The notes below the pieces were generated by a model, which was not told the origin of the DNA, searched no databases, and saw only the letters and a program-made list of their open reading frames with translations. From assembly GCA_965230485.1 (NCBI GenBank), contig CBDDLA010000001.1, positions 3,183,010-3,247,009 of the forward strand: a stretch of DNA of 64,000 nt. The letters are read 5' to 3'. This DNA is from Putridiphycobacter sp. (GTDB lineage Bacteria > Bacteroidota > Bacteroidia > Flavobacteriales_D > Crocinitomicaceae). Of this stretch, positions 1 to 64,000 are shown piece after piece; within the stretch, counting starts at the first letter, position 1, and every line of letters begins with the position of its first letter. The position numbers and the translations under genes were made by a program.

Positions 1-138
1 TAAGTGATTGCGAAATAATACTAATTCTATTCCTTTGTCATATAACAATTCACCAACATAACGTGATAACTGGACCGCGTCTCTCTCGTGGTCTAAATAA
101 TTCTGTAGTTCCGTGTCGTAACCTACTTCTGTTGCCAT
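1..138 (-). CDS. gap: Glyceraldehyde-3-phosphate dehydrogenase, Bacteroidota long form (5' fragment, runs off the window)
   Basis: Manual translation from ATG at 138 gives MATEVGYDTELQNYLDHERDAVQLSRYVGELLYDKGIELVLFRNHL. The 'LYDKxIELVLFRN' motif resembles the N-terminal extension of flavobacterial long GAPDHs. Not in the ORF track. Confidence 0.7.
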   Translation of the reverse strand, partial: MATEVGYDTELQNYLDHERDAVQLSRYVGELLYDKGIELVLFRNHL

Positions 139-162
139 TTTTATATTTATTTAAATGTTTTC

Positions 163-194
163 AAAAAAAAAGAGCCGCCAAAAGTTGGCAGCCC
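163..194 (-). terminator. Intrinsic terminator after the primary sigma factor gene
   Basis: Minus strand reads GGGCTGCCAA-CTT-TTGGCGGCTC followed by a T run. Confidence 0.85.
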
Positions 195-202
195 ATATTT
201 TA

Positions 203-1069
203 CTAGCCTAAATAGGCTTTTAATAATTTGTTTCGCGAGGTGTGTCTGAGACGACGAATGGCCTTCTCTTTAATTTGACGAACACGTTCGCGGGTTAAAT
301 TAAACTTGGATCCTATTTCTTCTAACGTCAATCCATGATTCATTCCAATTCCAAAAAATAATCGAATAATTTCACGTTCCTTATCTGTTAGGGTAGAAAG
401 AGATCTTTCTATTTCCTTTTGCAACGATTCTGCTAATAGTAACCTATCAGCGTCTGGTGAATCGTCATTGGCCATTACATCCATTAATGTACCGCCATCT
501 TCGCTTGAAGATAATGGTGCATCCATTGATACGTGACGACCTGCAACTTTCATACTTTCTTTAATCTTGTCTTCAGGTACTTCTAAAACCTCAGCCAGCT
601 CTTCCGCTGATGGAGGTCTTTCATACTCTTGTTCTAGTTTAGAAAAAGCTTTGTTGATTTTGTTTAATGACCCTACTTGATTTAAAGGTAACCGAACTAT
701 TCTGGCTTGTTCTGCTAAAGCTTGCAAAATTGATTGACGAATCCACCAAACGGCATAGGATATAAATTTAAATCCTCTTGTTTCATCAAATTTTTGGGCT
801 GCTTTAATTAAGCCTAAATTTCCTTCGTTTATTAAATCTGGTAAAGTAAGTCCTTGATTCTGGTACTGTTTAGCAACTGAAACAACAAATCGTAAATTAG
901 CTCTGGTTAGTTTTTCAAGTGCCCATTGGTCTCCTTGCTTGATGCGTTTAGCTAATTCAACTTCCATCTCAGCAGTTATCAGTTCTTCTTTACCAATATC
1001 CTGCAAGTATTTGTCTAACGACTGACTTTCACGATTGGTAATGGATTTGGTGATTTTTAACTGCCTCAT
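203..1069 (-). CDS. rpoD: RNA polymerase primary sigma-70 factor (Bacteroidota short RpoD/SigA type)
   Basis: Starts [15 protein letters not shown], with region 2 ([33 protein letters not shown]) and region 4 (TLEEIG...TRERVRQI). Start trimmed from 1111 to the ATG at 1069. Confidence 0.93.
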
Positions 1070-1282
1070 TTTTACTTTATAATTTATTATTAATAAACCG
1101 ACTGCAAACATACGCTATTCTTGGATACAAGTCAAGCATCTATAACGTTAAATTTGCAAACATTCTATACTTTTACGAGTTCACCAATAAAAATGTTTCA
1201 TTTTTACAGTAAAAATTAATTTTTATTCACAATTAATTCTTAATTAGGTGTGGTTGAGACTTAAATTTTCATTCAATTAGAA

Positions 1283-2494
1283 TCATTGTTTACCAGCTAC
1301 ATAGTCTTTAAGGTATCGGTATCTTGGTGTTAAATGGCCTTGAAGATTGGTTTGACTAGCTCTGGCTATAATGCCATCTACATCTTCGCCCAGCAAATGT
1401 GGCATAATGTTTTTAATTAATTCATTTCCGAAATCTTCAGAGGCATCTTTAGGCAATTCACAAGGCAAATTGTCAACTGCCATCACACATATTACACCTT
1501 CCTTAGAATATTCATCTTCTGCTTCAGTTGTTGGATTGTATCCATAAAGTGGTTCAGAAATAGTAGATGGTCTTAATGTAGAGGCTACTGGTCCGTCAAT
1601 GTCGCAGGATATGTCTGCCACAACAGTTGTTTTGATTTTTGGATCTTTTAGGTCTTCACGGGTAAAAATGAATGGCGAGCTGGAGTCCCAGTAATGACAT
1701 GCAATATACATATCAGCAATTTCAAGATACCGTTTGAAAGTAGAAACATGACCTTCGCCTGATTCATAAAACGCAAATTTATCAAATGATTCGCCATTGG
1801 CTTTCGCAAAATAATCTTCCACATCCAATTGCGTGAAAACAGGTTCATGATAGGTTATTGACAAGAATTCATCAGGTGAAACTTCTTTTAACTTCAGTTT
1901 TTCTAAAATTTCGCGTGCACCATGTCCAACTCTCCCATATCCTGTGAGTACAATTTTTGCTTGTTTTGGAAGTTTAGTCTTTAACAATTCACCTTCCATT
2001 TCTACCCTGTCCTCACATAAGTTTGCAGGTTTCAAATCGTATAGGTTATGTTTTTTTCCAAAAGCCAAGAAGCCATTGTAAGTGCCAACAATTCCAGCAT
2101 ATCTGCCAAAACCTATTAAACGATTTTCACGTTTGTTGGTGAGTACTTCATAATCAATTAGTCTTATTTTTTTGTCTAATATGGTTCTTAACAAGTCACG
2201 ATTATAAGGTTGCATTTTAAACGTGTGGGAGAAGAATAAATAGGTTTTGTTTGGAATTAGGTCAGATTTATTAACCTCCTTAACTCCCATTAAGATATCG
2301 CAGTCTGAAACGTCATCCACCAATTCAATTCCAGCAGCTTCATATTCACTGTCTTTAATTTTTCTAATCTGACTTTTTTGTACCACAACTTCCACATTTG
2401 GATACTGGGTTTTAATCAAAGCACATTGTTTCGGTGTTAAAGGGACCCTTTTATCTGGTGGAACTTTGCCTTCTTTGATGATACCTATTCTCAT
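1283..2494 (-). CDS. AlaDh/PNT-fold NAD(P)-dependent oxidoreductase, saccharopine dehydrogenase / lysine-ketoglutarate reductase-like
   Basis: Motifs MRIGIIKEGK..DKRVPLTP, FFSHT, GxGRVG, VVADISCD and MAVDNLPCELP. Start trimmed to 2494 because the track's longer N-terminus is antisense to tmRNA. Confidence 0.8.
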   Translation of the reverse strand: MRIGIIKEGKVPPDKRVPLTPKQCALIKTQYPNVEVVVQKSQIRKIKDSEYEAAGIELVDDVSDCDILMGVKEVNKSDLIPNKTYLFFSHTFKMQPYNRDLLRTILDKKIRLIDYEVLTNKRENRLIGFGRYAGIVGTYNGFLAFGKKHNLYDLKPANLCEDRVEMEGELLKTKLPKQAKIVLTGYGRVGHGAREILEKLKLKEVSPDEFLSITYHEPVFTQLDVEDYFAKANGESFDKFAFYESGEGHVSTFKRYLEIADMYIACHYWDSSSPFIFTREDLKDPKIKTTVVADISCDIDGPVASTLRPSTISEPLYGYNPTTEAEDEYSKEGVICVMAVDNLPCELPKDASEDFGNELIKNIMPHLLGEDVDGIIARASQTNLQGHLTPRYRYLKDYVAGKQ

Positions 2495-2604
2495 TGGATA
2501 CTTGTATTTTAATTTGAACAAGCTAAAATAGCCGAAATTTTGACAAAAAATGATAATTTTTCTGTTTTTAAGCCTGAATAGTAACAAAGGGTATAAAATT
2601 CGGT

Positions 2605-2612
2605 TAAATTTG
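2605..2612 (+). promoter_or_regulatory. Bacteroidota -7 promoter element (TAAATTTG) for ssrA
   Basis: Exact TAnnTTTG match 12 nt upstream of the mature tmRNA 5' end. Confidence 0.7.
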
Positions 2613-2624
2613 CAGTAGTTCTTT

Positions 2625-3026
2625 GGGGCCGACTTGGATTTGACAGCATCTGATTTGGAATGTAAGCATGTCGAGTAACGTACAAACACTCGTTAATCAG
2701 AAGTACATTACAGAATAATTGACAACAATAATTCTTACGCGTTAGCTGCGTAATTAGGCTAGGCTTAATTACCTTAATTCCACCCGAAGTATAGTAAGGG
2801 GAACTAACTGTCCTCAAGTACGCCCGCCTGAAGTGGACTTGATTTAGGGCATAGCAATTTTAGGATAGTGCAAGGGGCGTCTCGACCAGGGCATGAAATT
2901 AAAGAGAAGTAGATTAAAGGTAGGGTGTTTGTGTCCAGTCTTTAATTGAAATCAAATCACAAAATAAGCACGTAGAAATCATTTTAACTCTTTGTTTGGA
3001 CGCGGGTTCGATACCCGCCGGCTCCA
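2625..3026 (+). ncRNA. ssrA: tmRNA
   Basis: 5' end GGGGCCGACTTGGATTTGACAG. 3' T-arm GCGGGTTCGATACCCGC and acceptor CGGCTCCA (G3:U pair). Internal tag ORF 2721-2753 encodes DNNNSYALAA*. Confidence 0.97.
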
Positions 3027-3035
3027 CTTATGCAC

Positions 3036-3075
3036 TGCAAAGCTCCGACGGAAAGAAGGGGCTTTGCATGTTTTA
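3036..3075 (+). terminator. Terminator hairpin after ssrA
   Basis: TGCAAAGCTCC (3036-3046) pairs with GGGGCTTTGCA (3058-3068), followed by TGTTTT. Confidence 0.75.
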
Positions 3076-3200
3076 CAATTCTTATTGCTTTTTTGAATGA
3101 ATGCTACTATCTCTGCGGATGCTGTTCGTACGGCCGTATTTTATAGAGTGAATATTTTTTTAAATTAATATTACTTTTGCAATACTTAAATAAAGAGTGT

Positions 3201-3638
3201 ATGTTTAACAGAAATGGTGGTACAATTGCTGGTGGAGTGCTCATATTAATTTTAGCAATATCATGTAGCTTTCAACAAAAAGACGATCCGGTTTCAATGG
3301 AAGGATACTGGAAAGTAATTCCTCTAGATATTGTCGGTTCGGATGACAATACATGGATGCTTTGGAAATTTGATTCAGATTCAAAAATATATACTCTAGC
3401 TAGCCGCCGCATAGGTAAATATATACTGGGTGACACTTTAAGTGTATTGACATGGCAGTTGAGTAATTCTAATTATGATATTAAAATAAGCGCTTCAAAT
3501 TCTGATAACTCAGATAAATTAGTTTATAGCATTACAAATGATGGAGATGATTTGCTATTTAAAATGCATGAAGAGTTGAGAAGAGAAAATTTTTTTAATG
3601 ACTTGAGATTAGAAAAGTACAAAGGCAAAGTTCGGTAG
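3201..3638 (+). CDS. Hypothetical lipoprotein (possibly lipocalin-like beta fold)
   Basis: Hydrophobic stretch ending LAISC (lipobox) and an early GYW motif. ATG at 3201 is preferred over TTG at 3177. Confidence 0.6.
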   Translation: MFNRNGGTIAGGVLILILAISCSFQQKDDPVSMEGYWKVIPLDIVGSDDNTWMLWKFDSDSKIYTLASRRIGKYILGDTLSVLTWQLSNSNYDIKISASNSDNSDKLVYSITNDGDDLLFKMHEELRRENFFNDLRLEKYKGKVR

Positions 3639-3783
3639 TAAAACATTAATCTTCTTCAATGGCTTAAGGTTGTGTTTATTTTTTCTGATCATTGAAGGAT
3701 GCCTTTTTAAATAGAGTGAATTACAGAACGTTTTCTGAAATCATAATTAAATTAATATCACCTAATAGTTTTAAAGAATTATT

Positions 3784-3791
3784 TATATTTG
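3784..3791 (+). promoter_or_regulatory. -7 promoter element (TATATTTG) for the tRNA pair
   Basis: Exact TAnnTTTG match 13 nt upstream of tRNA-Val. Confidence 0.7.
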
Positions 3792-3804
3792 GCTTTTATT
3801 TTTT

Positions 3805-3879
3805 GAGCTATTAACTCAGTTGGTTTAGAGTGTCACCTTGACAGGGTGGAAGTCACTGGTTCGAATCCAGTATAGCTCA
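3805..3879 (+). tRNA. trnV: tRNA-Val(GAC)
   Basis: Acceptor GAGCTAT/ATAGCTC, D-stem ACTC/GAGT, anticodon arm TCACC-TTGACAG-GGTGG, T-arm ACTGG-TTCGAAT-CCAGT. CCA is not encoded. Confidence 0.96.
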
Positions 3880-3891
3880 CTTTTCTTTTTA

Positions 3892-3965
3892 GGGGGATTA
3901 GCTCAGTTGGCTAGAGCGCTTGCCTGGCAGGCAAGAGGTCACCGGTTCGAATCCGGTATTCTCCA
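3892..3965 (+). tRNA. trnA: tRNA-Ala(GGC)
   Basis: Acceptor GGGGGAT/ATTCTCC with G3:U70, anticodon arm CTTGC-CTGGCAG-GCAAG, T-arm ACCGG-TTCGAAT-CCGGT. CCA is not encoded. Confidence 0.96.
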
Positions 3966-4055
3966 CAAAATATCCTGCAAGACAATTTTGATAGGCTTTT
4001 CTACTCGATAAAGTAAGTGGAATTCAGACCGTACTTATTTTTTTATCTAAAAACC

Positions 4056-4940
4056 TTATTTCAGAATGGCTTTATTCAGTTTTTTTATATCTCCTTTCGA
4101 CAAACCTAGCCCCATTTGACTGAATCCATCATATAGTACACTTTCAGTTTTACAGTCAATAATAAAGATGTGCTTCCTTCTTGTAAAAACCGGTAGAAGA
4201 TAGCAAAAATCCTCTGTATTGCTATCGATATATGTTTGCAGCTCTTCATCAGTAACAAACTTAATTTTATGGTTATATAGTTCTTTAAGTTTCTGCTTTT
4301 CGATAAGTGGCTCAGCTTTATCATCAAAAGGGTAGTACTCGCCATGTTTCAAACTAGACTCGCTAACTAGTAGTGTTTTACGTCTTATCTTAGCACTTCT
4401 TTTGTTATAAAGCATAGTGGTATTATATCTCACTTTGGTAATTGTAGGACCATTAACTTTTGCGCCATTAAGCTTCATTTCAATAAAATCGTGCATCATT
4501 TTTACAATCCCCGTTGCTCGATAAGCCGCGTCAGTCACATACTTTTCATGAGAAAAATTATCTAAAATAACATCTGCAACTGTTCTTTTAAAAATGTCTT
4601 CTTCTCCACCCATAATTAACGCGTATCTGTTATATTCCTGTTCCGATACATTCGTTTCAACCGTCATGGTTACAGGTACTAAGTATGATATGGACTTATC
4701 CTCTGACGAGTACTCGTAATCCTGAGGAACGAATTCATAATCGGTTACTTCCCAATATTTCTCAAATCCAATTTTTAACCTCTTGTCCATTTCTTCTGAA
4801 CCGGTTGAAATTACAATCACTGTACTTTTTAAAAATCTTTCCTTGAGTAGCTTAGGAGAACATGTTCCGCCATATTGTGAAAACGAAATCAGCTGAAAAC
4901 AAAATAGAGTGATAAAAAAGAAAATTTTTAAGTTTTTCAT
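4056..4940 (-). CDS. Hypothetical exported protein
   Basis: Long ORF. ATG at 4940 gives a signal peptide (MKNLKIFFFITLFCFQLISFSQ), and a TATCTTTG promoter lies at 4989-4996 on the minus strand. Confidence 0.75.
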   Translation of the reverse strand: MKNLKIFFFITLFCFQLISFSQYGGTCSPKLLKERFLKSTVIVISTGSEEMDKRLKIGFEKYWEVTDYEFVPQDYEYSSEDKSISYLVPVTMTVETNVSEQEYNRYALIMGGEEDIFKRTVADVILDNFSHEKYVTDAAYRATGIVKMMHDFIEMKLNGAKVNGPTITKVRYNTTMLYNKRSAKIRRKTLLVSESSLKHGEYYPFDDKAEPLIEKQKLKELYNHKIKFVTDEELQTYIDSNTEDFCYLLPVFTRRKHIFIIDCKTESVLYDGFSQMGLGLSKGDIKKLNKAILK

Positions 4941-5189
4941 AATGAATGTAGTACTGTTTTTTAGGCGAAGATAGTAATTATTATTGTTCAAAGATAAGTA
5001 GAACGGATTTCAGTTTGATACACCATATCAAATCAAGATCTTGAGATTCTATTGATACATAGAAATGCTAGATCCTAAATCTCATAAATCATTTTCGGTA
5101 AATATAATTGGCTATGCTTAAATAAGAATATACCCATTTGATTGGTCTACATTTTTAAAAATTATCCGTTAACTATCCTTCAAGAGCCC

Positions 5190-5834
5190 TTACATATAAA
5201 TTGTAAAGCCAGTTTGACCTAGAAAATTGGCCCTTTGCAAAGGTTCAAACCTTACATTGGTATTGTCAAAGCCGTTATAGTTTTCATGATTCAGTGATAC
5301 CCCGAAACCTAATTGTGTGTGAAACGACAAGAATTTTGTAATAACCAATTGTGTTCTCACAGCTGGAGCAAGTGTAATAGAGTTGAATTTGCGAACCGTA
5401 GTCTCTATATCACTAACTTGAGTGTCCTCATTTCCAATCTGGAAAATACCGATTCCACCTAAGCCAATGTTAAGTTGGCTTTCATTAAATATGTCAAGTC
5501 GAACATAACGCTTAAATATGGCTAATTGCCCTACTAAACTATTTCTTTTTATTTGATAGGTACTATTAGTTGTTTTGTTTTCAACATTATTGGTGACGTA
5601 ACCAATACCTAAAAGAGTGGTTAATCTGTTAACATACATGGCGCCGTTAAATATAATGCCCAATTGGTTCCTTTTTAGGGTGCTGCCTTTAATTTGTTTA
5701 AGTGCACTAATATTCACAATAGGGTTAACCTCCAGGCCAAATTTCACGGCTCCCCTCGGCCTTTTCTCTTCAGTTTGTGCAAATGAGGAAAAGGAAAGCG
5801 TTAAAATGATGAATAAAAATTGTAGGGCTTTCAT
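5190..5834 (-). CDS. Outer-membrane beta-barrel protein
   Basis: Signal peptide, alternating beta-strand pattern, and C-terminal GFTIYM with a penultimate aromatic residue. Confidence 0.65.
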   Translation of the reverse strand: MKALQFLFIILTLSFSSFAQTEEKRPRGAVKFGLEVNPIVNISALKQIKGSTLKRNQLGIIFNGAMYVNRLTTLLGIGYVTNNVENKTTNSTYQIKRNSLVGQLAIFKRYVRLDIFNESQLNIGLGGIGIFQIGNEDTQVSDIETTVRKFNSITLAPAVRTQLVITKFLSFHTQLGFGVSLNHENYNGFDNTNVRFEPLQRANFLGQTGFTIYM

Positions 5835-6036
5835 ATGGCTTGATTTAGAATAGTTTTAGATTCTTTAACGTAAAAAATTTCAACATTATTGCTCAAATCT
5901 TTTTTATCCACCAAATGTTAAGCAACATTGTCATTACAATCATAAAAAAAGTTAATTCCGCTAAGGGTAATTGCCTTTTCTCGACTATATAAATAAGTAA
6001 CTGCAAAATATTGTAACTTTAGCGAAAGGACATAAG

Positions 6037-6492
6037 ATGATTAACTGGAACGACATTATTAAGTATGCTACACATGGCAATCCATTGCCAGATAATAGGA
6101 TTGAGAAAACAGAAGCAGAATGGAAAACCATTTTGACGCCAGAACAATTTAGAATAACGAGACTTAAGGGGACTGAACCTGCTGGATCCGGTGCACTCTG
6201 TTCTGCATACGATCCTGGCATCTACAATTGTGTTTGTTGTGCCACCCCATTATTTGACTCAACCATAAAGTTCAGTTCTGGAACAGGTTGGCCAAGTTTT
6301 ACACAACCGATTAAAGAAAATGCCATTAAGAATGTAAAGGATACGTCGTATGGAATGGTGAGGGTAGAAGTAATGTGTAATACCTGTGACGCTCATTTGG
6401 GACATGTTTTTCCAGACGGACCTGAACCAACTGGGTTAAGGTACTGTATTAATTCAGAATCGCTAACACTAGTGAAAAATACTGTAAAATGA
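6037..6492 (+). CDS. msrB: Peptide-methionine (R)-S-oxide reductase
   Basis: Motifs GTE, CVCC, KFSSGTGWPSF, CNTC..HLGHVFPDGP and RYCINS. Confidence 0.96.
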   Translation: MINWNDIIKYATHGNPLPDNRIEKTEAEWKTILTPEQFRITRLKGTEPAGSGALCSAYDPGIYNCVCCATPLFDSTIKFSSGTGWPSFTQPIKENAIKNVKDTSYGMVRVEVMCNTCDAHLGHVFPDGPEPTGLRYCINSESLTLVKNTVK

Positions 6493-6767
6493 GAACTTTA
6501 ATACACGATAAAGCCAATAGAAAATTTGTTTTAGAACTTGAACAAAACGAGACTGCCGAAGTTGTTTATACTGCTGATAATAATCAGTTAAGATTGATTT
6601 ATTCTGAGGTGCCGCATCATTTGAGAGGTTTAGGTATTGGGAAAGAATTAGTCGAAAAAACGTTTGAAAAACTTACTGAAGAAGGTTACCAGGCCGAAGC
6701 CGTTTGCTCCTATATTAGAATGATTGCAAAAAGAAGTTCTAAATGGAATGAAATAATTAAGCACTAA
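6489..6767 (+). CDS. GNAT-like acetyltransferase (YjdJ type)
   Basis: SEVPHHLRGLGIGKELV and CSY motifs, 92 aa, ATGA overlap with msrB. Confidence 0.85.
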   Translation: MRTLIHDKANRKFVLELEQNETAEVVYTADNNQLRLIYSEVPHHLRGLGIGKELVEKTFEKLTEEGYQAEAVCSYIRMIAKRSSKWNEIIKH

Positions 6768-6775
6768 GCAAACCC

Positions 6776-6904
6776 ATGCCAACACTTGAAAATAGCGCAA
6801 TGTATAATCGTTTTAGTTCAGAAATGGTAAACAATCACATTGCAAAGCATATGACCAGAAAAACAAATACATTTACCAATTGCAATGCGGAAAGGCCTGT
6901 ATGA
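6776..6904 (+). CDS. Candidate 42-aa small ORF filling the GNAT-selO gap
   Basis: Translates to MPTLENSAMYNRFSSEMVNNHIAKHMTRKTNTFTNCNAERPV*. Its TGA overlaps the selO ATG (ATGA). I recognise no homolog. Confidence 0.3.
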   Translation: MPTLENSAMYNRFSSEMVNNHIAKHMTRKTNTFTNCNAERPV

Positions 6905-8469
6905 CTCATTTTTTAGATTTAGAAATAGAACCCCGATTTTCAAATAAATTACCATCAGATCCTGATTTAAACAATCAAAGAAGGCAGGTGCATAAGGCTT
7001 GCTTTTCTTATGTGGATACTAAAATACCAGCAGAGTCAAGGTTCATACATTTGAACAAAAATTTTCTAAAGGAGCTTGATATTGAATTAGGTCAAGATAA
7101 AGAATCATTAAACGTATTAACAGGTGTAAAACCGTATAAGAATTTTAAAGCTTATGCTATGTGTTATGGGGGGCATCAATTTGGTCATTGGGCAGGGCAG
7201 TTAGGAGACGGAAGAGCAATTAATATCGCCGAACTTAAGATTCGAAATCAAAATTGGAAATTTCAGCTCAAAGGAGCAGGGCCAACTCCTTATTCTAGAA
7301 CAGCAGATGGATTTGCTGTACTGAGGTCTAGTATCCGAGAATACTTGTGTAGCGAGGCTATGAATGCCTTGGGAGTGCCTACAACTCGTGCATTATCAAT
7401 TGCCTTATCAGGAGATAAAGTAATCAGAGATATACTATATGATGGCAATCCTGCAGAAGAATTAGGAGCCATAGTTTGTCGTGTTTCTCCTTCTTTTTTG
7501 CGTTTTGGGAGCTATGAAATTTTTAGTGCAAGGCAAGAAATAAGTGAATTAAAACAATTGGTCGATTATACAATTAAAGAGCACTATTCAGAATTAGGCG
7601 AACCTTCGAAAGAGACCTATATTGATTTTTTTAAATCAGTAGTTGACCGTACCAAAAATATGATTATTCATTGGCAAAGAGTCGGTTTTGTTCACGGTGT
7701 AATGAATACAGATAATATGTCAATTTTAGGTCTTACAATTGATTATGGCCCATATGGTTGGCTTGAAGATTATGATACTGGCTGGACACCAAATACAACG
7801 GATGCGCAGCATAAGCGTTATCGGTTCGGAAATCAACCAAACATTGCACTATGGAATCTAGTACAGCTGGCCAATGCGCTATATCCGTTAATTGAAGATG
7901 TAGAGCCATTGCAATCAATTTTAGATGGGTATAAGTCTGATTACTTGCAATCGTATCATACAATGATGTCTGAAAAATTAGGTTTATATCAACCAGATCT
8001 TATTAGTGATGACTTTATTAATGAATTGACCAACCTCATGCAAATGAGCGAAGTGGATATGACTATGTTCTTTCGAGAATTATCATCAAAAACATTGACA
8101 AACTTTGATTTATTTTGGAGCATGGTCATTAACGTTTCTTATTTAAGTACAGGGTTATTAGAAAATAAGAAGGAAAAGTGGGATAAATGGTTTGAGAAAT
8201 ACGACCTTTATTTACAAGCCGAAAATATGAAATTGATCAATCGTCAATCTAAAATGAAGGCTGTCAATCCAAAATATGTATTGCGAAATTATATGGCCCA
8301 GCTGGCCATTGATGATGCTGAAAAAGGCAACTATGAATTGATTGATGAATTATATCAAATGTTACTTCATCCTTATAATGAACAACCTGAATACAATAAA
8401 TGGTATGCAAAACGACCAGATTGGGCAAAACATAAAGTGGGATGCTCGCAATTGTCTTGCAGTTCTTAA
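6901..8469 (+). CDS. selO: Protein adenylyltransferase SelO (YdiU family)
   Basis: YGGHQFG..AGQLGDGRA, QLKGAGPTPYSRTADG.AVLRSSIRE, HGVMNTDN, IDYGPYG and C-terminal SCSS. Start at ATG 6901. Confidence 0.95.
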   Translation: MTHFLDLEIEPRFSNKLPSDPDLNNQRRQVHKACFSYVDTKIPAESRFIHLNKNFLKELDIELGQDKESLNVLTGVKPYKNFKAYAMCYGGHQFGHWAGQLGDGRAINIAELKIRNQNWKFQLKGAGPTPYSRTADGFAVLRSSIREYLCSEAMNALGVPTTRALSIALSGDKVIRDILYDGNPAEELGAIVCRVSPSFLRFGSYEIFSARQEISELKQLVDYTIKEHYSELGEPSKETYIDFFKSVVDRTKNMIIHWQRVGFVHGVMNTDNMSILGLTIDYGPYGWLEDYDTGWTPNTTDAQHKRYRFGNQPNIALWNLVQLANALYPLIEDVEPLQSILDGYKSDYLQSYHTMMSEKLGLYQPDLISDDFINELTNLMQMSEVDMTMFFRELSSKTLTNFDLFWSMVINVSYLSTGLLENKKEKWDKWFEKYDLYLQAENMKLINRQSKMKAVNPKYVLRNYMAQLAIDDAEKGNYELIDELYQMLLHPYNEQPEYNKWYAKRPDWAKHKVGCSQLSCSS

Positions 8470-8489
8470 CTAAAAATTAAAACAACAAA

Positions 8490-8981
8490 ATGAGCAATAT
8501 TAAAAAAGCATATATAGCAGGTGGCTGCTTCTGGGGGATGGAAGACCTGTTTAGGGTCAGACCTGGAATTATTGACACTGAGGTTGGTTATATTGGTGGT
8601 GAAAACGCCAACCCAACCTATAAATACCATCCTGGCCATGCCGAAGGTATTGAATTAACCTACAACGCAGATGAAACTTCTTTTGAAGATATTTTAGATT
8701 ATTTTTTTAGAATTCATGATCCAACAACTGTCGATAGGCAAGGAAATGATAGGGGGTCGAGTTACCGATCTGCTATTTTTTATCAAAATGAATCGGAAAA
8801 AACGATCGCTGAAAAAATAATAGGTATTGTAAATACTTCTGGAAGATGGAATGCAGATGCGGTGACAACTTTAGAACCTTATTCGACTTTTTGGCCAGCT
8901 GAACCTGAACATCAAGACTATTTGGTTAGAATCCCAAATGGTTATACATGCCATTTTGAACGATTTGGTTCTTTTTTGTAA
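8490..8981 (+). CDS. msrA: Peptide-methionine (S)-S-oxide reductase
   Basis: AGGCFWG active site, GHAE, QGNDRGSSYRSAI and AEPEHQDY. Confidence 0.96.
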   Translation: MSNIKKAYIAGGCFWGMEDLFRVRPGIIDTEVGYIGGENANPTYKYHPGHAEGIELTYNADETSFEDILDYFFRIHDPTTVDRQGNDRGSSYRSAIFYQNESEKTIAEKIIGIVNTSGRWNADAVTTLEPYSTFWPAEPEHQDYLVRIPNGYTCHFERFGSFL

Positions 8982-9023
8982 TCATTGCTGGCTTAAACCG
9001 ACTTATTAATAAACTAAAAGCAG

Positions 9024-9362
9024 ATGAAAAATTGGAAACATATAACAGATATCAGTGAGATTGATCGTATCATAGAAGCTTCAAGTGAACGCCCGCAGAT
9101 TTTATTTAAAGACAGTTTAACCTGTGGAATCAGTGCTTATGCAAAAAGCCGTTTGTCGGACGGAAATGATTTGTTGATGAATTTGGCCGACTTTAATTAT
9201 TTAGACCTCCTAAAATATAGGAACATATCGAATCACATTGCAGATGTATTTGATGTTTATCATCAGTCTCCTCAAATTTTAGTTGTTAAAGATGGAAAAG
9301 TGTCTTACACGGCTTCTCATCATTCCATACAACCAAGGGAGATTGCTAAACATCTTGAATAA
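9024..9362 (+). CDS. ytxJ: YtxJ/BrxC-like monothiol bacilliredoxin (thioredoxin fold)
   Basis: LFKDSLTCGIS, YLDLLKYRNISNHIA and HQSPQILVVKDG. Confidence 0.82.
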   Translation: MKNWKHITDISEIDRIIEASSERPQILFKDSLTCGISAYAKSRLSDGNDLLMNLADFNYLDLLKYRNISNHIADVFDVYHQSPQILVVKDGKVSYTASHHSIQPREIAKHLE

Positions 9363-9371
9363 ATACCAATC

Positions 9372-9659
9372 ATGATACTTTCTGATGTTGAAATAGTCAA
9401 TCAAATTAAGTCATTGCACCTGCAATGGAAATCAGTTGATGGCTGGCTTGAAAAGCAAATAGAATTTGAGAATTTTGATAAAGCCTTCGATTTTATGAAA
9501 TCAGTGGCAGACATCTGCAAAAAACATAACCATCACCCATTTTGGACAAACAACTATAAGCAGGTTAGCATTAAGTTCAGAACAAATGATGCTGGAGGCA
9601 TTACACAACGTGACATAGATGTAGCAAAAGAAATAGATAGCCTTGAGAAAAACACTTAA
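9372..9659 (+). CDS. Pterin-4-alpha-carbinolamine dehydratase
   Basis: F.NFDKAFDFM, NHHP and DAGGIT..D..A motifs, 95 aa. Confidence 0.88.
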   Translation: MILSDVEIVNQIKSLHLQWKSVDGWLEKQIEFENFDKAFDFMKSVADICKKHNHHPFWTNNYKQVSIKFRTNDAGGITQRDIDVAKEIDSLEKNT

Positions 9660-9723
9660 TACTTCATAGTTATTACAAACATTGATGTAGAAACAACCTT
9701 TATATCCCAAAGAAAATCCAGAG

Positions 9724-10950
9724 ATGAACACCGAAAACCTCATCATACCTACAAAAAATGGCCTTAGTTTAAGCGCTAAGCTAGAATTGCCTGCCAATGG
9801 GAAAGTGGCTCAATATGCTATTTTCGCTCATTGCTTTACATGTAATAGTAATTTAGGAATAGTTCGTCATATCAGTAGAAACTTAACTTCGCGCGGCATT
9901 GCAGTTTTAAGGTTCGATTTTACAGGCTTAGGACAGAGTGAAGGCGAGTTTGCAGCTACAAATTTTTCAAATAATGTATCCGATTTATTAGATGTGAATG
10001 CATTTTTGAAATTAAATTATAAAGCACCTGAACTATTAATAGGTCACTCTTTAGGTGGCACGGCGGTTTTAATGGCGGCATTCGATTTGCCGAACATTAA
10101 AGGGATAGCCACCATTGGCTCCCCTTCAAACCCTGCTCATATTAAAAAATTACTTAATTATGATTCTAAAAAGCTACAGAACTCAGATGCTTTTGAAGTG
10201 AATATTGGCGGACGGCCATTCGAAATTCAAAAGCAATTTATAGATGATGTAGAACAGCATGATTTGCTGAAGAAAATTAAAGGCTTAAAAAAGGCACTCC
10301 TCATTCTCCACTCTCCGCAAGACATGATTGTAGAAGTCAAAAATGCTGCAGAACTATTCCACAATGCATTTCATCCGAAAAGTTTTGTTAGTCTTGATGG
10401 TGCAGATCACCTGTTAACCAGAAAAGAAGACGCACTTTATGCTGCAGATGTTATTGGCGCTTGGGCAAGTAGATATGTAGATTTACAAATAGAGGAAGAT
10501 GCAAAGATCAGTACAGAAGGGGAGCAGGTGGTTGTCCATTTAAATTTAGAAGATAATTTCACAAGTCAAATCTTTACGGAGAAACACCAATTAATTGCTG
10601 ACGAGCCAAAAAACATAGGAGGAGACGATTTAGGGCCGTCACCTTATGAATTACTTAATTCAGCAATTGGTGCATGCACAGTAATGACACTAAAAATGTA
10701 CGCCGAAAGAAAAAAGTGGGACCTAAAGGAAGTGTTCGTTTATTTATCTCATACTAAAAAGCCAGCAGAAGAAATCCAGAGCGAAAAACCATTATCTGGA
10801 AGAATTGATGTCATTACAAAACAGCTAAAATTTGTTGGTAATTTAGATGACGCTCAAAAAGAAAAATTAAAATCAATAGCATCCAGATGTCCAGTTCACA
10901 AAACTGTGGTTGGAGATGTAATTATAGAAACACAAGTACTGAGTGAATAA
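9724..10950 (+). CDS. Bifunctional alpha/beta hydrolase - OsmC family protein
   Basis: [21 protein letters not shown] nucleophile and DGADH. The C-terminal OsmC domain has ADEP..GG.D.GPSPY, GACT and RCPVH. Confidence 0.92.
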
Positions 10951-10985
10951 TTTACTCTTGTTTGATACTGCAGTCAGCACCCATA

Positions 10986-11219
10986 TTATTCAATCTGACG
11001 TTTTTCAAAGGCTTTAACAATAGTTTGGGCTTCATCTAATTTATTGCCGTCAGCAAAAACCTGGGCAAATCCACTACTTCCAAATCCAGCAGTTAATGCT
11101 GAATTGGTATCGCTTTTTTCTTGAGCCAAAATGCCAGCATCAATCAATTCAGTTTTTAGAAAACTCGCCAACAAACTTGGTCCAGTATATACCCAAACCC
11201 ATTCTATCTTCTCTGCCAT
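10986..11219 (-). CDS. DUF2007-like putative signal-transducing protein
   Basis: 77 aa with VYTG..LLASFLKTELIDAGI, a PII-like pattern. Confidence 0.65.
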   Translation of the reverse strand: MAEKIEWVWVYTGPSLLASFLKTELIDAGILAQEKSDTNSALTAGFGSSGFAQVFADGNKLDEAQTIVKAFEKRQIE

Positions 11220-11275
11220 ATTAATACTTTTATTATTACCTATAATGTACGAAATTTTTATGACAAAAACAAATA

Positions 11276-11782
11276 TTACACCTTAGTTTTAACTTGTTTC
11301 CAATTTTTAATCTGCCACGTAACCGTAGCGGTACAAATATGGTTGTTACCTCTATCGTAAGTTTCTACCTTATTCTGAACAGTGATTTTCTCACTATTTT
11401 TTAAAGGTGTAATAATTTGATTATTAAACCATTCTTCAGAAAGTTTGATTTTAGCATAACAAGTCGATTTAGCTTGGTAGTGATATTCCATTTCAATCTT
11501 TTCCATTATCAGGCGGTACACCTTAAAATTTAAGTTAGTCATTAACAAAAAACCAGATGCAAACTCCGAACAAGTGGCTAACCCACATGCATGTATACCC
11601 TTTATATGGTTAAAGTTTTTCCGTTTGTAAGGAATGACTGTGGCTAAATCAAAATCATTAATGTGGTGAATTTTTATACCGTGAGGTTTGTTAAAAGGAA
11701 TGGTCCAACCTAGCATCATATTTAGCTTCCATAATCCAAACTTACTTGATTTGGCATTGTTAATGTGCTTATCTATATCCAT
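11276..11782 (-). CDS. DUF4442 / PaaI-like hotdog-fold protein
   Basis: IPFNKPHGIKI and NFNHIKGIHACGLAT motifs. Confidence 0.75.
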   Translation of the reverse strand: MDIDKHINNAKSSKFGLWKLNMMLGWTIPFNKPHGIKIHHINDFDLATVIPYKRKNFNHIKGIHACGLATCSEFASGFLLMTNLNFKVYRLIMEKIEMEYHYQAKSTCYAKIKLSEEWFNNQIITPLKNSEKITVQNKVETYDRGNNHICTATVTWQIKNWKQVKTKV

Positions 11783-11944
11783 TTCACCGATTATTACTTA
11801 ATAATTTTACGTTAACCTTAAATATCGTGTAAATTCTTGAATAGCGAGCAAAAATGAGTTAACTTTACGGGTTTAATTTATATTCATGCGACCATTTTAT
11901 AACGACTATTGTTTAATTGGTTGACATAAAAAAGAGAGTTATAT

Positions 11945-14080
11945 ATGAAAAAGTTTTTGCTATTTATAAGTTTGTTTTTTGGTATTCAAATGAGCTTGAA
12001 AGCTACCGAAGGCATGTGGATACCTTCATTAATAGATATGTTTTATTCCGATATGAAAACCTATGGATTAAAGCTATCAGCCGAGCAAATATACTCTACT
12101 AACAATACATCCTTAAAAGATGCTATTTTGCAATTTAATGGAGGGTGTACTGCTGAACTAGTATCTGATCAAGGACTTATACTAACTAATCACCATTGTG
12201 GTTTTGATGCCATCCAGCGACATTCTTCACTTGAAAATGATTATTTAAAGAATGGGTTTTGGGCAAAATCTAAATCAGATGAGCTACCATGTCCATGGCT
12301 AAGGGTCACTTTTGTGAAAAGAATTGAAGATGTTACTGAAAAGGTTTTAACGGGGATAAATCAAGAATTATCTGCATCCGACAAACGAAAGAAAATAGCG
12401 GAAAACATAAAAGCAATAGAAACTACGGCAACAACTGGTAATAGCTATCAGGCTAAAATAAAACCGTTTAATCTGGGCAATCAGTATTATATGCTAGTAA
12501 CCGAAGACTATAATGATATCAGATTGGTAGGCGCTCCACCATCTGCTATTGGCAAGTTTGGAGGAGATACCGATAATTGGATTTGGCCACGCCATACCGG
12601 TGATTTTTCAGTTTTTAGAATTTATGCAGATGCTGATAATAAAACTGCAAAATTCAATGAAGCTAACTCACCTTATAAGCCATTACACTTTCTACCAATT
12701 AGTCTGAAGCCAAAGAAAAAGAATGATTTTACAATGGTTTATGGATTTCCAGGTTCTACTGATCAGCATTATTCTAAGGAAAAATTAAGCTTTTATATCA
12801 ACAAAGAAAGACCGACTAGAATAGCAATGAGGCAAAAAACAATTGATATTTTAAAACCGGCCATGTTAAATGACGACCTGATTAGAATTCAGTACGCTTC
12901 AAAACAGGCCAGATTAGCCAATGCATGGAAAAAGTGGATTGGTCAGTTAAAAGGATTGAGAGAATTAGACGCATTAGGTAAAAAAGCAGCCTGGGAAGAA
13001 GAGTACCTTTTGAAGGCCAGCGAAAGGACTTTATGGAAGGAAAAATATTATCCTGTTATTAAGCAATTAGCTGAAATACAAAGAGAAGGTGGTAAATATG
13101 AAATGGCGTATGCCATGTTAATAGAGTACTATTATTATGGGCCTGAATTTATGAGATTTGCAACCTCTTTCAATAATTTAGTCGATAAATACGAAGAATT
13201 AGAATCGTCTGGAAAATTGCATGAAGAAGTTGATAAGATGAAGAAAAGAACAGCAGGTTTTTTCAAGAACTACAATAAGAGTATTGATCAACAAATTTAT
13301 AAAGCATTAACGCCATTATATTTTCAAAACCTGTCTAATGAATTTGTTTCTAAGACCCTATTGATTAAATCTGATATTTATGCCAATACTATTTTTAATA
13401 AATCGGTGATTCTTGATAAAGAAAAGATATTAGATTTTTTAGATGGATTTAGTCAAAAACACGTTAAAAAGTTAAAAAAAGACCCGGCATTTGTTTATGC
13501 AAACACAATCTTGAACACATATAGAAATACGGTATCTCTTGGCTTAAAAAACTTCAAGCAACGAGAAAATCAATTAATGAAAACTTATTTGGAAGGAATT
13601 ATGACTATGTTTCCTGATAAAAAAACATGGCCTGATGCCAATTCTACCCTTAGAATCACGTATGGAAAGATTGATGGGTCGGCCCCTTATGATGGCATGG
13701 AATACACTCACTATACTACAATTGATGGCATCATGCAGAAAAATGCAGATAGCAATCCAGACTTTGATTTGCCAGAACGTTTCATAGAACTCTACAATAA
13801 AAAAGATTTTGGAGATTATTTGCAAGATGGAAAGTTATGGGTTTGTTTTACCGCTTCAAATCATACTACTGGCGGTAACAGTGGTAGTCCGGTTATTGAT
13901 GCTGAGGGAAATTTAATGGGCATTAACTTTGATAGAAGTTGGGAAAGTACAATGAGCGATTTTTACTTCAGTGAAGAACGGTGTAGAAATATTACCGTCG
14001 ACATGCGCTATGTTTTGTGGGTAATAGATAAATACGGTGATGCGAAGCATTTAGTTGAAGAAATGACACTCGTTCGCTAA
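11945..14080 (+). CDS. S46 family dipeptidyl peptidase (DPP11-like)
   Basis: EGMW, GGCTA, LTNHHC, NWIWPRHTGDF, catalytic GGNSGSP and NFDRSWE. Confidence 0.93.
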   Translation: MKKFLLFISLFFGIQMSLKATEGMWIPSLIDMFYSDMKTYGLKLSAEQIYSTNNTSLKDAILQFNGGCTAELVSDQGLILTNHHCGFDAIQRHSSLENDYLKNGFWAKSKSDELPCPWLRVTFVKRIEDVTEKVLTGINQELSASDKRKKIAENIKAIETTATTGNSYQAKIKPFNLGNQYYMLVTEDYNDIRLVGAPPSAIGKFGGDTDNWIWPRHTGDFSVFRIYADADNKTAKFNEANSPYKPLHFLPISLKPKKKNDFTMVYGFPGSTDQHYSKEKLSFYINKERPTRIAMRQKTIDILKPAMLNDDLIRIQYASKQARLANAWKKWIGQLKGLRELDALGKKAAWEEEYLLKASERTLWKEKYYPVIKQLAEIQREGGKYEMAYAMLIEYYYYGPEFMRFATSFNNLVDKYEELESSGKLHEEVDKMKKRTAGFFKNYNKSIDQQIYKALTPLYFQNLSNEFVSKTLLIKSDIYANTIFNKSVILDKEKILDFLDGFSQKHVKKLKKDPAFVYANTILNTYRNTVSLGLKNFKQRENQLMKTYLEGIMTMFPDKKTWPDANSTLRITYGKIDGSAPYDGMEYTHYTTIDGIMQKNADSNPDFDLPERFIELYNKKDFGDYLQDGKLWVCFTASNHTTGGNSGSPVIDAEGNLMGINFDRSWESTMSDFYFSEERCRNITVDMRYVLWVIDKYGDAKHLVEEMTLVR

Positions 14081-14091
14081 CAATGAAATGG

Positions 14092-14140
14092 TGAATAACT
14101 TTATTTCTAGTTTTTTTTAAGTTATTCAGTCCATTTTTTT
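14092..14140 (+). terminator. Inverted repeat after the S46 gene (terminator or operator)
   Basis: TGAATAACTT (14092-14101) and AAGTTATTCA (14119-14128) form a perfect 10-bp IR, followed by a T run. Confidence 0.5.
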
Positions 14141-14171
14141 ATATTTGGCTTGAACCGCCATTATATAACAT

Positions 14172-14552
14172 ATGCTTTTAAAGATTGAAGCAACCGCCAA
14201 AACGCCTAAATTAAAGGTAAATCCTGAAAAAGGGCTAATTCAACTTTCAGGAATTTCCATTCCTGAAGATCCCAGAGCATTTTTTGAGCCTTTTCAAGAG
14301 GCTGTTGATAAGTATATTGTTGCCCCAAAAGAAAAGACTCTGGTTGAGTTTAAGCTAGAATATTTCAACACAAGTACAACTTTAATTATTAGAAATTTAC
14401 TAAGAAAATTATCTGAAATGACCTCAAAAACCGATCTTCAAATTAGGTGGTATTTTGAAGAGGATGATGAAGATATGGGAGAAGTAGGCGGAGAATTAAA
14501 AATTCTTTTTCCTGAAGTTGATTTTGAAATAGTAGAGGTTCAGCAATTTTAA
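14172..14552 (+). CDS. SiaC family regulatory phosphoprotein (DUF1987)
   Basis: IEATAKTPK, LSGISIPED...FF, LEYFNTS and WYFEEDDEDM.E.G. TATATTTG promoter at 14140-14147. Confidence 0.88.
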   Translation: MLLKIEATAKTPKLKVNPEKGLIQLSGISIPEDPRAFFEPFQEAVDKYIVAPKEKTLVEFKLEYFNTSTTLIIRNLLRKLSEMTSKTDLQIRWYFEEDDEDMGEVGGELKILFPEVDFEIVEVQQF

Positions 14553-14565
14553 ACAATCATCCTAA

Positions 14566-14916
14566 GTGACTCTTATTAAGAGATATTATGGGATTGTCAT
14601 TTTGCTCATAGCAATAATCTCGTATCTTGTTTTTCGCGCTTACAATCGCTATAGCTTCAATTCAATTGCGAAGAGTCCTCAAATTGAAGATATTTATATC
14701 TTTTGTGACAGTAATTCCTATAGTCCATACAGGTTAGATAAAATCATGAATGATTCACTCTATTTTTTTTCTCATCCATATGATTTTAAGATGTCAATCC
14801 CTTTGTTAGAACAAATTCAAGAAGATTCATTCAATAGTTTAATTCACTATATTTATCCAAGTGATGAGATAGATCGGTTAGTTGAAGAGGGTAAAATTGT
14901 CAAAATATACAGGTAA
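14566..14916 (+). CDS. Hypothetical membrane-anchored protein
   Basis: GTG start, N-terminal TM helix, TAATG overlap with the next gene. Confidence 0.65.
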   Translation: MTLIKRYYGIVILLIAIISYLVFRAYNRYSFNSIAKSPQIEDIYIFCDSNSYSPYRLDKIMNDSLYFFSHPYDFKMSIPLLEQIQEDSFNSLIHYIYPSDEIDRLVEEGKIVKIYR

Positions 14917-16487
14917 TGCCAATACGAATTAGAAAGGATAATAGAGGAACGAGTAATCAACCCAGAAGGCGATATAGAAATACTTCTAGAAAAAGTGGAG
15001 GGATGGGTTCTGGAATGGCAGGTGCATTATTGCCTATTGCCATGAATCTTTTTAAGAAAAATCCTAAATTGATTCTAATTTTGGTGGTAATAGCAGGTGC
15101 ATTCTATTTTCTTGGAGGCGCTAAGATGTGTACTTCAGAAGGAGGAGGAAATAACCCATTAAGCAGTTTATTCAGTACAGGTTTGGATATGGACGAAAAG
15201 GTCTATGATAAAGCTGAAGTTTTTGAACCACTTGCTGATAATATTAAAAACCCAATGCCTGAAAAAGTATCACTCATTGCATACGTACCAAAAAGGTTAA
15301 ATCAGGGGCAGCAAGGGTCTTGCGTTGGTTGGAGTAGCGGTTATGCTGCTAGAACAATTCTACACTCAAAGGCGACAGGTGAAAACCCAAATAGTGTGAC
15401 GTTTAGTCCATCTTATGTCTACAATCAAATTGCATTAGAAGGTTGTCAAGGCACATACTTGCAAAAGGCAATGGAGCTAATGTATAATAATGGTGCATTA
15501 CCTTTTTCTAGATTTGCCTATAATGAGAATGACTGCAATAAGCAACCAACGAATACACAAATTAATGAAGCAAAAAGGTTTCGAACCAAAGGATTTAACC
15601 GATTAAGTAAAGACGGTAATAATTATGAGACTGATTTACTCGCAATCAAACAAAATTTAGCTCAAGGCGCTCCAGTTGTTATCGGAATGATGGTGGGTGG
15701 AACATTTATGTCGAATATGAACGGAAAATCATTATGGATACCCAGCCAATCAGATTATAACGCAAGGGGATTTGGAGGGCACGCCATGTGCGTGATTGGA
15801 TATGATGATTATAAGACGAATGAAGAAGGCGCCTTTCAAATTATGAACTCATGGGGCGAAACTTGGGGAGATAAAGGCATTTTCTGGATACGGTACTCTG
15901 ATTTCGAACATTTCAATAAAGAGGCCTACGGACTATACCCAATGGGTAGCTCTGAAAAATTTGCAAGTCAGCGGCTAAAAGCAGAAATAGGATTAGTGAT
16001 TAATAAAACGGGAAAATATGTTCCCTTTCAATACAAGGGGGGAATGACTTTTAGGAATACAGAGCTACTGAAAGTAGATCAAGATTTTAAGATTGAAATT
16101 ACAAATTCAATTGAATGTTATGTGTATGTTTTTGGTGAAGAGACTGATGGTTCAAGCTATACGTTATTTCCATATACGGCTAAGCATTCTCCGTATTGTG
16201 GAATTACAGGAACCAGATTATTTCCAAGAGATTATTCATTATACCCTGACGAATCGGGTAGACTGGATCATATTGCTGTAGTCATCTCTAAGCAGAAGCT
16301 AGACTATAATAAATTAAATGCTGCTATTAACTCAAACCAAGGTGAAACATTCGAATCAAAGGTTTATCATACTTTAAAGAATGAATTAATAGATAACGTT
16401 CAATTTTCTGCAAATGGAATGATCAAATTTGATTGTGATACGAAGCTCAAAAATACTGTAGCTTTGGTCTTAGAATTAAGTAAATAG
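14916..16487 (+). CDS. Membrane-anchored C1 (papain-like) cysteine peptidase with a C-terminal DUF4384-like domain
   Basis: QGQQGSCVGW (Gln/Cys), GGHAMCVIGY (His), IMNSWG..WG (Asn). TM segment LILILVVIAGAFYFL. C-terminal CYVYVF....G..YTLFP. Confidence 0.85.
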   Translation: MPIRIRKDNRGTSNQPRRRYRNTSRKSGGMGSGMAGALLPIAMNLFKKNPKLILILVVIAGAFYFLGGAKMCTSEGGGNNPLSSLFSTGLDMDEKVYDKAEVFEPLADNIKNPMPEKVSLIAYVPKRLNQGQQGSCVGWSSGYAARTILHSKATGENPNSVTFSPSYVYNQIALEGCQGTYLQKAMELMYNNGALPFSRFAYNENDCNKQPTNTQINEAKRFRTKGFNRLSKDGNNYETDLLAIKQNLAQGAPVVIGMMVGGTFMSNMNGKSLWIPSQSDYNARGFGGHAMCVIGYDDYKTNEEGAFQIMNSWGETWGDKGIFWIRYSDFEHFNKEAYGLYPMGSSEKFASQRLKAEIGLVINKTGKYVPFQYKGGMTFRNTELLKVDQDFKIEITNSIECYVYVFGEETDGSSYTLFPYTAKHSPYCGITGTRLFPRDYSLYPDESGRLDHIAVVISKQKLDYNKLNAAINSNQGETFESKVYHTLKNELIDNVQFSANGMIKFDCDTKLKNTVALVLELSK

Positions 16488-16489
16488 TA

Positions 16490-17872
16490 CTATTTTAAAA
16501 GCGTTCCAAAAGTCTTAATAAAATTTTTAAATAGATAATAAGATTGAATGGTTGAATGACTATTTCTATTATGATAAATAATATGTCCGCTGCTTATATA
16601 GTCATTGGTTTCTGCGTCTTTGTCAATTCTAAAATTAATTTCGTCAATAGCACTCATATAACCAAAATCCTCTAATATTGACTTTACAATTTTTATAATT
16701 TGCCCTGCCACTATTTTTGGTGGATTATTTTTATCTTCTTTAAAGTTCATTTTATGAACAATTTGTTCGGGGTGTATGATTAAATTGAAATAGTTATTTT
16801 GACTGGTATTATTGGTTTCGAATGTTTTTCGTTTTTGAAAAAGTTTAAATTTATGATCAGCAATTTCATACCTTATTTTTGCTTTAACTTCAGAATTCAT
16901 CATAAGTGTATCTCCAGCTATTAGCAAACTTCCATCATCAATGTTGGCATCAAGGTAATTTAGCCAGGTTTTTTCATCATCAATATCTAATGAAAGGTTA
17001 ATATTTGGAAAGGAAGTAACAGGTATTACATCATTATTGGTAATTAAATTTACGCCATCATAATCAAGGGCCAATTGTTTATAATCAGGCAGGTATTCAA
17101 GTTTGGTGTCGTTAAATAAATAAATAGTGTTTAAAAGGTTTAACGAAGACCTAAGACTAATGCCAATATTTGGTGATATTTCGTAAGCAATTGGATTAAC
17201 ATCAGTTTGACCAATAGGGTGAAAAAAACCAGCAATATCTATTTGGGTATCATTAAAATTTACGCTCAAATAGCCATCAGTAACGTAATCTGATTTAACA
17301 GATTTTAGATAAATATTGATTTCATTTTCATCTAAAAAATCTGTTTTTATAAGTGCATTTTGTTTAATAGAAGGCACTTTTCCAGCAAGAATATTCTCAA
17401 TATGGTTTGAAACTTCTGTCTGATTAATGGATTGACTCATTTGTATTACTGCTGCAGATTCACCGTAAAAAACAATTGCATGAGGAAAGTTTTCCGCAAT
17501 ATAAATGGAAAAATCAGACTCATCTATCACTTTAGCAACACCAAACCAGAGAGATTCGTTAGCCCATTTCTCATTAAAAACTATAATTTTAGAAAACGGA
17601 TCAACACCAATTGTTTTGATTTTTTCACTTAAATCTTCAGTCTCCGTATCCAAATCATCTTTTTCAAAGTGATCTGGTTGATAAATCCATTGGTTAGACA
17701 CTTCTTTAATAAAGTTGATGGCATTAATTTCGATAACAATATCACTCTCTAGCGGAACGAATTTATAAATTTTATTAGAAGAGGTTAAAATGAAATTATC
17801 TGCAAATAAACTTATAATCAGGATTGAAACCACTAAGTAAATAAATAATAAATGTTTCTTTAAGTGATTCAT
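16490..17872 (-). CDS. Hypothetical N-terminally anchored protein
   Basis: 460-aa ORF with an N-terminal hydrophobic helix. TATATTTG promoter at 17911-17918 on the minus strand. Confidence 0.7.
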   Translation of the reverse strand: MNHLKKHLLFIYLVVSILIISLFADNFILTSSNKIYKFVPLESDIVIEINAINFIKEVSNQWIYQPDHFEKDDLDTETEDLSEKIKTIGVDPFSKIIVFNEKWANESLWFGVAKVIDESDFSIYIAENFPHAIVFYGESAAVIQMSQSINQTEVSNHIENILAGKVPSIKQNALIKTDFLDENEINIYLKSVKSDYVTDGYLSVNFNDTQIDIAGFFHPIGQTDVNPIAYEISPNIGISLRSSLNLLNTIYLFNDTKLEYLPDYKQLALDYDGVNLITNNDVIPVTSFPNINLSLDIDDEKTWLNYLDANIDDGSLLIAGDTLMMNSEVKAKIRYEIADHKFKLFQKRKTFETNNTSQNNYFNLIIHPEQIVHKMNFKEDKNNPPKIVAGQIIKIVKSILEDFGYMSAIDEINFRIDKDAETNDYISSGHIIYHNRNSHSTIQSYYLFKNFIKTFGTLLK

Positions 17873-17939
17873 GTATATTTAAGATGCATTCTTATAGCTG
17901 CAGATATAAGCAAATATAACTTTTTTACCATCTTGTTTT

Positions 17940-19364
17940 CTATTTTTTCTCTAAATGAAGGGGATTTAACAAATCGGTCAGATTTTTAACAGGACTAAAA
18001 CAATTAGGATCGATTTCAAAAAATAAGGTTAGCCAATTATACATCCCACCATTCCATAAACCTGGTTTTTCAATGTATCTAACATCTTGACCTTGATGCT
18101 TTTTTGAAACTAAAAAATAATGACTTTCGTTGGTATAATGACTAAGGTTAAATTTCTCGCCTTTATAATTTTTCACAGCACAAATTATTTCTACCGGATT
18201 AAAATGTGTTCCCCTTAGAAAAGGAGATTCAAACGTATGCTTACTGCTTATTTGAGATTTTTCTATAATTTGCTTACTGATTTCTTTAGTATCATCTTCA
18301 ACCCAAAAAGGACCACCACCAATTTGTCCTTCATTAGGCACCATACCGCAAATTCTAATAGGTCGGTTTAAATAATCATAAATAAAATCTAAGTCACCTA
18401 TTTGACTATCAGTTAATTTTAATTGATATTCTTCGTTTAAATCAATAATAAGCTGCTTTGCATCATTGTTTTTTTGATCAATTAAGTGAAGAATGTTGTG
18501 GACCAACTTCTGAAACTTAATTAACTGTCCACCTAGTATTTTTTTAGTTCGAATGGCAATCTGGGCTTTAGTATAATGCTGAACATTATCAATATTTTTA
18601 ATAAATACGATATCAGCTTCAACTGTATTTAAATTTTCAATTAAAGCACCATGACCTGCTGGACGCATTAAATAATTAGAATCCTCATCAATAATAGGTT
18701 GATTATCTTGGTTGAATGTAAAAGCATCAGTTGCTTTGTTTTGCTCAGTAAACGTATAAATAAAATCGATACCTGTTACTTCTTTTAGAACGCTTAAATT
18801 ATGCTCTATTTTATCTTCGAATTTTCTATTAATTGTGAAATGAAAATGTGCATTGTCACCTGCAATTTTAGCGCCCTGCACAACGTGCTCCTGAAACGGA
18901 CTAATGATAAACTTACCATATCTATGAAATGGAATTAAACCTTTTGGAGAATTGCCCAGATTAAGTCCTTTTTCAGTAAGCAAGAATTCAACTAGTTCTT
19001 TAATATTAACTGTACCATTTTTAACTGATAATTTGAAGTGTCGAGGCAGTAAATTATAAAGCGCAAAATCCTTAAAGCGATTTAATAATTTTTCGATCGA
19101 TTCATATGTTTTAGGCTTTAAGTCGCCATCTGATACTAAAAAGTCATATAAATTATCAAACATTCTCGACCCTGATCCTGATGCAGGAATAAAGAAAGTG
19201 ATGTCCAAATGATCCTTTTCTGTTTCAAATCGATTGAGTAAATTCTGTTCTAAATTTTGCGGGATTTTAGAAATTCCATCATTTATCCTACAAGGTCTCA
19301 CTAGTTTAACGGTTGGATTTCCTGCCAATAAGCTACGCCTCTGTTGTTCTAATGCTGAATTCAA
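17940..19364 (-). CDS. DUF4301 family protein (nucleotidyltransferase/UDPGP-like fold)
   Basis: FIPASGSGSRMF, PKGLIPFH, RPAGHGALIENL, FIKNIDN, GGGPFW, THFNPV and PGLWNGGM. Confidence 0.85.
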   Translation of the reverse strand: MNSALEQQRRSLLAGNPTVKLVRPCRINDGISKIPQNLEQNLLNRFETEKDHLDITFFIPASGSGSRMFDNLYDFLVSDGDLKPKTYESIEKLLNRFKDFALYNLLPRHFKLSVKNGTVNIKELVEFLLTEKGLNLGNSPKGLIPFHRYGKFIISPFQEHVVQGAKIAGDNAHFHFTINRKFEDKIEHNLSVLKEVTGIDFIYTFTEQNKATDAFTFNQDNQPIIDEDSNYLMRPAGHGALIENLNTVEADIVFIKNIDNVQHYTKAQIAIRTKKILGGQLIKFQKLVHNILHLIDQKNNDAKQLIIDLNEEYQLKLTDSQIGDLDFIYDYLNRPIRICGMVPNEGQIGGGPFWVEDDTKEISKQIIEKSQISSKHTFESPFLRGTHFNPVEIICAVKNYKGEKFNLSHYTNESHYFLVSKKHQGQDVRYIEKPGLWNGGMYNWLTLFFEIDPNCFSPVKNLTDLLNPLHLEKK

Positions 19365-19449
19365 ATCTTTATTTTTTTCTAGTATTTAGTTAAAAACACT
19401 TAAGTCTTTTTTGTAAGCCCAAATATACATTTATTTTAACTTTGTTTAT

Positions 19450-20205
19450 ATGTGGCATCATTATCTTAAGAATCTATTAACATTTCATTCTAACTCTGAA
19501 GATTTATCTGAGAAAGAGACGAAATTAATGTCAATCGTTCATGGAAAAGTAAGTGCAATTGAAGATGATAAAATTAGACTCAGAGTTCATGAATTAAAAA
19601 AGAGTAAACGTATAATTAATGTTGAGGATTTTGGAGCTGGTTCGAAATATCAAAAAACAAATGAAAGGTTAGTTAGTGAAATAGCCAAGTATGCTAGTAT
19701 TCGTCCTAAATATGGTCAATTATTCGCATCAATTATCGAGGCATTTAAATTGAAGAAAGGTGTCGAATTTGGGACTTCTTTTGGAATAGGAACTTCGTAT
19801 CTTGCCTCTTTGGCCGAACATGTGATTACAATAGAAGGCTGTTCTGAAACAGCGAAAATTGCTCATGAAACATTCAAAACTGTCCGTTTAAACAATATTG
19901 ATTTAAGAATAGGGGAATTTTCTTTGTTTCTTGAAGAGCTTAAGCATGAATTGCATGAACCAACCTTTATATATATAGATGGAAATCATCAATACAAGCC
20001 AACTATCCAATACTTTAATTATTTTGAAGCTAATGCACATCAAAATTCTATTATGGTGTTTGATGATATTTATTGGAGTACTGAAATGAAAAAGGCTTGG
20101 TTTGAAATTAAGCAAAAACCTTATTTTTCAATTGATTTATATAAAGTAGGTATTGTGATGCTTAAAAGTAGATCAACACCTTTATCTATTAGACGTCGAA
20201 TCTAA
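19450..20205 (+). CDS. Class I SAM-dependent methyltransferase (O-methyltransferase-like)
   Basis: EFGTSFGIGT, ITIEG, YIDGNH and FDDIYWS. Confidence 0.85.
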   Translation: MWHHYLKNLLTFHSNSEDLSEKETKLMSIVHGKVSAIEDDKIRLRVHELKKSKRIINVEDFGAGSKYQKTNERLVSEIAKYASIRPKYGQLFASIIEAFKLKKGVEFGTSFGIGTSYLASLAEHVITIEGCSETAKIAHETFKTVRLNNIDLRIGEFSLFLEELKHELHEPTFIYIDGNHQYKPTIQYFNYFEANAHQNSIMVFDDIYWSTEMKKAWFEIKQKPYFSIDLYKVGIVMLKSRSTPLSIRRRI

Positions 20206-22859
20206 AACTCAGCAACTAATTTTAGATTTAATCTAAAACCAGCCAAGAAGTTAGGAATAGAATAGTACCTTCCATAAATATCCTGTAGCCAATTAAACGA
20301 TACAATGTTATTAAAATCTAATAGGTTAGTGGCGTTGAGGCTAGCGGATAATCTATTGATATGATTAAATACTTTTTTATTGGTAAATTTTGCTCTCGTG
20401 TCTTTAGTAATAATATCATAAATAATACCTAAGTCTGTTCTAAAATAGGCTTTACTCCGCAAAATATCCTGATATCTATTAAAAGTAGGCGGACCATAAG
20501 GAAGGGGTGTTCCAAATTGCATGTTTATCGCAAGTTTGAAGCTTTCGTAATTAGGGATTTTATCCTGAAAGAAAACGGAGAAAGTGATTAATTGTTCGGT
20601 TTGTCTAGGAATATAACCTGGAAATATTGTAGCGCTATCTACAACAGCGCTCGATCCAGCAACCACAACATTACCTGAATCATCATAATACTCAACATAA
20701 AAATCATCAAATAAATCTTCTTTTGTTTGAAGAATCCCCAATCTAAAGTGAGATTCAACTCCTTTTATAAATTCACCATTTATTTTGGCATCAAAACCAT
20801 AGGCAAAGGCAGTGGCATTATTTTTAGCATAATATCTTATTTTTACATTATCAATCTCGTATGGATTAATATCCCACATGTGTTTATAGTAAGTTTCAGC
20901 AACAATCTTAAATGGACGCCCCCACATTTGAACATACACATCCATTCCAAGCACATTATGCCACGATTTCTGGGCCAATACCTCAGGAACTACTTGCCCA
21001 AAAAGGTCTCGCATCTCTCTGTAAGCTGGTGGCTGAAAATAGAGGCCACTAGATAGTCTGAATTTAATATTTCTTCTGCTCACAATGCCTGAAGTGTCTA
21101 TTAAATAACTTCTTGGTGAGAAAGAAATATTGGCTCTTGGGGTCACCCATGGTTCTTTATTGAATACGCGATATCCCAGACGTGTTCCTACAGTTATGTT
21201 CCAACTAGATGGAGAATTCTTAACAGTATCAAGTTTCGTGATGTAAAACTTTCCTGAATCCGTTTTTACTTTTCGCTTAAGATTAACGGCCTTATCTATT
21301 CTTTTTACTCTACTAAATGTATATTGACCGTAGCTTGTAACGTTTGAATTATTGACTAAATTTTTAGTTTTAATCACATTGGTAATGGTTAAACCATCAT
21401 TATCGAGTGGAATGACGTAGCCACTTGAATCAATAATGTTCCACTCGCTTAGCTGATCATCATATCTTTCGTATCTGTAGTTAAGCCCCCATTTTAAACT
21501 AGAGTTTTTAAATATGCCGAATTTATCACTCTTTTTACTTGAGAATTTATAGACACCGTTGTGCGCTGTGTTTGAAATATAAACTAAAAGATTATTCCTA
21601 GCATGGTTAAGAAATCCACCAACGCCAACATTTTCAGTTGAATCTCCAAATTCTTCTTTTGATGGATCAGTTTCAAGCGAATTAATCCAGTATTCACCTA
21701 AAATGTCATAATTTTCATTTTCGTTTGAATAAAAGGTTGAAGTACTTACGTTTAAGTCTAAGTTTTTATTGACTTTCCACTGGTAACCTACCGCTCCAGT
21801 TACAGTTCTCAAATTAGATAGTTCCTGACCCTCATAAAATATTTTTAGTTGGAATGCTTCATTTACTGTTCCGAAACGGGTTGATTTGGTTTGTGGAAGA
21901 AACTTATAGTTATTACTCGCAAAATGCCCCAAAACAAATAATTTTTGATAGGAATCTTCGTTGTTATATACCGTGTAATAATTAACTAATGCTTGATAGT
22001 CAAAAAAGTTGGGGAAATAATCGCCTTTCGTAGGCAATGCATTTAATAGATATGCATTTGTTCTATAACGAGCACCAGTAATGAAGTTCCCTCTATTAGC
22101 TTTACCAAAAGTGTTCTCAACATGAAACTCTGCCCCCATTAAACTCAATTGAGCAGACCCCTTAAACTTAGTAGCTTCTTTGTATTGAACATCTAAAACC
22201 GAGGACAACTTGTCGCCGTAATTAGCATCAAATCCTCCAGCAGAAAAATAGATGTTTTCAACAAAGGCAGAATTAATAAAACTCAAACCTTCTTGCTGTC
22301 CTGATCTTGCCAATAAAGGTCTATAAATTTCAATACCATTAACATATATAAGATTCTCGTCAAAGTTTCCGCCACGAACGTTATAGTTTGACGTCAATTC
22401 ATTATTAGACGCAACACCTAAGCCAGTTAACTTTATATAATCTTCAAAATTTCCTGTGCTTGAAGGAATCAGACCAATTTCAGGAGGCTTAATTTTTTCT
22501 ATGTTTGAGCCTGGTGCTTTATCCTCAACCACTATTACCCCGAGATTCCTTTGCATATTCAACATCACAATTTCTCCAATATAACTCGAGAAAGGGTCAA
22601 CTGAGATTCTTTTTTTGGTTTGTTTATAAGTTGGAGCTGAAATGATTAAAGTATATGAATTATCTGATTTTAAACGTAGTTCAAACAACCCCTTCTTATT
22701 AGATGTGGTTATTAAGTTACTTTGAGCCACGGCAACCAATGCACCACTTATCACCTTTCCATCATCATCAACTACTTTTCCTGAAATTAAAATGTCTTGT
22801 CCTAAGGAAGCAACACCTTGAGCACAAAAAAGAATAATGATGAATAATTTTTTTAACAT
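20202..22859 (-). CDS. TonB-dependent receptor with an N-terminal carboxypeptidase-regulatory-like domain
   Basis: Signal peptide, plug motifs YNVRGGNFDENLIYVNG and SAGGFDA.YGDKLSSVLD, C-terminal F. Confidence 0.88.
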   Translation of the reverse strand: MLKKLFIIILFCAQGVASLGQDILISGKVVDDDGKVISGALVAVAQSNLITTSNKKGLFELRLKSDNSYTLIISAPTYKQTKKRISVDPFSSYIGEIVMLNMQRNLGVIVVEDKAPGSNIEKIKPPEIGLIPSSTGNFEDYIKLTGLGVASNNELTSNYNVRGGNFDENLIYVNGIEIYRPLLARSGQQEGLSFINSAFVENIYFSAGGFDANYGDKLSSVLDVQYKEATKFKGSAQLSLMGAEFHVENTFGKANRGNFITGARYRTNAYLLNALPTKGDYFPNFFDYQALVNYYTVYNNEDSYQKLFVLGHFASNNYKFLPQTKSTRFGTVNEAFQLKIFYEGQELSNLRTVTGAVGYQWKVNKNLDLNVSTSTFYSNENENYDILGEYWINSLETDPSKEEFGDSTENVGVGGFLNHARNNLLVYISNTAHNGVYKFSSKKSDKFGIFKNSSLKWGLNYRYERYDDQLSEWNIIDSSGYVIPLDNDGLTITNVIKTKNLVNNSNVTSYGQYTFSRVKRIDKAVNLKRKVKTDSGKFYITKLDTVKNSPSSWNITVGTRLGYRVFNKEPWVTPRANISFSPRSYLIDTSGIVSRRNIKFRLSSGLYFQPPAYREMRDLFGQVVPEVLAQKSWHNVLGMDVYVQMWGRPFKIVAETYYKHMWDINPYEIDNVKIRYYAKNNATAFAYGFDAKINGEFIKGVESHFRLGILQTKEDLFDDFYVEYYDDSGNVVVAGSSAVVDSATIFPGYIPRQTEQLITFSVFFQDKIPNYESFKLAINMQFGTPLPYGPPTFNRYQDILRSKAYFRTDLGIIYDIITKDTRAKFTNKKVFNHINRLSASLNATNLLDFNNIVSFNWLQDIYGRYYSIPNFLAGFRLNLKLVAEF

Positions 22860-22900
22860 TTAATAGCCTTGATGAAAGGTAAAACGGCAAAAATAGGATA

Positions 22901-24211
22901 TTATTCTAATATTTCTATCTTAAGAATTCTTTTGGTATCTTGAGTTAAGCAATACTTTTGATTGATGGTTTGATGGGCCAACCAAATTACTTCATTATTA
23001 TCAACAACAACTAACTGTTTTTCTTTTTCAAACTGGCTAAGTTTGGCATCAATTAATAAGTCAGAAATTAGTTTACTACCATTCATTCCATAAGGTTGGA
23101 TTTTCAGACCATGGAATTGATTTGTAAAGTGAATAGGAAGTGAAATTTTATCAAAATCTAAATAAGCGATTCTTCTTTCATACACCAATGGTATAGCTTC
23201 AGTAATGCTGCATTGAACAGATAATCCCCCAATATCTAGTGTGATGGGCAATTTATCAATACTAAAGTTGATTACACTTTTATTCGTACTATCCTTTATC
23301 AAAAGAAACGTTCTGTCTTTTAGGAAAACGAATTGATCATTTTTGAAAGTAGCACCAGTAGAAGAATGACATAACTTTTCTATTTCCGAAATATGCCTAC
23401 GCTGAATTCCGTATGGCCGTAATAGCCTATGCAAAATCGGACTTGGGAGGTTGATAAGTTCATTAATTTCTATTTTACGAATCCCTTTTGAATTACTAAT
23501 GAGCTTGGTTCTCAGGTTATCGGTATGAGATATTAAAAAATGTTCAATTGAGGTTAAATCGGATAGTAGATCATTCATTTTTTGCTGAAAATTTGAGCTA
23601 TTAGCTTCAATTTCTGGCAAAATAGAATGTCGAATTTTATTTCTTAAATACTTTTTACTTTTATTACTTTCATCTTCCCTAAACGGAACATTATGTGCTT
23701 GAGCATAGTTGGTAATTTCAGATTTAGAGTACTGTAAGAGAGGGCGAAATATTTTATCTCGTTGTTCTGGAATACCAGTTAACCCTTTTAAGCCAGTTCC
23801 TCTCATAATATTTAAGAAAAATGTTTCTATATTATCATTCAAGTGATGCCCTGTTAGTAAAACAGCATTCTTGTCATTATTTAAGAACGAATCAAACCAT
23901 TCATATCTTAATGCTCGTGCACATTCTTGAATGGTTAACTTTCTTTTCTCTACTTCCTTTAAAGTGTCAAATTGCTTTGATTTAAAAACTAAATTGTTTG
24001 ATTCACTGAACAATTTCACCAAATTTTCATCAAGGTCCGAAGCTTTGTCGCGAAGTTTAAAATTGCAGTGCAGAGCAATTGGTCTTAGGCCATTTTTATA
24101 GCATAGATGATAAAGTACCATTGAATCAATACCGCCACTGACAGCAACGTATACTTTCTTTTCGTCCAACTTTGGAATAAGTAGGTTGATATGATCGTTA
24201 AATTGATTCAT
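22901..24211 (-). CDS. tilS: tRNA(Ile)-lysidine synthase
   Basis: AVSGGIDSMVL, HCNF.LR, ARALRY, GHHLNDNIET and EDESN....YLRNKIRH. Confidence 0.96.
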   Translation of the reverse strand: MNQFNDHINLLIPKLDEKKVYVAVSGGIDSMVLYHLCYKNGLRPIALHCNFKLRDKASDLDENLVKLFSESNNLVFKSKQFDTLKEVEKRKLTIQECARALRYEWFDSFLNNDKNAVLLTGHHLNDNIETFFLNIMRGTGLKGLTGIPEQRDKIFRPLLQYSKSEITNYAQAHNVPFREDESNKSKKYLRNKIRHSILPEIEANSSNFQQKMNDLLSDLTSIEHFLISHTDNLRTKLISNSKGIRKIEINELINLPSPILHRLLRPYGIQRRHISEIEKLCHSSTGATFKNDQFVFLKDRTFLLIKDSTNKSVINFSIDKLPITLDIGGLSVQCSITEAIPLVYERRIAYLDFDKISLPIHFTNQFHGLKIQPYGMNGSKLISDLLIDAKLSQFEKEKQLVVVDNNEVIWLAHQTINQKYCLTQDTKRILKIEILE

Positions 24212-24232
24212 TAAAATATTTTAAATCGGTAC

Positions 24233-24260
24233 AAAAAACGCCTTGCATGACAAGGCGTTT
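24233..24260 (-). terminator. Intrinsic terminator after the OmpA gene
   Basis: AAACGCCTTG-catga-CAAGGCGTTT perfect stem with a U-tail on the minus strand. Confidence 0.88.
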
Positions 24261-24283
24261 CCAATTATTTAGCCAAATAGTAC

Positions 24284-25417
24284 TTAAAATTTAATAATAA
24301 ATTCTACCCTTCTATTTTTGGCTTTGCCTTCATCAGTATTATTATCTGCGGCTGGTTTGGTGTCGCCATAGCCTTTAGCGCTCAATCTTTCCTTTGCAAT
24401 TCCTTTACTATTGATATATGCCATTGCAGCATCTGCTCTCTTCTGAGATAATTCTAAATTAGCTTTAGGATCGCCAGTGTTATCAGTATGTCCTTCAACA
24501 CTGAGTTTATAGGTAGGGTTGTTTTTCATGACCTTAACAACACCATCTAATACGGCATAAGATTCCTCTTTTATGACTGCAGACCCAGTATTGAAAAATA
24601 AGCCCTTTCTGGCTTTTGTCATTACTTCAACGGATTGCTTGTAGTTTCTAGGACATCCTCCTTCTTCTTGAATTCCTGGAATTAGGGGGCATTTATCCTT
24701 TAAATCAGCAATACCATCACCGTCGGTATCAGGACATCCTCCAGTACTTCTTGACCCCTTGATATTCGGACATGTGTCGTCTTTGTCTTTGACCCCGTCT
24801 CCATCAGAATCTTTTCCGGAAGCAAAATTGTAACTAAATCCCACTGAATTATATAAGAATTGATCATCCCATTTTCCTTCAATTTTTCCATCAATTACAT
24901 CACTCACAAAATAGTTATAGTGTGTTTCTATACAAGCACTCCATTTTTCTGAAATATTAAATTTAATACCGATACCCATTGGTAGATTAAATTCTGCAAG
25001 AGGTGCCTCTTTTTCACCAGTTTCAATATCGGTAAAAATAGTAATGGCATCTCCAATACCTAAAAAAACGTATGGAGCAAATAGACTATTCTCTTTTAAT
25101 AAATAACCATTGTTAAATTTATATTTAGCGGCAATGTTAAAATCATACAATGCATTACTAAATGAATTCCTATCCAATACACCATGTCTTATTTTACCCA
25201 TCAGATCAAATGATGGGGTAACATATTTTGAGAGGTTTAAGCCAATTGAAGGATGGACGCCATCCGAAAATTTAAAAAACTCATTTCCTAAGTCTCCTTT
25301 GTATTCAATTGTACCTACTTGTAAACCAATTGCAATATCTTGTGTGCTATTCTGAGCAAAAAGACTACTAAATAATCCACCCAGTAATATGGCAATGATT
25401 AAAAAAGTATTTTTCAT
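24284..25417 (-). CDS. OmpA family protein (beta-barrel, TSP3-like Ca-binding repeats, OmpA_C domain)
   Basis: Signal peptide, DSDGDGVKDKDDTCP and DTDGDGIADLKDKCP repeats, EGHTD, LSQKRA, GYG.TKP and NRRVEF. Start at ATG 25417. Confidence 0.92.
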   Translation of the reverse strand: MKNTFLIIAILLGGLFSSLFAQNSTQDIAIGLQVGTIEYKGDLGNEFFKFSDGVHPSIGLNLSKYVTPSFDLMGKIRHGVLDRNSFSNALYDFNIAAKYKFNNGYLLKENSLFAPYVFLGIGDAITIFTDIETGEKEAPLAEFNLPMGIGIKFNISEKWSACIETHYNYFVSDVIDGKIEGKWDDQFLYNSVGFSYNFASGKDSDGDGVKDKDDTCPNIKGSRSTGGCPDTDGDGIADLKDKCPLIPGIQEEGGCPRNYKQSVEVMTKARKGLFFNTGSAVIKEESYAVLDGVVKVMKNNPTYKLSVEGHTDNTGDPKANLELSQKRADAAMAYINSKGIAKERLSAKGYGDTKPAADNNTDEGKAKNRRVEFIIKF

Positions 25418-25553
25418 AGTGTAATTAATTTCCAATATTGAACCAACAAAAATAACGGGATTTTAATAAATTCATAAAATTTTGAGGAATTTTAAGTTTT
25501 CAATAATTCCCGAATTTCGAAATTGAGAGCGTATAGATTAATTTTAGAGGATA

Positions 25554-26528
25554 TTAATCAAAAGACTGATTGACGTTGTTGGACATTTCAATTATTCTCT
25601 CAAAATCTTCAGGCGTTAAATCGGAATGAAAAAAATGAATAGGGTCAACTTTTTTCCCATTTTTGATCACTTCGTAATGAAGATGGGGTGCTGTAGATTT
25701 ACCAGTACTTCCAACATAGCCAATAATTTGACCACGTGCCACTTTTTGCCCTTGCTTGACGTTGAAGGCGTTAAGATGCGCGTATCTTGTTTTGTATCCA
25801 TAACCATGATTAATTACTATTGAATTACCATATCCCCACATCTTTCTTTCAATTAGTTCAACAACCCCATTACCTGTTGCCATAACATTTGTTCCAGTAG
25901 ATGCTGTAAAGTCAAGCCCTGTATGCATTCTTTGAGTATGGTAATGAGGATCAATACGAATTCCAAATCCTGAAGCAATCCGTTTAAGGTCCTTATTTGT
26001 TACCGGTTGAATAGCCGGAACGGCACCTAACATTTTCTCCTTTTCGGTTGCTAAGTCCTTTATTTCATCAAAAGAAACAGACTGAGCATATAGTCTTTTT
26101 TCAATTTCTTTTATTTTTTTAGCATTTTCGATTAATCTGTCAGATAATTCATGTCCTTCAAGATCCTTAAATTCTTCCGCTCCTCCTGTTCCCATTTTCC
26201 TCATTTCATTTGGAAACGGCTGTGCATTAAAAATAACACGATAGATAGCATTGTCCTTATTTTCAAGATCGTTTAAAACCATATCCATTAACTTAAGGCT
26301 TTCATTATGACTTTCAATTTTAGATCTTAAAAAATCATTTTCTAGCTCAAGCTTAGTCTCGTTAGGAGATTTTAACCAAAACGAAAACATAAATTGAAAA
26401 ACGAATCCTAGAAGTACTGCTGGAGCAATTACCAAAAGTGACCTTAATAGTTTTTCTCTGAAACTTGATTCTACTTTTTCGTAATCAAGCGACTCAGGAT
26501 TATACTTGTATTTTTGTCCTCTTGCCAT
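25554..26528 (-). CDS. M23 family metallopeptidase
   Basis: HTGLDF, YAHL and HLHYEV zinc-binding motifs, a coiled coil and an N-terminal TM. Confidence 0.93.
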   Translation of the reverse strand: MARGQKYKYNPESLDYEKVESSFREKLLRSLLVIAPAVLLGFVFQFMFSFWLKSPNETKLELENDFLRSKIESHNESLKLMDMVLNDLENKDNAIYRVIFNAQPFPNEMRKMGTGGAEEFKDLEGHELSDRLIENAKKIKEIEKRLYAQSVSFDEIKDLATEKEKMLGAVPAIQPVTNKDLKRIASGFGIRIDPHYHTQRMHTGLDFTASTGTNVMATGNGVVELIERKMWGYGNSIVINHGYGYKTRYAHLNAFNVKQGQKVARGQIIGYVGSTGKSTAPHLHYEVIKNGKKVDPIHFFHSDLTPEDFERIIEMSNNVNQSFD

Positions 26529-26540
26529 GCCATTTTAACA

Positions 26541-26549
26541 TTATCCACA
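26541..26549 (+). promoter_or_regulatory. Perfect DnaA box TTATCCACA
   Basis: Exact match to the canonical 9-mer, in the divergent M23/alaS intergenic region. Confidence 0.5.
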
Positions 26550-26693
26550 CATAAATATGGAATTGGACAGCAAAATTACGTCAATTAACATAAATTTGTA
26601 TCCTTTTATTGGAATTTAACAATTATTTAGCATTTATTGATTCAATTTAGTTGCTTAAATAATTGTTAAATAGGCTTTAAACAATTACGTATT

Positions 26694-29318
26694 ATGAATA
26701 CATCTGACATCCGTCAAACTTTTTTAGATTTTTTTGCTAATAAGCAGCATAAATTGGTATCCTCGGCCCCAATGGTGGTGAAAAATGATCCTACTCTAAT
26801 GTTTACTAATGCAGGAATGAACCAGTTTAAAGACTTCTTTTTGGGTTATAATGAGGCTAAAGATAAGCGGATTTCTAATACGCAAAAATGCTTAAGGGTT
26901 TCAGGCAAACATAACGATTTAGAAGAGGTGGGAGTGGATACATATCATCATACCATGTTCGAAATGCTGGGTAATTGGTCATTTGGTGATTACTTTAAGG
27001 CAGAAGCCATAGGATGGGCTTGGGAACTACTAACGGAGGTTTATAAAATAGATAAATCAAGATTATATGTTACCGTATTTGAAGGAGACCAGGAAGATGG
27101 CTTAGAAACGGACCAAGAATCAATAGCATTATGGGAAAAATGGATTGATAAGAATCGAATTATTTTGGCTTCAAAAAAAGATAATTTCTGGGAAATGGGG
27201 GAGACAGGTCCTTGCGGTCCCTGTTCAGAAATTCATGTAGACCTCAGATCAGATGATGAAAGAAGCCAACGTGATGGTAAGTCATTAGTCAATCAAGATC
27301 ACCCTCAAGTTATAGAAATTTGGAATCTGGTTTTTATGCAGTTCAATCGTAAAGCCGATAAGAGTTTAGAACCATTGCCAGCTACTCATGTCGATACGGG
27401 GATGGGACTTGAACGGTTGGCAATGGTTTTGCAAAATGTAACATCTAATTATGATACCGATCAATTTCAATACCTAATTAAACATATTGAAAAGATTTCA
27501 GGAATTAAGTATGGGGAGACTGAATCCAATGATATTGCCATGCGAGTGATTTCGGATCATATTCGTGCCATAGCATTTTCTATTACTGATGGTCAGCTCC
27601 CTTCTAATAATGGTGCAGGCTACGTAATAAGAAGAATCTTAAGAAGGGCAGTCAGGTATGGCTACCAAACTTTAGGACTCGAAGGTCCGTTTTTATATGA
27701 ATTAGTTGCTAAACTATCTGACATAATGGGTGAAGCTTTTCCTGAATTACGAAAGCAGCAGGAACTATTGTCCAAGGTTATTTTTGAAGAGGAATCAAGT
27801 TTTTTTAGAACCCTGGCACAGGGAATTAAAAAAATGGAGACAGTAATGAGTGAAGCAAAACAAAATAGTACAAAAGAAATTAGTGGTGCTGTTATGTTTG
27901 AACTTTATGACACATTTGGCTTTCCAATAGATTTGATAGGACTAATGGCTCGTGAAAATAAGTTATCGATAGATGAGAAAGGCTTTGAAAATGAATTGGC
28001 AAAACAAAAAGAAAGATCACGGTCTGCTACTCAAATTAAATCGGAAGATTGGATAATATTGAGAGAAGATGACATTGAAGAATTTGTAGGGTACGACCTG
28101 CTGGAAACAGACGTTGTTATTACCAAATATCGAAAAGTTCAACAAAAGAAAAAGTCTTTTTATCAATTGGTGTTTAATATCACACCTTTTTATGCAGAGG
28201 GCGGAGGACAAGTAGGAGATACAGGATTTATTGTTTCAGGAGATGATAAGATTATGATTTTTGACACTAAAAGGGAGAATAACCTTATCATCCATTTGTC
28301 GGAGCATTTACCTAAAAATATTGAAGCTAAGTTTAAAGCCGTTGTCAATAAGCCCAAGCGTGTTTTAACACAATCTAACCATACAGCTACCCATCTTTTG
28401 CACCACGTATTGCGAAATCAACTTGGGTCCCATGTAGAGCAAAAAGGATCATTAGTAAATGATAAGTATTTACGTTTTGATTTTTCACATTTTTCCAAGG
28501 TTACTGATGAAGAAATAACTGCTATTGAGAAGGAAGTGAATAGGTTGATTAAAGCCAATGAAAGCTTGAATGAGAAAAGAGCAGTGCCCATGGCAGTAGC
28601 CGACGAGATGGGAGCAATGGCCTTATTTGGTGAAAAATATGGTGATTTGGTTAGGGTGATTAAATTTGGTGATTCTGTTGAGCTTTGCGGTGGAACTCAT
28701 GTTAATGAAACCAGTCAGATAGGCCAGTTTAAAATTACGTCTGAAGCTTCAGTCGCTTCAGGAATTAGAAGGATTGAGGCCATTACCAACGAGGCAGCTG
28801 ACACTTACTACAAAATGAGAGCTAATCAATTTGATGAAATCGCGGCCATATTCAACAAACCAAAAAACCTGGTTCAATCTGTTGAAGATTTAGTTGCGAA
28901 AACTACTGTTTTGCAGAAGCAGATTGATGATTTATTAAAAGACAAAACTAATAGGGTAAAAAAAGAATTGATAAATAAAATTACTGAAAAAAATAATATC
29001 CATTTTCTTTCCGCAAAAGTTGATTTAGATACAAGTGCAATTAAAGATATAGCCTTTCAATTGAAATCACAGTTTAACAATTTTGTTGGCATATTTGGCG
29101 GAGAAACAAATGATAAAGCAAGTATCACTGTAATTATTGCAGATCATATTGCTCAAGCAAATGACTTAAATGCAGGTCAACTGGTTAAACAATCAGCCTC
29201 TATGATAAAAGGAGGAGGAGGAGGACAGCCCTTTTTTGCAACTGCAGGTGGTTCGGATCCATCAGGAATCAATGATGCTCTTGGGTTTTTAGAGAAGGAA
29301 ATATTTAAAGCTCTATAA
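26694..29318 (+). CDS. alaS: Alanine--tRNA ligase
   Basis: LMFTNAGMNQFK, HHTMFEMLGNWSFGDYFK, IWNLVFMQ, DTGMGLERL, HTATHLLH, ELCGGTH and GGGGG. TAAATTTG promoter at 26591-26598. Confidence 0.98.
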   Translation: MNTSDIRQTFLDFFANKQHKLVSSAPMVVKNDPTLMFTNAGMNQFKDFFLGYNEAKDKRISNTQKCLRVSGKHNDLEEVGVDTYHHTMFEMLGNWSFGDYFKAEAIGWAWELLTEVYKIDKSRLYVTVFEGDQEDGLETDQESIALWEKWIDKNRIILASKKDNFWEMGETGPCGPCSEIHVDLRSDDERSQRDGKSLVNQDHPQVIEIWNLVFMQFNRKADKSLEPLPATHVDTGMGLERLAMVLQNVTSNYDTDQFQYLIKHIEKISGIKYGETESNDIAMRVISDHIRAIAFSITDGQLPSNNGAGYVIRRILRRAVRYGYQTLGLEGPFLYELVAKLSDIMGEAFPELRKQQELLSKVIFEEESSFFRTLAQGIKKMETVMSEAKQNSTKEISGAVMFELYDTFGFPIDLIGLMARENKLSIDEKGFENELAKQKERSRSATQIKSEDWIILREDDIEEFVGYDLLETDVVITKYRKVQQKKKSFYQLVFNITPFYAEGGGQVGDTGFIVSGDDKIMIFDTKRENNLIIHLSEHLPKNIEAKFKAVVNKPKRVLTQSNHTATHLLHHVLRNQLGSHVEQKGSLVNDKYLRFDFSHFSKVTDEEITAIEKEVNRLIKANESLNEKRAVPMAVADEMGAMALFGEKYGDLVRVIKFGDSVELCGGTHVNETSQIGQFKITSEASVASGIRRIEAITNEAADTYYKMRANQFDEIAAIFNKPKNLVQSVEDLVAKTTVLQKQIDDLLKDKTNRVKKELINKITEKNNIHFLSAKVDLDTSAIKDIAFQLKSQFNNFVGIFGGETNDKASITVIIADHIAQANDLNAGQLVKQSASMIKGGGGGQPFFATAGGSDPSGINDALGFLEKEIFKAL

Positions 29319-29319
29319 A

Positions 29320-29475
29320 ATGAATCAAAAAACGAAAGACTTTGTCATTATCTCACTAGGAGTCGTTGCTCTTCTCATCCTTATTAAACTTATTTTTAAA
29401 GATTGGGGTTCAGCTTTAGTCACAGCATTAGTTTTTCTTATCGGTTACATAATAGGAAGGAAAAATTCTAATTAG
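29320..29475 (+). CDS. Small 51-aa two-helix membrane protein (missed by the ORF track)
   Basis: MNQKTKDFVIISLGVVALLILIKLIFKDWGSALVTALVFLIGYIIGRKNSN*. ATG lies 1 nt after the alaS stop. Confidence 0.7.
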   Translation: MNQKTKDFVIISLGVVALLILIKLIFKDWGSALVTALVFLIGYIIGRKNSN

Positions 29476-29493
29476 TCTCCTTTCTCTTATATT

Positions 29494-30987
29494 TTAAAAC
29501 CGATACGCTAAACCAAATCCAATTGAAAAAGTACTAACAGATCTTTTTGCATAGGTACTTTCATAATAATTTTGAAAGCTTGGGATATATCTCATATTAG
29601 CTGATAAATAGACGCTATTAAACAGATTATATTTAAGATTTCCACCCACTGAATAAACGAACGTTGTTTGTTTAAAAATACCACTATTTTCAATAGGGAG
29701 CACATTGTTATTTAGAAAGTAAGTACCGCTAGATTTTAGAAGGTAGTTAATTTGAATCCCCAAATCTACTCCGTATATCCATTTATTTCTTTCAATTTGA
29801 CATCCAAAATGAAAAGGTAATTGAAGGTACTGACTGCTGGTAATGCCATAGTAATCCTTTAAGGTTGTTTCCAAAGTACTGTCAATACTATAGGTTGTGT
29901 CGGCTGTTAAAAAAGTAGTATTATAGCTCTGTTGTTCTATGCCAACACCAATGGCAGCTGTTAATCCATTTGAAGAAAGGTATTGACCATATATTTGACC
30001 GAAAAAACCTAGTTTTTCATCATGCAGCTTATACAATGGTTGAGTAAACTCAGGATTTGTGTAATTAGCGTTATTAATATTTGGTCCACCCTTAAGTCCA
30101 ATCATCCATTGACCTTCTGGTTTTCCTGTTTCTATCTCAATTTTAGTGTCCGTTTTTGAAGAATCTATTGTTTCATCCTTTTTAAATGATACGAAAGAGG
30201 TATCCAGGATTTCGCTGTTTTCAGTCTTACTTAAAGATTGATTATCAGGTGCAGTAGCTTCTTTATTTAGATTGCTGGAGCTGGTATTACTATTTGTCAG
30301 CTTTGAATTTACCTCATTTTGATATTCATTATAATTGGCAGTTTTTGATACAGCTGAAATTACCGACTCTTTAACAGCATTAGTTTCAGTACGCGTTTTA
30401 TCTTCAGATATTACTACTTCCTTGTGATTTTTTGTTTCTGCAACTTCTTTTTTAACTTCATCTTCGACTTGAACAGTTACTTTGTTTGCTTCATCAATAG
30501 GCTCTATAATTTCAGTTTTAGCGATAGCCTGTTCTAAAATAGGTTTTTGATTTTCCTTTCTTTCTAATTTTTGAAAAGGTTGATGTAGTTTTTTGTCAAT
30601 TTCTTTGGCACTAATTTTATAATCTGACCGACGTTTGTATTCAGGACTTGTATCAATAATATGTTTAATTGATGTATTAGATATTTGCTCATTATTCTGT
30701 GTAAAGGCCGTTTCTTGAATTTGTGATTGATAAGTGTTAATAATAGTGTTTTCAAAGTCAGTTCTTTTTTGATACGCAGCTAAATCAGTTTTTTTTGACA
30801 TATTGACTGTTGTCAATACAGCGCCGATTACTGTTACTAATAGCAAACCAGATCCAACTAACCAAAAATTGCCACCTCCACTTGTTTTCGACAAAACGTT
30901 ATTTCTAACACTAGTAGGTGCCTTGGCGGATCCCATCCCAATCGTAGACTTAAATAATTCGTCGATATTTTTAAATTCCTTGCTCAT
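29494..30987 (-). CDS. Putative dual-membrane-spanning anti-sigma factor (cytoplasmic N-domain, TM, low-complexity linker, OM beta-barrel)
   Basis: N-terminal NIDELFK...APTSV motif, one TM (FWLVGSGLLLVTVIGAVL), about 230 aa K/E/T/N/S-rich linker, and a C-terminal barrel ending GFGLAYRF. Directly downstream of an ECF sigma. Confidence 0.75.
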   Translation of the reverse strand: MSKEFKNIDELFKSTIGMGSAKAPTSVRNNVLSKTSGGGNFWLVGSGLLLVTVIGAVLTTVNMSKKTDLAAYQKRTDFENTIINTYQSQIQETAFTQNNEQISNTSIKHIIDTSPEYKRRSDYKISAKEIDKKLHQPFQKLERKENQKPILEQAIAKTEIIEPIDEANKVTVQVEDEVKKEVAETKNHKEVVISEDKTRTETNAVKESVISAVSKTANYNEYQNEVNSKLTNSNTSSSNLNKEATAPDNQSLSKTENSEILDTSFVSFKKDETIDSSKTDTKIEIETGKPEGQWMIGLKGGPNINNANYTNPEFTQPLYKLHDEKLGFFGQIYGQYLSSNGLTAAIGVGIEQQSYNTTFLTADTTYSIDSTLETTLKDYYGITSSQYLQLPFHFGCQIERNKWIYGVDLGIQINYLLKSSGTYFLNNNVLPIENSGIFKQTTFVYSVGGNLKYNLFNSVYLSANMRYIPSFQNYYESTYAKRSVSTFSIGFGLAYRF

Positions 30988-30988
30988 C

Positions 30989-31537
30989 TTATCGTTTTAT
31001 GAGTTTCTTCTCCAATAATATATTGGAGATCATTTTTTTTGCCTTGAATAGTTGTGATTTTGATGTATTTTCAGATACATCAAGATGTTCAGCAATTTCT
31101 TTATGCGTTAAGTTTTCAAATACGAATAGATTAAAAATTGTTCTATATCCTATTGGCAAGTCATTCAGAATCGAGATCAGTTCACTCTTAAGATCAGGTG
31201 TATCAACAATTTCAAAATTTTCTAAACTGGTTTCAATATTTTCAAATGCTTTAAAATCTTCTACTAAATCCACTCTTTTATTTTGTCGAATATGATTAAT
31301 CGCTGTATTAATAACTATCCGTTTTATCCAACCACCTAGTTCATATTCAGGGTTAAAACTACTACATTTTTCATGAATTTTAATGAAAGCATCTTGTAAC
31401 ATATCTGAAGCTTCGTCTGTATTCCTGGTATAACGCAAACATGTATTATACATGGCATCACAATACCTGTCGTACACTATTGTAAACGCCGTTTGACTGC
31501 CAGCTATGAATTTTTTTTTTAGTGCTTCGTCTTTCAA
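30989..31537 (-). CDS. ECF RNA polymerase sigma factor
   Basis: Region 2 DMLQDAFIKI..GWIKRIVIN and region 4 LPIGYRTIFNL..HKEIAEHL.VSENTSKSQL. Confidence 0.93.
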   Translation of the reverse strand: MKDEALKKKFIAGSQTAFTIVYDRYCDAMYNTCLRYTRNTDEASDMLQDAFIKIHEKCSSFNPEYELGGWIKRIVINTAINHIRQNKRVDLVEDFKAFENIETSLENFEIVDTPDLKSELISILNDLPIGYRTIFNLFVFENLTHKEIAEHLDVSENTSKSQLFKAKKMISNILLEKKLIKR

Positions 31538-31620
31538 ACTAAATTCAAAAAATACTATTTTATGATTTCTATATAAAGATACACACCATTTATTGATATG
31601 GTTGTCTGAATAGGTGTATA

Positions 31621-32514
31621 TTATTTAATAGACTCAATCCTTAAATCAAATGCAATATCGGTATTAGGAGGAACCAAATCTACTAAACCGGTTTTCCCAT
31701 ATGCTAGTTGAGATGGAATTTCAACAAATGCGTGATCTCCTTCACGAAGTACAGAAAGTCCCTGATGTAAGCCTTCAACAACATTGTCATTTTTAAATTT
31801 AACAGTAAATGGTTGCCCCTTGGAGTAGGAGTTATCATACATACCTGGTTTTTTACCTTTTTTAAACGTGAAGTAATCAAAAGTGATGAGTTGATTTTTT
31901 AGAGGTGTTGCCTTGCTTGAATCTCCTAGCTGGTACTTATACACCACAACACCTTCCTCTAAATATATAGGTTTAATTTTGCTAACAATTTCTATTTTAA
32001 CAATAATATCTGCATTTTGAGGGACTTTTCCTAAATAGCCGTTTTCTCCATAGGCTAATTTTGAAGGGATCATAATTCTTCCTTTATCACCAATATTCAT
32101 TTCTAATAAAGCCTGTTCCCAGCCTTCTAGAAGTTGGCCTACTCCAAGTTTAAGCGGTAATGGTCTTCCAGCCTCACGGTTATGATCATATACTTCTCCA
32201 CTTGCAACCCTTGCTTCGTAGTTTACTAATACAAGGTCATTTTTGGTAATTAATTCTCCTTTATTTCTTTTCTGCCACTCAATCCTCAAACCATCATCTC
32301 TATTCCAAACCATTGGTAGTCCCTGATCGTTTTTCAGAGAATCAGATTTTAAAGGTGTTACTTCCTTTTTTAGATTTATAAAAGCGGAGTCTACCGCTGA
32401 AAGTGCATCCGAATTTTTATTGTTCGACACTTTATTTTTTGTTTCATCAACACCGCTTACTTCACAAGACAATGAGGCGATACTTAGACTTAATAAGAGA
32501 AATATTCTATTCAT
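31621..32514 (-). CDS. FKBP-type peptidyl-prolyl isomerase lipoprotein with two FKBP domains
   Basis: Lipobox SLSC, GQLLEGWEQAL..IPSKLAYG and VEGLHQGL..IPSQLAYG. Confidence 0.88.
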   Translation of the reverse strand: MNRIFLLLSLSIASLSCEVSGVDETKNKVSNNKNSDALSAVDSAFINLKKEVTPLKSDSLKNDQGLPMVWNRDDGLRIEWQKRNKGELITKNDLVLVNYEARVASGEVYDHNREAGRPLPLKLGVGQLLEGWEQALLEMNIGDKGRIMIPSKLAYGENGYLGKVPQNADIIVKIEIVSKIKPIYLEEGVVVYKYQLGDSSKATPLKNQLITFDYFTFKKGKKPGMYDNSYSKGQPFTVKFKNDNVVEGLHQGLSVLREGDHAFVEIPSQLAYGKTGLVDLVPPNTDIAFDLRIESIK

Positions 32515-33052
32515 TAGGTGGTTTAATATTTACAAGTTCAATGTCGTATACCACCGTCTCAAGCGGAGGGATTTCATCTAAATCTCCAATGAGTCCATGG
32601 GCAAGGTGACTAGGTAAAATAAACTTGGCTTTTTCTCCTATAGCCAATAATTGAACCCCTTCATGGATGCCGCTCTCAATGTCAGACTTTTCGATCATAA
32701 ATGATTCCGGATTCCCTCGTTTGGAGGTATAGCAGATTTTATTATCCAATAAGCTTACTGTAAAATTAACCGATACTATATCGCCTACCACAGGTTTTTT
32801 ATTATTTGTTGAATCATATATGAAATATCTTAGACCTGTTCCCGTTTGAGTAATTTTCCAGTCAGGTCGTCGACTCAAAAAGGCCTCAATCGCTTCATTC
32901 TCTTCAGCTGAAAAAACAGCATTCATTTCAATAGATTTTTCCTGATCCCATTCAGGTAATTGCAAAGGCTTTTTATCGTCAGCCATTTGGCAAGATGATA
33001 TTAAAACAAATGGGAGAATTAAAATAAATAATAATCTAGAGTGCATTGTCAA
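32507..33052 (-). CDS. FKBP-type PPIase lipoprotein, GldI-like
   Basis: Lipobox ISSC, TGLRY, GIHEGVQLL and PSHLAHG. The DHH-gldI-FKBP order is typical of Flavobacteriales. Confidence 0.8.
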   Translation of the reverse strand: MTMHSRLLFILILPFVLISSCQMADDKKPLQLPEWDQEKSIEMNAVFSAEENEAIEAFLSRRPDWKITQTGTGLRYFIYDSTNNKKPVVGDIVSVNFTVSLLDNKICYTSKRGNPESFMIEKSDIESGIHEGVQLLAIGEKAKFILPSHLAHGLIGDLDEIPPLETVVYDIELVNIKPPNE

Positions 33053-34059
33053 TTATTAACGTATTCAGGTAATATGGTTACCAGTTTTTTAACTGCATTA
33101 TCAATTGTTCCTTGAAATTTTCCTCCAGCTGCATATATGTGCCCTCCTCCTTCAAAATGATGCTGCGCTAATTCATTAACATATGTATTACCCTTTGATC
33201 TGAAAGATATTTTTATGTAATTATTGTCTTCCTTAAAAAAAACGGCCATTTTCATACCCTTAATAGATAAGGCTTTATTAACTAACCCTTCTGTGTCTCC
33301 CTTACTCGCATTATAAGTTTTAAGTTCATCTGAACTAAGCGAAAGATAGGCCAGGCTATACTTTTCGAGTACCACCAATTTTTCTGACATAGCAAAGCCG
33401 TTCAATTTAATTTTATCTGTTGTATTCACATCATAAACTTGTTCGTGTATAATATGATTTTTAACACCAAGATTAATTAAATTAGCTATGATTTGATGCG
33501 TTCTAGCGGTTGTTGATGGAAATCTGAAAGACCCAGTATCAGTCATAATACCGGTATAAATAGCATTTCCTATCGGTTCATCTATTTCATTTAGTTTTCC
33601 TAAACTTTCAATGAATTCATATATTAATTCGCAGGTTGAGCTAATTGAAGGATAACTAAAAATTATGTCAAATGCCTTTTCATCTGGATTTTGGTGGTGA
33701 TCTATCATTATTTTTTTTGCATCTGATTGTTCAATTATGAACTGAAGATCCCCAGTTCTAGACAAATGATTGTAATCCAAACAAAAAATAATATCGGCAG
33801 ATTTAATTATTTTTGATGTTAATTCTTCTTGTGTATCGCTGGTGACTATCTTGTTTGCACCCTCTAACCATCCATAAAAGTCAGGCATCTTATCGGGGTG
33901 ACAAATTGTAACATTTTGTCCGATTTTTTGTAAAAAAAGCATTAAGGCGATTGAGCTACCAATGCTGTCCCCATCAGCTGATTTATGAGCAGTAATGACT
34001 ATATTTTGTTTTGTTTCAAACCACTCTTGTATGATTCGAATTTTCGAACTGTTGAACAT
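33049..34059 (-). CDS. nrnA: DHH/DHHA1 phosphoesterase (NrnA nanoRNase / pAp phosphatase)
   Basis: H..ADGDSIGS, IDHH, TDTGSF, KISFRS and GGGHIYAAG. Start trimmed to ATG 34059. Confidence 0.9.
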   Translation of the reverse strand: MFNSSKIRIIQEWFETKQNIVITAHKSADGDSIGSSIALMLFLQKIGQNVTICHPDKMPDFYGWLEGANKIVTSDTQEELTSKIIKSADIIFCLDYNHLSRTGDLQFIIEQSDAKKIMIDHHQNPDEKAFDIIFSYPSISSTCELIYEFIESLGKLNEIDEPIGNAIYTGIMTDTGSFRFPSTTARTHQIIANLINLGVKNHIIHEQVYDVNTTDKIKLNGFAMSEKLVVLEKYSLAYLSLSSDELKTYNASKGDTEGLVNKALSIKGMKMAVFFKEDNNYIKISFRSKGNTYVNELAQHHFEGGGHIYAAGGKFQGTIDNAVKKLVTILPEYVNN

Positions 34060-34068
34060 CTTATGAAT

Positions 34069-34101
34069 AAAAAAACCGTCTCGGTTTATCAAGACGGTTT
34101 A
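34069..34101 (-). terminator. Intrinsic terminator after the 34123-34662 gene
   Basis: Minus strand reads AAACCGTCT-tgataaaccg-AGACGGTTT followed by a T run. Confidence 0.8.
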
Positions 34102-34122
34102 AAGTTAACAATAGTTTTGGAA

Positions 34123-34662
34123 TTAAAATCCTAATTTTTCTGCTCGAGAGTGCTCTAGTAATAAGCCAACACAAACAAAATCAGAATCTTTAAACTGCTT
34201 AGATTCACTTTTTCCTGAAACAGGAACGTTTATTTTAACATATAATTTTTCTGATTTTTCAACTCTAAACTTGTAGAATTGAGCCATGTCGTCTGCTTTA
34301 TTGTTATAGATAGAGACTTTCTCTTTAAAAATCCTTGGATTTCCATTCATATCAGGTTTTCTTACAAGCTCAGTATGAAGAATTTCAAAATTAATTTTTT
34401 CTGCATCTTCTACATCAGTACATGACGAAATTCTATAAACATAATCTTTATAGGCAATAAAGCTCAGTTCATAAGTTTTGCCTTTTTCTACAGTAGCGTA
34501 TTTTGATTGGGTATCTAATTCCCAATTTTTCGTTTGTTCATCTTCAGGTATCCCATCCTTACAATATTCATGAACTCTTCTACAACTTTGCTGTGCTTGA
34601 ATGGATTGCAATACGAAAAAACCGAAAATTGCTACAATTCCAAAAATAATCTTGTTTCTCAT
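34123..34662 (-). CDS. Hypothetical secreted protein
   Basis: Signal peptide ending SIQA, four Cys, 179 aa. Confidence 0.75.
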   Translation of the reverse strand: MRNKIIFGIVAIFGFFVLQSIQAQQSCRRVHEYCKDGIPEDEQTKNWELDTQSKYATVEKGKTYELSFIAYKDYVYRISSCTDVEDAEKINFEILHTELVRKPDMNGNPRIFKEKVSIYNNKADDMAQFYKFRVEKSEKLYVKINVPVSGKSESKQFKDSDFVCVGLLLEHSRAEKLGF

Positions 34663-34667
34663 CCTAT

Positions 34668-35567
34668 TTATTTTTGCGTTATTTTATTTCTTAATACTGT
34701 GATTTCTTTTACTACGGCATCAAAAGTTTCTTGATTCATTTGATAACTACCTTTACTAGTAAAAGTTGGTATATCATTGTTTTCAGTCTCAGGTGAAGAC
34801 TCATCAGCTGGGACAAAAGTCATGTTTTCTTCAAATACCTTTTGGAGTTTAATAATGTCGCTAAGTGCTTCAGAAACAGCTTCTATGTCTGCGTATTGCG
34901 CACAAAAATCAATAATTTGATCTAAAACTAAATGTTGATCACCAATTTTTTCAATAATCTCGTTATTCTCAGCAAAATTGTCAACTAAATTACTGATGAT
35001 ATATACACTTTCTATATACCCGCCAATAATAATAAGCGATAACTCTTGTCCTTTTTTATTTTCCTCAAGGTAGGAATAGCTTTCGTAATACGTTTGATTC
35101 GAAATTGTAAACAATGAATCATAGTTTTCTTCATTATTTTCAATTCTATCAATTAAGGTCTTGTCAAAAACTTCTGAAATTCCTAAGTCAGCTGCTAAAT
35201 CTTCAATCGCCTTTGTGTATTTTAGAAATTCAATCCCGTTGTCAAAACAGCTCATATATCCCAAATCAGCAGAATATACACCGAAATTAAGCGCCTTTGA
35301 TTTTAAGTCCACATACTTGTCTTTATTATCAAGAGGGTTAATTAATGAAATATTAAGTTCGCCACCAACAGCTTTAACAATTTCAAAAAGTTCATTTGGA
35401 GTTGGAACCGAATAGGTGATTAATGGTCCAACATCATTATTAGCCATGGATGAATCTACTGGTTCATCAATATCCACATCTAAGTCAGCCTGAGAATCAC
35501 TGCAACTTACTAAACTTAGACTGGCAATTAAAAGGAACGTAAATCCCTGTATAAAGCATTTTTTCAT
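34668..35567 (-). CDS. Hypothetical alpha-helical lipoprotein
   Basis: Lipobox LVSC followed by an acidic stretch and the motif KALNFGVYSADLGY. ATG at 35567, promoter TATATTTG at 35589-35596 on the minus strand. Confidence 0.78.
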   Translation of the reverse strand: MKKCFIQGFTFLLIASLSLVSCSDSQADLDVDIDEPVDSSMANNDVGPLITYSVPTPNELFEIVKAVGGELNISLINPLDNKDKYVDLKSKALNFGVYSADLGYMSCFDNGIEFLKYTKAIEDLAADLGISEVFDKTLIDRIENNEENYDSLFTISNQTYYESYSYLEENKKGQELSLIIIGGYIESVYIISNLVDNFAENNEIIEKIGDQHLVLDQIIDFCAQYADIEAVSEALSDIIKLQKVFEENMTFVPADESSPETENNDIPTFTSKGSYQMNQETFDAVVKEITVLRNKITQK

Positions 35568-35627
35568 GTGTTTTTCTTTGGTTTGAAACAAATATAAATT
35601 AATTTGTTAATTTATGAGTAAAATTGA

Positions 35628-36503
35628 TTAAAGATTGTCTAGAAATTCGACGATTAGCTGTTTTGTCTCGACGGAAACATTTACTAAAGGCAAACGAACA
35701 TAAGTTTCGCAAATTCCGTAATATTTTAATACTTCTTTTATTCCAGCAGGATTTCCTTCTGAAAATAAATGATGAATTAAACCAAAACACTGATAGTGTA
35801 GAGCTCTGGCTTTTGCATGGTTTTCTGATAGCCCCTCACTTACCATTTCAGAAAATAATTTTGGGAGTCCATTTCCAATTACAGAAATAACACCATCTCC
35901 TCCCATGGCAATAAAAGGCATAGTTAATGCATCATCTCCTGAGATAACCAAAAAATCCCCAGGTTTTTCTTTAATAATATCCATGACTTGTTCCAAATTA
36001 CCACTGGCCTCTTTAATACCAATTATTTTGTCAAAATCATTAGCTAAACGTAATGTAGTAGAAGCACTTATGTTTGAGCTGGTTCTTCCTGGTACGTTAT
36101 ATAGTATGATAGGAAGTTTGCTTTTTTCGGCTAAAGTTTTAAAATGCTGATAAATCCCTTCTTGGGTCGGTTTATTGTAATATGGTGATACAGAAAGTAT
36201 AGCGTCAACGCCAGGAACGTTAAAGTTTGCCAGTTGTTCCGCAACTTCCATGGTATTGTTACCTCCAATACCATAAACAATTGGTATTCTGCCAGCATTT
36301 TCTTCTATTATTGTATTTAAAACACTGGTTTTTTCGAATGCTGATAGTGCTGGAGATTCTCCGGTAGTTCCTTGAACAACTAAATAATCAACACCATTAT
36401 CAATTAAGTAATGGGTGAGTTTCTTTAGCCCATCAAAATCAATTGAATGGTCTGCTAAAAAAGGTGTTGCCATGGCTACTCCTAAGCCTTTTAAGTTTAT
36501 CAT
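35628..36503 (-). CDS. dapA: 4-hydroxy-tetrahydrodipicolinate synthase
   Basis: GTTGES, PYYNKP, YNVPGRT, GIKEASG and SGDD. Confidence 0.96.
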   Translation of the reverse strand: MINLKGLGVAMATPFLADHSIDFDGLKKLTHYLIDNGVDYLVVQGTTGESPALSAFEKTSVLNTIIEENAGRIPIVYGIGGNNTMEVAEQLANFNVPGVDAILSVSPYYNKPTQEGIYQHFKTLAEKSKLPIILYNVPGRTSSNISASTTLRLANDFDKIIGIKEASGNLEQVMDIIKEKPGDFLVISGDDALTMPFIAMGGDGVISVIGNGLPKLFSEMVSEGLSENHAKARALHYQCFGLIHHLFSEGNPAGIKEVLKYYGICETYVRLPLVNVSVETKQLIVEFLDNL

Positions 36504-36976
36504 TTTTTTAAATTTAAGGTCAATTTATTAATTTGCTCTTCGATTAGTTTAAGAACTATCTCAGAATCTTCATGATTTTCAACGAATAAGTTAAAGTGTT
36601 GATTATTGTATTTATTAAAGCATCCAGCTTTTAAATTCGCATTGATATTTAGACTAAAATAACTCAATTTTGGATGATCACTTAAATCAATTAGTAAGTC
36701 AAATTCATTTTTTAAAAGAGTTTTTAGTCTATCATTTCTTAAAATTCCAATCCTAAAGTCCGACTTATGCAAAGTATAATTGAGACCAGATGAATTATCA
36801 GTTTTTTCAGTTCTTAGTGTTAAGAAAGTAAATTTGGCGGAAGGAAATAAATGATGCAATGCATTGTGCCTTATTTGTTCTGCTTTATTGATTATGAGAA
36901 TAACCGATTCATAAAGATGAGAAGGGACGAGATTTATCTCTTTTACATGGGTTTTATTTTTTTTAGAGCTTTTCAT
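36500..36976 (-). CDS. DUF6913-like hypothetical protein
   Basis: NEFDLLID and LKAG motifs, located between ligA and dapA. Confidence 0.6.
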   Translation of the reverse strand: MKSSKKNKTHVKEINLVPSHLYESVILIINKAEQIRHNALHHLFPSAKFTFLTLRTEKTDNSSGLNYTLHKSDFRIGILRNDRLKTLLKNEFDLLIDLSDHPKLSYFSLNINANLKAGCFNKYNNQHFNLFVENHEDSEIVLKLIEEQINKLTLNLKK

Positions 36977-36977
36977 T

Positions 36978-39805
<2,828 letters not shown>

Positions 39806-39850
39806 TTTTTTCGTTTTAAATTTTGGTCAAAATTAAGTATTCGTTTTTAT

Positions 39851-40519
39851 TTAGCGTTTAATACCACGCGTGATTTCTCTTTTTCCAGGTGGTCCGGGAA
39901 GACTTTCAATATCGAAACCAACTGATTTTAGATCTCGCTTAAACTGACCTTGTGCGCAGTAAGTGATGAATATACCTTCCTTTTTCAAGCTCCCATGGAA
40001 TCTCTTTAATAAACTTGGCTGCCATAAATTGGGTTGAAACTTCGGACCAAAGGCGTCAAAAAAAATGATATTGTAGTCATTATTTTTAAATTCAAAGTTA
40101 GTAAGGTCTGCTTTGTATTTAGTGATGCTAAATAATTGATCTATTTTATTTTTTACCTCCCATTTACAGGCATGAATTAATTTAAATTTGTGAGCATTAA
40201 TATCAAGAAATTGAGCATTCGAAGATATGATTGCGTTTGTCTCTTCCAACAGCAATGGATATTTCTCAATTGTGTGGTAATGAATTTTAATATTATGTTT
40301 TTTTGAAAATTCTTGAGCCAATATTGCATTCAATCCGGTTCCAAATCCCATTTCAAATATTGAAATTGATTCATTATTTTTTAAAATATTTAGCCCGTTT
40401 TTAATAAATATATGACGCGATTCGGTGATGGCGCCATGTCTTGAATGGTAGGTAACATCAGTATTCTCAATTAACAAAGTTTTGGAATTATCTTCAGTGC
40501 CAACAACCATTCTTTTCAT
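39851..40519 (-). CDS. mnmD: tRNA mnm5s2U34 methyltransferase (MnmC methyltransferase domain)
   Basis: YHSRHGAITES.HIF, EMGFGTGLN, FFDAFGP, TYCAQG and GPPGKRE. Confidence 0.92.
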   Translation of the reverse strand: MKRMVVGTEDNSKTLLIENTDVTYHSRHGAITESRHIFIKNGLNILKNNESISIFEMGFGTGLNAILAQEFSKKHNIKIHYHTIEKYPLLLEETNAIISSNAQFLDINAHKFKLIHACKWEVKNKIDQLFSITKYKADLTNFEFKNNDYNIIFFDAFGPKFQPNLWQPSLLKRFHGSLKKEGIFITYCAQGQFKRDLKSVGFDIESLPGPPGKREITRGIKR

Positions 40520-40554
40520 TAGATTTCTATCTTTGTTAAATACGATACAAAGTT

Positions 40555-40848
40555 ATGACAAGAATTCTTTTAGCTGCATTTTTAGGTGTTACATTATTAA
40601 CGTCAAGCTGTCAAAAATGTCAGCAATGTTCATATACATATACCAAAATTGAAATTATTTCTACCGAAAATGGAGAAGAGGAAGAGCAAACAACTGTTTC
40701 TGGCAATTTAGAAGATGGTGATTTTGATTCTAGCACAGAGCAAGAATGTATAAAAAGAGGGGAAGAATTTACGCTTGAAGCAAAGTACCAGTTAGAAGAA
40801 AGTACAACAGATAAAGTTGATTTTGAATATACTTGTACTGACTCTTAG
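40555..40848 (+). CDS. Small acidic Cys-rich lipoprotein
   Basis: Lipobox TSSC followed by CQQC and two more Cys. TATCTTTG promoter at 40528-40535. Confidence 0.7.
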   Translation: MTRILLAAFLGVTLLTSSCQKCQQCSYTYTKIEIISTENGEEEEQTTVSGNLEDGDFDSSTEQECIKRGEEFTLEAKYQLEESTTDKVDFEYTCTDS

Positions 40849-41252
40849 TTAAAATAAGGTTTTAGGAGCTTTGTAAGTGAATCAGGACACTGAATTGGTT
40901 TCATGTTTTCTTTTGAAACAAAAACTAATGTTGTTTCTGCTTTTGTTAAGAGTTCTTTGTTTTCATTTAGTATTTCGTATGAAAAATGAATACGAACTTT
41001 TGGTAAGCGGCTAATAGTAGTTTTAATTGTGATTAAATCATCATAAAAAGAGGGCTTAAAATACTTAATGTTTAACTCTAAGACAGGGAGTAAAATTTGC
41101 ATGTCTTCTAGTGTTTTATAGCTCATTCCAATTGCTCGAAGGGTTTCTACTCTGCCGATTTCAAGAAAGAGGGCATAGTTGCCATAATAGCAATATCCCA
41201 TTTGGTCTGTTTCGCCATACCTGATACGGGTTTGGGTAGAAAAACAATACAT
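40845..41252 (-). CDS. Acyl-CoA thioesterase (YbgC/4HBT family)
   Basis: RIRYGETDQMGYCYYGNY and EIGRVE. Confidence 0.9.
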   Translation of the reverse strand: MYCFSTQTRIRYGETDQMGYCYYGNYALFLEIGRVETLRAIGMSYKTLEDMQILLPVLELNIKYFKPSFYDDLITIKTTISRLPKVRIHFSYEILNENKELLTKAETTLVFVSKENMKPIQCPDSLTKLLKPYFN

Positions 41253-41477
41253 ATTAAACGTTTAAATATGCCTCTTAAAATAAGTATTTTTTTTAACGAG
41301 CAAGCATAAAAATGAGAAAAAAAAACGGTAACTTAGCCAAGTAAAAAAAAATAAAAAAACAAGACCAAAATGATTTTTTTATTAACTTTTTTATTTGAAT
41401 ATTTGCCATGTTGTTAACGCTGGAATAACTTTCCGTTAATAATGGAAATTTTAACACCAAAAAACCCTGTATAAATA

Positions 41478-42917
41478 ATGAGTAATAAAAAAAATCACGA
41501 AACTATTTGGAGAGATTGCCTTAATGTTATCAAAGATAATGTGTCATTGCAAAGCTTTAAAACGTGGTTTGAACCCATAACACCAATTAAGATTAAGGAT
41601 AAGGTATTGACGATTCAGGTACCATCACATTTCTTTTATGAGTGGTTAGAGGAGCATTACATTGATTTATTAAAAAAAGTCATCAAAAAAGAGATTGGTA
41701 CAGAAGCTAAATTGGAGTATTCAATAGTAATGGATAGGAATACAAGTGCTAAAAAAACACCATACACTGTAAACTTACCTACAAATGATAAAAAGAGTTT
41801 ATCGAACTCTCCAGTATCAATGCCTTTGAATCAAGAGGAAAATCCAATTAAGAATCCATTTATTATTCCTGGTTTAAAAAAGGTAAGTGTAGATTCGAAT
41901 CTGAATCCAACTTATTCGTTTGACAATTTTGTTGAGGGAGATTGTAATAGATTGGCCAGAAGCGCAGGTTTTGCTGTTGCTAATAAGCCTGGAGGAACTG
42001 CGTTTAACCCATTATTGATTTATGGTGGTGTAGGTTTAGGGAAAACGCATTTGGCACATGCCATTGGAATTGGTATCAAAAACCAATTTCCAAACAAAAC
42101 TGTTTTATATGTCAGCGCTGAAATGTTTACACGCCAATTCGTTGATTCCATTAAAAATAATACAACTAATGATTTTGTCAATTTTTATAAATTGATGGAT
42201 GTCTTAATTGTTGATGATGTTCAGTTTTTTGCGGGTAAGGAAAAAACACAAGATGCCTTTTTTTATATTTTCAATCATTTACACCAAACTGGAAAACAAA
42301 TTGTTCTAACTTCTGACAAACCGCCTGTTGAAATGAAAGGAGTTGAACAACGTTTGTTGTCGCGATTTAAGTGGGGATTGTCAGCAGATGTTCAAGCACC
42401 AGGTTTAGAAACAAGAATTGCTATTCTTCAGAAGAAAATTTATGGTAATGGACTTGAATTGCCTGAAGATGTATTAGAATATTTAGCGTATAGCATTAAC
42501 ACAAATATTCGTGAAATGGAAGGTGCATTGACATCTTTAATTGCTCAAGCCACTTTAAATAAAAAAGCCATTACTATTGAATTGGCTAAAAAGATGATTG
42601 ACAAGTTTGTGAAAAACACAGCTCGTGAGATATCTATGGATTATATTCATAAAATTGTATGCGATTATTTCAACTTACCAATTGAATTATTGAAGTCTAA
42701 AACAAGAAAACGAGAAGTTGTTCAAGCCCGCCAAATTGCTATGTTCTTTGCTAAAAAAATGACAAAATGGTCCCTAGCTAGTATCGGTGCTCAATGTGGA
42801 GGTAAAGATCATGCTACTGTGCTTCATGCCTGCAGAACAGTAAATAACTTAGCTGAAACTGATAAGCAATTTAGGGGATATCTAGATGACTTAGAAAAGA
42901 AATTAGCAGTTAATTAA
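41478..42917 (+). CDS. dnaA: Chromosomal replication initiator
   Basis: NPLLIYGGVGLGKTH, DVLIVDDVQF, RLLSRF, NIREMEGAL and domain IV RQIAM..GGKDHATVLHA. Confidence 0.98.
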   Translation: MSNKKNHETIWRDCLNVIKDNVSLQSFKTWFEPITPIKIKDKVLTIQVPSHFFYEWLEEHYIDLLKKVIKKEIGTEAKLEYSIVMDRNTSAKKTPYTVNLPTNDKKSLSNSPVSMPLNQEENPIKNPFIIPGLKKVSVDSNLNPTYSFDNFVEGDCNRLARSAGFAVANKPGGTAFNPLLIYGGVGLGKTHLAHAIGIGIKNQFPNKTVLYVSAEMFTRQFVDSIKNNTTNDFVNFYKLMDVLIVDDVQFFAGKEKTQDAFFYIFNHLHQTGKQIVLTSDKPPVEMKGVEQRLLSRFKWGLSADVQAPGLETRIAILQKKIYGNGLELPEDVLEYLAYSINTNIREMEGALTSLIAQATLNKKAITIELAKKMIDKFVKNTAREISMDYIHKIVCDYFNLPIELLKSKTRKREVVQARQIAMFFAKKMTKWSLASIGAQCGGKDHATVLHACRTVNNLAETDKQFRGYLDDLEKKLAVN

Positions 42918-42933
42918 TTTATAGAAGCTATTC

Positions 42934-42964
42934 AAAATCCTCGCTAATAAGTGGGGATTTTTTG
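42934..42964 (+). terminator. Intrinsic terminator after dnaA
   Basis: AAAATCCTCGC-taataa-GTGGGGATTTT followed by a T run. Confidence 0.8.
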
Positions 42965-42989
42965 TATCGTAAACATTTTTGGTAAGTAT

Positions 42990-43445
42990 ATGAAAATATT
43001 AATGGTTTGTTTAGGTAATATCTGCAGATCGCCGGTGGCAGAAGGAATTTTATTAAAAAAAATTCAAGATCAAGGATTGAATTTATGGGTTGAGTCAGCA
43101 GGTACATCTGGTGCGCATTCTGGTGATTCTCCAGACAGACGTATGCAAAAAACAGCATTATTGAGAGGGGTTGATTTAAGTGATTTAAGATCCAGAAAAT
43201 TTAAGCGAAAGGATTTTAAAAAATACGACCTTATTTACGTAATGGACGAAAATAATTATAATGATGTAATAGCCCTAGCAACAACCAACACTGATAAATC
43301 GAAAGTGAAACTTATTTTGAATGAAATTGAACCAGGCGCTAATAATCCGGTTCCCGACCCATACTATGGAGGGATAGAAGGTTTTGAGAATGTGTTTGAC
43401 TTGTTAGATAAAGCAACAGATTTGATTATTGAAAAGTATAAGTAA
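42990..43445 (+). CDS. Low-molecular-weight protein-tyrosine phosphatase
   Basis: CLGNICRS and DPYY. ATG at 42990. Confidence 0.93.
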   Translation: MKILMVCLGNICRSPVAEGILLKKIQDQGLNLWVESAGTSGAHSGDSPDRRMQKTALLRGVDLSDLRSRKFKRKDFKKYDLIYVMDENNYNDVIALATTNTDKSKVKLILNEIEPGANNPVPDPYYGGIEGFENVFDLLDKATDLIIEKYK

Positions 43446-44153
43446 ATGAAAGGGAAATTATATATCATTCCTATTCCAATCAGTCTAAATACACATAATA
43501 CTGCTCTAACCCAACAAACTATTGAAGTTGCTAAAAATACACGTTTCTTTGTAGTTGAAAAAATCAAAACAGCTCGCCAGTTCTTAAGGGCAATTGATAA
43601 GACGTTTCCTATTGATGATTCCGAATTTTATGAATTGAACAAGCATGGCAATTATGAATTTAATCAGGCTGTACTGAAAAGATTGCAGGATGGTTTTAAT
43701 GTAGGAGTGATGTCTGAAGCAGGCTATCCAGGTATTGCAGATCCTGGTAATGGCGTCGTGCAAATAGCACATAAAAATAATATAGAGGTTGTCCCATTAA
43801 TCGGACCTAGCTCACTTTTTTTAGCATTGGCTGCAAGCGGGTTGAATGGGCAAGGCTTTACTTTCCATGGTTATTTGCCTAAATCTGAAATCGAGAGAGT
43901 AATTGCTATTAAACAATTGAATCAAAACATCTTAAAAACAGGTTTTGCACAAATTTTTATTGAAACTCCTTACAGGAATCAAGCCATATTTGAATCATTA
44001 TTAAAACATGGATTATCAAATATTCAATTAACTGTTGCTATTGATATTACTGGTGTGAAAGAATCTATTTTAACCCAGACTATTGAAAAATGGCGAAAAG
44101 TTAACTTATCATTCGAAAAATCCCCTTGTGTATTTATTTTAGGACAATTTTAA
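43446..44153 (+). CDS. Tetrapyrrole-methylase family SAM methyltransferase (RsmI-like)
   Basis: LYIIPIPI, SEAGYPGIADPG, GPSS..LALAASG and IFIETPYRN. Confidence 0.85.
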   Translation: MKGKLYIIPIPISLNTHNTALTQQTIEVAKNTRFFVVEKIKTARQFLRAIDKTFPIDDSEFYELNKHGNYEFNQAVLKRLQDGFNVGVMSEAGYPGIADPGNGVVQIAHKNNIEVVPLIGPSSLFLALAASGLNGQGFTFHGYLPKSEIERVIAIKQLNQNILKTGFAQIFIETPYRNQAIFESLLKHGLSNIQLTVAIDITGVKESILTQTIEKWRKVNLSFEKSPCVFILGQF

Positions 44154-44188
44154 TTAATCCTTATCTTTGAAAATCAAGTCAAATCATT

Positions 44189-46027
44189 ATGAAAAACTAT
44201 ATCTTCTTTATTTTATTTTTAATCTTCTCAACCAAAATCTATAGTCAGGAATACTGGCAACAACATGTAGATTATAAAATGGATATTGATTTTGATACTG
44301 AAAACAATCAATTTGATGGAAAACAAACCTTAAAGTATACAAATAATTCACCTGACGAATTAGATAAAGTATTTTATCATTTATATTTTAATGCATTTCA
44401 ACCCGGAAGTATGATGGATGTCAGGTCAAGAACAATTAAAGATCCAGATGCAAGAGTAGGTTCAAGAATTGCTGCTTTAAAGGAAGATGAAATTGGTTTT
44501 CAAAATATTATTTCATTGACAATGAATGGAAAACCTACTCAATTCAAAACAGTAGGCACCATTTTAGAAGTAAAACTACCTAATACGATAAAATCTGGTG
44601 AAACGGTCGAGTTTAAAATGAAATTTAGAGCACAAGTGCCAATTCAGATAAGAAGAAGTGGTAGAGATAGCAAAGATGGAATAGATTATTCAATGACGCA
44701 ATGGTATCCTAAAATGAGTGAGTATGACAAAGAGGGCTGGCACGCTAATCCTTATGTTGGAAGAGAGTTTCATGGCGTATGGGGTAATTTTGATGTCATT
44801 ATCCACATGAATGAAAAATATACGATTGGTGGAACAGGTGTTTTACAAAACCCAGGTAATATTGGAAAAGGATATGCTCCAGAAGGTGTGACACCTGAAC
44901 CAAGTGAAAATGGCAAATTAACGTGGCGATTTAAAGCAGAAAATGTGCATGACTTTGCATGGGCGGCTGATCCAGATTATGTTCATGACATTAAAATGCT
45001 CGATAATGGCACTAGGATTCATTTTTTCTACCAACCTGAGGAAGATGACAAGTGGCAAAAAGTTCAATTCCTAACAGTAAGGGCTTTTGAATACGTTAAT
45101 AGAAATTTTGGTGCTTATGCTTATTCTGATTTTTCTATACTTGAAGGTGGAGATGGCGGGATGGAATATCCCATGGCAACATTGGTTACTGCAAGAAGGG
45201 ACCTAAAAGGATTGTTTGGTGTGATTGTTCATGAGAGCTTACATAATTGGTACTATGGTATGTTAGCAACTAACGAGTCAAAATACCCATGGATGGATGA
45301 GGGGTTTACATCTTATGCTGAGGACTATGCAGTAGATCATGTTTTGGACTTAAATCAAAAGCAGCCACTTGCTAATCTTCAAAAATATTATATCCAAATG
45401 GCTATTTCGGGATTGGCAGAACCTTTAACAACGCACGCTGATCATTATAAATTGAATAAAGTGTATTCGGCTTCTGCTTATGGTAAAGGAGCCGTATTTT
45501 TAGATCAACTAAGTTATATTGTAGGGCACGAAACTTTTATGAAAGGAATGATGCGGTATTACAATGAATGGAAGTTTAGGCATCCTACACCATCTGACTT
45601 TAAGCGAATAATGGAAAAAGAGTCAAACTTAGAACTCGATTGGTATTTCGAACATTTTATTGGAACCATTAATGTTATTGATTATGGTATAGTTTCAGTC
45701 AATAAAAAAGATAAATCATCCATAGAGCTAAAGTTAAATAGGAAAGGAGGTATGCCAATGCCGCTCGATATTACAGTTACACTCAATGATGGCACCTTAA
45801 AGAACTATTATATACCTCTGACCATCATGAGAGGTGAGAAAATAACTGATAGTAAATTTCCAAATTTAGCTGCAGTGAGCGAAGATTGGCCATGGACTAA
45901 TCCTGAATTTACAGTTTGTTTAGACGTTAAAATGGATGATGTAAAAGGAATTGAGATTGATGCTTCACAGAGGTTAGCTGATGTAAATAGAATAGATAAT
46001 ATATACCCTAAAGCAGATGAGAAATAA
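44189..46027 (+). CDS. M1 family aminopeptidase
   Basis: GGMEY, HESLH, WMDEG and YGKG, with a signal peptide. TATCTTTG promoter at 44162-44169. Confidence 0.93.
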   Translation: MKNYIFFILFLIFSTKIYSQEYWQQHVDYKMDIDFDTENNQFDGKQTLKYTNNSPDELDKVFYHLYFNAFQPGSMMDVRSRTIKDPDARVGSRIAALKEDEIGFQNIISLTMNGKPTQFKTVGTILEVKLPNTIKSGETVEFKMKFRAQVPIQIRRSGRDSKDGIDYSMTQWYPKMSEYDKEGWHANPYVGREFHGVWGNFDVIIHMNEKYTIGGTGVLQNPGNIGKGYAPEGVTPEPSENGKLTWRFKAENVHDFAWAADPDYVHDIKMLDNGTRIHFFYQPEEDDKWQKVQFLTVRAFEYVNRNFGAYAYSDFSILEGGDGGMEYPMATLVTARRDLKGLFGVIVHESLHNWYYGMLATNESKYPWMDEGFTSYAEDYAVDHVLDLNQKQPLANLQKYYIQMAISGLAEPLTTHADHYKLNKVYSASAYGKGAVFLDQLSYIVGHETFMKGMMRYYNEWKFRHPTPSDFKRIMEKESNLELDWYFEHFIGTINVIDYGIVSVNKKDKSSIELKLNRKGGMPMPLDITVTLNDGTLKNYYIPLTIMRGEKITDSKFPNLAAVSEDWPWTNPEFTVCLDVKMDDVKGIEIDASQRLADVNRIDNIYPKADEK

Positions 46028-46496
46028 AGATGTCGAACGCACAATATCACATTTAAAAATAGGTCGCACCACCTGTTTAAAACTAATTGAAGGTTTGTCT
46101 CATCAGCAACTAACTAAAATACCTGAAGGTTTTAATAATTCCATTTATTGGAATATTGCTCATTTAGTTGTTACCCAGCAACTATTGCATTATAAATTGT
46201 CTGATTTACCAACTTATCTCAATGAAGATTTTATTAATGATTTTAGAAAAGGCAGTAAAGCTAAAGCTAATTATGTTGAAGAAGATTGGCAAAACATTTT
46301 AAAGCTATTTACCAGTTTACCAGATAAATTGTTGTTAGACTTTGAACAAGGAAAATTCAAGACTTTTACTGAATATTCGACCAGTTTCGGGGTCACATTG
46401 AAAACGATCGAGGACGCTTTATCATTTAATAATATTCACGAAGGCCTGCATATTGGTTATATGATGGCGTTGAAAAGAGCAATCTCTGCTCAATAA
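46017..46496 (+). CDS. DinB/YfiT superfamily protein
   Basis: IPEGFNNSIYWNIAH and NNIHEGLHIG His triad. Confidence 0.85.
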   Translation: MRNKDVERTISHLKIGRTTCLKLIEGLSHQQLTKIPEGFNNSIYWNIAHLVVTQQLLHYKLSDLPTYLNEDFINDFRKGSKAKANYVEEDWQNILKLFTSLPDKLLLDFEQGKFKTFTEYSTSFGVTLKTIEDALSFNNIHEGLHIGYMMALKRAISAQ

Positions 46497-46524
46497 TAAA
46501 GGGTAAGCTACTAACTACACTGTA

Positions 46525-47448
46525 TTATTTGATCGGAAACATCACTTCTGTCACTAAATCCTCATTTGCTGTATTAAAAGGAGAATTTTTATAGACTTCA
46601 AAAGGATCTTGCTTCTTATTGTGTTTAAATTCTTTGTTTCGTTGCATCATCATTTGCATACTCCACGCGTTACCCAAATGCTCATAATCACCAGTGAGTC
46701 GAACTAAGTTAACAGGTGTACTTTCAATTTTACCAGTTTTCATTCCAGGAGCTAATTTGTCAGGTTTTGATTCTACAAAAGCACCAATAGTGAATGTTGT
46801 GGCCATATTTTTCATATCCCATTTATGGTAAATTGAAACGATTTCTTCATTGGCGACCAGATTATTCTCCTTGATAAACGTTTTTAGTTGCGGAATTTTT
46901 TCGCTCATTGTTAGTCCCATTTTATTCATTGGACTAGTGGCGGTATAACCGATATAGGTTTTTTCTGTAAAAGAAGCTTTTGGTTCATGATCTAACTCAC
47001 AATCTACTTTCCCTTTTTCAACAAGGTCCTTTAACATCTTTAAACCACGATCAAAGTCCATCCCTATCATATTTTGCATCATGGTTTTCATCCAAAACAT
47101 GAAAAAAGGCAAACTACTATGCATTTCCCAAATCACCTCGGTGCTATTTCTTTTTTCGTTTAAAGAATACTCAATTTTGGCATGTGATTTCCAAGGCTTA
47201 AGAAAAGTTAAATCGGCATTAATGGTTTTATTTTCTACCTCATTTGTTATCTGCATTTCACCAGCTCCAATTCTACCACCTTCCCAACTAAAGAACTTCC
47301 CGCCTTCAGCAACATCAACTTTAGCCTCTTTTTCTAAAATAGCCCAAGGCGACCAAGCGGTCCACTCATCAAAATTATTTAAATAAGGAAATACTTTTTC
47401 GGAAGGTGCATCTATAGTGATGCTTCTTTTAATATAAGTTTTAGGCAT
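46525..47448 (-). CDS. SRPBCC domain fused to a GyrI-like ligand-binding domain
   Basis: W.AWSPW, WEG..IGAG, DFDRGL..LK, C-terminal G.YEHLGNAW and PFEVY.N.P. Confidence 0.82.
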   Translation of the reverse strand: MPKTYIKRSITIDAPSEKVFPYLNNFDEWTAWSPWAILEKEAKVDVAEGGKFFSWEGGRIGAGEMQITNEVENKTINADLTFLKPWKSHAKIEYSLNEKRNSTEVIWEMHSSLPFFMFWMKTMMQNMIGMDFDRGLKMLKDLVEKGKVDCELDHEPKASFTEKTYIGYTATSPMNKMGLTMSEKIPQLKTFIKENNLVANEEIVSIYHKWDMKNMATTFTIGAFVESKPDKLAPGMKTGKIESTPVNLVRLTGDYEHLGNAWSMQMMMQRNKEFKHNKKQDPFEVYKNSPFNTANEDLVTEVMFPIK

Positions 47449-47529
47449 GGCATTGAATTTTCAAATGTTCAGCTAAAAGTAATAAAAAAAGTGAAAACAA
47501 TTCATTGAAGAGTTTTAGTCAAGATATAA

Positions 47530-47847
47530 TTACCTGCTCTTAAACCCATAATAAAGCATTAATCCAGCTTGACTTTCGTCAACTTTAACTTCATAAGTAA
47601 CACCAGTTTCGCAGTGACATGCTTCGCAACTAATATATCGCTCTCCATCAACTCTTATTTTTAAAGGGATTATACCTTCTGCTTTTAAAAATTTTTCCAA
47701 GTTGTCTCTTGATCTATTATGACTATCTTCATCTGTCCAAAAAGGGTAGCAAACTGTCTCTTCATAAATCATCCATTCTCCATCTGTTGTTTTCGCGCAA
47801 CTTGCTATTAATAATAACAAGAAAGCAATTGGTATTAGCTTTTTCAT
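47530..47847 (-). CDS. Small Cys-containing lipoprotein
   Basis: Lipobox IASC and a CEACHC motif. Confidence 0.72.
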   Translation of the reverse strand: MKKLIPIAFLLLLIASCAKTTDGEWMIYEETVCYPFWTDEDSHNRSRDNLEKFLKAEGIIPLKIRVDGERYISCEACHCETGVTYEVKVDESQAGLMLYYGFKSR

Positions 47848-47894
47848 AAAATAAAGTTTGGTTAATCTAATACAAATTCCATTCCAATATTGGC

Positions 47895-47902
47895 TCCTTT
47901 AT
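47895..47902 (+). promoter_or_regulatory. -7 promoter element (TATATTTG) for icmF
   Basis: Exact TAnnTTTG match 35 nt upstream of the ATG. Confidence 0.6.
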
Positions 47903-47937
47903 GTTATATTTGTTTTTCTCAATAAATTAAGTTGTAA

Positions 47938-50900
47938 ATGGAAACAGTGGCTCCCTATAAACCAAAATATAAAGTTAGAATTGTAACTGCCGCCTCTTTA
48001 TTTGATGGGCATGACGCAGCCATCAATATCATGCGTAGAATCATTCAATCAACGGGTTGTGAGGTTATTCATTTGGGGCACGATAGAAGTGTAGAGGAGG
48101 TAGTGAATTGTGCCATTCAAGAAGATGTGCAGGCTATTGCAATGACAAGTTATCAAGGCGGTCATACTGAATATTTGAAATACATGTACGACTTATTGAA
48201 TGAGAAAGGTGCTGGTCATATTAAAATTTTTGCAGGTGGGGGTGGTACTATATTACCTACCGAAATTGAAGAATTACATGCTTATGGCATTACTCGAATT
48301 TATCATCCAGATGATGGCAGGGCCATGGGCTTACAGGGAATGATTAATGACTTGGTCAAGCAATCGGATTTTGCTGTCGGGAATCAATTAAATGGTGAAA
48401 TAAACCATTTGGTTGATAAAAAAGTGACATCTATAGCCAGACTTATCTCTGCTGCCGAAAACTTTCCTGATGCATCTTCAGAAATTCTTGATAAAGTTCA
48501 TGATTTAGCCAAAAAAGTAGATACGCCTATATTAGGAATTACGGGGACAGGTGGTGCTGGAAAATCTTCATTGGTAGATGAATTAGTACGTCGCTTTTTG
48601 ATTGATTTTAAAGATAAAAGTATAGCCATTGTTTCCGTTGATCCGTCAAAGCGAAAAACAGGAGGGGCGCTACTAGGTGATAGAATCAGAATGAATGCGA
48701 TTAAAAATAATCGTGTATACATGCGCTCGTTGGCTACCCGACAATCTAATTTAGCATTGAGCAAACATGTATCTGAGGCACTTGAAATTCTAAAAGCTGC
48801 AAATTACGATTTAATTATTTTAGAAACTTCTGGAATCGGTCAGTCAGATACAGAAATTATGGACCATTCAGATGTTTCACTATATGTCATGACGCCTGAA
48901 TTTGGAGCAGCCACTCAGTTAGAAAAGATTGATATGCTTGATTTTGCTGACTTAGTTGCAATTAATAAATTCGATAAGCGCGGTAGTTTAGATGCCTTAA
49001 GAGATGTGAAAAAACAATACATGCGAAATCATGGTTTGTGGGAGGTTAATCAAGATGATTTACCTGTGTTCGGTACAATTGCTTCTCAATTTAACGATCC
49101 TGGCATGAATACCTTATACAAAGCGATCATGGATAAATTGGTGGAAAAAACATCTGCTAAAGATCTAAAAACTAGCTTTGAGATTACCTCTGAGATGTCG
49201 GAAAAAATATTTGTTATTCCACCATCAAGAACACGCTATTTATCTGAAATTTCAGAGAATAATAGAGCGTATGATGCTTGGGTAGTTGAACAACATCAAA
49301 TTGCACAGCAGCTGTTTGGGATTTATAAAACCATTGAAACCATTGCAGAATCTGAGGTGCTGATTAATACAGTTGGCATTGAAGAAGATATAACTGTGGC
49401 AGACGATAAAAAAGACTTTCTTAACCTTTTACTAAAAGAGTTTGCTAAAATTAAAATGGATATTGACCCTTATAATTGGGAACATATTGTGAATTGGGCT
49501 GATAAAGTAAAGCGGTATGCCGATCCGCTTTATGTATTTAAAGTACGTGATAAAGAAATTAAGATTGAGACCCATTCAGAATCTTTATCACATTTACAAA
49601 TTCCAAAAATTGCTCTCCCAAAGTATTCGGCCTGGGGTGACTTATTAAAATGGATTTTACAAGAAAATGTACCAGGAGAATTTCCATATGCGTCAGGTCT
49701 ATATCCTTTCAAAAGACAAGGTGAGGATCCTTCTAGAATGTTTGCAGGTGAAGGTGGTCCAGAAAGAACCAATAAGCGTTTTCACTATGTGAGTGAAGGT
49801 ATGCCAGCTAAAAGGTTATCAACTGCTTTCGACTCCGTTACACTTTACGGAAACGATCCAGATAAGCGGCCAGATATCTATGGAAAAGTAGGAAATTCGG
49901 GTGTTTCTATTTGTTGCTTAGATGATGCAAAAAAATTGTATTCAGGTTTTGATTTATCACATCCGCTTACCTCTGTTTCCATGACCATTAATGGTCCAGC
50001 TCCAATGCTCCTCGGATTCTTTATGAATGCTGCAATTGATCAAAACTGTGAAAAGTACATCAAGGAAAATGGATTGGAAGCAGAAGTTAAGGCTAAGATT
50101 GCAGCAAAGTATAAAAAAGCAGGAACACAACCACCTGCCTATCAAGGAGAGTTACCTGAAGGAAATGATGGACTTGGGTTAATGCTCTTGGGTGCAACAG
50201 GAGATGAGGTTTTACCCATTGATGTTTACCAAAACATAAAAAAAGAAACCTTATCTCAGGTTAGAGGAACAGTACAAGCAGATATTTTAAAAGAAGACCA
50301 AGCGCAGAACACTTGTATTTTTTCTACTGAATTTGCATTAAGATTAATGGGTGATGTACAAGAGTATTTCATTGATAAAGGGGTGAGAAATTTTTACTCG
50401 GTCTCAATTTCCGGGTACCATATTGCTGAAGCTGGAGCAAATCCAATTACACAATTGGCCTTAACCTTGGCAAATGGGTTTACGTATGTAGAATATTACT
50501 TGAGTAGGGGGATGGATATTAATGCATTTGGCCCAAACTTATCATTCTTCTTTTCGAATGGAATTGATCCTGAATATGCTGTGATTGGTCGAGTGGCAAG
50601 AAAAGTATGGGCAAAAGCATTGAAACTAAAGTATAAGGCTAATTCAAGGGCGCAAATGCTAAAGTACCACATTCAAACGTCTGGAAGGTCCCTGCATGCT
50701 CAGGAAATTGATTTTAATGACATCAGAACAACGCTACAGGCCTTATATGCCATTTATGATAATTGTAATTCATTGCATACGAATGCTTATGATGAAGCGA
50801 TTACCACACCAACAGAAGAATCAGTTCGACGTGCCATGGCCATTCAATTAATCATTAATAAAGAATTAGGCTTAGCCAAAAATGAAAACCCAATTCAAGG

Positions 50901-51363
50901 GTCATTTATTATTGAAGAGCTAACTGATTTAGTGGAAGAAGCTGTATTGGTAGAGTTTGATAGAATTACTGAAAGAGGTGGGGTTTTAGGAGCTATGGAA
51001 ACCATGTACCAACGTTCAAAAATACAAGAAGAAAGTTTGTATTACGAAACCTTGAAGCATAATGGTGATTTTCCAATTATAGGGGTAAATACTTTTTTAA
51101 GTAAAAAAGGGTCACCAACAATTGTGCCTGCTGAGGTAATAAGAGCAACAGAGAAAGAGAAACAATACCAATTAAGTATGTTATCTAATTTGCATCAAAC
51201 CAATGCTGACCAAATTCCTGAGACCTTAAAGCGTATTCAAATGAAAGCGATTCAAAACGAAAATATTTTTGAGGAGCTAATGGAAGCTACAAAAATATGT
51301 TCGTTAGGCCAAATTACCAACGCGTTATTTGAAGTAGGTGGACAGTACAGAAGAAACATGTAA
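47938..51363 (+). CDS. icmF: Fused isobutyryl-CoA mutase / MeaI GTPase chaperone
   Basis: B12 domain DGHDAAIN, GTPase GTGGAGKS and NKFD, mutase RMFAGEG (Phe) and [12 protein letters not shown] (Gln), which distinguish it from methylmalonyl-CoA mutase. Confidence 0.92.
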
Positions 51364-51460
51364 AAGCTGCTTTTTGTAAATGCTGAATAAGTTTTTTCTT
51401 TTTAACGGTACCAAAGACGTGTATTTGACGTTATTTCACTTGAATGATTAAATATAGAGG

Positions 51461-52888
51461 ATGAAGGATTGGTCTTTAGGAATTATCTTAATGTTTTGTG
51501 CTGGAGGGTTAAACGCTCAAGAAAAGTTTGGTTCTGTTCACTCTAATTATACACCTACTAATTCAGTTCATTTAAATCCATCATCTATGTTAGATGCTAA
51601 AACATGGCTTGATATTCATGTGGTAGGTCTTGGAAGCTACTTTAATAATTCTTTTGCAGCTATTGAAAACCGATCGTGGATTAATGTTTTGACACAACAA
51701 AATGTGGATGTAAGTCAACTACTTTACAGAACGAATCGAAATAATTACCATGCCTACAGTCGAAATGACGTCAGTGCATTATCGGCAGTACTCAGTCAGG
51801 GTGATCATGCCTTCGGATTAAGCTTTAATGGATTTGCTTATTTAGATGTTAGAAGGTTAGACAATACGATTGCTGAACCTTTATCTAGAATATTTCAAAA
51901 TGAAAATGTGACAGATTTTACAAATCTTGACGTTAATCGACTTCGTTTAAACGCGATTAGCTATGGAGAAGTTAAACTATCATATGCCTATACATTTAGA
52001 AAAATATACAAAGACATGTTAATGTTTGGAGTTTCGGTAAAAAAAATCTTTCCATTAGCAGGAGGTGCTGTAAAAATTTCTGAGGCAAATTATAACTTCG
52101 AAACAAATAATCTTTTATCAATAAATAGTTTACAAGCGGACGCAATGTTAAGTCAGAGTGGAGAGTTTCTTTTATTAGGAGGTGAAGGAATTGACCTGGG
52201 TTTTACCTATCAAAAGATGAAGGACAGACCCAGTACTTATTTCCCCAATTCAACCAAAAGTGGTTGCAGGCCTAAATTTTATAAATACAAAATAGGTGTT
52301 TCACTAGTTGATTTTGGTGCCATAAGATTTAGGAGATCAAGCACGGATGCCTATGCTATTGCTTTAACAGATACCGTTCGTATCAGTATTGATTCAAATT
52401 CTACTGTGGAGTCTACTGTTGGTACTATCAATACTGGTGATGAAGCAGCCACGATTAATAGGCCGAATAAAATGAGCCTGTCAACTGTTTTTAGTTTTCA
52501 ATTTGACTATAATGTATGGAACAATATGTTCTATGTTAATGCTACAGTTGTACAAGGAGTCCCACCTTTTAGCGGTTCATACGGGGTTCGTCGTGCGAAT
52601 AGCTTGTCTATTACGCCACGTTTAGAAACAAAGTGGTTTGATGTGGCTATACCATTTTCTCTTTATGAGTACAGAACCCCTCAATTAGGATTTAGTATGA
52701 GAATTCGCTCATTAACAATAGGTACGGATAAGCTTTTAGGAATTGTTTTACCGTCAGATTTATATGGAGCTGATATCTATGCACAGCTAAAAGTGCCCAT
52801 ATTTAAAAATCCTAAATGTAAAGATAGAGGGGTTAACAGCAAAAAAAGTCGTAGAAAAAGAAAAAAATTATGCGAGGCCTATTGGTAA
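51461..52888 (+). CDS. DUF5723-like outer-membrane beta-barrel protein
   Basis: Signal peptide, SNY......LNPS, GIDLGFTYQ, YKIGVSLVDFG.I and a basic Cys-containing tail. Confidence 0.72.
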   Translation: MKDWSLGIILMFCAGGLNAQEKFGSVHSNYTPTNSVHLNPSSMLDAKTWLDIHVVGLGSYFNNSFAAIENRSWINVLTQQNVDVSQLLYRTNRNNYHAYSRNDVSALSAVLSQGDHAFGLSFNGFAYLDVRRLDNTIAEPLSRIFQNENVTDFTNLDVNRLRLNAISYGEVKLSYAYTFRKIYKDMLMFGVSVKKIFPLAGGAVKISEANYNFETNNLLSINSLQADAMLSQSGEFLLLGGEGIDLGFTYQKMKDRPSTYFPNSTKSGCRPKFYKYKIGVSLVDFGAIRFRRSSTDAYAIALTDTVRISIDSNSTVESTVGTINTGDEAATINRPNKMSLSTVFSFQFDYNVWNNMFYVNATVVQGVPPFSGSYGVRRANSLSITPRLETKWFDVAIPFSLYEYRTPQLGFSMRIRSLTIGTDKLLGIVLPSDLYGADIYAQLKVPIFKNPKCKDRGVNSKKSRRKRKKLCEAYW

Positions 52889-52998
52889 TGATATCGCTTT
52901 TTGTTAAAATTTATTGTTAATGCTATTCTGATGTTGTTTATTCAACGATTTTCAATTCAACCTTAGATTTTTTTTACTTTTATTGCAAATCCTATGTT

Positions 52999-54834
52999 AT
53001 GAAAGTCGCTTTTTGGAATACTTTATTATTTATTTTAATTCAATCAACACTCTCTAATTTTTCGTTTGCCCAAAACGTTGCATTAGATTTTGATGGATCA
53101 AACGATATAGTGCAGACAACATACGGTGGTATAACAGGTTCTGCAGATCGAACATTCGAGGCATGGATATTCGTCAGTTCAAATGCACCTAATGCTAACT
53201 TAGCAATTTTAGATTACGGCTTGAATGCAGTAGGTTCCAGAAATACTTTCGCTGTTTCAAGTACTAGAAAGCTAACTTTTATTTCAGGAGGTACGAATGC
53301 GAATATTAGTTCAACAAATACTAATGTTGTGCCAATTGCTCAATGGACACATGTCGCATTTGTTCTAGACAATGGTACGGGATACCTCTACGTAAATGGA
53401 GTTCAAGTGGGAACAGGATCATTATCAACAGTAAATACTCCTACGGGAAATCAGGATTTAAGAATCGGGCAGAGGGTAACGGGTGGTTCAATTCCGTTTG
53501 AGGGAGCAATTGATGAGGTTAGGATTTATGATTATGCGAGAACTGTTACACAGATTAATGCAGATATGAACGCAGAGTATTGCTCCATTCCTGCCGGATT
53601 GGTTGCTTACTACCGTTTAAATGATGGTATTGCCAATGCAGTTAATACAGGTTTAAATACGGCTATTGATGATATAGGGAATAATAATGGTACATTAACT
53701 AATTTTGCACTTTCTGGCACAACCAGTAATTGGGTGACAGGACCAGTTTTAACGTCAGGGTTAAGTAATTCTTCCATTTTGGTAAATACTTGCTCGTCAT
53801 ACACTAGTACCAGTGGCATGGTTTACAATACTTCAGGAGTCTACAGTGAAACATTAACTAATTCAGCCGGGTGTGATAGTATTGTTACAATTAACCTAAC
53901 CATTGCACCACTTACAAGCAGTATAAATGTAAGTGCATGTGTGTCATACACATCTCCAAGCGGGAATTATGTGTATACTGGTACAGGTTTGTATTATGAT
54001 ACCTTACAAACTGCAGGAGGTTGTGATAGTATCATTGCAATTTCTTTTACAATAGATAGTTACGCAGGTACTGAAGTTATTTCTGCTTGTAATTCTTACA
54101 CAACACCTGATGGATTAAATACTTGGACAAGCTCAGGACAAAATACAGTTACCTATATTAACGTTGCTGGTTGCGATAGTGTAGTTACTTATGATTTAAC
54201 AATTGAATCGTCATCTAGTGCAACGATAAATGAAACAGCTTGCTCATCATATACTAGTCCAAGCGGGAACTATACTTTTACTGCTTCTGGTAACTACATG
54301 GATACCATCCAAAATACAGCGGGCTGTGATAGTGTTATCACTATTAACCTTAACATAATTAATATAGATAATGGAGTTAGTCAAACAGGAGCTACCCTCC
54401 AAGCTGACTTAGCTGGTGCGAGTTACCAATGGTATACTTGCAACAACGGTATGCTAGATATGCCTATTCCAGGTGAAACAGGACAGAGTTATACGGCAAA
54501 TGCCACAGGAGACTACGGAGTTGAAATCACATTGAATGGTTGTATAATAGAGTCCGCATGCTATACGGTAGACATTTCAAGCATAGCAGAGTCACCGCTT
54601 AATAGCGTTAAAATTTATCCTAATCCTTCAAACGGGACATTTACCATATCCTTTGCATCAATTCAAAATCAGCTGGATATACGTATTGTTGATCTTAGTG
54701 GTAAAGAAGTTTATAGAAAAACAAGGCAGGTATCAAATGGCCTTGTTATTCATGAAAAATTACCTTCAGGAGTTTATTTTCTCCAGTTACAGGCTAATAA
54801 TCGAACGGCCATTCGTAAAATCGTTGTTTTGTAA
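52999..54834 (+). CDS. T9SS type A cargo: LamG-like jellyroll plus four Cys repeats
   Basis: FDGSND, TFEAWI, WTHVAFV, FEGAIDEVRIY. CTD IYPNPSNG...GVYFLQL..KIVV. Confidence 0.88.
   Translation: MKVAFWNTLLFILIQSTLSNFSFAQNVALDFDGSNDIVQTTYGGITGSADRTFEAWIFVSSNAPNANLAILDYGLNAVGSRNTFAVSSTRKLTFISGGTNANISSTNTNVVPIAQWTHVAFVLDNGTGYLYVNGVQVGTGSLSTVNTPTGNQDLRIGQRVTGGSIPFEGAIDEVRIYDYARTVTQINADMNAEYCSIPAGLVAYYRLNDGIANAVNTGLNTAIDDIGNNNGTLTNFALSGTTSNWVTGPVLTSGLSNSSILVNTCSSYTSTSGMVYNTSGVYSETLTNSAGCDSIVTINLTIAPLTSSINVSACVSYTSPSGNYVYTGTGLYYDTLQTAGGCDSIIAISFTIDSYAGTEVISACNSYTTPDGLNTWTSSGQNTVTYINVAGCDSVVTYDLTIESSSSATINETACSSYTSPSGNYTFTASGNYMDTIQNTAGCDSVITINLNIINIDNGVSQTGATLQADLAGASYQWYTCNNGMLDMPIPGETGQSYTANATGDYGVEITLNGCIIESACYTVDISSIAESPLNSVKIYPNPSNGTFTISFASIQNQLDIRIVDLSGKEVYRKTRQVSNGLVIHEKLPSGVYFLQLQANNRTAIRKIVVL
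53770..54360 (+). repeat. Four tandem intragenic repeats of about 150 bp (50 aa)
   Basis: The GCDS Cys codons fall at 53872, 54022, 54172 and 54325, and each unit carries xC..YT. Confidence 0.85.
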
Positions 54835-54964
54835 ATCAGAGATTTTTTGCCCAAATAATTGTGTCTCTGTTCTAGAGTTTTACTTTGTAAAAAAAAGATA
54901 TTGTGACCATATATCAATCAGAATATTTAGTTTTGTTCGATTAATGATTGATAATTAAAATACT

Positions 54965-57310
54965 ATGCAATTCGAACGACTAACTTTTTTATTATTTCTT
55001 CTGGTAAATTTAAGCATTGTCAAAGCACAGAACCCTAATGCGTTTTGTACTAATATGAGTCCAATTTGTACTGATGATATATTAACGTTTGATGTTTCAA
55101 ACACTGGAGGTGGCTTGGTACAGGGAAATGACTATGATTGCTTGGTGCCAACAGTAGGAACAAACTGGTTTTATTTAAAAGTTGGTAATTCAGGTAATAT
55201 AGATATGACCATTACGGCGCCTCTTGGTTTTGACTTAGATTTTGCTGTTTGGGGACCATTTGCTAATTTATCTTCTGCCCAAAGTGCCTGTGGGAATTTA
55301 GGAGTTGCACCAAATCCATTAGGCACGGTTGATTGCAGCGCTTTAGGTGGAAATACGGAATCAGTAAATATTGCTGGTGCGAATGCAGGCAATATTTATG
55401 TCATGTTAATCACTACACTTGCTACTAGTGGGCCAACAACATTTCAGCTTACGTTAGATCCATCTAGTACAGGAACAACTGATTGTTCAATTGCCTGCCC
55501 TACAAATTCAGGCACATTTTCACTTTTAAAGGGCTCCGACCCAACAGATCCTTCAACTTATACGCCAACTACATCTCCAATTTCATTATGCGCTGGCGAA
55601 GGGTTTTCCATTTTCTCAAATCAAGATTATACTTTACCAGAGGATACGATTTCTTATGCAGATGGAGGAGATAGTATTTACTCTGCCCAGTTAATGTTTT
55701 TATTATATGATACATTACCTACAAGCACTGATCCAGGGTCCGATCCGGGCTATACGGGTGTTATTATACCATCAGATTCTATCAATGATCAAAATTCATC
55801 TTTAAGTTCAATTCTAGACTCATTAAACCTTGATTGTGGTGTAGTTTACTTTGTGCCAGTTACCGGAGATGATGGAATCGGGTTGAATAATAATATGGTC
55901 GGAGTTGGCGATAATGGTCAGCTTAACTATGATTTGAGTGGTAATGGTTGTCTGGCAATGGGAGATCCAATTGAAGTAAAGTATAATTGTGAATTGACCG
56001 CAACTGGTAATTTTTCATGTGCTGGTAATAATAATTTACTGAATGTAAGCCTTGAAGGAGGAGCAATTGGGGATGTATATATTTTTACGTATCGGGATGG
56101 TATTTTAAGTGAGGATACCATTCAAACACCAGATAATATTCAGGTCTCAAATTTAATGCATTTAGATACAATCGAGTTATATTTTGAAGACGAAGCCGGG
56201 TGTTTCGATTCGTTAAAAACAAGTTTTAGTATTCCCCAATTTGTAAATGTAAATGTGGCTGATGCTAATGGCTGCATTGCTCAAGGGCAAGTCTCAGTTG
56301 AAGGAGATTCGTTGACTGGAAATGGGGGGCTTGCAAAAATTATTATGAATGGCATAGTTGAAACCAGTACTTTGCCTTTTGATACGCTAAGCGCAATTGG
56401 AGGTACCCAAGTATTAATTTCATTAGAAGATCAAGCAGGCTGTCAAAATGATACGGTTGTGACGATTGGTATTATAGGTGGCAATCAGCTTATTATTGAT
56501 ACTATTCCAGGAACTATTCTTGATGTTTCTTGTTTCGGTTACAATGATGGAACAGCCACTGTTAGCGCTTACGGAGTTGATCAGTTTGGGAACCCTAGTG
56601 GGGTACCGATTGTAAGTTACGTCTGGACTCATTCAACTGGAGTTGCAGTTGGAGGGACTGCATTGGATAGTGTTTTAATAAATGCTATTCCAGGATCATG
56701 GACCGTTACTGCTACTAGTGCAAATGGATGCACCATTACCATGACGATAGTTATCAATGAACCAGATTCCATTCAGAACAATAACTCAGTAATCGTTGAG
56801 CCAACGGTAGGACTATCGAATGGTTCAATTGATATATCAGTTATTGGAGGAACTTTGCCATATGCAACCTACACAGTTATTGACGCCAATGGTACCTCTT
56901 ACCCTGTGACTGGTTCACTTGCGACTGGTCTATCAGGAGGAACATATACTATAACTGTTGAAGACGCAAATGGATGTACTGGAACATTTACAATGACTTT
57001 GACTGAGATGCCACTTTCAATCGATAATGACTTTGATTTAAATGATATAGCTGGCATTTCTGATTTAAAATTATTTCCTTCAAGAGTTGATAATGAGTTA
57101 AATGTTAGCTTTAATCTTGCTAAACTCGGTGTTGGTTCTATAACGATCCTCGATCAAAAGGGAGCTAAAGTATTTAATTTAGAAAATACTGATTTTACTG
57201 ATGGTAAGAATCATATGGTACTTGAGCTAACCGAATTATCGTCAGGAGTTTATTTTTTAGAATTAAAAGTAAATTCGAATAGACAGCTAAGTAAGTTTAT
57301 GAAACAATAA
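54965..57310 (+). CDS. T9SS cargo surface protein with SprB-like repeats
   Basis: Signal peptide, DVSCFGYNDGTATV and SNGSIDISVIGGTLPY...TVEDANGC. CTD-like tail LFPSRVDNELNV...LSSGVYFLEL..KFMK. Confidence 0.8.
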   Translation: MQFERLTFLLFLLVNLSIVKAQNPNAFCTNMSPICTDDILTFDVSNTGGGLVQGNDYDCLVPTVGTNWFYLKVGNSGNIDMTITAPLGFDLDFAVWGPFANLSSAQSACGNLGVAPNPLGTVDCSALGGNTESVNIAGANAGNIYVMLITTLATSGPTTFQLTLDPSSTGTTDCSIACPTNSGTFSLLKGSDPTDPSTYTPTTSPISLCAGEGFSIFSNQDYTLPEDTISYADGGDSIYSAQLMFLLYDTLPTSTDPGSDPGYTGVIIPSDSINDQNSSLSSILDSLNLDCGVVYFVPVTGDDGIGLNNNMVGVGDNGQLNYDLSGNGCLAMGDPIEVKYNCELTATGNFSCAGNNNLLNVSLEGGAIGDVYIFTYRDGILSEDTIQTPDNIQVSNLMHLDTIELYFEDEAGCFDSLKTSFSIPQFVNVNVADANGCIAQGQVSVEGDSLTGNGGLAKIIMNGIVETSTLPFDTLSAIGGTQVLISLEDQAGCQNDTVVTIGIIGGNQLIIDTIPGTILDVSCFGYNDGTATVSAYGVDQFGNPSGVPIVSYVWTHSTGVAVGGTALDSVLINAIPGSWTVTATSANGCTITMTIVINEPDSIQNNNSVIVEPTVGLSNGSIDISVIGGTLPYATYTVIDANGTSYPVTGSLATGLSGGTYTITVEDANGCTGTFTMTLTEMPLSIDNDFDLNDIAGISDLKLFPSRVDNELNVSFNLAKLGVGSITILDQKGAKVFNLENTDFTDGKNHMVLELTELSSGVYFLELKVNSNRQLSKFMKQ

Positions 57311-57340
57311 AAAAGGAGCACCTATTGCTAAGTACCCCTT
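57308..57340 (-). terminator. Terminator between the convergent T9SS gene and the fad operon
   Basis: Minus strand reads AAGGGGTAC-ttagcaatag-GTGCTCCTT followed by a T run. Confidence 0.75.
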
Positions 57341-57362
57341 ATCGTTGTTTGTATTTTAACTT

Positions 57363-59165
57363 TTAAGCTTTATTTATGGCATCAGAGAAACAATACTCAT
57401 TTTTCGAGATAGCTTGAGCCGCAATGTTTCTGCGCGCTTCAATTGTATTGTACGCAGCTACTTTCGTGAATCGTTTTAATCCCATTATCATCATGGTTAA
57501 CTCATCAGCCTCAACAAAAGACATTAACGCTGTTTTCCCTGCTTTATTAATCATATCGGCAGAGTCGAAAATAAGAGTTTGAGCAATATCAATGTAAGTT
57601 GATGTCGCTTCCTTGCCTTTTGATTTAACCATTTTCTCGACCCTCAATAAAGTTGATTCGCAAAGATAAATCGCGTTGGCCATGTCTGCTACATTCATTA
57701 GCACTTCCTGTTCCTTGGAGAGTTGCATCATTAGTTTTTGAGCGGCAGTTCCTGCTGTCATCAATAATGCTTTTTTAAAGTTTTTAATATATTTCTTTTC
57801 TTCTGCAAATAATTCATTTGAAGGATCTTCAAAGTCAGGCACACTCATTAATTCATTTGATACTGCCATTGCAGGTCCCATCAGGTCAAGTTTCCCTTTC
57901 ATGGCCTTCTTCAAAATCATATCAACGGTTAAAAGTCGATTGATTTCATTCGTTCCTTCAAAAATTCTATTAATTCTCGCATCTCGGTAGGCCCGTTCAA
58001 TTTGTGATTCAGCTGAAAAACCCATTCCACCATGAATTTGTACACCTTCATCAACACAGTAATCCAAAGCATCAGATCCGATTACTTTTAACATAGCGCA
58101 TTCTGCAGCAAATTCCTCAATACCCTTAAGAGTAGCCTGACCTTTTTCCATTCCTCCGTCCTGCAGCGCGTGAATGGCCATATCAATATCATGAGCCAAT
58201 CTATAACAGGCAGATTCTAATGAAAACGTTTTAATAATTTGTTCACCAATTTTTGAGCGGATTGCTCCATATTTTGAAATTGGTCTGCCAAACTGTTCTC
58301 TTTCATTGGCATATTTTACTGAATGATTTATCGACTCTTTACAACCTCCTAATACACCACCAGCTAATTTAATTCTGCCGATATTTAAAATATTGAGCGC
58401 AATTTTGAAGCCTCCTTCTCGTTCTCCCAATAGATTTTCTACAGGAATTTTAACATCATTGAAAAATACTTGTCGGGTAGAGGACCCTTTAATCCCCATT
58501 TTCTTTTCTTCAGGATTTAAGGTAATTCCTTCAGATTTAGCATCTACTATAAAACCGGTTAAATTTTTATCATCACCAATTTTAGCGAAAACGGTAAAAA
58601 CATCTGCAAATCCACCATTTGTAATCCACATTTTTTGACCAGTAATACTGTACGTTTTTCCATCATCTGATAGTATGGCTTTTGTTTTTCCAGAGTTAGC
58701 ATCCGACCCCGAACTTGGTTCTGTTAAGCAGTATGCGGCTTTCCATTCTCCTGAAGCTAATTTTGGAATGTATTTTTGCTTTTGTGCCTCTGTTCCATAA
58801 TACAAAATAGGTAATGTACCTATTCCTGTATGCGCACCATATGCCACCGAAAAAGAATGTCCTCTACCAGTATATTCTGTAGCTAGAAGTGAGGTAGGAA
58901 AGTCCATACCCATACCTCCAAGATCCTGTGGAACAGACATTCCTAACAGTCCTAATTCTCCTGCTTTTTCTAATAAAGAAGGCATTAAACCATCCTCTAG
59001 TGCATCAATGCGATCCAAATTAGGGATGACTTCTTGTTTAATAAAATCGAGGCACATTTGCGCAATCATGCCTTGTTCCTCCGTATAATCTTCAGGGGTA
59101 AAAATATCATTATATTCTGTATCTCTGATGATGAATTCCCCTCCTTTAATCGCTTTTTTTGCCAT
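57363..59165 (-). CDS. Acyl-CoA dehydrogenase
   Basis: AYCLTEPSSGSDA, GQKMWITNG, KMGIKGSST, LNIGRI, QIHGGMGF and RIFEGTNEI. Confidence 0.95.
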   Translation of the reverse strand: MAKKAIKGGEFIIRDTEYNDIFTPEDYTEEQGMIAQMCLDFIKQEVIPNLDRIDALEDGLMPSLLEKAGELGLLGMSVPQDLGGMGMDFPTSLLATEYTGRGHSFSVAYGAHTGIGTLPILYYGTEAQKQKYIPKLASGEWKAAYCLTEPSSGSDANSGKTKAILSDDGKTYSITGQKMWITNGGFADVFTVFAKIGDDKNLTGFIVDAKSEGITLNPEEKKMGIKGSSTRQVFFNDVKIPVENLLGEREGGFKIALNILNIGRIKLAGGVLGGCKESINHSVKYANEREQFGRPISKYGAIRSKIGEQIIKTFSLESACYRLAHDIDMAIHALQDGGMEKGQATLKGIEEFAAECAMLKVIGSDALDYCVDEGVQIHGGMGFSAESQIERAYRDARINRIFEGTNEINRLLTVDMILKKAMKGKLDLMGPAMAVSNELMSVPDFEDPSNELFAEEKKYIKNFKKALLMTAGTAAQKLMMQLSKEQEVLMNVADMANAIYLCESTLLRVEKMVKSKGKEATSTYIDIAQTLIFDSADMINKAGKTALMSFVEADELTMMIMGLKRFTKVAAYNTIEARRNIAAQAISKNEYCFSDAINKA

Positions 59166-59218
59166 ATTTTATTTTTTATATCGTAATGTTATTGTTTTCA
59201 TTCTAAAGTGCCAGTTGT

Positions 59219-59665
59219 CTAGCTATCTAATTTATAATACATCAATTTGTGTGGTCCAATTTCGGGAACATTGTATGTTTCACCTACTACTTTAAATCCC
59301 ATTTTACTGTAGAATTCGGTGGCTTCTATTCTGGCATCACACCATACAATTTCTGCTTTTTTTTGCCTTAATTTTTCAATTCCTTTTTTAATCATTTCTT
59401 TGCCTAAACCTTTTCCTCTGGCCGAAGGATGTGTAGCCATTGCTCTTAATCTATATTGAACAATCTCAGTGAAGTTGTCATTGGTTTGATTAATATATGT
59501 TGATGTTCCTAATACATTATCGTCTGCATCTAATGCACCTATATGAAACGTACTTCTTTTTAAATCTGCTTCAATTCCGCAATCCAGCAAAATTTTATGT
59601 CGCCAGAGGACTAAATTTCTTAGCGGCCATAATGTTTTACTATTTTTTATTTCTTTAATTGTCAT
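59219..59665 (-). CDS. GNAT family N-acetyltransferase
   Basis: YRLRAMAT..ARGKGLG, WCDAR and GPH.LMY. Confidence 0.88.
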   Translation of the reverse strand: MTIKEIKNSKTLWPLRNLVLWRHKILLDCGIEADLKRSTFHIGALDADDNVLGTSTYINQTNDNFTEIVQYRLRAMATHPSARGKGLGKEMIKKGIEKLRQKKAEIVWCDARIEATEFYSKMGFKVVGETYNVPEIGPHKLMYYKLDS

Positions 59666-59781
59666 CTTTATTTTACTTTATTAACACCCCCCTTCTCATT
59701 ACTACTCTATTCCACTTCATCAATCGAACTGACAAGTTTATTCACCAAAAGCAATTAATACCAACTACTATGTACGACGAT

Positions 59782-60960
59782 CTACATCATTTCAATTACG
59801 CCTGCTGCCCCCTGCCCAGTTCCCACGCACATGGTTACTACACCATATTTTTGGTTTCGCCTTTTTAACTCATTCATAATTTGAACTGATAATTTTGCTC
59901 CAGTACATCCCAAAGGATGTCCTAATGCAATGGCTCCGCCATTAACGTTAACAATTTCTGGATTGATACCGGTTTCTTTAATTACTGCCAAAGATTGTGA
60001 GGCAAAGGCCTCATTCAATTCGAATAAATCAATATCATTTAATTTTAACCCAGCCATTTCTACTGCACCTGGAATAGCATCTACAGGTCCAATTCCCATG
60101 ATTCTTGGTGGAACACCTACAACTTTATAGGAAACGAGTCTTGCTATAGGCTCAAGGTTTAATTCTTTTACTTTCTCTTCAGACATCATAAGGACAAAAG
60201 CAGCTCCATCAGACATTTGACTTGAATTACCAGCTGTTACAGAACCTCCATTTTGAAATACTGGGCGAAGTTTTGCTAGCGCTTCAATTGAAGTACCTAG
60301 TCTTGGACCTTCATCAGTATCCACAATATTGGTTTTCTCAGCTCGCTTTCCATCTTTATCTAAGTATACCTCATTAACTGAAATTGGTACAATATCATCT
60401 TTAAACTTACCCTCCTTAATGGCATTCAAAGCTTTCATGTGAGAGTTAAAGGCAAATTCATCTTGTTGCTCACGAGTAACCTTATACTTTGTGGCAACTT
60501 CTTCAGCCGTATTGCCCATTCCCCAATAGTAGTCGGCATGTTCTTTTGATACCCTTGCATTTGGGACAACTCGCCAACCTCCCATTGCTATAGCAGACAT
60601 TGATTCTGTTCCACCTGCAATAATAATGTCTGCTAAGCCAGATTCAATTTTAGCTTTCGCAATGGCCATAGTTTCTAATCCAGAAGAGCAATAGCGATTC
60701 ACTGTCATGCCAGGTACTTTATTCGTATTTAGTCCCATTAAAGAAATGAATCTCCCAACATTTAGGCCTTGTTCCGCTTCTGGCATAGCATTACCAACTA
60801 TCAAATCATCAATTAATTCTTGGTCTAATTCAGGTACTTCTGACAAAAGGTGCTTGATCACATCTGCTGCTAAATCATCTGGTCTGCTAAATCTAAATCC
60901 ACCACGGCTTGCTTTTCCAACCGCAGTTCTGTATGCTTTTACAATATATGCTGTTTTCAT
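59782..60960 (-). CDS. fadA: Acetyl-CoA C-acyltransferase (thiolase)
   Basis: NRYCSSG, NEAFA, GHPLGCTG and MCVGTG. Confidence 0.94.
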   Translation of the reverse strand: MKTAYIVKAYRTAVGKASRGGFRFSRPDDLAADVIKHLLSEVPELDQELIDDLIVGNAMPEAEQGLNVGRFISLMGLNTNKVPGMTVNRYCSSGLETMAIAKAKIESGLADIIIAGGTESMSAIAMGGWRVVPNARVSKEHADYYWGMGNTAEEVATKYKVTREQQDEFAFNSHMKALNAIKEGKFKDDIVPISVNEVYLDKDGKRAEKTNIVDTDEGPRLGTSIEALAKLRPVFQNGGSVTAGNSSQMSDGAAFVLMMSEEKVKELNLEPIARLVSYKVVGVPPRIMGIGPVDAIPGAVEMAGLKLNDIDLFELNEAFASQSLAVIKETGINPEIVNVNGGAIALGHPLGCTGAKLSVQIMNELKRRNQKYGVVTMCVGTGQGAAGVIEMM

Positions 60961-60964
60961 GTTT

Positions 60965-61008
60965 TAGATGCTAGAACGTTTCGCAGATAGATGCTTGACG
61001 CTAGACTT
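60965..61008 (+). repeat. Heptamer array flanking the four-helix-bundle gene (left arm)
   Basis: TAGATGC TAGAACG TTTCGCAGA TAGATGC TTGACGC TAGACTT. Confidence 0.75.
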
Positions 61009-61018
61009 TTTTATTTTA

Positions 61019-61378
61019 TTAACTTTTTGATTGAATAGACATTATAAATCCATTAATCATTTTTTGTATCTCTAATATTTTCGTTGTTAATTCCTCAATT
61101 ATACTGTTTTCAAAATTTAAGACCTTCTTGGATATTAAAAGTTGAGTTTCCAGTTCAAAAGCTGATCCAAGTGCAATCTGTAAAAATCGGGTAAAATCTT
61201 TATTTGATGATCTACTTGATCCTTCAGCTATATTCGACGGAACTGAAACAGCACATCTTCTAATCTGACTTATTAATCCAAACTTTTCAGCATCTGGAAA
61301 GCGTTTAGTCAATTCATAGACCTCCACGGAAAAATCAATTGATTTTTTCCAAATATTTAACTCTTTAAAATTATGCAT
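61019..61378 (-). CDS. Four helix bundle protein (23S rRNA IVS-encoded / Avd-like family)
   Basis: L.IWKKS, FP..EKFGLISQIRR.AVSVPSNIAEG, FL.IALGSAFELETQL. Confidence 0.93.
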   Translation of the reverse strand: MHNFKELNIWKKSIDFSVEVYELTKRFPDAEKFGLISQIRRCAVSVPSNIAEGSSRSSNKDFTRFLQIALGSAFELETQLLISKKVLNFENSIIEELTTKILEIQKMINGFIMSIQSKS

Positions 61379-61403
61379 TCAATTGTATTTAAAATTTGTC
61401 TTT

Positions 61404-61447
61404 AGTCTAGTATCTAGTAGCGAAGCGCTCTTCAATCTAATATCTAG
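61404..61447 (-). repeat. Heptamer array flanking the four-helix-bundle gene (right arm, inverted)
   Basis: Plus strand reads AGTCTAG TATCTAG TA GCGAAGCG CTCTTCAA TCTAA TATCTAG. Confidence 0.75.
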
Positions 61448-63846
61448 TTCCTCAACACCTTCCCCTTTGTCACAATACTTTGAATTCTTTCCAGTGTTTT
61501 TTTCTTAGTGCATAAATCAAGAAATGCTTTGCGTTCTAAGTCCAAAAGGTACTGTTCATCTACTTGTTGTAACTCAGATAGGTCGCCTCCTGATAATACA
61601 AAACCTAATTTTTCTGAGATGTATTTATCATGTTCTGAGATGTAGTTGCCATGTTCCATAGTATCAGCCCCCACGTAAACAATTCCTAAACCTTCTTGCC
61701 CCAGAACTGTGATGTCTTTTGATTTGGCTGGTTGACTATATCCTGCATTATATAAGTTTAAACAGGCTTCTTTTGCCCTGGTGAGTTGATAGTCTCTATC
61801 TATTACTACTTCATCAATCCCTTTCCTTAAGTAACCTAAATCAAAGGCTTCATAAGCTGAAGTGGATACTTTGGCTTGGCCTATTGTTAAAAAAGCGTCT
61901 CGGAATCTATTAATTCTAACATCCCCTTCAGAAAGTTCATCAGATAAACGTTTTGCGAACTCTTTGCTACCACCCCCACCTGGAATTAAGCCGACTCCAA
62001 ATTCAACCAATCCCATATATAATTCAGAATGGGCAATTACTTTATCTGCATGCATTGACATTTCACAACCACCACCTAAGGCCATATTATGCGGTGCCAC
62101 AATCACTGGGCAAGCAGAGTAGCGAATCCGCATCATGGTATCTTGAAATTGTTTAATCGCAAAATTCAATTCATCATATTCTTGCTCAACGGCCATCATA
62201 AAAATCAGTCCAACATTGGCACCAGCTGAAAAGTTTTGACCAGTATTTGAAATCACTAGCCCTTTATACTCAGATTCAGCCAAATCAATTCCTTTATTGA
62301 TTCCCTGTAAAACACCACCACCAATGGTATTCATTTTAGTGTGAAATTCTAGATTTAGAATGCCGTCTCCTAAATCAATTAAATGACAATCGTTATTTTT
62401 CCAAACTGTATTTCCTTCTTTTAAATTATCTAAGAATAATAAATCTTCGGTGCCAGGAATAGGCAAATATTGTTTGCTTTTAATATCATAAAAATGCTTT
62501 TGACCATTTTCAATTTTATAAAAACTTTTAATGCCAGAAGCTAACATTTCATCAACCCATTTTGCATAAGGTTTTCTACTTGCTTTTATTAGCGCTAAAG
62601 ACTTTTCAAGTCCAACGGCATCCCACGACTCAAATGGACCTAGTTCCCACCCAAAACCAGCACGCATAGCGTCATCAATTTTATATAAATCGTCCGTTAT
62701 TTCAGGAATTCTATTAGAAACGTAGGCAAAAATACCATTAAACGATTTTTGATAAAATTCACCAGCTTTACCCTCTGAATAATAGAGGACTTTGGTTCGT
62801 TCTGCCAAATTATCAATGGTTTTGGTTAATGCAAAAACAGGAAAATTAGCTTTTGGTTGGGCTTCATATTCCATTGTTTTTAGATTAAGAGAAAGAATTG
62901 ACTTTTTGCCATCAACGACTTCCTTTTTATAAAAACCTTGCCCAGACTTAGACCCTAACCAGTTATTTTCAACCAATTTTTGAACATATTCAGTCAATTG
63001 AAAGCTTTCTTTTTCTTCATCTTTCGGACAGTTTTCCCTTACGCCATTGGCCACATGCACTAAGGTATCTAAGCCCACAACATCACAAGTTCTGAACGTA
63101 GCCGATTTTGGTCGACCCAAAACAGGTCCAGTCAGTTTATCAACTTCTGAAACGGTTAAATCCATTTCTTCAACTGTGTGAAATAGACTCATGATTGAGT
63201 AGACCCCTATACGGTTTGCAATAAAAGCAGGTGTATCCTTACATAACACAGTTTTTTTGCCTAAAAAACGAGCACCATAGTGCATGAAGAAATCAATAAT
63301 TTCAGGTTTTGTTTTAGGTGATGGAATAATCTCCAGCAACCTTAAATATCGAGGAGGGTTAAAAAAATGAGTTCCACAAAAATGTGCTTGGAAATCCTCA
63401 CTTTTATCTTTCAGCATCATATGAATAGGAATGCCTGAAGTATTTGAAGTAACTAATGTCCCAGGAGTCCGATATTTATCAACTTTGTCTAAAATAAGGT
63501 GCTTAATGTCTAAGCGTTCTACCACCACTTCAATAACCCAATCGCAGTCCTTAATTTTTTCAAAATCATCATCAAAGTTACCTGTAACAATCCTTTTCGA
63601 AAATTCCTTTTTATAAATGGGTGAGGGTTTAGATTTAATCGCATTTGTAAAGTGATGATTAACGATACTATTTCTGACAGAAGCATCTTCTAAAGTCAAA
63701 CCCTTTGCTTTTTGTGTATCATTTAATTCTTGAGGTGCCATGTCAAGCAGTAGGACTTCGAGTCCGATATTCGCAAAATGACATGCAATGGCAGATCCCA
63801 TGACACCCGACCCTAAAACTGCAACTTTTTTAATATTCCTATTCAT
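61444..63846 (-). CDS. fadB: 3-hydroxyacyl-CoA dehydrogenase / enoyl-CoA hydratase family protein
   Basis: GSGVMG, EVVVERL, SNTSG, HFFNPPRY, and the hydratase domain FSAGAN, LGGGCE, EFGVGLIPGGGG. Confidence 0.9.
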   Translation of the reverse strand: MNRNIKKVAVLGSGVMGSAIACHFANIGLEVLLLDMAPQELNDTQKAKGLTLEDASVRNSIVNHHFTNAIKSKPSPIYKKEFSKRIVTGNFDDDFEKIKDCDWVIEVVVERLDIKHLILDKVDKYRTPGTLVTSNTSGIPIHMMLKDKSEDFQAHFCGTHFFNPPRYLRLLEIIPSPKTKPEIIDFFMHYGARFLGKKTVLCKDTPAFIANRIGVYSIMSLFHTVEEMDLTVSEVDKLTGPVLGRPKSATFRTCDVVGLDTLVHVANGVRENCPKDEEKESFQLTEYVQKLVENNWLGSKSGQGFYKKEVVDGKKSILSLNLKTMEYEAQPKANFPVFALTKTIDNLAERTKVLYYSEGKAGEFYQKSFNGIFAYVSNRIPEITDDLYKIDDAMRAGFGWELGPFESWDAVGLEKSLALIKASRKPYAKWVDEMLASGIKSFYKIENGQKHFYDIKSKQYLPIPGTEDLLFLDNLKEGNTVWKNNDCHLIDLGDGILNLEFHTKMNTIGGGVLQGINKGIDLAESEYKGLVISNTGQNFSAGANVGLIFMMAVEQEYDELNFAIKQFQDTMMRIRYSACPVIVAPHNMALGGGCEMSMHADKVIAHSELYMGLVEFGVGLIPGGGGSKEFAKRLSDELSEGDVRINRFRDAFLTIGQAKVSTSAYEAFDLGYLRKGIDEVVIDRDYQLTRAKEACLNLYNAGYSQPAKSKDITVLGQEGLGIVYVGADTMEHGNYISEHDKYISEKLGFVLSGGDLSELQQVDEQYLLDLERKAFLDLCTKKKTLERIQSIVTKGKVLRN

Positions 63847-63864
63847 TTTAAAAACTTTAATCTC

Positions 63865-64000
63865 CTAATTTTCTAATAATTCTGAAACAACATGATCTAC
63901 TTTTATCATGGTGTTAAAGAAAACTTTTACTTCTTCCTTTGGAATTGATTCATATAGTTTTCTATTAAAATCTAACACAACTTCTCTGGCTTCCTTACGC
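63865..64000 (-). CDS. MarR family transcriptional regulator (3' fragment)
   Basis: Manual translation gives ...RKEAREVVLDFNRKLYESIPKEEVKVFFNTMIKVDHVVSELLEN*. Its position at the head of the fad operon is typical of flavobacteria. Confidence 0.55.
   Translation of the reverse strand, partial: RKEAREVVLDFNRKLYESIPKEEVKVFFNTMIKVDHVVSELLEN

Follow-up and report, generated by a model that had tools for sequence, protein, structure and literature searches.

A probable Dma/Das-type, envelope-spanning ECF sigma/anti-sigma pair in a Crocinitomicaceae-restricted lineage

Can one polypeptide reach from the cytoplasmic face of the inner membrane to the outer membrane and control an ECF sigma factor in a marine member of the Flavobacteriales? 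This question is raised by two neighbouring genes of a Putridiphycobacter sp., one for an ECF sigma factor and one for a 497-aa protein, in a 64,000-nucleotide stretch of DNA that was analysed as a whole and is called the window below (Table 1). A preliminary description had likened them to the Dma/Das systems, a class defined in 2024 in gut Bacteroides (Pardue 2024) and reported throughout the Bacteroidota, whose members combine an adjacent ECF sigma gene with an anti-sigma made up of an N-domain of ~40 aa, one transmembrane (TM) helix, a disordered tether and an eight-stranded OMP_b-brl_2 barrel (PMC10927553, PMC13088901).

Table 1. Features of the sigma/anti-sigma locus (window coordinates)
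Feature	Position	Strand	Details
ECF-type autoregulatory promoter (predicted)	31580..31607	(-)	42 nt upstream of sigma start codon
ECF sigma gene	30989-31537	(-)	182 aa, TTG start, Das-like
Anti-sigma gene	29494-30987	(-)	497 aa, downstream of ECF sigma gene
Cytoplasmic sigma-binding N-domain (predicted), residues 1-40	30868..30987	(-)	short helices 8-16, 25-35
Single inner-membrane TM helix, residues 41-62	30802..30867	(-)	Kyte-Doolittle and AF2
Disordered periplasmic tether, residues 63-290 (~230 aa)	30118..30801	(-)	pLDDT <50
8-stranded outer-membrane beta-barrel, OMP_b-brl_2 type, residues 291-497	29497..30117	(-)	AF2, Foldseek, orthologues

The stop codon of the sigma gene and the ATG of the anti-sigma gene are separated by exactly one base (30988), the sole spacer, as the preliminary description had it; with the reading frames offset by one base, sigma and anti-sigma cannot form a read-through fusion. 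The pair is flanked by housekeeping genes (two genes for FKBP isomerases upstream, a convergent alaS downstream), a genome context that is one difference from Dma1/Das1. Co-occurrence of the two genes is strict: at 17 of 17 related loci, all of them in Crocinitomicaceae, a sigma orthologue immediately precedes the anti-sigma gene, from which it is separated by 1 nt or with which it overlaps. Because the layout is kept at all these loci and in hundreds of database relatives, it is not due to chance. The sigma factor matches the Pfam families Sigma70_r2 (52.8 bits) and Sigma70_r4_2 (54.2 bits) and the NCBIfam model sigma70-ECF (94.6 bits, cut-off 42.9); against TIGR02985 it scores 97 bits, which is under the cut-off of 126 of that model. 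Phylogenetically it forms a sub-lineage of its own inside a clade (support 99/97) that also contains the Bacteroidales Dma-associated sigma and all sigma factors of the same genome that are paired with short-N-domain anti-sigmas. The cognate sigma factors of Dma proteins belong to ECF group 21 according to the 2024 Dma work (Pardue 2024), for which membership in this clade is used here as a stand-in.

While a word-indexed search with the anti-sigma gave only 8 homologues, an exhaustive profile search revealed a wider family, with 500 matches at E<=1e-3; the best 150 of these 500 show the same layout, with the TM at around residue 45, and 113 out of 130 end in F or L. The family is present in 25 of 121 Crocinitomicaceae genomes versus 2 of 301 genomes across the phylum, these two being the window's own genome and one with a weak match (E 8e-6). 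Judging from these profile searches, the pair is a separate lineage confined to the Crocinitomicaceae. Within the same genome no paralogue was found with split HMMs for the N-domain and the barrel; the full-length profile matches the paralogue C1:1962841, a match to which the composition of the linker may contribute. At the level of architecture, the genome holds approximately eight modular pairs, whose sigma factors fall into one clade and whose anti-sigmas are arranged alike at the N-end (one TM behind a short N-domain), with outer modules that comprise five barrels, two T9SS CHU_C tails and one thioredoxin.

In the window anti-sigma, 40 hydrophilic residues (starting MSKEFKNIDELFK...APTSV) precede the TM. 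They represent the best-conserved part of the protein, with a mean identity of 53% over 13 orthologues compared to 59% for the sigma factor, and they co-vary with the latter (r=0.78). Hundreds of relatives have the motif KNIDxLF[KR]S...(A/V)P..VK..ID in common. By analogy with Dma1, whose residues 1-40 are enough for Das1 binding (PMC10927553), we infer that residues 1-40 bind the sigma factor. The only hydrophobic segment (best Kyte-Doolittle 19-mer at 43-61, score 2.2) coincides with a helix modelled by AF2 at 41-61/62 with a pLDDT of ~75. Hydropathy and the helix at 41-62 thus agree with the N-domain of about 40 aa and single TM that had been described, the cytoplasmic location of the former being predicted. 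Over 130 relatives, the mean number of K and R residues is 4.3 before and 1.3 after the TM helix, a charge bias of the family that supports an N-in topology, whereas the window protein itself, with 2 such residues ahead of its TM and 4 behind it, does not follow the positive-inside rule. The anti-sigma contains no lipobox, and no Ala-X-Ala-type site follows the helix; a conserved n-region of 40 residues ahead of the hydrophobic segment also appears unlike a signal peptide. At the sequence level, the earlier assertion that the protein lacks a cleavable signal peptide is therefore upheld as a prediction.

It could be argued that the protein is an ordinary outer-membrane protein whose long N-terminus is a cleaved, autotransporter-like extended leader, the sigma factor being regulated otherwise or the two halves being constitutively separated. 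Some outer-membrane proteins do have extended conserved leaders, the charges around the TM of the window protein do not favour N-in, and C-terminal fragments of Dma1 occur in outer-membrane vesicles (OMVs; PMC10927553). We nevertheless regard this explanation as highly improbable, as the supposed leader is the part of the protein that is best conserved and that co-varies with the sigma factor, the family overall obeys the positive-inside rule for N-in, and no Ala-X-Ala-type site follows the helix. It is also at odds with the gene adjacency at all 17 loci and with the sigma factors of the same clade that pair with proteins of the same N-end layout ending in non-barrel modules (CHU_C, thioredoxin). 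Finally, full-length Dma1 was detected in membranes with both of its tags (PMC10927553).

An anti-sigma with its N-domain in the cytoplasm would span the periplasm by means of the region from residue 63 to ~290, which is charged and has a high content of K, E, T, S and N; together, S, T, N and Q account for about 35-50% of its residues. AF2 predicts no secondary structure here (pLDDT <50), which is consistent with the low-complexity linker of ~230 aa noted at the outset; among orthologues its mean identity is 14%, yet its length is held at 187-281 aa. A match of this low-complexity region to the NCBIfam TrlF ATPase model (20.9 bits, cut-off 350) was dismissed as compositional.

The remainder of the protein (residues 292-496) is all-beta in an AF2 model built from 30 sequences, with a pLDDT of ~90-97 and eight barrel strands (293-310, 327-337, 342-366, 372-400, 403-420, 441-456, 459-468 and 481-496). 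Hydrophobic, lipid-facing and polar, lumen-facing sides alternate along the strands, the periplasmic turns are short (SNG, NK, NS; 2-3 residues) and the outer loops long. The chain ends in a C-terminal beta-signal, ...FGLAYRF, in which the residues at -1, -3, -5, -7 and -9 (F, Y, L, F and I) are all hydrophobic. Foldseek matched the barrel to OmpA (TM 0.70), Ail, OmpX, OmpW and NspA with a probability of 1.0. For the 497-aa protein itself, no Pfam family scored at E<=1; its orthologues P0002, P0010 and P0037 match PF13568 (OMP_b-brl_2) above its cut-off; the barrel assignment thus rests on the model and on the orthologues. Together with the Foldseek matches and the beta-signal, these bear out the beta-barrel ending in F that had been proposed. 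A weak hhalign match to PF13568 proteins of the same genome (Prob 16%) was not counted as support. The best-conserved parts of the barrel are two loops predicted to face outward, L1 (EFxQxLxKLHxEKLG) and L4 (NYYxxxYAKR), and the L4 motif is common to the Bacteroidales family, where it reads N-K-Y-R-T-I-Y-S-D-K.

As most ECF anti-sigmas carry periplasmic sensor domains and the window protein has no direct Pfam barrel match, the beta-rich C-terminal domain might instead be a soluble periplasmic sensor of a conventional single-pass anti-sigma that does not enter the outer membrane. This is very unlikely in view of the top Foldseek matches, all of which are integral 8-stranded outer-membrane barrels, of the alternating strand faces, the 2-3-residue periplasmic turns and the beta-signal with its terminal F, and of the PF13568 matches of the orthologues; moreover, experiments located the barrel of Dma1 in OMVs (PMC10927553).

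All four architectural features of the Dma family, as well as the adjacent ECF sigma gene, are thus found in the window pair as predicted from its genes. In addition, N-domain, barrel and sigma factor all have their homologues in L042, a similarly built pair from the Bacteroidales: hhalign aligns the N-domain in register with that of the Bacteroidales Dma-type family (Prob 86.9%, E 4.2e-6) and the barrel with the corresponding barrel (95.2%, E 2.5e-8), and the sigma factors share the 99/97-supported clade. L042, the one Bacteroidales comparator, is a Dma-type pair that need not belong to the Dma1 group; it was taken from a genome found by a NigD-anchored search, the NigD gene of which is not beside a sigma gene. 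The likeness to BT_4721/BT_4720 is accordingly one of described architecture and of homology to L042. A reciprocal-best-match test against L042 failed, since the L042 sigma prefers other sigma factors of this genome (C1:2392264 with 169 bits and C1:2458609 with 139 bits, versus 120 bits for the window sigma) and groups with C1:2458609 in the tree. Because each conserved part has its homologue in this Bacteroidales pair, we consider it probable that the two genes encode a Dma/Das-type envelope-spanning sigma/anti-sigma pair, as initially suggested, which belongs to a Crocinitomicaceae-restricted lineage and is not an orthologue of Dma1.

What is new at this locus is a conserved ECF-type promoter motif. 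Upstream of the sigma gene, a -35 element AGACAACC (31600-31607) is followed after 16 nucleotides (N16) by a -10 element TGTA (31580-31583), and the motif AG[AG]CAAC[CT/G]-N15/16-TGTA (AGRCAACY) precedes the orthologous sigma genes, from which its distance varies, at 14 of 14 loci. The window contains a single occurrence versus 0.02 expected, and this one represents the top match of a position weight matrix (PWM) in the genome (31.1 bits). From its conservation, AGACAACC-N16-TGTA is inferred to act as a promoter. Genome-wide, the count of the strict motif equals that of a reversed-pattern control and is therefore not enriched; the PWM scan at >=20 bits yielded 10 real matches versus 1 control match. 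The top PWM matches are intergenic and located upstream of lipoprotein genes. The motif is also found upstream of a few genes for small uncharacterised lipoproteins, and in further genomes of the genus it recurs ahead of their orthologues. On the basis of the PWM scan and this recurrence across genomes, the two kinds of support available for a regulon, we tentatively assign these small lipoprotein genes to the window sigma. Apart from the operon itself, the predicted regulon includes C1:3327827-3328156, C1:803941-804402 and C1:1517249-1518236. Some assignments may reflect cross-talk from paralogous sigma factors, because these share a GGCAACC -35 element. Tandem lipoprotein genes encoding proteins of 596-617 aa were left out of the core regulon, as they carry AAC-N16-TCGT variants more like a paralogous-sigma promoter.

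How might such a pair work? By analogy with Dma1/Das1 and Reo/EcfO, for sigma binding, presence in both membranes, proteolytic release and signal alike, the anti-sigma would be made as one chain whose first ~40 residues keep the sigma factor at the inner membrane, on its cytoplasmic side. A single helix would cross this membrane, the disordered tether of ~230 residues the periplasm, and the C-terminal barrel would be inserted into the outer membrane, Sec and BAM being the presumed route. If the outer membrane or the barrel is damaged or perturbed, the tether would undergo proteolysis and intramembrane cleavage would follow; an RseP-like M50 site-2 protease is encoded in the genome. The freed sigma factor would then transcribe its own operon from the promoter described above and probably the few motif-bearing genes for uncharacterised lipoproteins. 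This would resemble EcfO, which transcribes its own operon and the nigD surface-lipoprotein genes, with Reo being a proposed outer-membrane stress sensor (PMC13114119).

Could the output also be OMV production, as in Bacteroides thetaiotaomicron? Deletion of Dma1 or Dma2 causes hypervesiculation there (PMC10927553, PMC13088901), and the regulon predicted here consists of uncharacterised lipoproteins like theirs. However, NigD is the effector of Dma1 for vesiculation, NigD1 being required for Dma1-dependent hypervesiculation, and a search of this genome with PF12667 (NigD_N) gave no match, while the B. thetaiotaomicron control did match; among 151 phylum-sampled genomes NigD_N was present in a single one. 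Furthermore, Reo, the B. fragilis Dma1 orthologue, affects fitness under oxidative stress, in contrast to Dma1 mutants, which show no such change (PMC10927553); outputs are therefore not conserved within the class. Taken together, vesiculation as the output of the same architecture is unlikely, and because NigD is absent from this genome the OMV phenotype of Dma1 should not be carried over to the window pair. A possible, tentative reading is a NigD-independent Dma circuit in which the barrel senses a surface cue, instead of signalling general envelope damage alone, and a small set of lineage-specific lipoproteins is expressed from AGRCAACY-N16-TGTA.

If the latter reading is true, Dma-type proteins would represent a modular family of envelope-spanning switches with interchangeable outer modules rather than a single vesiculation regulator. 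That many of these pairs, differing in outer module, can coexist in one genome is also shown here. The locus provides a compact example, two genes from a marine family of the Flavobacteriales without NigD, together with a conserved candidate promoter and a short list of candidate lipoproteins, and thus makes testable what Dma systems control without NigD. The pair is expected rather than surprising and does not overturn current understanding, since the first Dma paper had described such proteins from across the Bacteroidota.

Sequestration of ECF sigma factors by membrane-anchored proteins, from which they are freed by regulated proteolysis upon outer-membrane events, is well known from RseA/sigma-E of Escherichia coli and from FecR/FecA. 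In these systems the outer-membrane sensor is a separate molecule (unfolded outer-membrane proteins acting via DegS, or the TonB-dependent receptor FecA), whereas the window anti-sigma is predicted to unite outer-membrane part and anti-sigma in one polypeptide; a Pfam scan of the 497-aa protein found neither an RseA nor a FecR domain and hence no sequence relation. Dma2/Das2 (BT_1558/BT_1559) shares the four-part architecture and has an adjacent sigma, probably from one ECF group with the window sigma, but is reported solely in the genus Bacteroides and as a three-gene operon instead of the two genes seen here, and in Dma3 (BT_2778) the sigma is part of the same polypeptide, fused N-terminally, instead of encoded separately (PMC13088901). 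In Dma1/Das1 (BT_4721/BT_4720) of B. thetaiotaomicron and Reo/EcfO of B. fragilis and Phocaeicola vulgatus, the ECF sigma gene is directly upstream, as in the window (PMC10927553, PMC13114119). Their anti-sigmas show the same succession of ~40-aa N-domain, TM, tether and barrel, autoregulation of the operon is probably common to them and the window pair, and their known regulons, like the one predicted here, comprise a handful of uncharacterised lipoproteins. The window family differs from Dma1/Das1 in being limited to the Crocinitomicaceae and in lacking nigD genes, and the vesiculation route would thus not be conserved. The CHU_C and thioredoxin anti-sigmas of the same genome resemble the window pair in their sigma factors, which belong to the same supported clade, and in their N-end, where a short N-domain containing a DxLF-like motif precedes a TM at around residue 40; they differ in the outer module, which instead of a barrel is a CHU_C sorting domain (T9SS type-B; 66 and 42 bits) or thioredoxin-like.

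The ORF list places the 182-aa ORF one base (30988) ahead of the downstream 497-aa ORF, as the preliminary description had stated, and the remaining coordinates and features of that description were likewise correct by the ORF list, hydropathy and family scans. The shorter ORF encodes an ECF sigma factor, to judge by matches to Pfam Sigma70_r2 (52.8 bits) and Sigma70_r4_2 (54.2 bits) and to NCBIfam sigma70-ECF (94.6 bits with a cut-off of 42.9); against the Bacteroidetes-type model TIGR02985 it scores 97 bits, under the cut-off of 126. A sigma orthologue lies directly upstream of the anti-sigma gene in 17 of 17 related loci. Gene tables were read for four loci, and in these the wider gene order is kept too: DHH phosphoesterase, two FKBP isomerases, sigma, anti-sigma, convergent alaS and M23 peptidase. 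The two FKBP-type peptidyl-prolyl isomerases directly upstream of the sigma gene in the window (297 and 181 aa) carry export signals and have a DHH/DHHA1 phosphoesterase gene ahead of them. The gene calls of loci L001-L004 also place FKBP genes here, and in several more distant loci the end of an FKBP-like coding sequence precedes the sigma gene. A 51-aa ORF ahead of alaS appears among the gene calls of two of the four loci (L001 and L004); the one in the window (MNQKTKDFVIISLGVV...), a predicted two-helix membrane protein, starts 2 nt past the alaS stop codon.

Positions of the sigma/anti-sigma pair, its neighbours, its paralogues and its predicted targets (C1, contig coordinates of the window's own genome)
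Feature	Position	Strand	Basis or score
ECF sigma factor, 182 aa	window 30989-31537	-	ORF list, Pfam and NCBIfam matches
Anti-sigma-like protein, 497 aa	window 29494-30987	-	ORF list
Predicted ECF-type promoter motif	window 31580-31607	-	only match in window, 0.02 expected
Sigma operon itself			PWM 31.1 bits
51-aa ORF	window 29320-29475	+	
Two FKBP-type isomerases	window 31621-33052	-	
109-aa lipoprotein gene	C1:3327827		PWM 26.7 bits
328-aa lipoprotein gene	C1:1517249		PWM 22.2 bits
153-aa lipoprotein gene	C1:803941		PWM 21.0 bits
Closest paralogous pair, CHU_C	C1:2391300-2392812	-	PF13585 66.2 bits
Closest paralogous pair, CHU_C	C1:3574134-3576033	-	PF13585 41.9 bits
Dma-like pair	C1:2458609-2460379	+	
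Dma-like pair	C1:2819937-2821761	+	
Dma-like pair	C1:1962317-1964514	+	
Dma-like pair	C1:949995-952083	+	
Pair with thioredoxin-like domain	C1:3481645-3482875	+	
Three tandem lipoprotein genes, 596-617 aa	C1:2734169-2739951	-	

The 497-aa protein has no Pfam match of its own, and its sole NCBIfam match, to the TrlF ATPase (20.9 bits with a cut-off of 350), falls in the low-complexity region and was dismissed as compositional. Hydropathy shows one TM segment (best 19-mer 43-61, score 2.2), with 40 hydrophilic residues ahead of it and, after it, a tract of about 230 residues in which K, E, T, S and N abound. Two concordant AlphaFold2 runs, with alignments of 7 and 30 sequences, both predict an N-domain of two short helices (8-16 and 25-35), a TM helix at 41-61 and, between about 67 and 275, a stretch that lacks structure (pLDDT below 50); residues 293 to 496 form eight long beta-strands, whose pLDDT in the deeper, 30-sequence run is about 90-97. 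At probability 1.0, Foldseek matches in the PDB were integral outer-membrane barrels only, the best being an 8-stranded OmpA domain (target-normalised TM-score 0.70), followed by Ail, OmpX, OmpW, NspA and OprF-N. The four parts read earlier from sequence, including a C-terminal barrel ending in F, are borne out by the predictions. The barrel topology follows the usual rules of outer-membrane proteins, with turns of 2-3 residues on the tether-entry side (SNG, NK, NS), long loops on the opposite side, alternating hydrophobic and polar faces in most strands and the C-terminal beta-signal F-S-I-G-F-G-L-A-Y-R-F. Beside such features, a C-domain that is soluble in the periplasm is the less likely reading.

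A word-indexed search found only 7 relatives, all in Crocinitomicaceae MAGs, 2 of which have precomputed PF13568 (OMP_b-brl_2) matches, and an exhaustive search with a profile raised the count to 500 proteins at E<=1e-3, 68 of them at E<=1e-30. Nearly all of the best 150 of these 500 are 480-600 aa long with the same layout, and among them the N-terminal motif KNIDxLF[KR]S..(A/V)P..VK..ID recurs with a TM near residue 45; the final residue is F or L in 113 of 130 drawn from this set. Three orthologues (P0002, P0010 and P0037) match nearly the whole PF13568 model above cut-off. Named members belong to Crocinitomicaceae, Putridiphycobacter and Crocinitomix. Whole-genome searches across 121 Crocinitomicaceae genomes turned up the family in 25, which span 10 of 29 genera and include 5 of the 7 genomes from the window's own genus; in a phylum-wide sample of 301 genomes only 2 have it, namely the window's own and one with a weak match (E 8e-6). 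One related locus, L016 (JBLFXO010000224.1), has a Crocinitomicaceae-type pair with the same promoter motif on a 6-kb contig of a MAG labelled as the gammaproteobacterium Arenicella sp., probably a binning error. Over 13 non-redundant pairs mean identity is 59% for the sigma, 53% for the N-domain (1-37), 23% for the TM, 14% for the linker, whose length is kept at 187-281 aa, and 29% for the barrel, the pattern expected if the N-domain touches the sigma and the linker serves as a spacer. Across the 130 relatives the residues that precede the TM include on average 4.3 K plus R and those that follow it 1.3, in support of a cytoplasmic N-terminus; the window protein (2 before, 4 after) is an exception. 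An ordinary outer-membrane protein with a cleaved extended leader is the less likely interpretation next to this conserved N-domain.

Dma proteins are defined by four parts, which from the N-terminus are a domain that binds the sigma, a single TM helix, a long disordered tether and a beta-barrel at the C-terminus; their genes adjoin an ECF21 sigma gene, residues 1-40 are enough for Dma1 to bind Das1, Dma1 is annotated as OMP_b-brl_2, and members are reported from all across Bacteroidota (Pardue et al. 2024, PMC10927553; 2026 follow-up, PMC13088901). In place of BT_4721, a pair from the Bacteroidales genome G127 served as comparator. This genome encodes NigD, relatives of its Dma-like protein are labelled Dysgonomonas and Prevotella, and in it a 189-aa sigma gene overlaps the gene for a 431-aa protein of the same architecture. 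Profile-profile comparison aligned the two barrel families over the whole domain (Prob 95.2%, E 2.5e-8), with a common loop motif N-x-Y-x-x-x-Y-x-x-K/R, and the N-domains in register (Prob 86.9%, E 4.2e-6). In a tree of the 25 ECF sigmas of the window genome, the window-sigma orthologues and the Bacteroidales sigma, a clade with 99/97 support unites the window sigma and its orthologues, the Bacteroidales sigma and every own-genome sigma with a short-N-domain partner. Since the Bacteroidales sigma groups with the paralogue at C1:2458609, not with the window sigma, and three other paralogues match it better than the window sigma does, the window pair is, on sequence grounds, a distinct lineage of the Dma class and not a 1:1 orthologue of the comparator pair.

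The outer module of the short-N-domain partners in this clade is a barrel in five proteins, a T9SS CHU_C tail in two and a thioredoxin domain in one. The window sigma has its two closest paralogues outside the window, and their anti-sigma-like partners have a short N-domain, a hydrophobic segment near residue 45-65 (under the TM score cut-off in the pair at C1:3574134) and a terminal T9SS type-B CHU_C sorting domain with no barrel. The anti-sigmas of four further Dma-like pairs have a TM helix at about residue 40 (about 130 in a 516-aa protein), a linker and a C-terminal F or Y; three match OMP barrel families weakly and the 516-aa protein does not match them. In a fifth pair the anti-sigma ends in a thioredoxin-like domain, and the sigmas of these five pairs fall within the same clade.

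The motif AG[AG]CAAC[C/T/G]-N15/16-TGTA occurs upstream of the sigma gene in 14 of 14 loci at varying distance, and is absent from the two FKBP genes. It has the form of a typical ECF-type -35/-10 pair and suggests positive autoregulation of the kind reported for EcfO (PMC13114119). Counts of the strict pattern over five genomes equalled the reversed-pattern control, with no excess. A PWM built from the 14 sites gave 10 genomic matches of at least 20 bits versus 1 in the control, the top ones intergenic, and marks three lipoprotein genes as a candidate regulon, a prediction only. The motif recurs upstream of their likely counterparts in other genomes of the genus. BLAST identifies these as orthologues in the case of the 153- and 328-aa genes, whereas the counterpart of the 109-aa gene is a look-alike 109-aa gene in one genome (G370) with no BLAST link at 1e-5; the motif also precedes a 130-143-aa lipoprotein family. 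Pfam gave no named family for any predicted target lipoprotein. Since paralogous sigmas have the same GGCAACC -35 element, with differing -10 elements, regulatory cross-talk is possible. Two of three tandem paralogous lipoprotein genes, one of which was scanned and gave a weak CarboxypepD_reg-like match, are preceded by AAC-N16-TCGT motifs; in two further genomes from the genus the orthologous genes have the AGRCAACY-N15/16-TGTA form.

NigD_N was not found in the window's genome. As far as gene content tells, vesiculation by way of NigD1, as in B. thetaiotaomicron, therefore cannot operate there, and an output specific to OMVs is less likely. In a sample even across the phylum, NigD_N (PF12667) occurred in 1 of 151 genomes; NigD looks largely confined to Bacteroidales, against the literature wording 'ubiquitous' in Bacteroidota.

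The best-supported reading is an envelope-spanning Dma-type anti-sigma, for which we infer by analogy sigma binding, location in both membranes and a signal. An outer-membrane event would trigger proteolysis of the tether, and this in turn intramembrane cleavage that would free the sigma; an RseP-like M50 protease is encoded in the genome. The Dma/Das-like interpretation proposed at the outset is supported: the pair shares with the Dma class the four-part layout, the adjacent ECF sigma and, through its orthologues, the OMP_b-brl_2-type barrel. What it adds is a predicted promoter that is conserved, a candidate regulon of lipoprotein genes, and a single genome with many modular paralogues and no NigD. 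In general theme the predicted regulon matches those of known Dma/EcfO systems, in which the sigma's operon is joined by a handful of uncharacterised lipoproteins (PMC10927553, PMC13114119), and the pair is one new member, restricted to a single family, of a class whose description dates from 2024 and which was already said to span the phylum.

Follow-up and report, generated by a model that had tools for sequence, protein, structure and literature searches.

A four-helix-bundle gene between inverted heptamer arrays at a fadB-fadA junction: a candidate intervening-sequence-type cassette in an mRNA operon

Gene order and encoded protein at the fadB-fadA junction

We analyzed the junction between a fadB-like and a fadA-like gene in a 64,000-nt stretch of DNA from Putridiphycobacter sp. 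(hereafter, the window). A gene for a four-helix-bundle (4HB) protein lies between them, and the ORF list and Pfam placed all three genes on the minus strand (Table 1). Together, the 4HB gene, the heptamer array on its 5' side, and the complementary array on its 3' side form a cassette of ~486 bp, which makes up the entire fadB-fadA intercistronic space. In the mRNA sense, the units of the 5' arm were read as TAGATAT, TAGATTG, AAGAGCG, CTTCGCTAC, TAGATAC, TAGACTA, and AAGACAA, and those of the 3' arm as GTCTAGC, GTCAAGC, ATCTATC, TGCGAAAC, GTTCTAGC, and ATCTA(A). The sequence therefore reads as the first-pass annotation had described it, with a 4HB gene enclosed by inverted heptamer arrays at this junction. 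Its statements that no transposase is present and that the left arm stops 4 nt short of the fadA ATG were also borne out: the ORF list held no transposase-like ORF within the cassette, and four nucleotides (AAAC) separate the arm (end 60965) from the start codon. It had further assigned the fadB stop codon to the outermost unit. The first triplet of the upstream array is indeed this TAG (61446-61444), but base 61447 is part of the last fadB sense codon (AAC) and lies outside the stop.

Table 1 Features at the fadB-fadA junction in window coordinates.
Feature	Position	Strand	Basis or remark
fadB-like gene, 3-hydroxyacyl-CoA dehydrogenase / enoyl-CoA hydratase, 800 aa	61444..63846	-	ORF list; Pfam 3HCDH_N, 3HCDH, ECH_1
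5' (upstream) arm, seven ~7-nt units	61396..61446 (array start also given as 61398)	-	Sequence, pair probabilities
G+C-rich core of 5' arm, sense AGAGCGCTTCGC	61420..61431	-	Pairs with GCGAAACGTTCT of 3' arm
A/T-rich spacer from 5' arm to 4HB start codon, in hairpin loop	61379..61395	-	
4HB protein gene, 119 aa, PF05635 / TIGR02436 ('23S rRNA intervening sequence protein', S23p)	61019..61378	-	
A-rich spacer after 4HB stop codon, TAAAATAAAAAA	61007..61018	-	
3' (downstream) arm, complementary to 5' arm, ending 3-4 nt before fadA ATG	60964..61006	-	
fadA-like thiolase gene, 392 aa, ATG 60960-60958	59782..60960	-	ORF list, Pfam

Rfam detected neither rRNA nor any other family at the cassette, which is located between two protein genes, fadB and fadA, and not in helix 25 or 45 of 23S rRNA as in intervening sequences (IVSs). 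No family of the PADLOC defence protein models matched the cassette at E <= 0.01, and no terminator-like site was found on the operon strand. A sigma-70 promoter scan stayed at chance level, with a model that is unsuited to Bacteroidota.

The 119-aa product matched PF05635 with 134.9 bits (cut-off 33.8; Pfam E 1.5e-39) and TIGR02436 with 131 bits (cut-off 24). It was similar to PDB entry 2GSC (E 2.7e-22), and 2RLD is also a solved relative; both entries contain five chains. These similarities suggest a four-helix-bundle fold and a homopentameric assembly for the protein. All of the family-invariant residues were present (Q38, R41, S45, PSNIAEG47-53, R56, GS71-72, E75, and TQ78-79). In an alignment of 86 homologues, the core was invariant and the C-terminal third, with the C-terminal helix, was hypervariable. 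The motif (G)xxRxxxSxxxNxxE was found as R41-S45-N49-E52, conserved to at least 99% in the alignment, with Q at the position of the G three residues before R41. This motif (RxxxSxxxNxxE) is shared with the 23S_rRNA_IVP genes of cas operons, where the family is likewise wedged between genes of an unrelated operon; that gene was read as possibly having a cas-associated function, and flanking arrays were not described there (Zhang et al. 2013, PMC3936711). The dN/dS ratio of the 4HB gene was ~0.1-0.2, which indicated purifying selection.

A link of the family to DGR Avd had been proposed in the first-pass annotation. The 4HB protein does resemble Avd (bAvd) in distant sequence similarity, the four-helix-bundle fold, and its basic character. 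However, the link was overstated: the scores were below the model cut-offs (25.9 bits vs 80 for NF033474 and 22.3 vs 40 for PF22296), RVT_1 (reverse transcriptase) had no match in the whole genome, and there was no template/variable repeat pair. We therefore rejected Avd as the identity of the 4HB protein.

Presence, absence, and replacement of the cassette among relatives

Across 26 relatives, the fadB-fadA junction was filled in 12 and empty in 14 (gaps of 2-113 nt), and besides these classes L103 carried a different gene at this position. The ends of fadB and fadA were unchanged across filled and empty relatives, the C-terminus of FadB (..GK[VI]LRN*) being identical in both. The search for empty sites at orthologous junctions, which had been suggested with the initial reading, was thus successful, and the presence of the cassette varies among relatives. 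At least eight state changes were required on the host tree, on which the filled and empty states were unclustered. Within the same genus, genome G005 had no PF05635 gene anywhere, and at least three types of cassette, whose arms are unrelated, were distinguished.

The history of the cassette was decoupled from that of its flanks. In a test with 12 taxa, the two topologies were mutually rejected, that of the host by the 4HB alignment (p-AU 1.4e-4) and that of 4HB by the host alignment (AU p 3e-43). The DNA identity between L084 and L085 was 84-86% in the flanks and 58% in the cassette. Between L082 and L083, it was 82-83% in the flanks and 89% in the cassette, with a dS of 0.52 for 4HB vs 1.6-2.5 in the flanks. 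Synonymous divergence was discordant in both directions, the dS of the cassette being 3-5 times below that of the flanks in one pair and ~2 times above it in another. At equal host divergence (95-96% amino acid identity of FadA), cassettes were either 89% or 54% identical. The boundaries of identity fell exactly at the arms. Among close relatives, the unit at this junction was kept, lost precisely, or replaced whole. Because these relatives carry the cassette, lack it, or have a different version of it between unchanged flanks, it behaves as a discrete, exchangeable unit. Since a single genus has the junction empty, filled, or with unrelated types, arm boundaries, selection, and exchange are measurable against matched flanks.

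The eight closest homologues (68-83% identity) were all located at the same fadB-fadA junction, and all had TAGAT units. Judged from these positions, the lineage of the window cassette has long been resident in the MarR-fadB-4HB-fadA-GNAT-ACAD operon. Four of the eight (L111, L115, L117, and L119) shared the full G+C core, and the downstream arm of the window was 72-88% identical to theirs (66-88% over all pairs among the five). Identity at fourfold-degenerate sites was lower, 23-63%. These figures refer to the downstream arm, the upstream arrays lying at a variable distance from the ATG. With purifying selection acting on the protein as well as on the downstream arm, the cassette is functional and not in decay.

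One alternative is that 4HB is a vertically inherited, fast-evolving accessory gene of the Bacteroidota fad operon that is often deleted, and that the arms are a REP-like regulatory or stabilizing hairpin of the host, with no horizontal movement. The common junction of the eight closest homologues agrees with such descent. Junction copies also clustered in the family tree (12 changes vs 21 with shuffled labels), and the AU test on the 86-protein family tree, for which the protein is too short, did not reject the monophyly of the six same-genus junction copies (p-AU 0.19). Moreover, at deeper levels, the groupings in the 4HB tree follow the host clades, so that much of the cassette history may be vertical descent and loss. 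As a full account, however, this alternative conflicts with the mutual rejection of the topologies and with the divergences discordant in both directions, and it does not accommodate the layout in unrelated operons or the duplication into a second junction in L019 described below. We consider it unlikely.

Neither a mobility enzyme, nor a target-site duplication at the cassette boundaries, nor a second copy with the same arms was seen in this genome. The mobile unit envisaged in the first-pass annotation was thus supported in part: the cassette is self-contained and is present, absent, or replaced in relatives, but its own lineage is long resident and comes with no mobility enzyme. It resembles MITEs and REP/BIME elements in its small size, inverted termini, absence of a transposase, position between co-transcribed genes, and hairpin potential. 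Unlike these elements, it carries a conserved, selected protein gene, is present as a single armed copy, has arms that are private to it and unshared between cassettes, and shows no target duplication. A MITE or other non-autonomous transposon was rejected on these grounds.

Pairing of the arms in the window and in the PF05635 family

The two flanks were predicted to form an RNA duplex of -33.1 kcal/mol, compared with -16.5 +/- 3.5 kcal/mol for 1000 dinucleotide-preserving shuffles (z -4.75; 0/1000 as low). The DNA inverted-repeat alignment scored 35 vs 16.9 +/- 3.1 in shuffles, none of which scored as high. Folding in a 531-nt context gave 37 long-range pairs with a mean probability of 0.95, in which 61398-61440 pairs with 60964-61006, and the stem was present in both the MFE and centroid folds of a 501-nt stretch. 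Both of the folding checks proposed beforehand, on the cassette region and on shuffled flanks, were therefore in favor of pairing. The stem is imperfect, with 31 pairs in seven short helices, transversion mismatches, and seven small internal loops. These loops are a point against the view, taken up below, that RNase III processes the stem.

The G+C-rich core of the inverted repeat, GCGAAGCG, pairs with GCGAAACG in the other arm, and the homologous core (CGCTGCGC / GCGAAGCG) was found in the four closest cassettes named above, with an A-T to T-A double change between L111 and L115. The motif GCGAAGC had been taken for a special DNA mini-hairpin. This reading was rejected, since the motif is confined to a single arm, where it forms part of the core and merely base-pairs with the opposite arm. 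The 5' arm, read directly, shuts all three reading frames inside its first 14 nt. Across the family, such closure of all three frames by the upstream arm was seen in 49% of cassettes vs 28 +/- 5% in shuffles and 18% in controls.

Inspection of the flanks of other 4HB genes, also recommended at the outset, revealed inverted 7-nt arrays around homologues elsewhere. For 74 homologous cassettes from many phyla, the median z of the flank duplex was -2.95 vs -0.3 for 110 control ORFs from the same loci (MWU p 8e-15), and 7 nt was the best repeat lag in 101 of 148 flanks. The repeat unit varied from cassette to cassette, yet it was always complementary within one cassette; cassettes in one genome or one operon had different arms. 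The layout was also found in unrelated operons. L019 has two paralogous cassettes 2.4 kb apart, whose likeness is limited to the arms and the ORF (dN/dS 0.017), and which have kept the unit GAATACA at an ORF dS of 1.45. These results showed that inverted heptamer arrays characterize the PF05635 gene family beyond the window copy. Literature searches yielded no paper in which such arrays are linked to the PF05635 genes that they flank outside rRNA. In the genome of the window, a whole-genome TRF scan with the threshold set low to pick up heptamer arrays returned only noise and revealed no additional armed element. Ordinary terminator hairpins, but no arms, accompanied the second PF05635 gene (34.8 bits).

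Mismatch typing of the arm alignments (47 sense-type G:U, 69 antisense-type, and 165 transversions) gave no sign of sense-strand RNA selection. In the 74 cassettes, the antisense duplex was equal to or slightly better than the sense duplex in energy (mean 2.5 kcal/mol, p 0.055). An RNA-specific constraint on the arms was therefore supported by neither comparison; because the arrays allow several pairing registers, the two tests do not exclude one.

The missing wobble signature on the sense strand would fit a DNA-level mobile element, in which the arms serve as sites of recognition or recombination or as ssDNA hairpins, the 4HB pentamer is a sequence-specific copying, targeting, or maintenance factor of the element, and the RNA stem is a by-product. 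Conservation of the downstream arm in sequence beyond complementarity, the retained unit in L019, boundaries exactly at the arms, the hypervariable C-terminal helix on an invariant core, and the five chains in the solved relatives point the same way. However, we know of no nuclease or recombinase fold or motif in the PF05635 family, and each genome has one copy per arm type, with no bursts and no target duplication seen. In addition, the Coxiella protein is apparently not made, yet its IVS persists (PMC4990558). An element of this kind seems quite improbable. That the complementarity of the window copy is a functionless chance or low-complexity likeness in an A+T-rich spacer can be dismissed almost entirely: although the arms are imperfect, none of the 1000 shuffles reached the observed score, orthologous arms are conserved above neutral sites, and the trait is family-wide.

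Comparison with known systems and a proposed model

We rate the cassette as a variant of the ORF-bearing rRNA intervening sequence, sited in an mRNA operon junction. Such IVSs in 23S rRNA occur in Coxiella burnetii (helix 45), Leptospira, Xanthomonas, and Brucella (PMC4990558, with Ralph & McClelland 1993 cited therein). The IVS of C. burnetii comprises an S23p ORF, three upstream GACAGAT heptamers, and a stem that is cut by RNase III at the first repeat, and its ORF was reported to be decaying and untranslated (Warrier et al. 2016, PMC4990558). Like these IVSs, the fad cassette encodes an S23p / PF05635 protein in an element of ~430-490 nt, has its ORF in the loop of a long inverted-repeat stem with tandem heptamers upstream, and shows a sporadic distribution with no recognised mobility gene; a selfish or mobile origin has been proposed. 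The two differ in location, as the cassette extends from stop to start codon at an mRNA operon junction whereas the IVS is in an rRNA helix. In contrast to the decaying ORF of Coxiella, that of the cassette is under purifying selection (dN/dS 0.02-0.2).

We slightly favor the interpretation that the cassette is an IVS-type 4HB unit, discrete at the fadB-fadA junction, with arms that close a duplex and, by analogy, are cut by RNase III. It would be transcribed as part of the operon. When single-stranded, the arms would close an interrupted duplex of 31-36 bp that begins at the fadB stop codon and ends 4 nt short of the fadA start, and the stop-rich 7-nt arrays would end incoming translation in any frame. 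RNase III would then cut this duplex, in analogy to the homologous IVS of Coxiella 23S rRNA, which would divide the transcript into fadB, 4HB, and fadA portions and free a stem-capped message for 4HB. Excision by RNase III was shown for the Coxiella IVS; similar processing of the fad cassette is plausible, and the genome has one rnc gene. The unit may be copied or exchanged by recombination in the conserved genes on either side, or by a process specific to the cassette.

Heptamer arrays have also been reported as GGGAATC in Xanthomonas and GGGGA(C/T)T in Nostoc (Rehm et al. 2015, PMC4692102) and as heptanucleotide elements in Geobacter metallireducens (Aklujkar et al. 2009, PMC2700814). Like those of the fad cassette, they are intergenic tandem units of 7 nt, typically about four per array. 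The Xanthomonas arrays, with 70-75 convergent or inverted pairs, share the inverted orientation, and their stem-loop or cruciform potential was noted. Neither paper names a gene family that lies between these arrays or next to them, and the functions considered there were those of G-quadruplexes or regulator sites. In contrast, the fad arrays enclose a PF05635 gene, and unit sequences vary among cassettes.

A broader model is put forward tentatively. Each protomer of a PF05635 pentamer may recognize one 7-nt unit of the arrays that flank its own gene, and the hypervariable C-terminal helix may determine the specificity; gene and arrays would then constitute a self-recognising cassette for transcribed junctions of any kind. 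On this view, the 23S rRNA IVSs would represent the members carried in rRNA, and the heptamer arrays reported for Xanthomonas, Nostoc, and Geobacter would be footprints of such cassettes. In an operon, protein bound to the purine-rich 5' arm could compete with the stem and in this way govern both cutting by RNase III and the accessibility of the downstream start codon. The TRAP ring, which reads spaced (G/U)AG triplets, offers a likeness to such reading of an array by a pentamer.

To our knowledge, rRNA IVSs and their S23p ORFs have been without explanation since 1993, as have the over-represented intergenic heptamers of several phyla. Should a single module of gene and arrays prove to underlie both, and also to colonise ordinary operons, the two problems would merge into one testable system: a conserved pentameric protein with a periodic nucleic-acid ligand that enters and leaves junctions without disturbing the neighbouring reading frames. 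The cassettes separate cistrons that are tightly coupled in empty relatives (e.g., taaTCatg) by ~480 nt, which is relevant to operon annotation.

Paired heptamer arrays around the four-helix-bundle gene

The minus strand carries every gene of the fad region, and the gene for a four-helix-bundle protein (4HB) lies at the fadB-fadA junction. Read in the mRNA sense, the 5' array is TAGATAT TAGATTG AAGAGCG CTTCGCTAC TAGATAC TAGACTA AAGACAA, and its first triplet is the fadB stop TAG (61446-61444). The 3' array after the ORF is GTCTAGC GTCAAGC ATCTATC TGCGAAAC GTTCTAGC ATCTA and is separated from the fadA ATG by 4 nt. Both boundaries, as described in the first-pass annotation, can be read in the sequence. 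The flank-flank RNA duplex was calculated as −33.1 kcal/mol versus −16.5 ± 3.5 kcal/mol in 1000 dinucleotide-preserving shuffles (z −4.75), none of which was as low, and the DNA inverted-repeat score of the flanks was 35 versus 16.9 ± 3.1. In a 531-nt context, 37 long-range pairs were predicted with a mean probability of 0.95, and both the MFE and centroid structures of the whole-region fold included the arm stem. The inverted arrays noticed earlier are therefore real by sequence, shuffles, and pair probabilities. The "GCGAARCG core" reported with them exists, but only as the central G+C-rich part of this inverted repeat. Beyond the arms, an extra 6-bp helix (probability 0.84-0.90) was predicted to join the last fadB codons to the first fadA codons; it may have arisen by chance.

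Positions of genes and predicted helices at the fad locus of the window
Feature	Position	Strand	Remark
fadB-like 3-hydroxyacyl-CoA dehydrogenase/enoyl-CoA hydratase	61444-63846	minus	
4HB ORF	61019-61378	minus	119 aa
4HB last helix	61019-61120	minus	residues ~85 to 119
Thiolase (fadA)	59782-60960	minus	
GNAT acetyltransferase	59219-59665	minus	
Acyl-CoA dehydrogenase	57363-59165	minus	
Secreted-looking protein	54965-57310	plus	781 aa
Arm stem	61398-61440 with 60964-61006		
Extra 6-bp helix	61453-61458 with 60948-60953		

The ORF product is a clear PF05635 member (E 1.5e-39) and matches TIGR02436 "four helix bundle protein" with 131 bits; among solved structures, XCC0516 (2GSC; E 2.7e-22, five chains) is the nearest to it. 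It is basic (pI 8.8), evolves under purifying selection (dN/dS about 0.02-0.2), and has all residues conserved at ≥90% in 86 aligned homologues (Q38, R41, S45, PSNIAEG47-53, R56, GS71-72, E75, and TQ78-79). In this alignment, 24 positions in the N-terminal two thirds were conserved at ≥90%, and the C-terminal third, which comprises the last helix, was hypervariable. From this pattern, the last helix is a candidate specificity determinant. The proposed link to Avd of diversity-generating retroelements (DGRs) was overstated: the protein is not a DGR component, because the genome has no reverse transcriptase and the Avd models scored below their cut-offs. The sole other PF05635-like gene of the genome (G000:C1:1907464-1907760, 136 aa, 34.8 bits) lies outside the window and is solitary, with ordinary terminator hairpins on either side and without heptamer arms. 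The secreted-looking protein encoded on the plus strand is unrelated to the cassette; its N-terminus looks like a signal segment, and part of its C-terminal region resembles a type IX secretion sorting domain.

Inverted heptamer arrays across the gene family

The flanks of 74 homologous cassettes from 80 loci (genome_contigs) were compared with those of 110 control ORFs from the same loci, with the 90 nt on either side of each ORF paired against each other. The sample was mostly from Bacteroidota, with Acidobacteriota, Chloroflexota, Kiritimatiellota, Nitrospirota, Pseudomonadota, Bacillota, and CPR. The median pairing z was −2.95 for cassettes and −0.3 for controls (Mann-Whitney p 8e-15). Of the 148 flanks, 101 had their best repeat lag at 7 nt and a further 25 at 8 nt, and lag-7 autocorrelation was 0.42-0.44 in cassette flanks versus 0.32 in controls. 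The 5' arm is rich in G and the 3' arm in C. The unit varies by cassette (GAGATGT, TTGGATT, AAGGAAC, GTTTCGA, GCTAGCG, and others) and always has its complement across the ORF. A stop triplet in a 7-nt unit shuts all three frames within three units; 5' arms closed all three frames in 49% of cassettes versus 28 ± 5% of composition-matched shuffles and 18% of controls, and the enriched stop was TAG. The layout of a gene between inverted heptamer arrays, found across the family and not in controls, is thus a trait of the gene family.

L019, an uncultured Bacteroidales contig, provides direct evidence for copying of the unit: two paralogous cassettes 2.4 kb apart (L019:2950-5900) occupy different junctions of one operon. 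They flank a gene for a 642-aa protein resembling the methylmalonyl-CoA mutase small subunit, and, by protein sequence alone, we take the operon to be a methylmalonyl-CoA mutase operon. The likeness is limited to arms and ORF, with unrelated DNA on either side. Nucleotide identity of the ORFs is 85% and amino-acid identity 95% (dN/dS 0.017); at a dS of 1.45, the copies still have the same GAATACA unit, and the 17 nt that follow their stop codons are identical.

Exchange and residence at the fadB-fadA junction

Among 40 relatives surveyed, fadB and fadA were adjacent in 27 loci, of which 12 held a 4HB cassette, as does the locus in the window (gaps 416-627 nt), 14 were empty (gaps 2-113 nt, e.g. 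taaTCatg), and one held another gene. The fadB C-terminus (..GK[VI]LRN*) and the fadA N-terminus were unchanged between filled and empty sites. The cassette is not fixed in relatives. By eye, the upstream flank of all 12 filled relatives starts at the fadB stop and leads into a heptamer array within a few nt, except in L100, which has just 9 nt upstream under the longest-ORF call. On the flanking-gene tree, the filled/empty state required a minimum of 8 changes and clustered no more than shuffled labels; well-supported branches forced at least 4 of these changes. Genomes of relatives had 0 to 9 PF05635 copies each, and no PF05635 gene was found in the same-genus genome G005 (95% complete).

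Two of these junctions may be noted. The 698-nt gap of L103 (relative G036) holds a 161-aa ORF of the DUF6036/DUF2204 nucleotidyltransferase type (AbiEii-like, weak) in place of 4HB, and a residual downstream arm (CTCAAAT CTAACAT CTCAAAT CTAAAT) ahead of the fadA ATG, which looks like cargo replacement within an old cassette. The 113-nt "empty" gap of L108 (relative G027) contains a hairpin, ATCCATG-AAA-CATGGAT, and three direct TTGAATA units, and may represent the leftover arms of a cassette that was lost.

Arms at this junction are unrelated within the genus: TAGATAT in the window, TAGTTAT in G001, G008, and G004, GAGTCAT/AGACTAA in G007, and GAGATGA in G006. Between G004 and G007 (L084/L085), identity was 95% for the fadA protein and 84-86% for flank DNA, but 54% for the 4HB protein and 58% for cassette DNA (4HB dN 0.39, dS about 2; flank dN 0.04, dS 1.0-1.1). 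Between G001 and G008 (L082/L083), identity climbs from the cassette boundary on, with 96% for the fadA protein and 82-83% for flank DNA versus 89% for both the 4HB protein and cassette DNA (4HB dN 0.05, dS 0.52; flank dN 0.02-0.03, dS 1.6-2.5). A 12-taxon test was decisive: each alignment rejected the topology of the other, with delta lnL 85 and p-AU 1.4e-4 for the flanking-gene topology on the 4HB alignment, and p-AU 3e-43 for the 4HB topology on the flanking genes. The cassette and its flanks have decoupled histories.

Of the eight homologues closest to the 4HB protein of the window among 5.8 billion proteins (83, 83, 75, 74, 73, 72, 71, and 68% identity), every one has its gene at a fadB-fadA junction. 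Five contigs extended far enough to reveal neighbouring genes, and these had the context (MarR-)fadB-4HB-fadA-GNAT(-ACAD); the three short contigs covered only the end of fadB, the start of fadA, or both. TAGAT-type units are common to these eight cassettes, and an interrupted stem of 28-42 bp was found in 9/9 cassettes including that of the window. The G+C core (CGCTGCGC / GCGAAGCG) also occurs in L111, L115, L117, and L119, and L116 retains it in the downstream arm; an A-T to T-A double change between L111 and L115 preserves the pair. Junction copies were clustered in the family tree (12 label changes versus 21 expected), deeper 4HB clusters mirrored host clades, and monophyly of the same-genus junction copies was compatible with the AU test (p-AU 0.19). 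In L106 (relative G034), the fadA-acyl-CoA dehydrogenase junction, where the window has the GNAT gene, is filled by a second cassette, which lies 0-520 nt downstream of the fadA stop and whose arms are different, of AGACA type (TAGACAA/AAGACAT ... TTGTCTT). The picture is one of long residence in the operon across Bacteroidota, in which the cassette was often lost precisely and occasionally replaced by one of a different lineage. Of the self-contained insertion first proposed, the discrete and exchangeable cassette stands, on filled, empty, and swapped states, tree conflict, and dS; the cassette is not free-roaming.

Possible function of the arms

In the Coxiella 23S rRNA intervening sequence, an S23p-family ORF is preceded by three tandem GACAGAT heptamers and enclosed by a stem, and RNase III cuts at the first heptamer repeat (PMC4990558). 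This is the closest documented system to the window cassette, with the protein family, the stem, and tandem heptamers before the ORF in common. The genome has one RNase III gene, and no terminator-like site was found on the operon strand. RNase III requires roughly two helical turns of duplex, and the predicted arm duplex of 31-36 pairs is longer. On this basis, it is most likely that the cassette would be co-transcribed with the operon, that its arms would close into a stem in the RNA, and that RNase III would process this stem. A serious rival is a role at the DNA level, or arrays serving as binding sites for a sequence-specific factor. Two tests for selection on the sense RNA, mismatch typing of arm alignments and sense versus antisense duplex energies over the 74 cassettes, were both negative. 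The downstream arm was 66-88% identical among the five closest cassettes sharing the G+C core, and fourfold-degenerate third positions reached only 23-63% identity in the ORF and 36-51% in fadA. Constraint therefore acts on the sequence of the arms and not solely on their complementarity.

Intergenic heptamer arrays, including convergent pairs, have been described without naming a gene family (PMC4692102, PMC2700814), and 23S_rRNA_IVP genes within cas operons have been reported without mention of arrays (PMC3936711). In the library of papers searched, we found no link between PF05635 genes and inverted heptamer arrays outside rRNA. The window cassette is a variant of the ORF-bearing rRNA intervening sequence, in a class that is widespread. 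New here are a well-controlled junction that occurs filled, empty, and swapped, examined by formal tree-conflict and dS tests, and evidence that an exchangeable cassette lineage is simultaneously a long-term resident of the operon.
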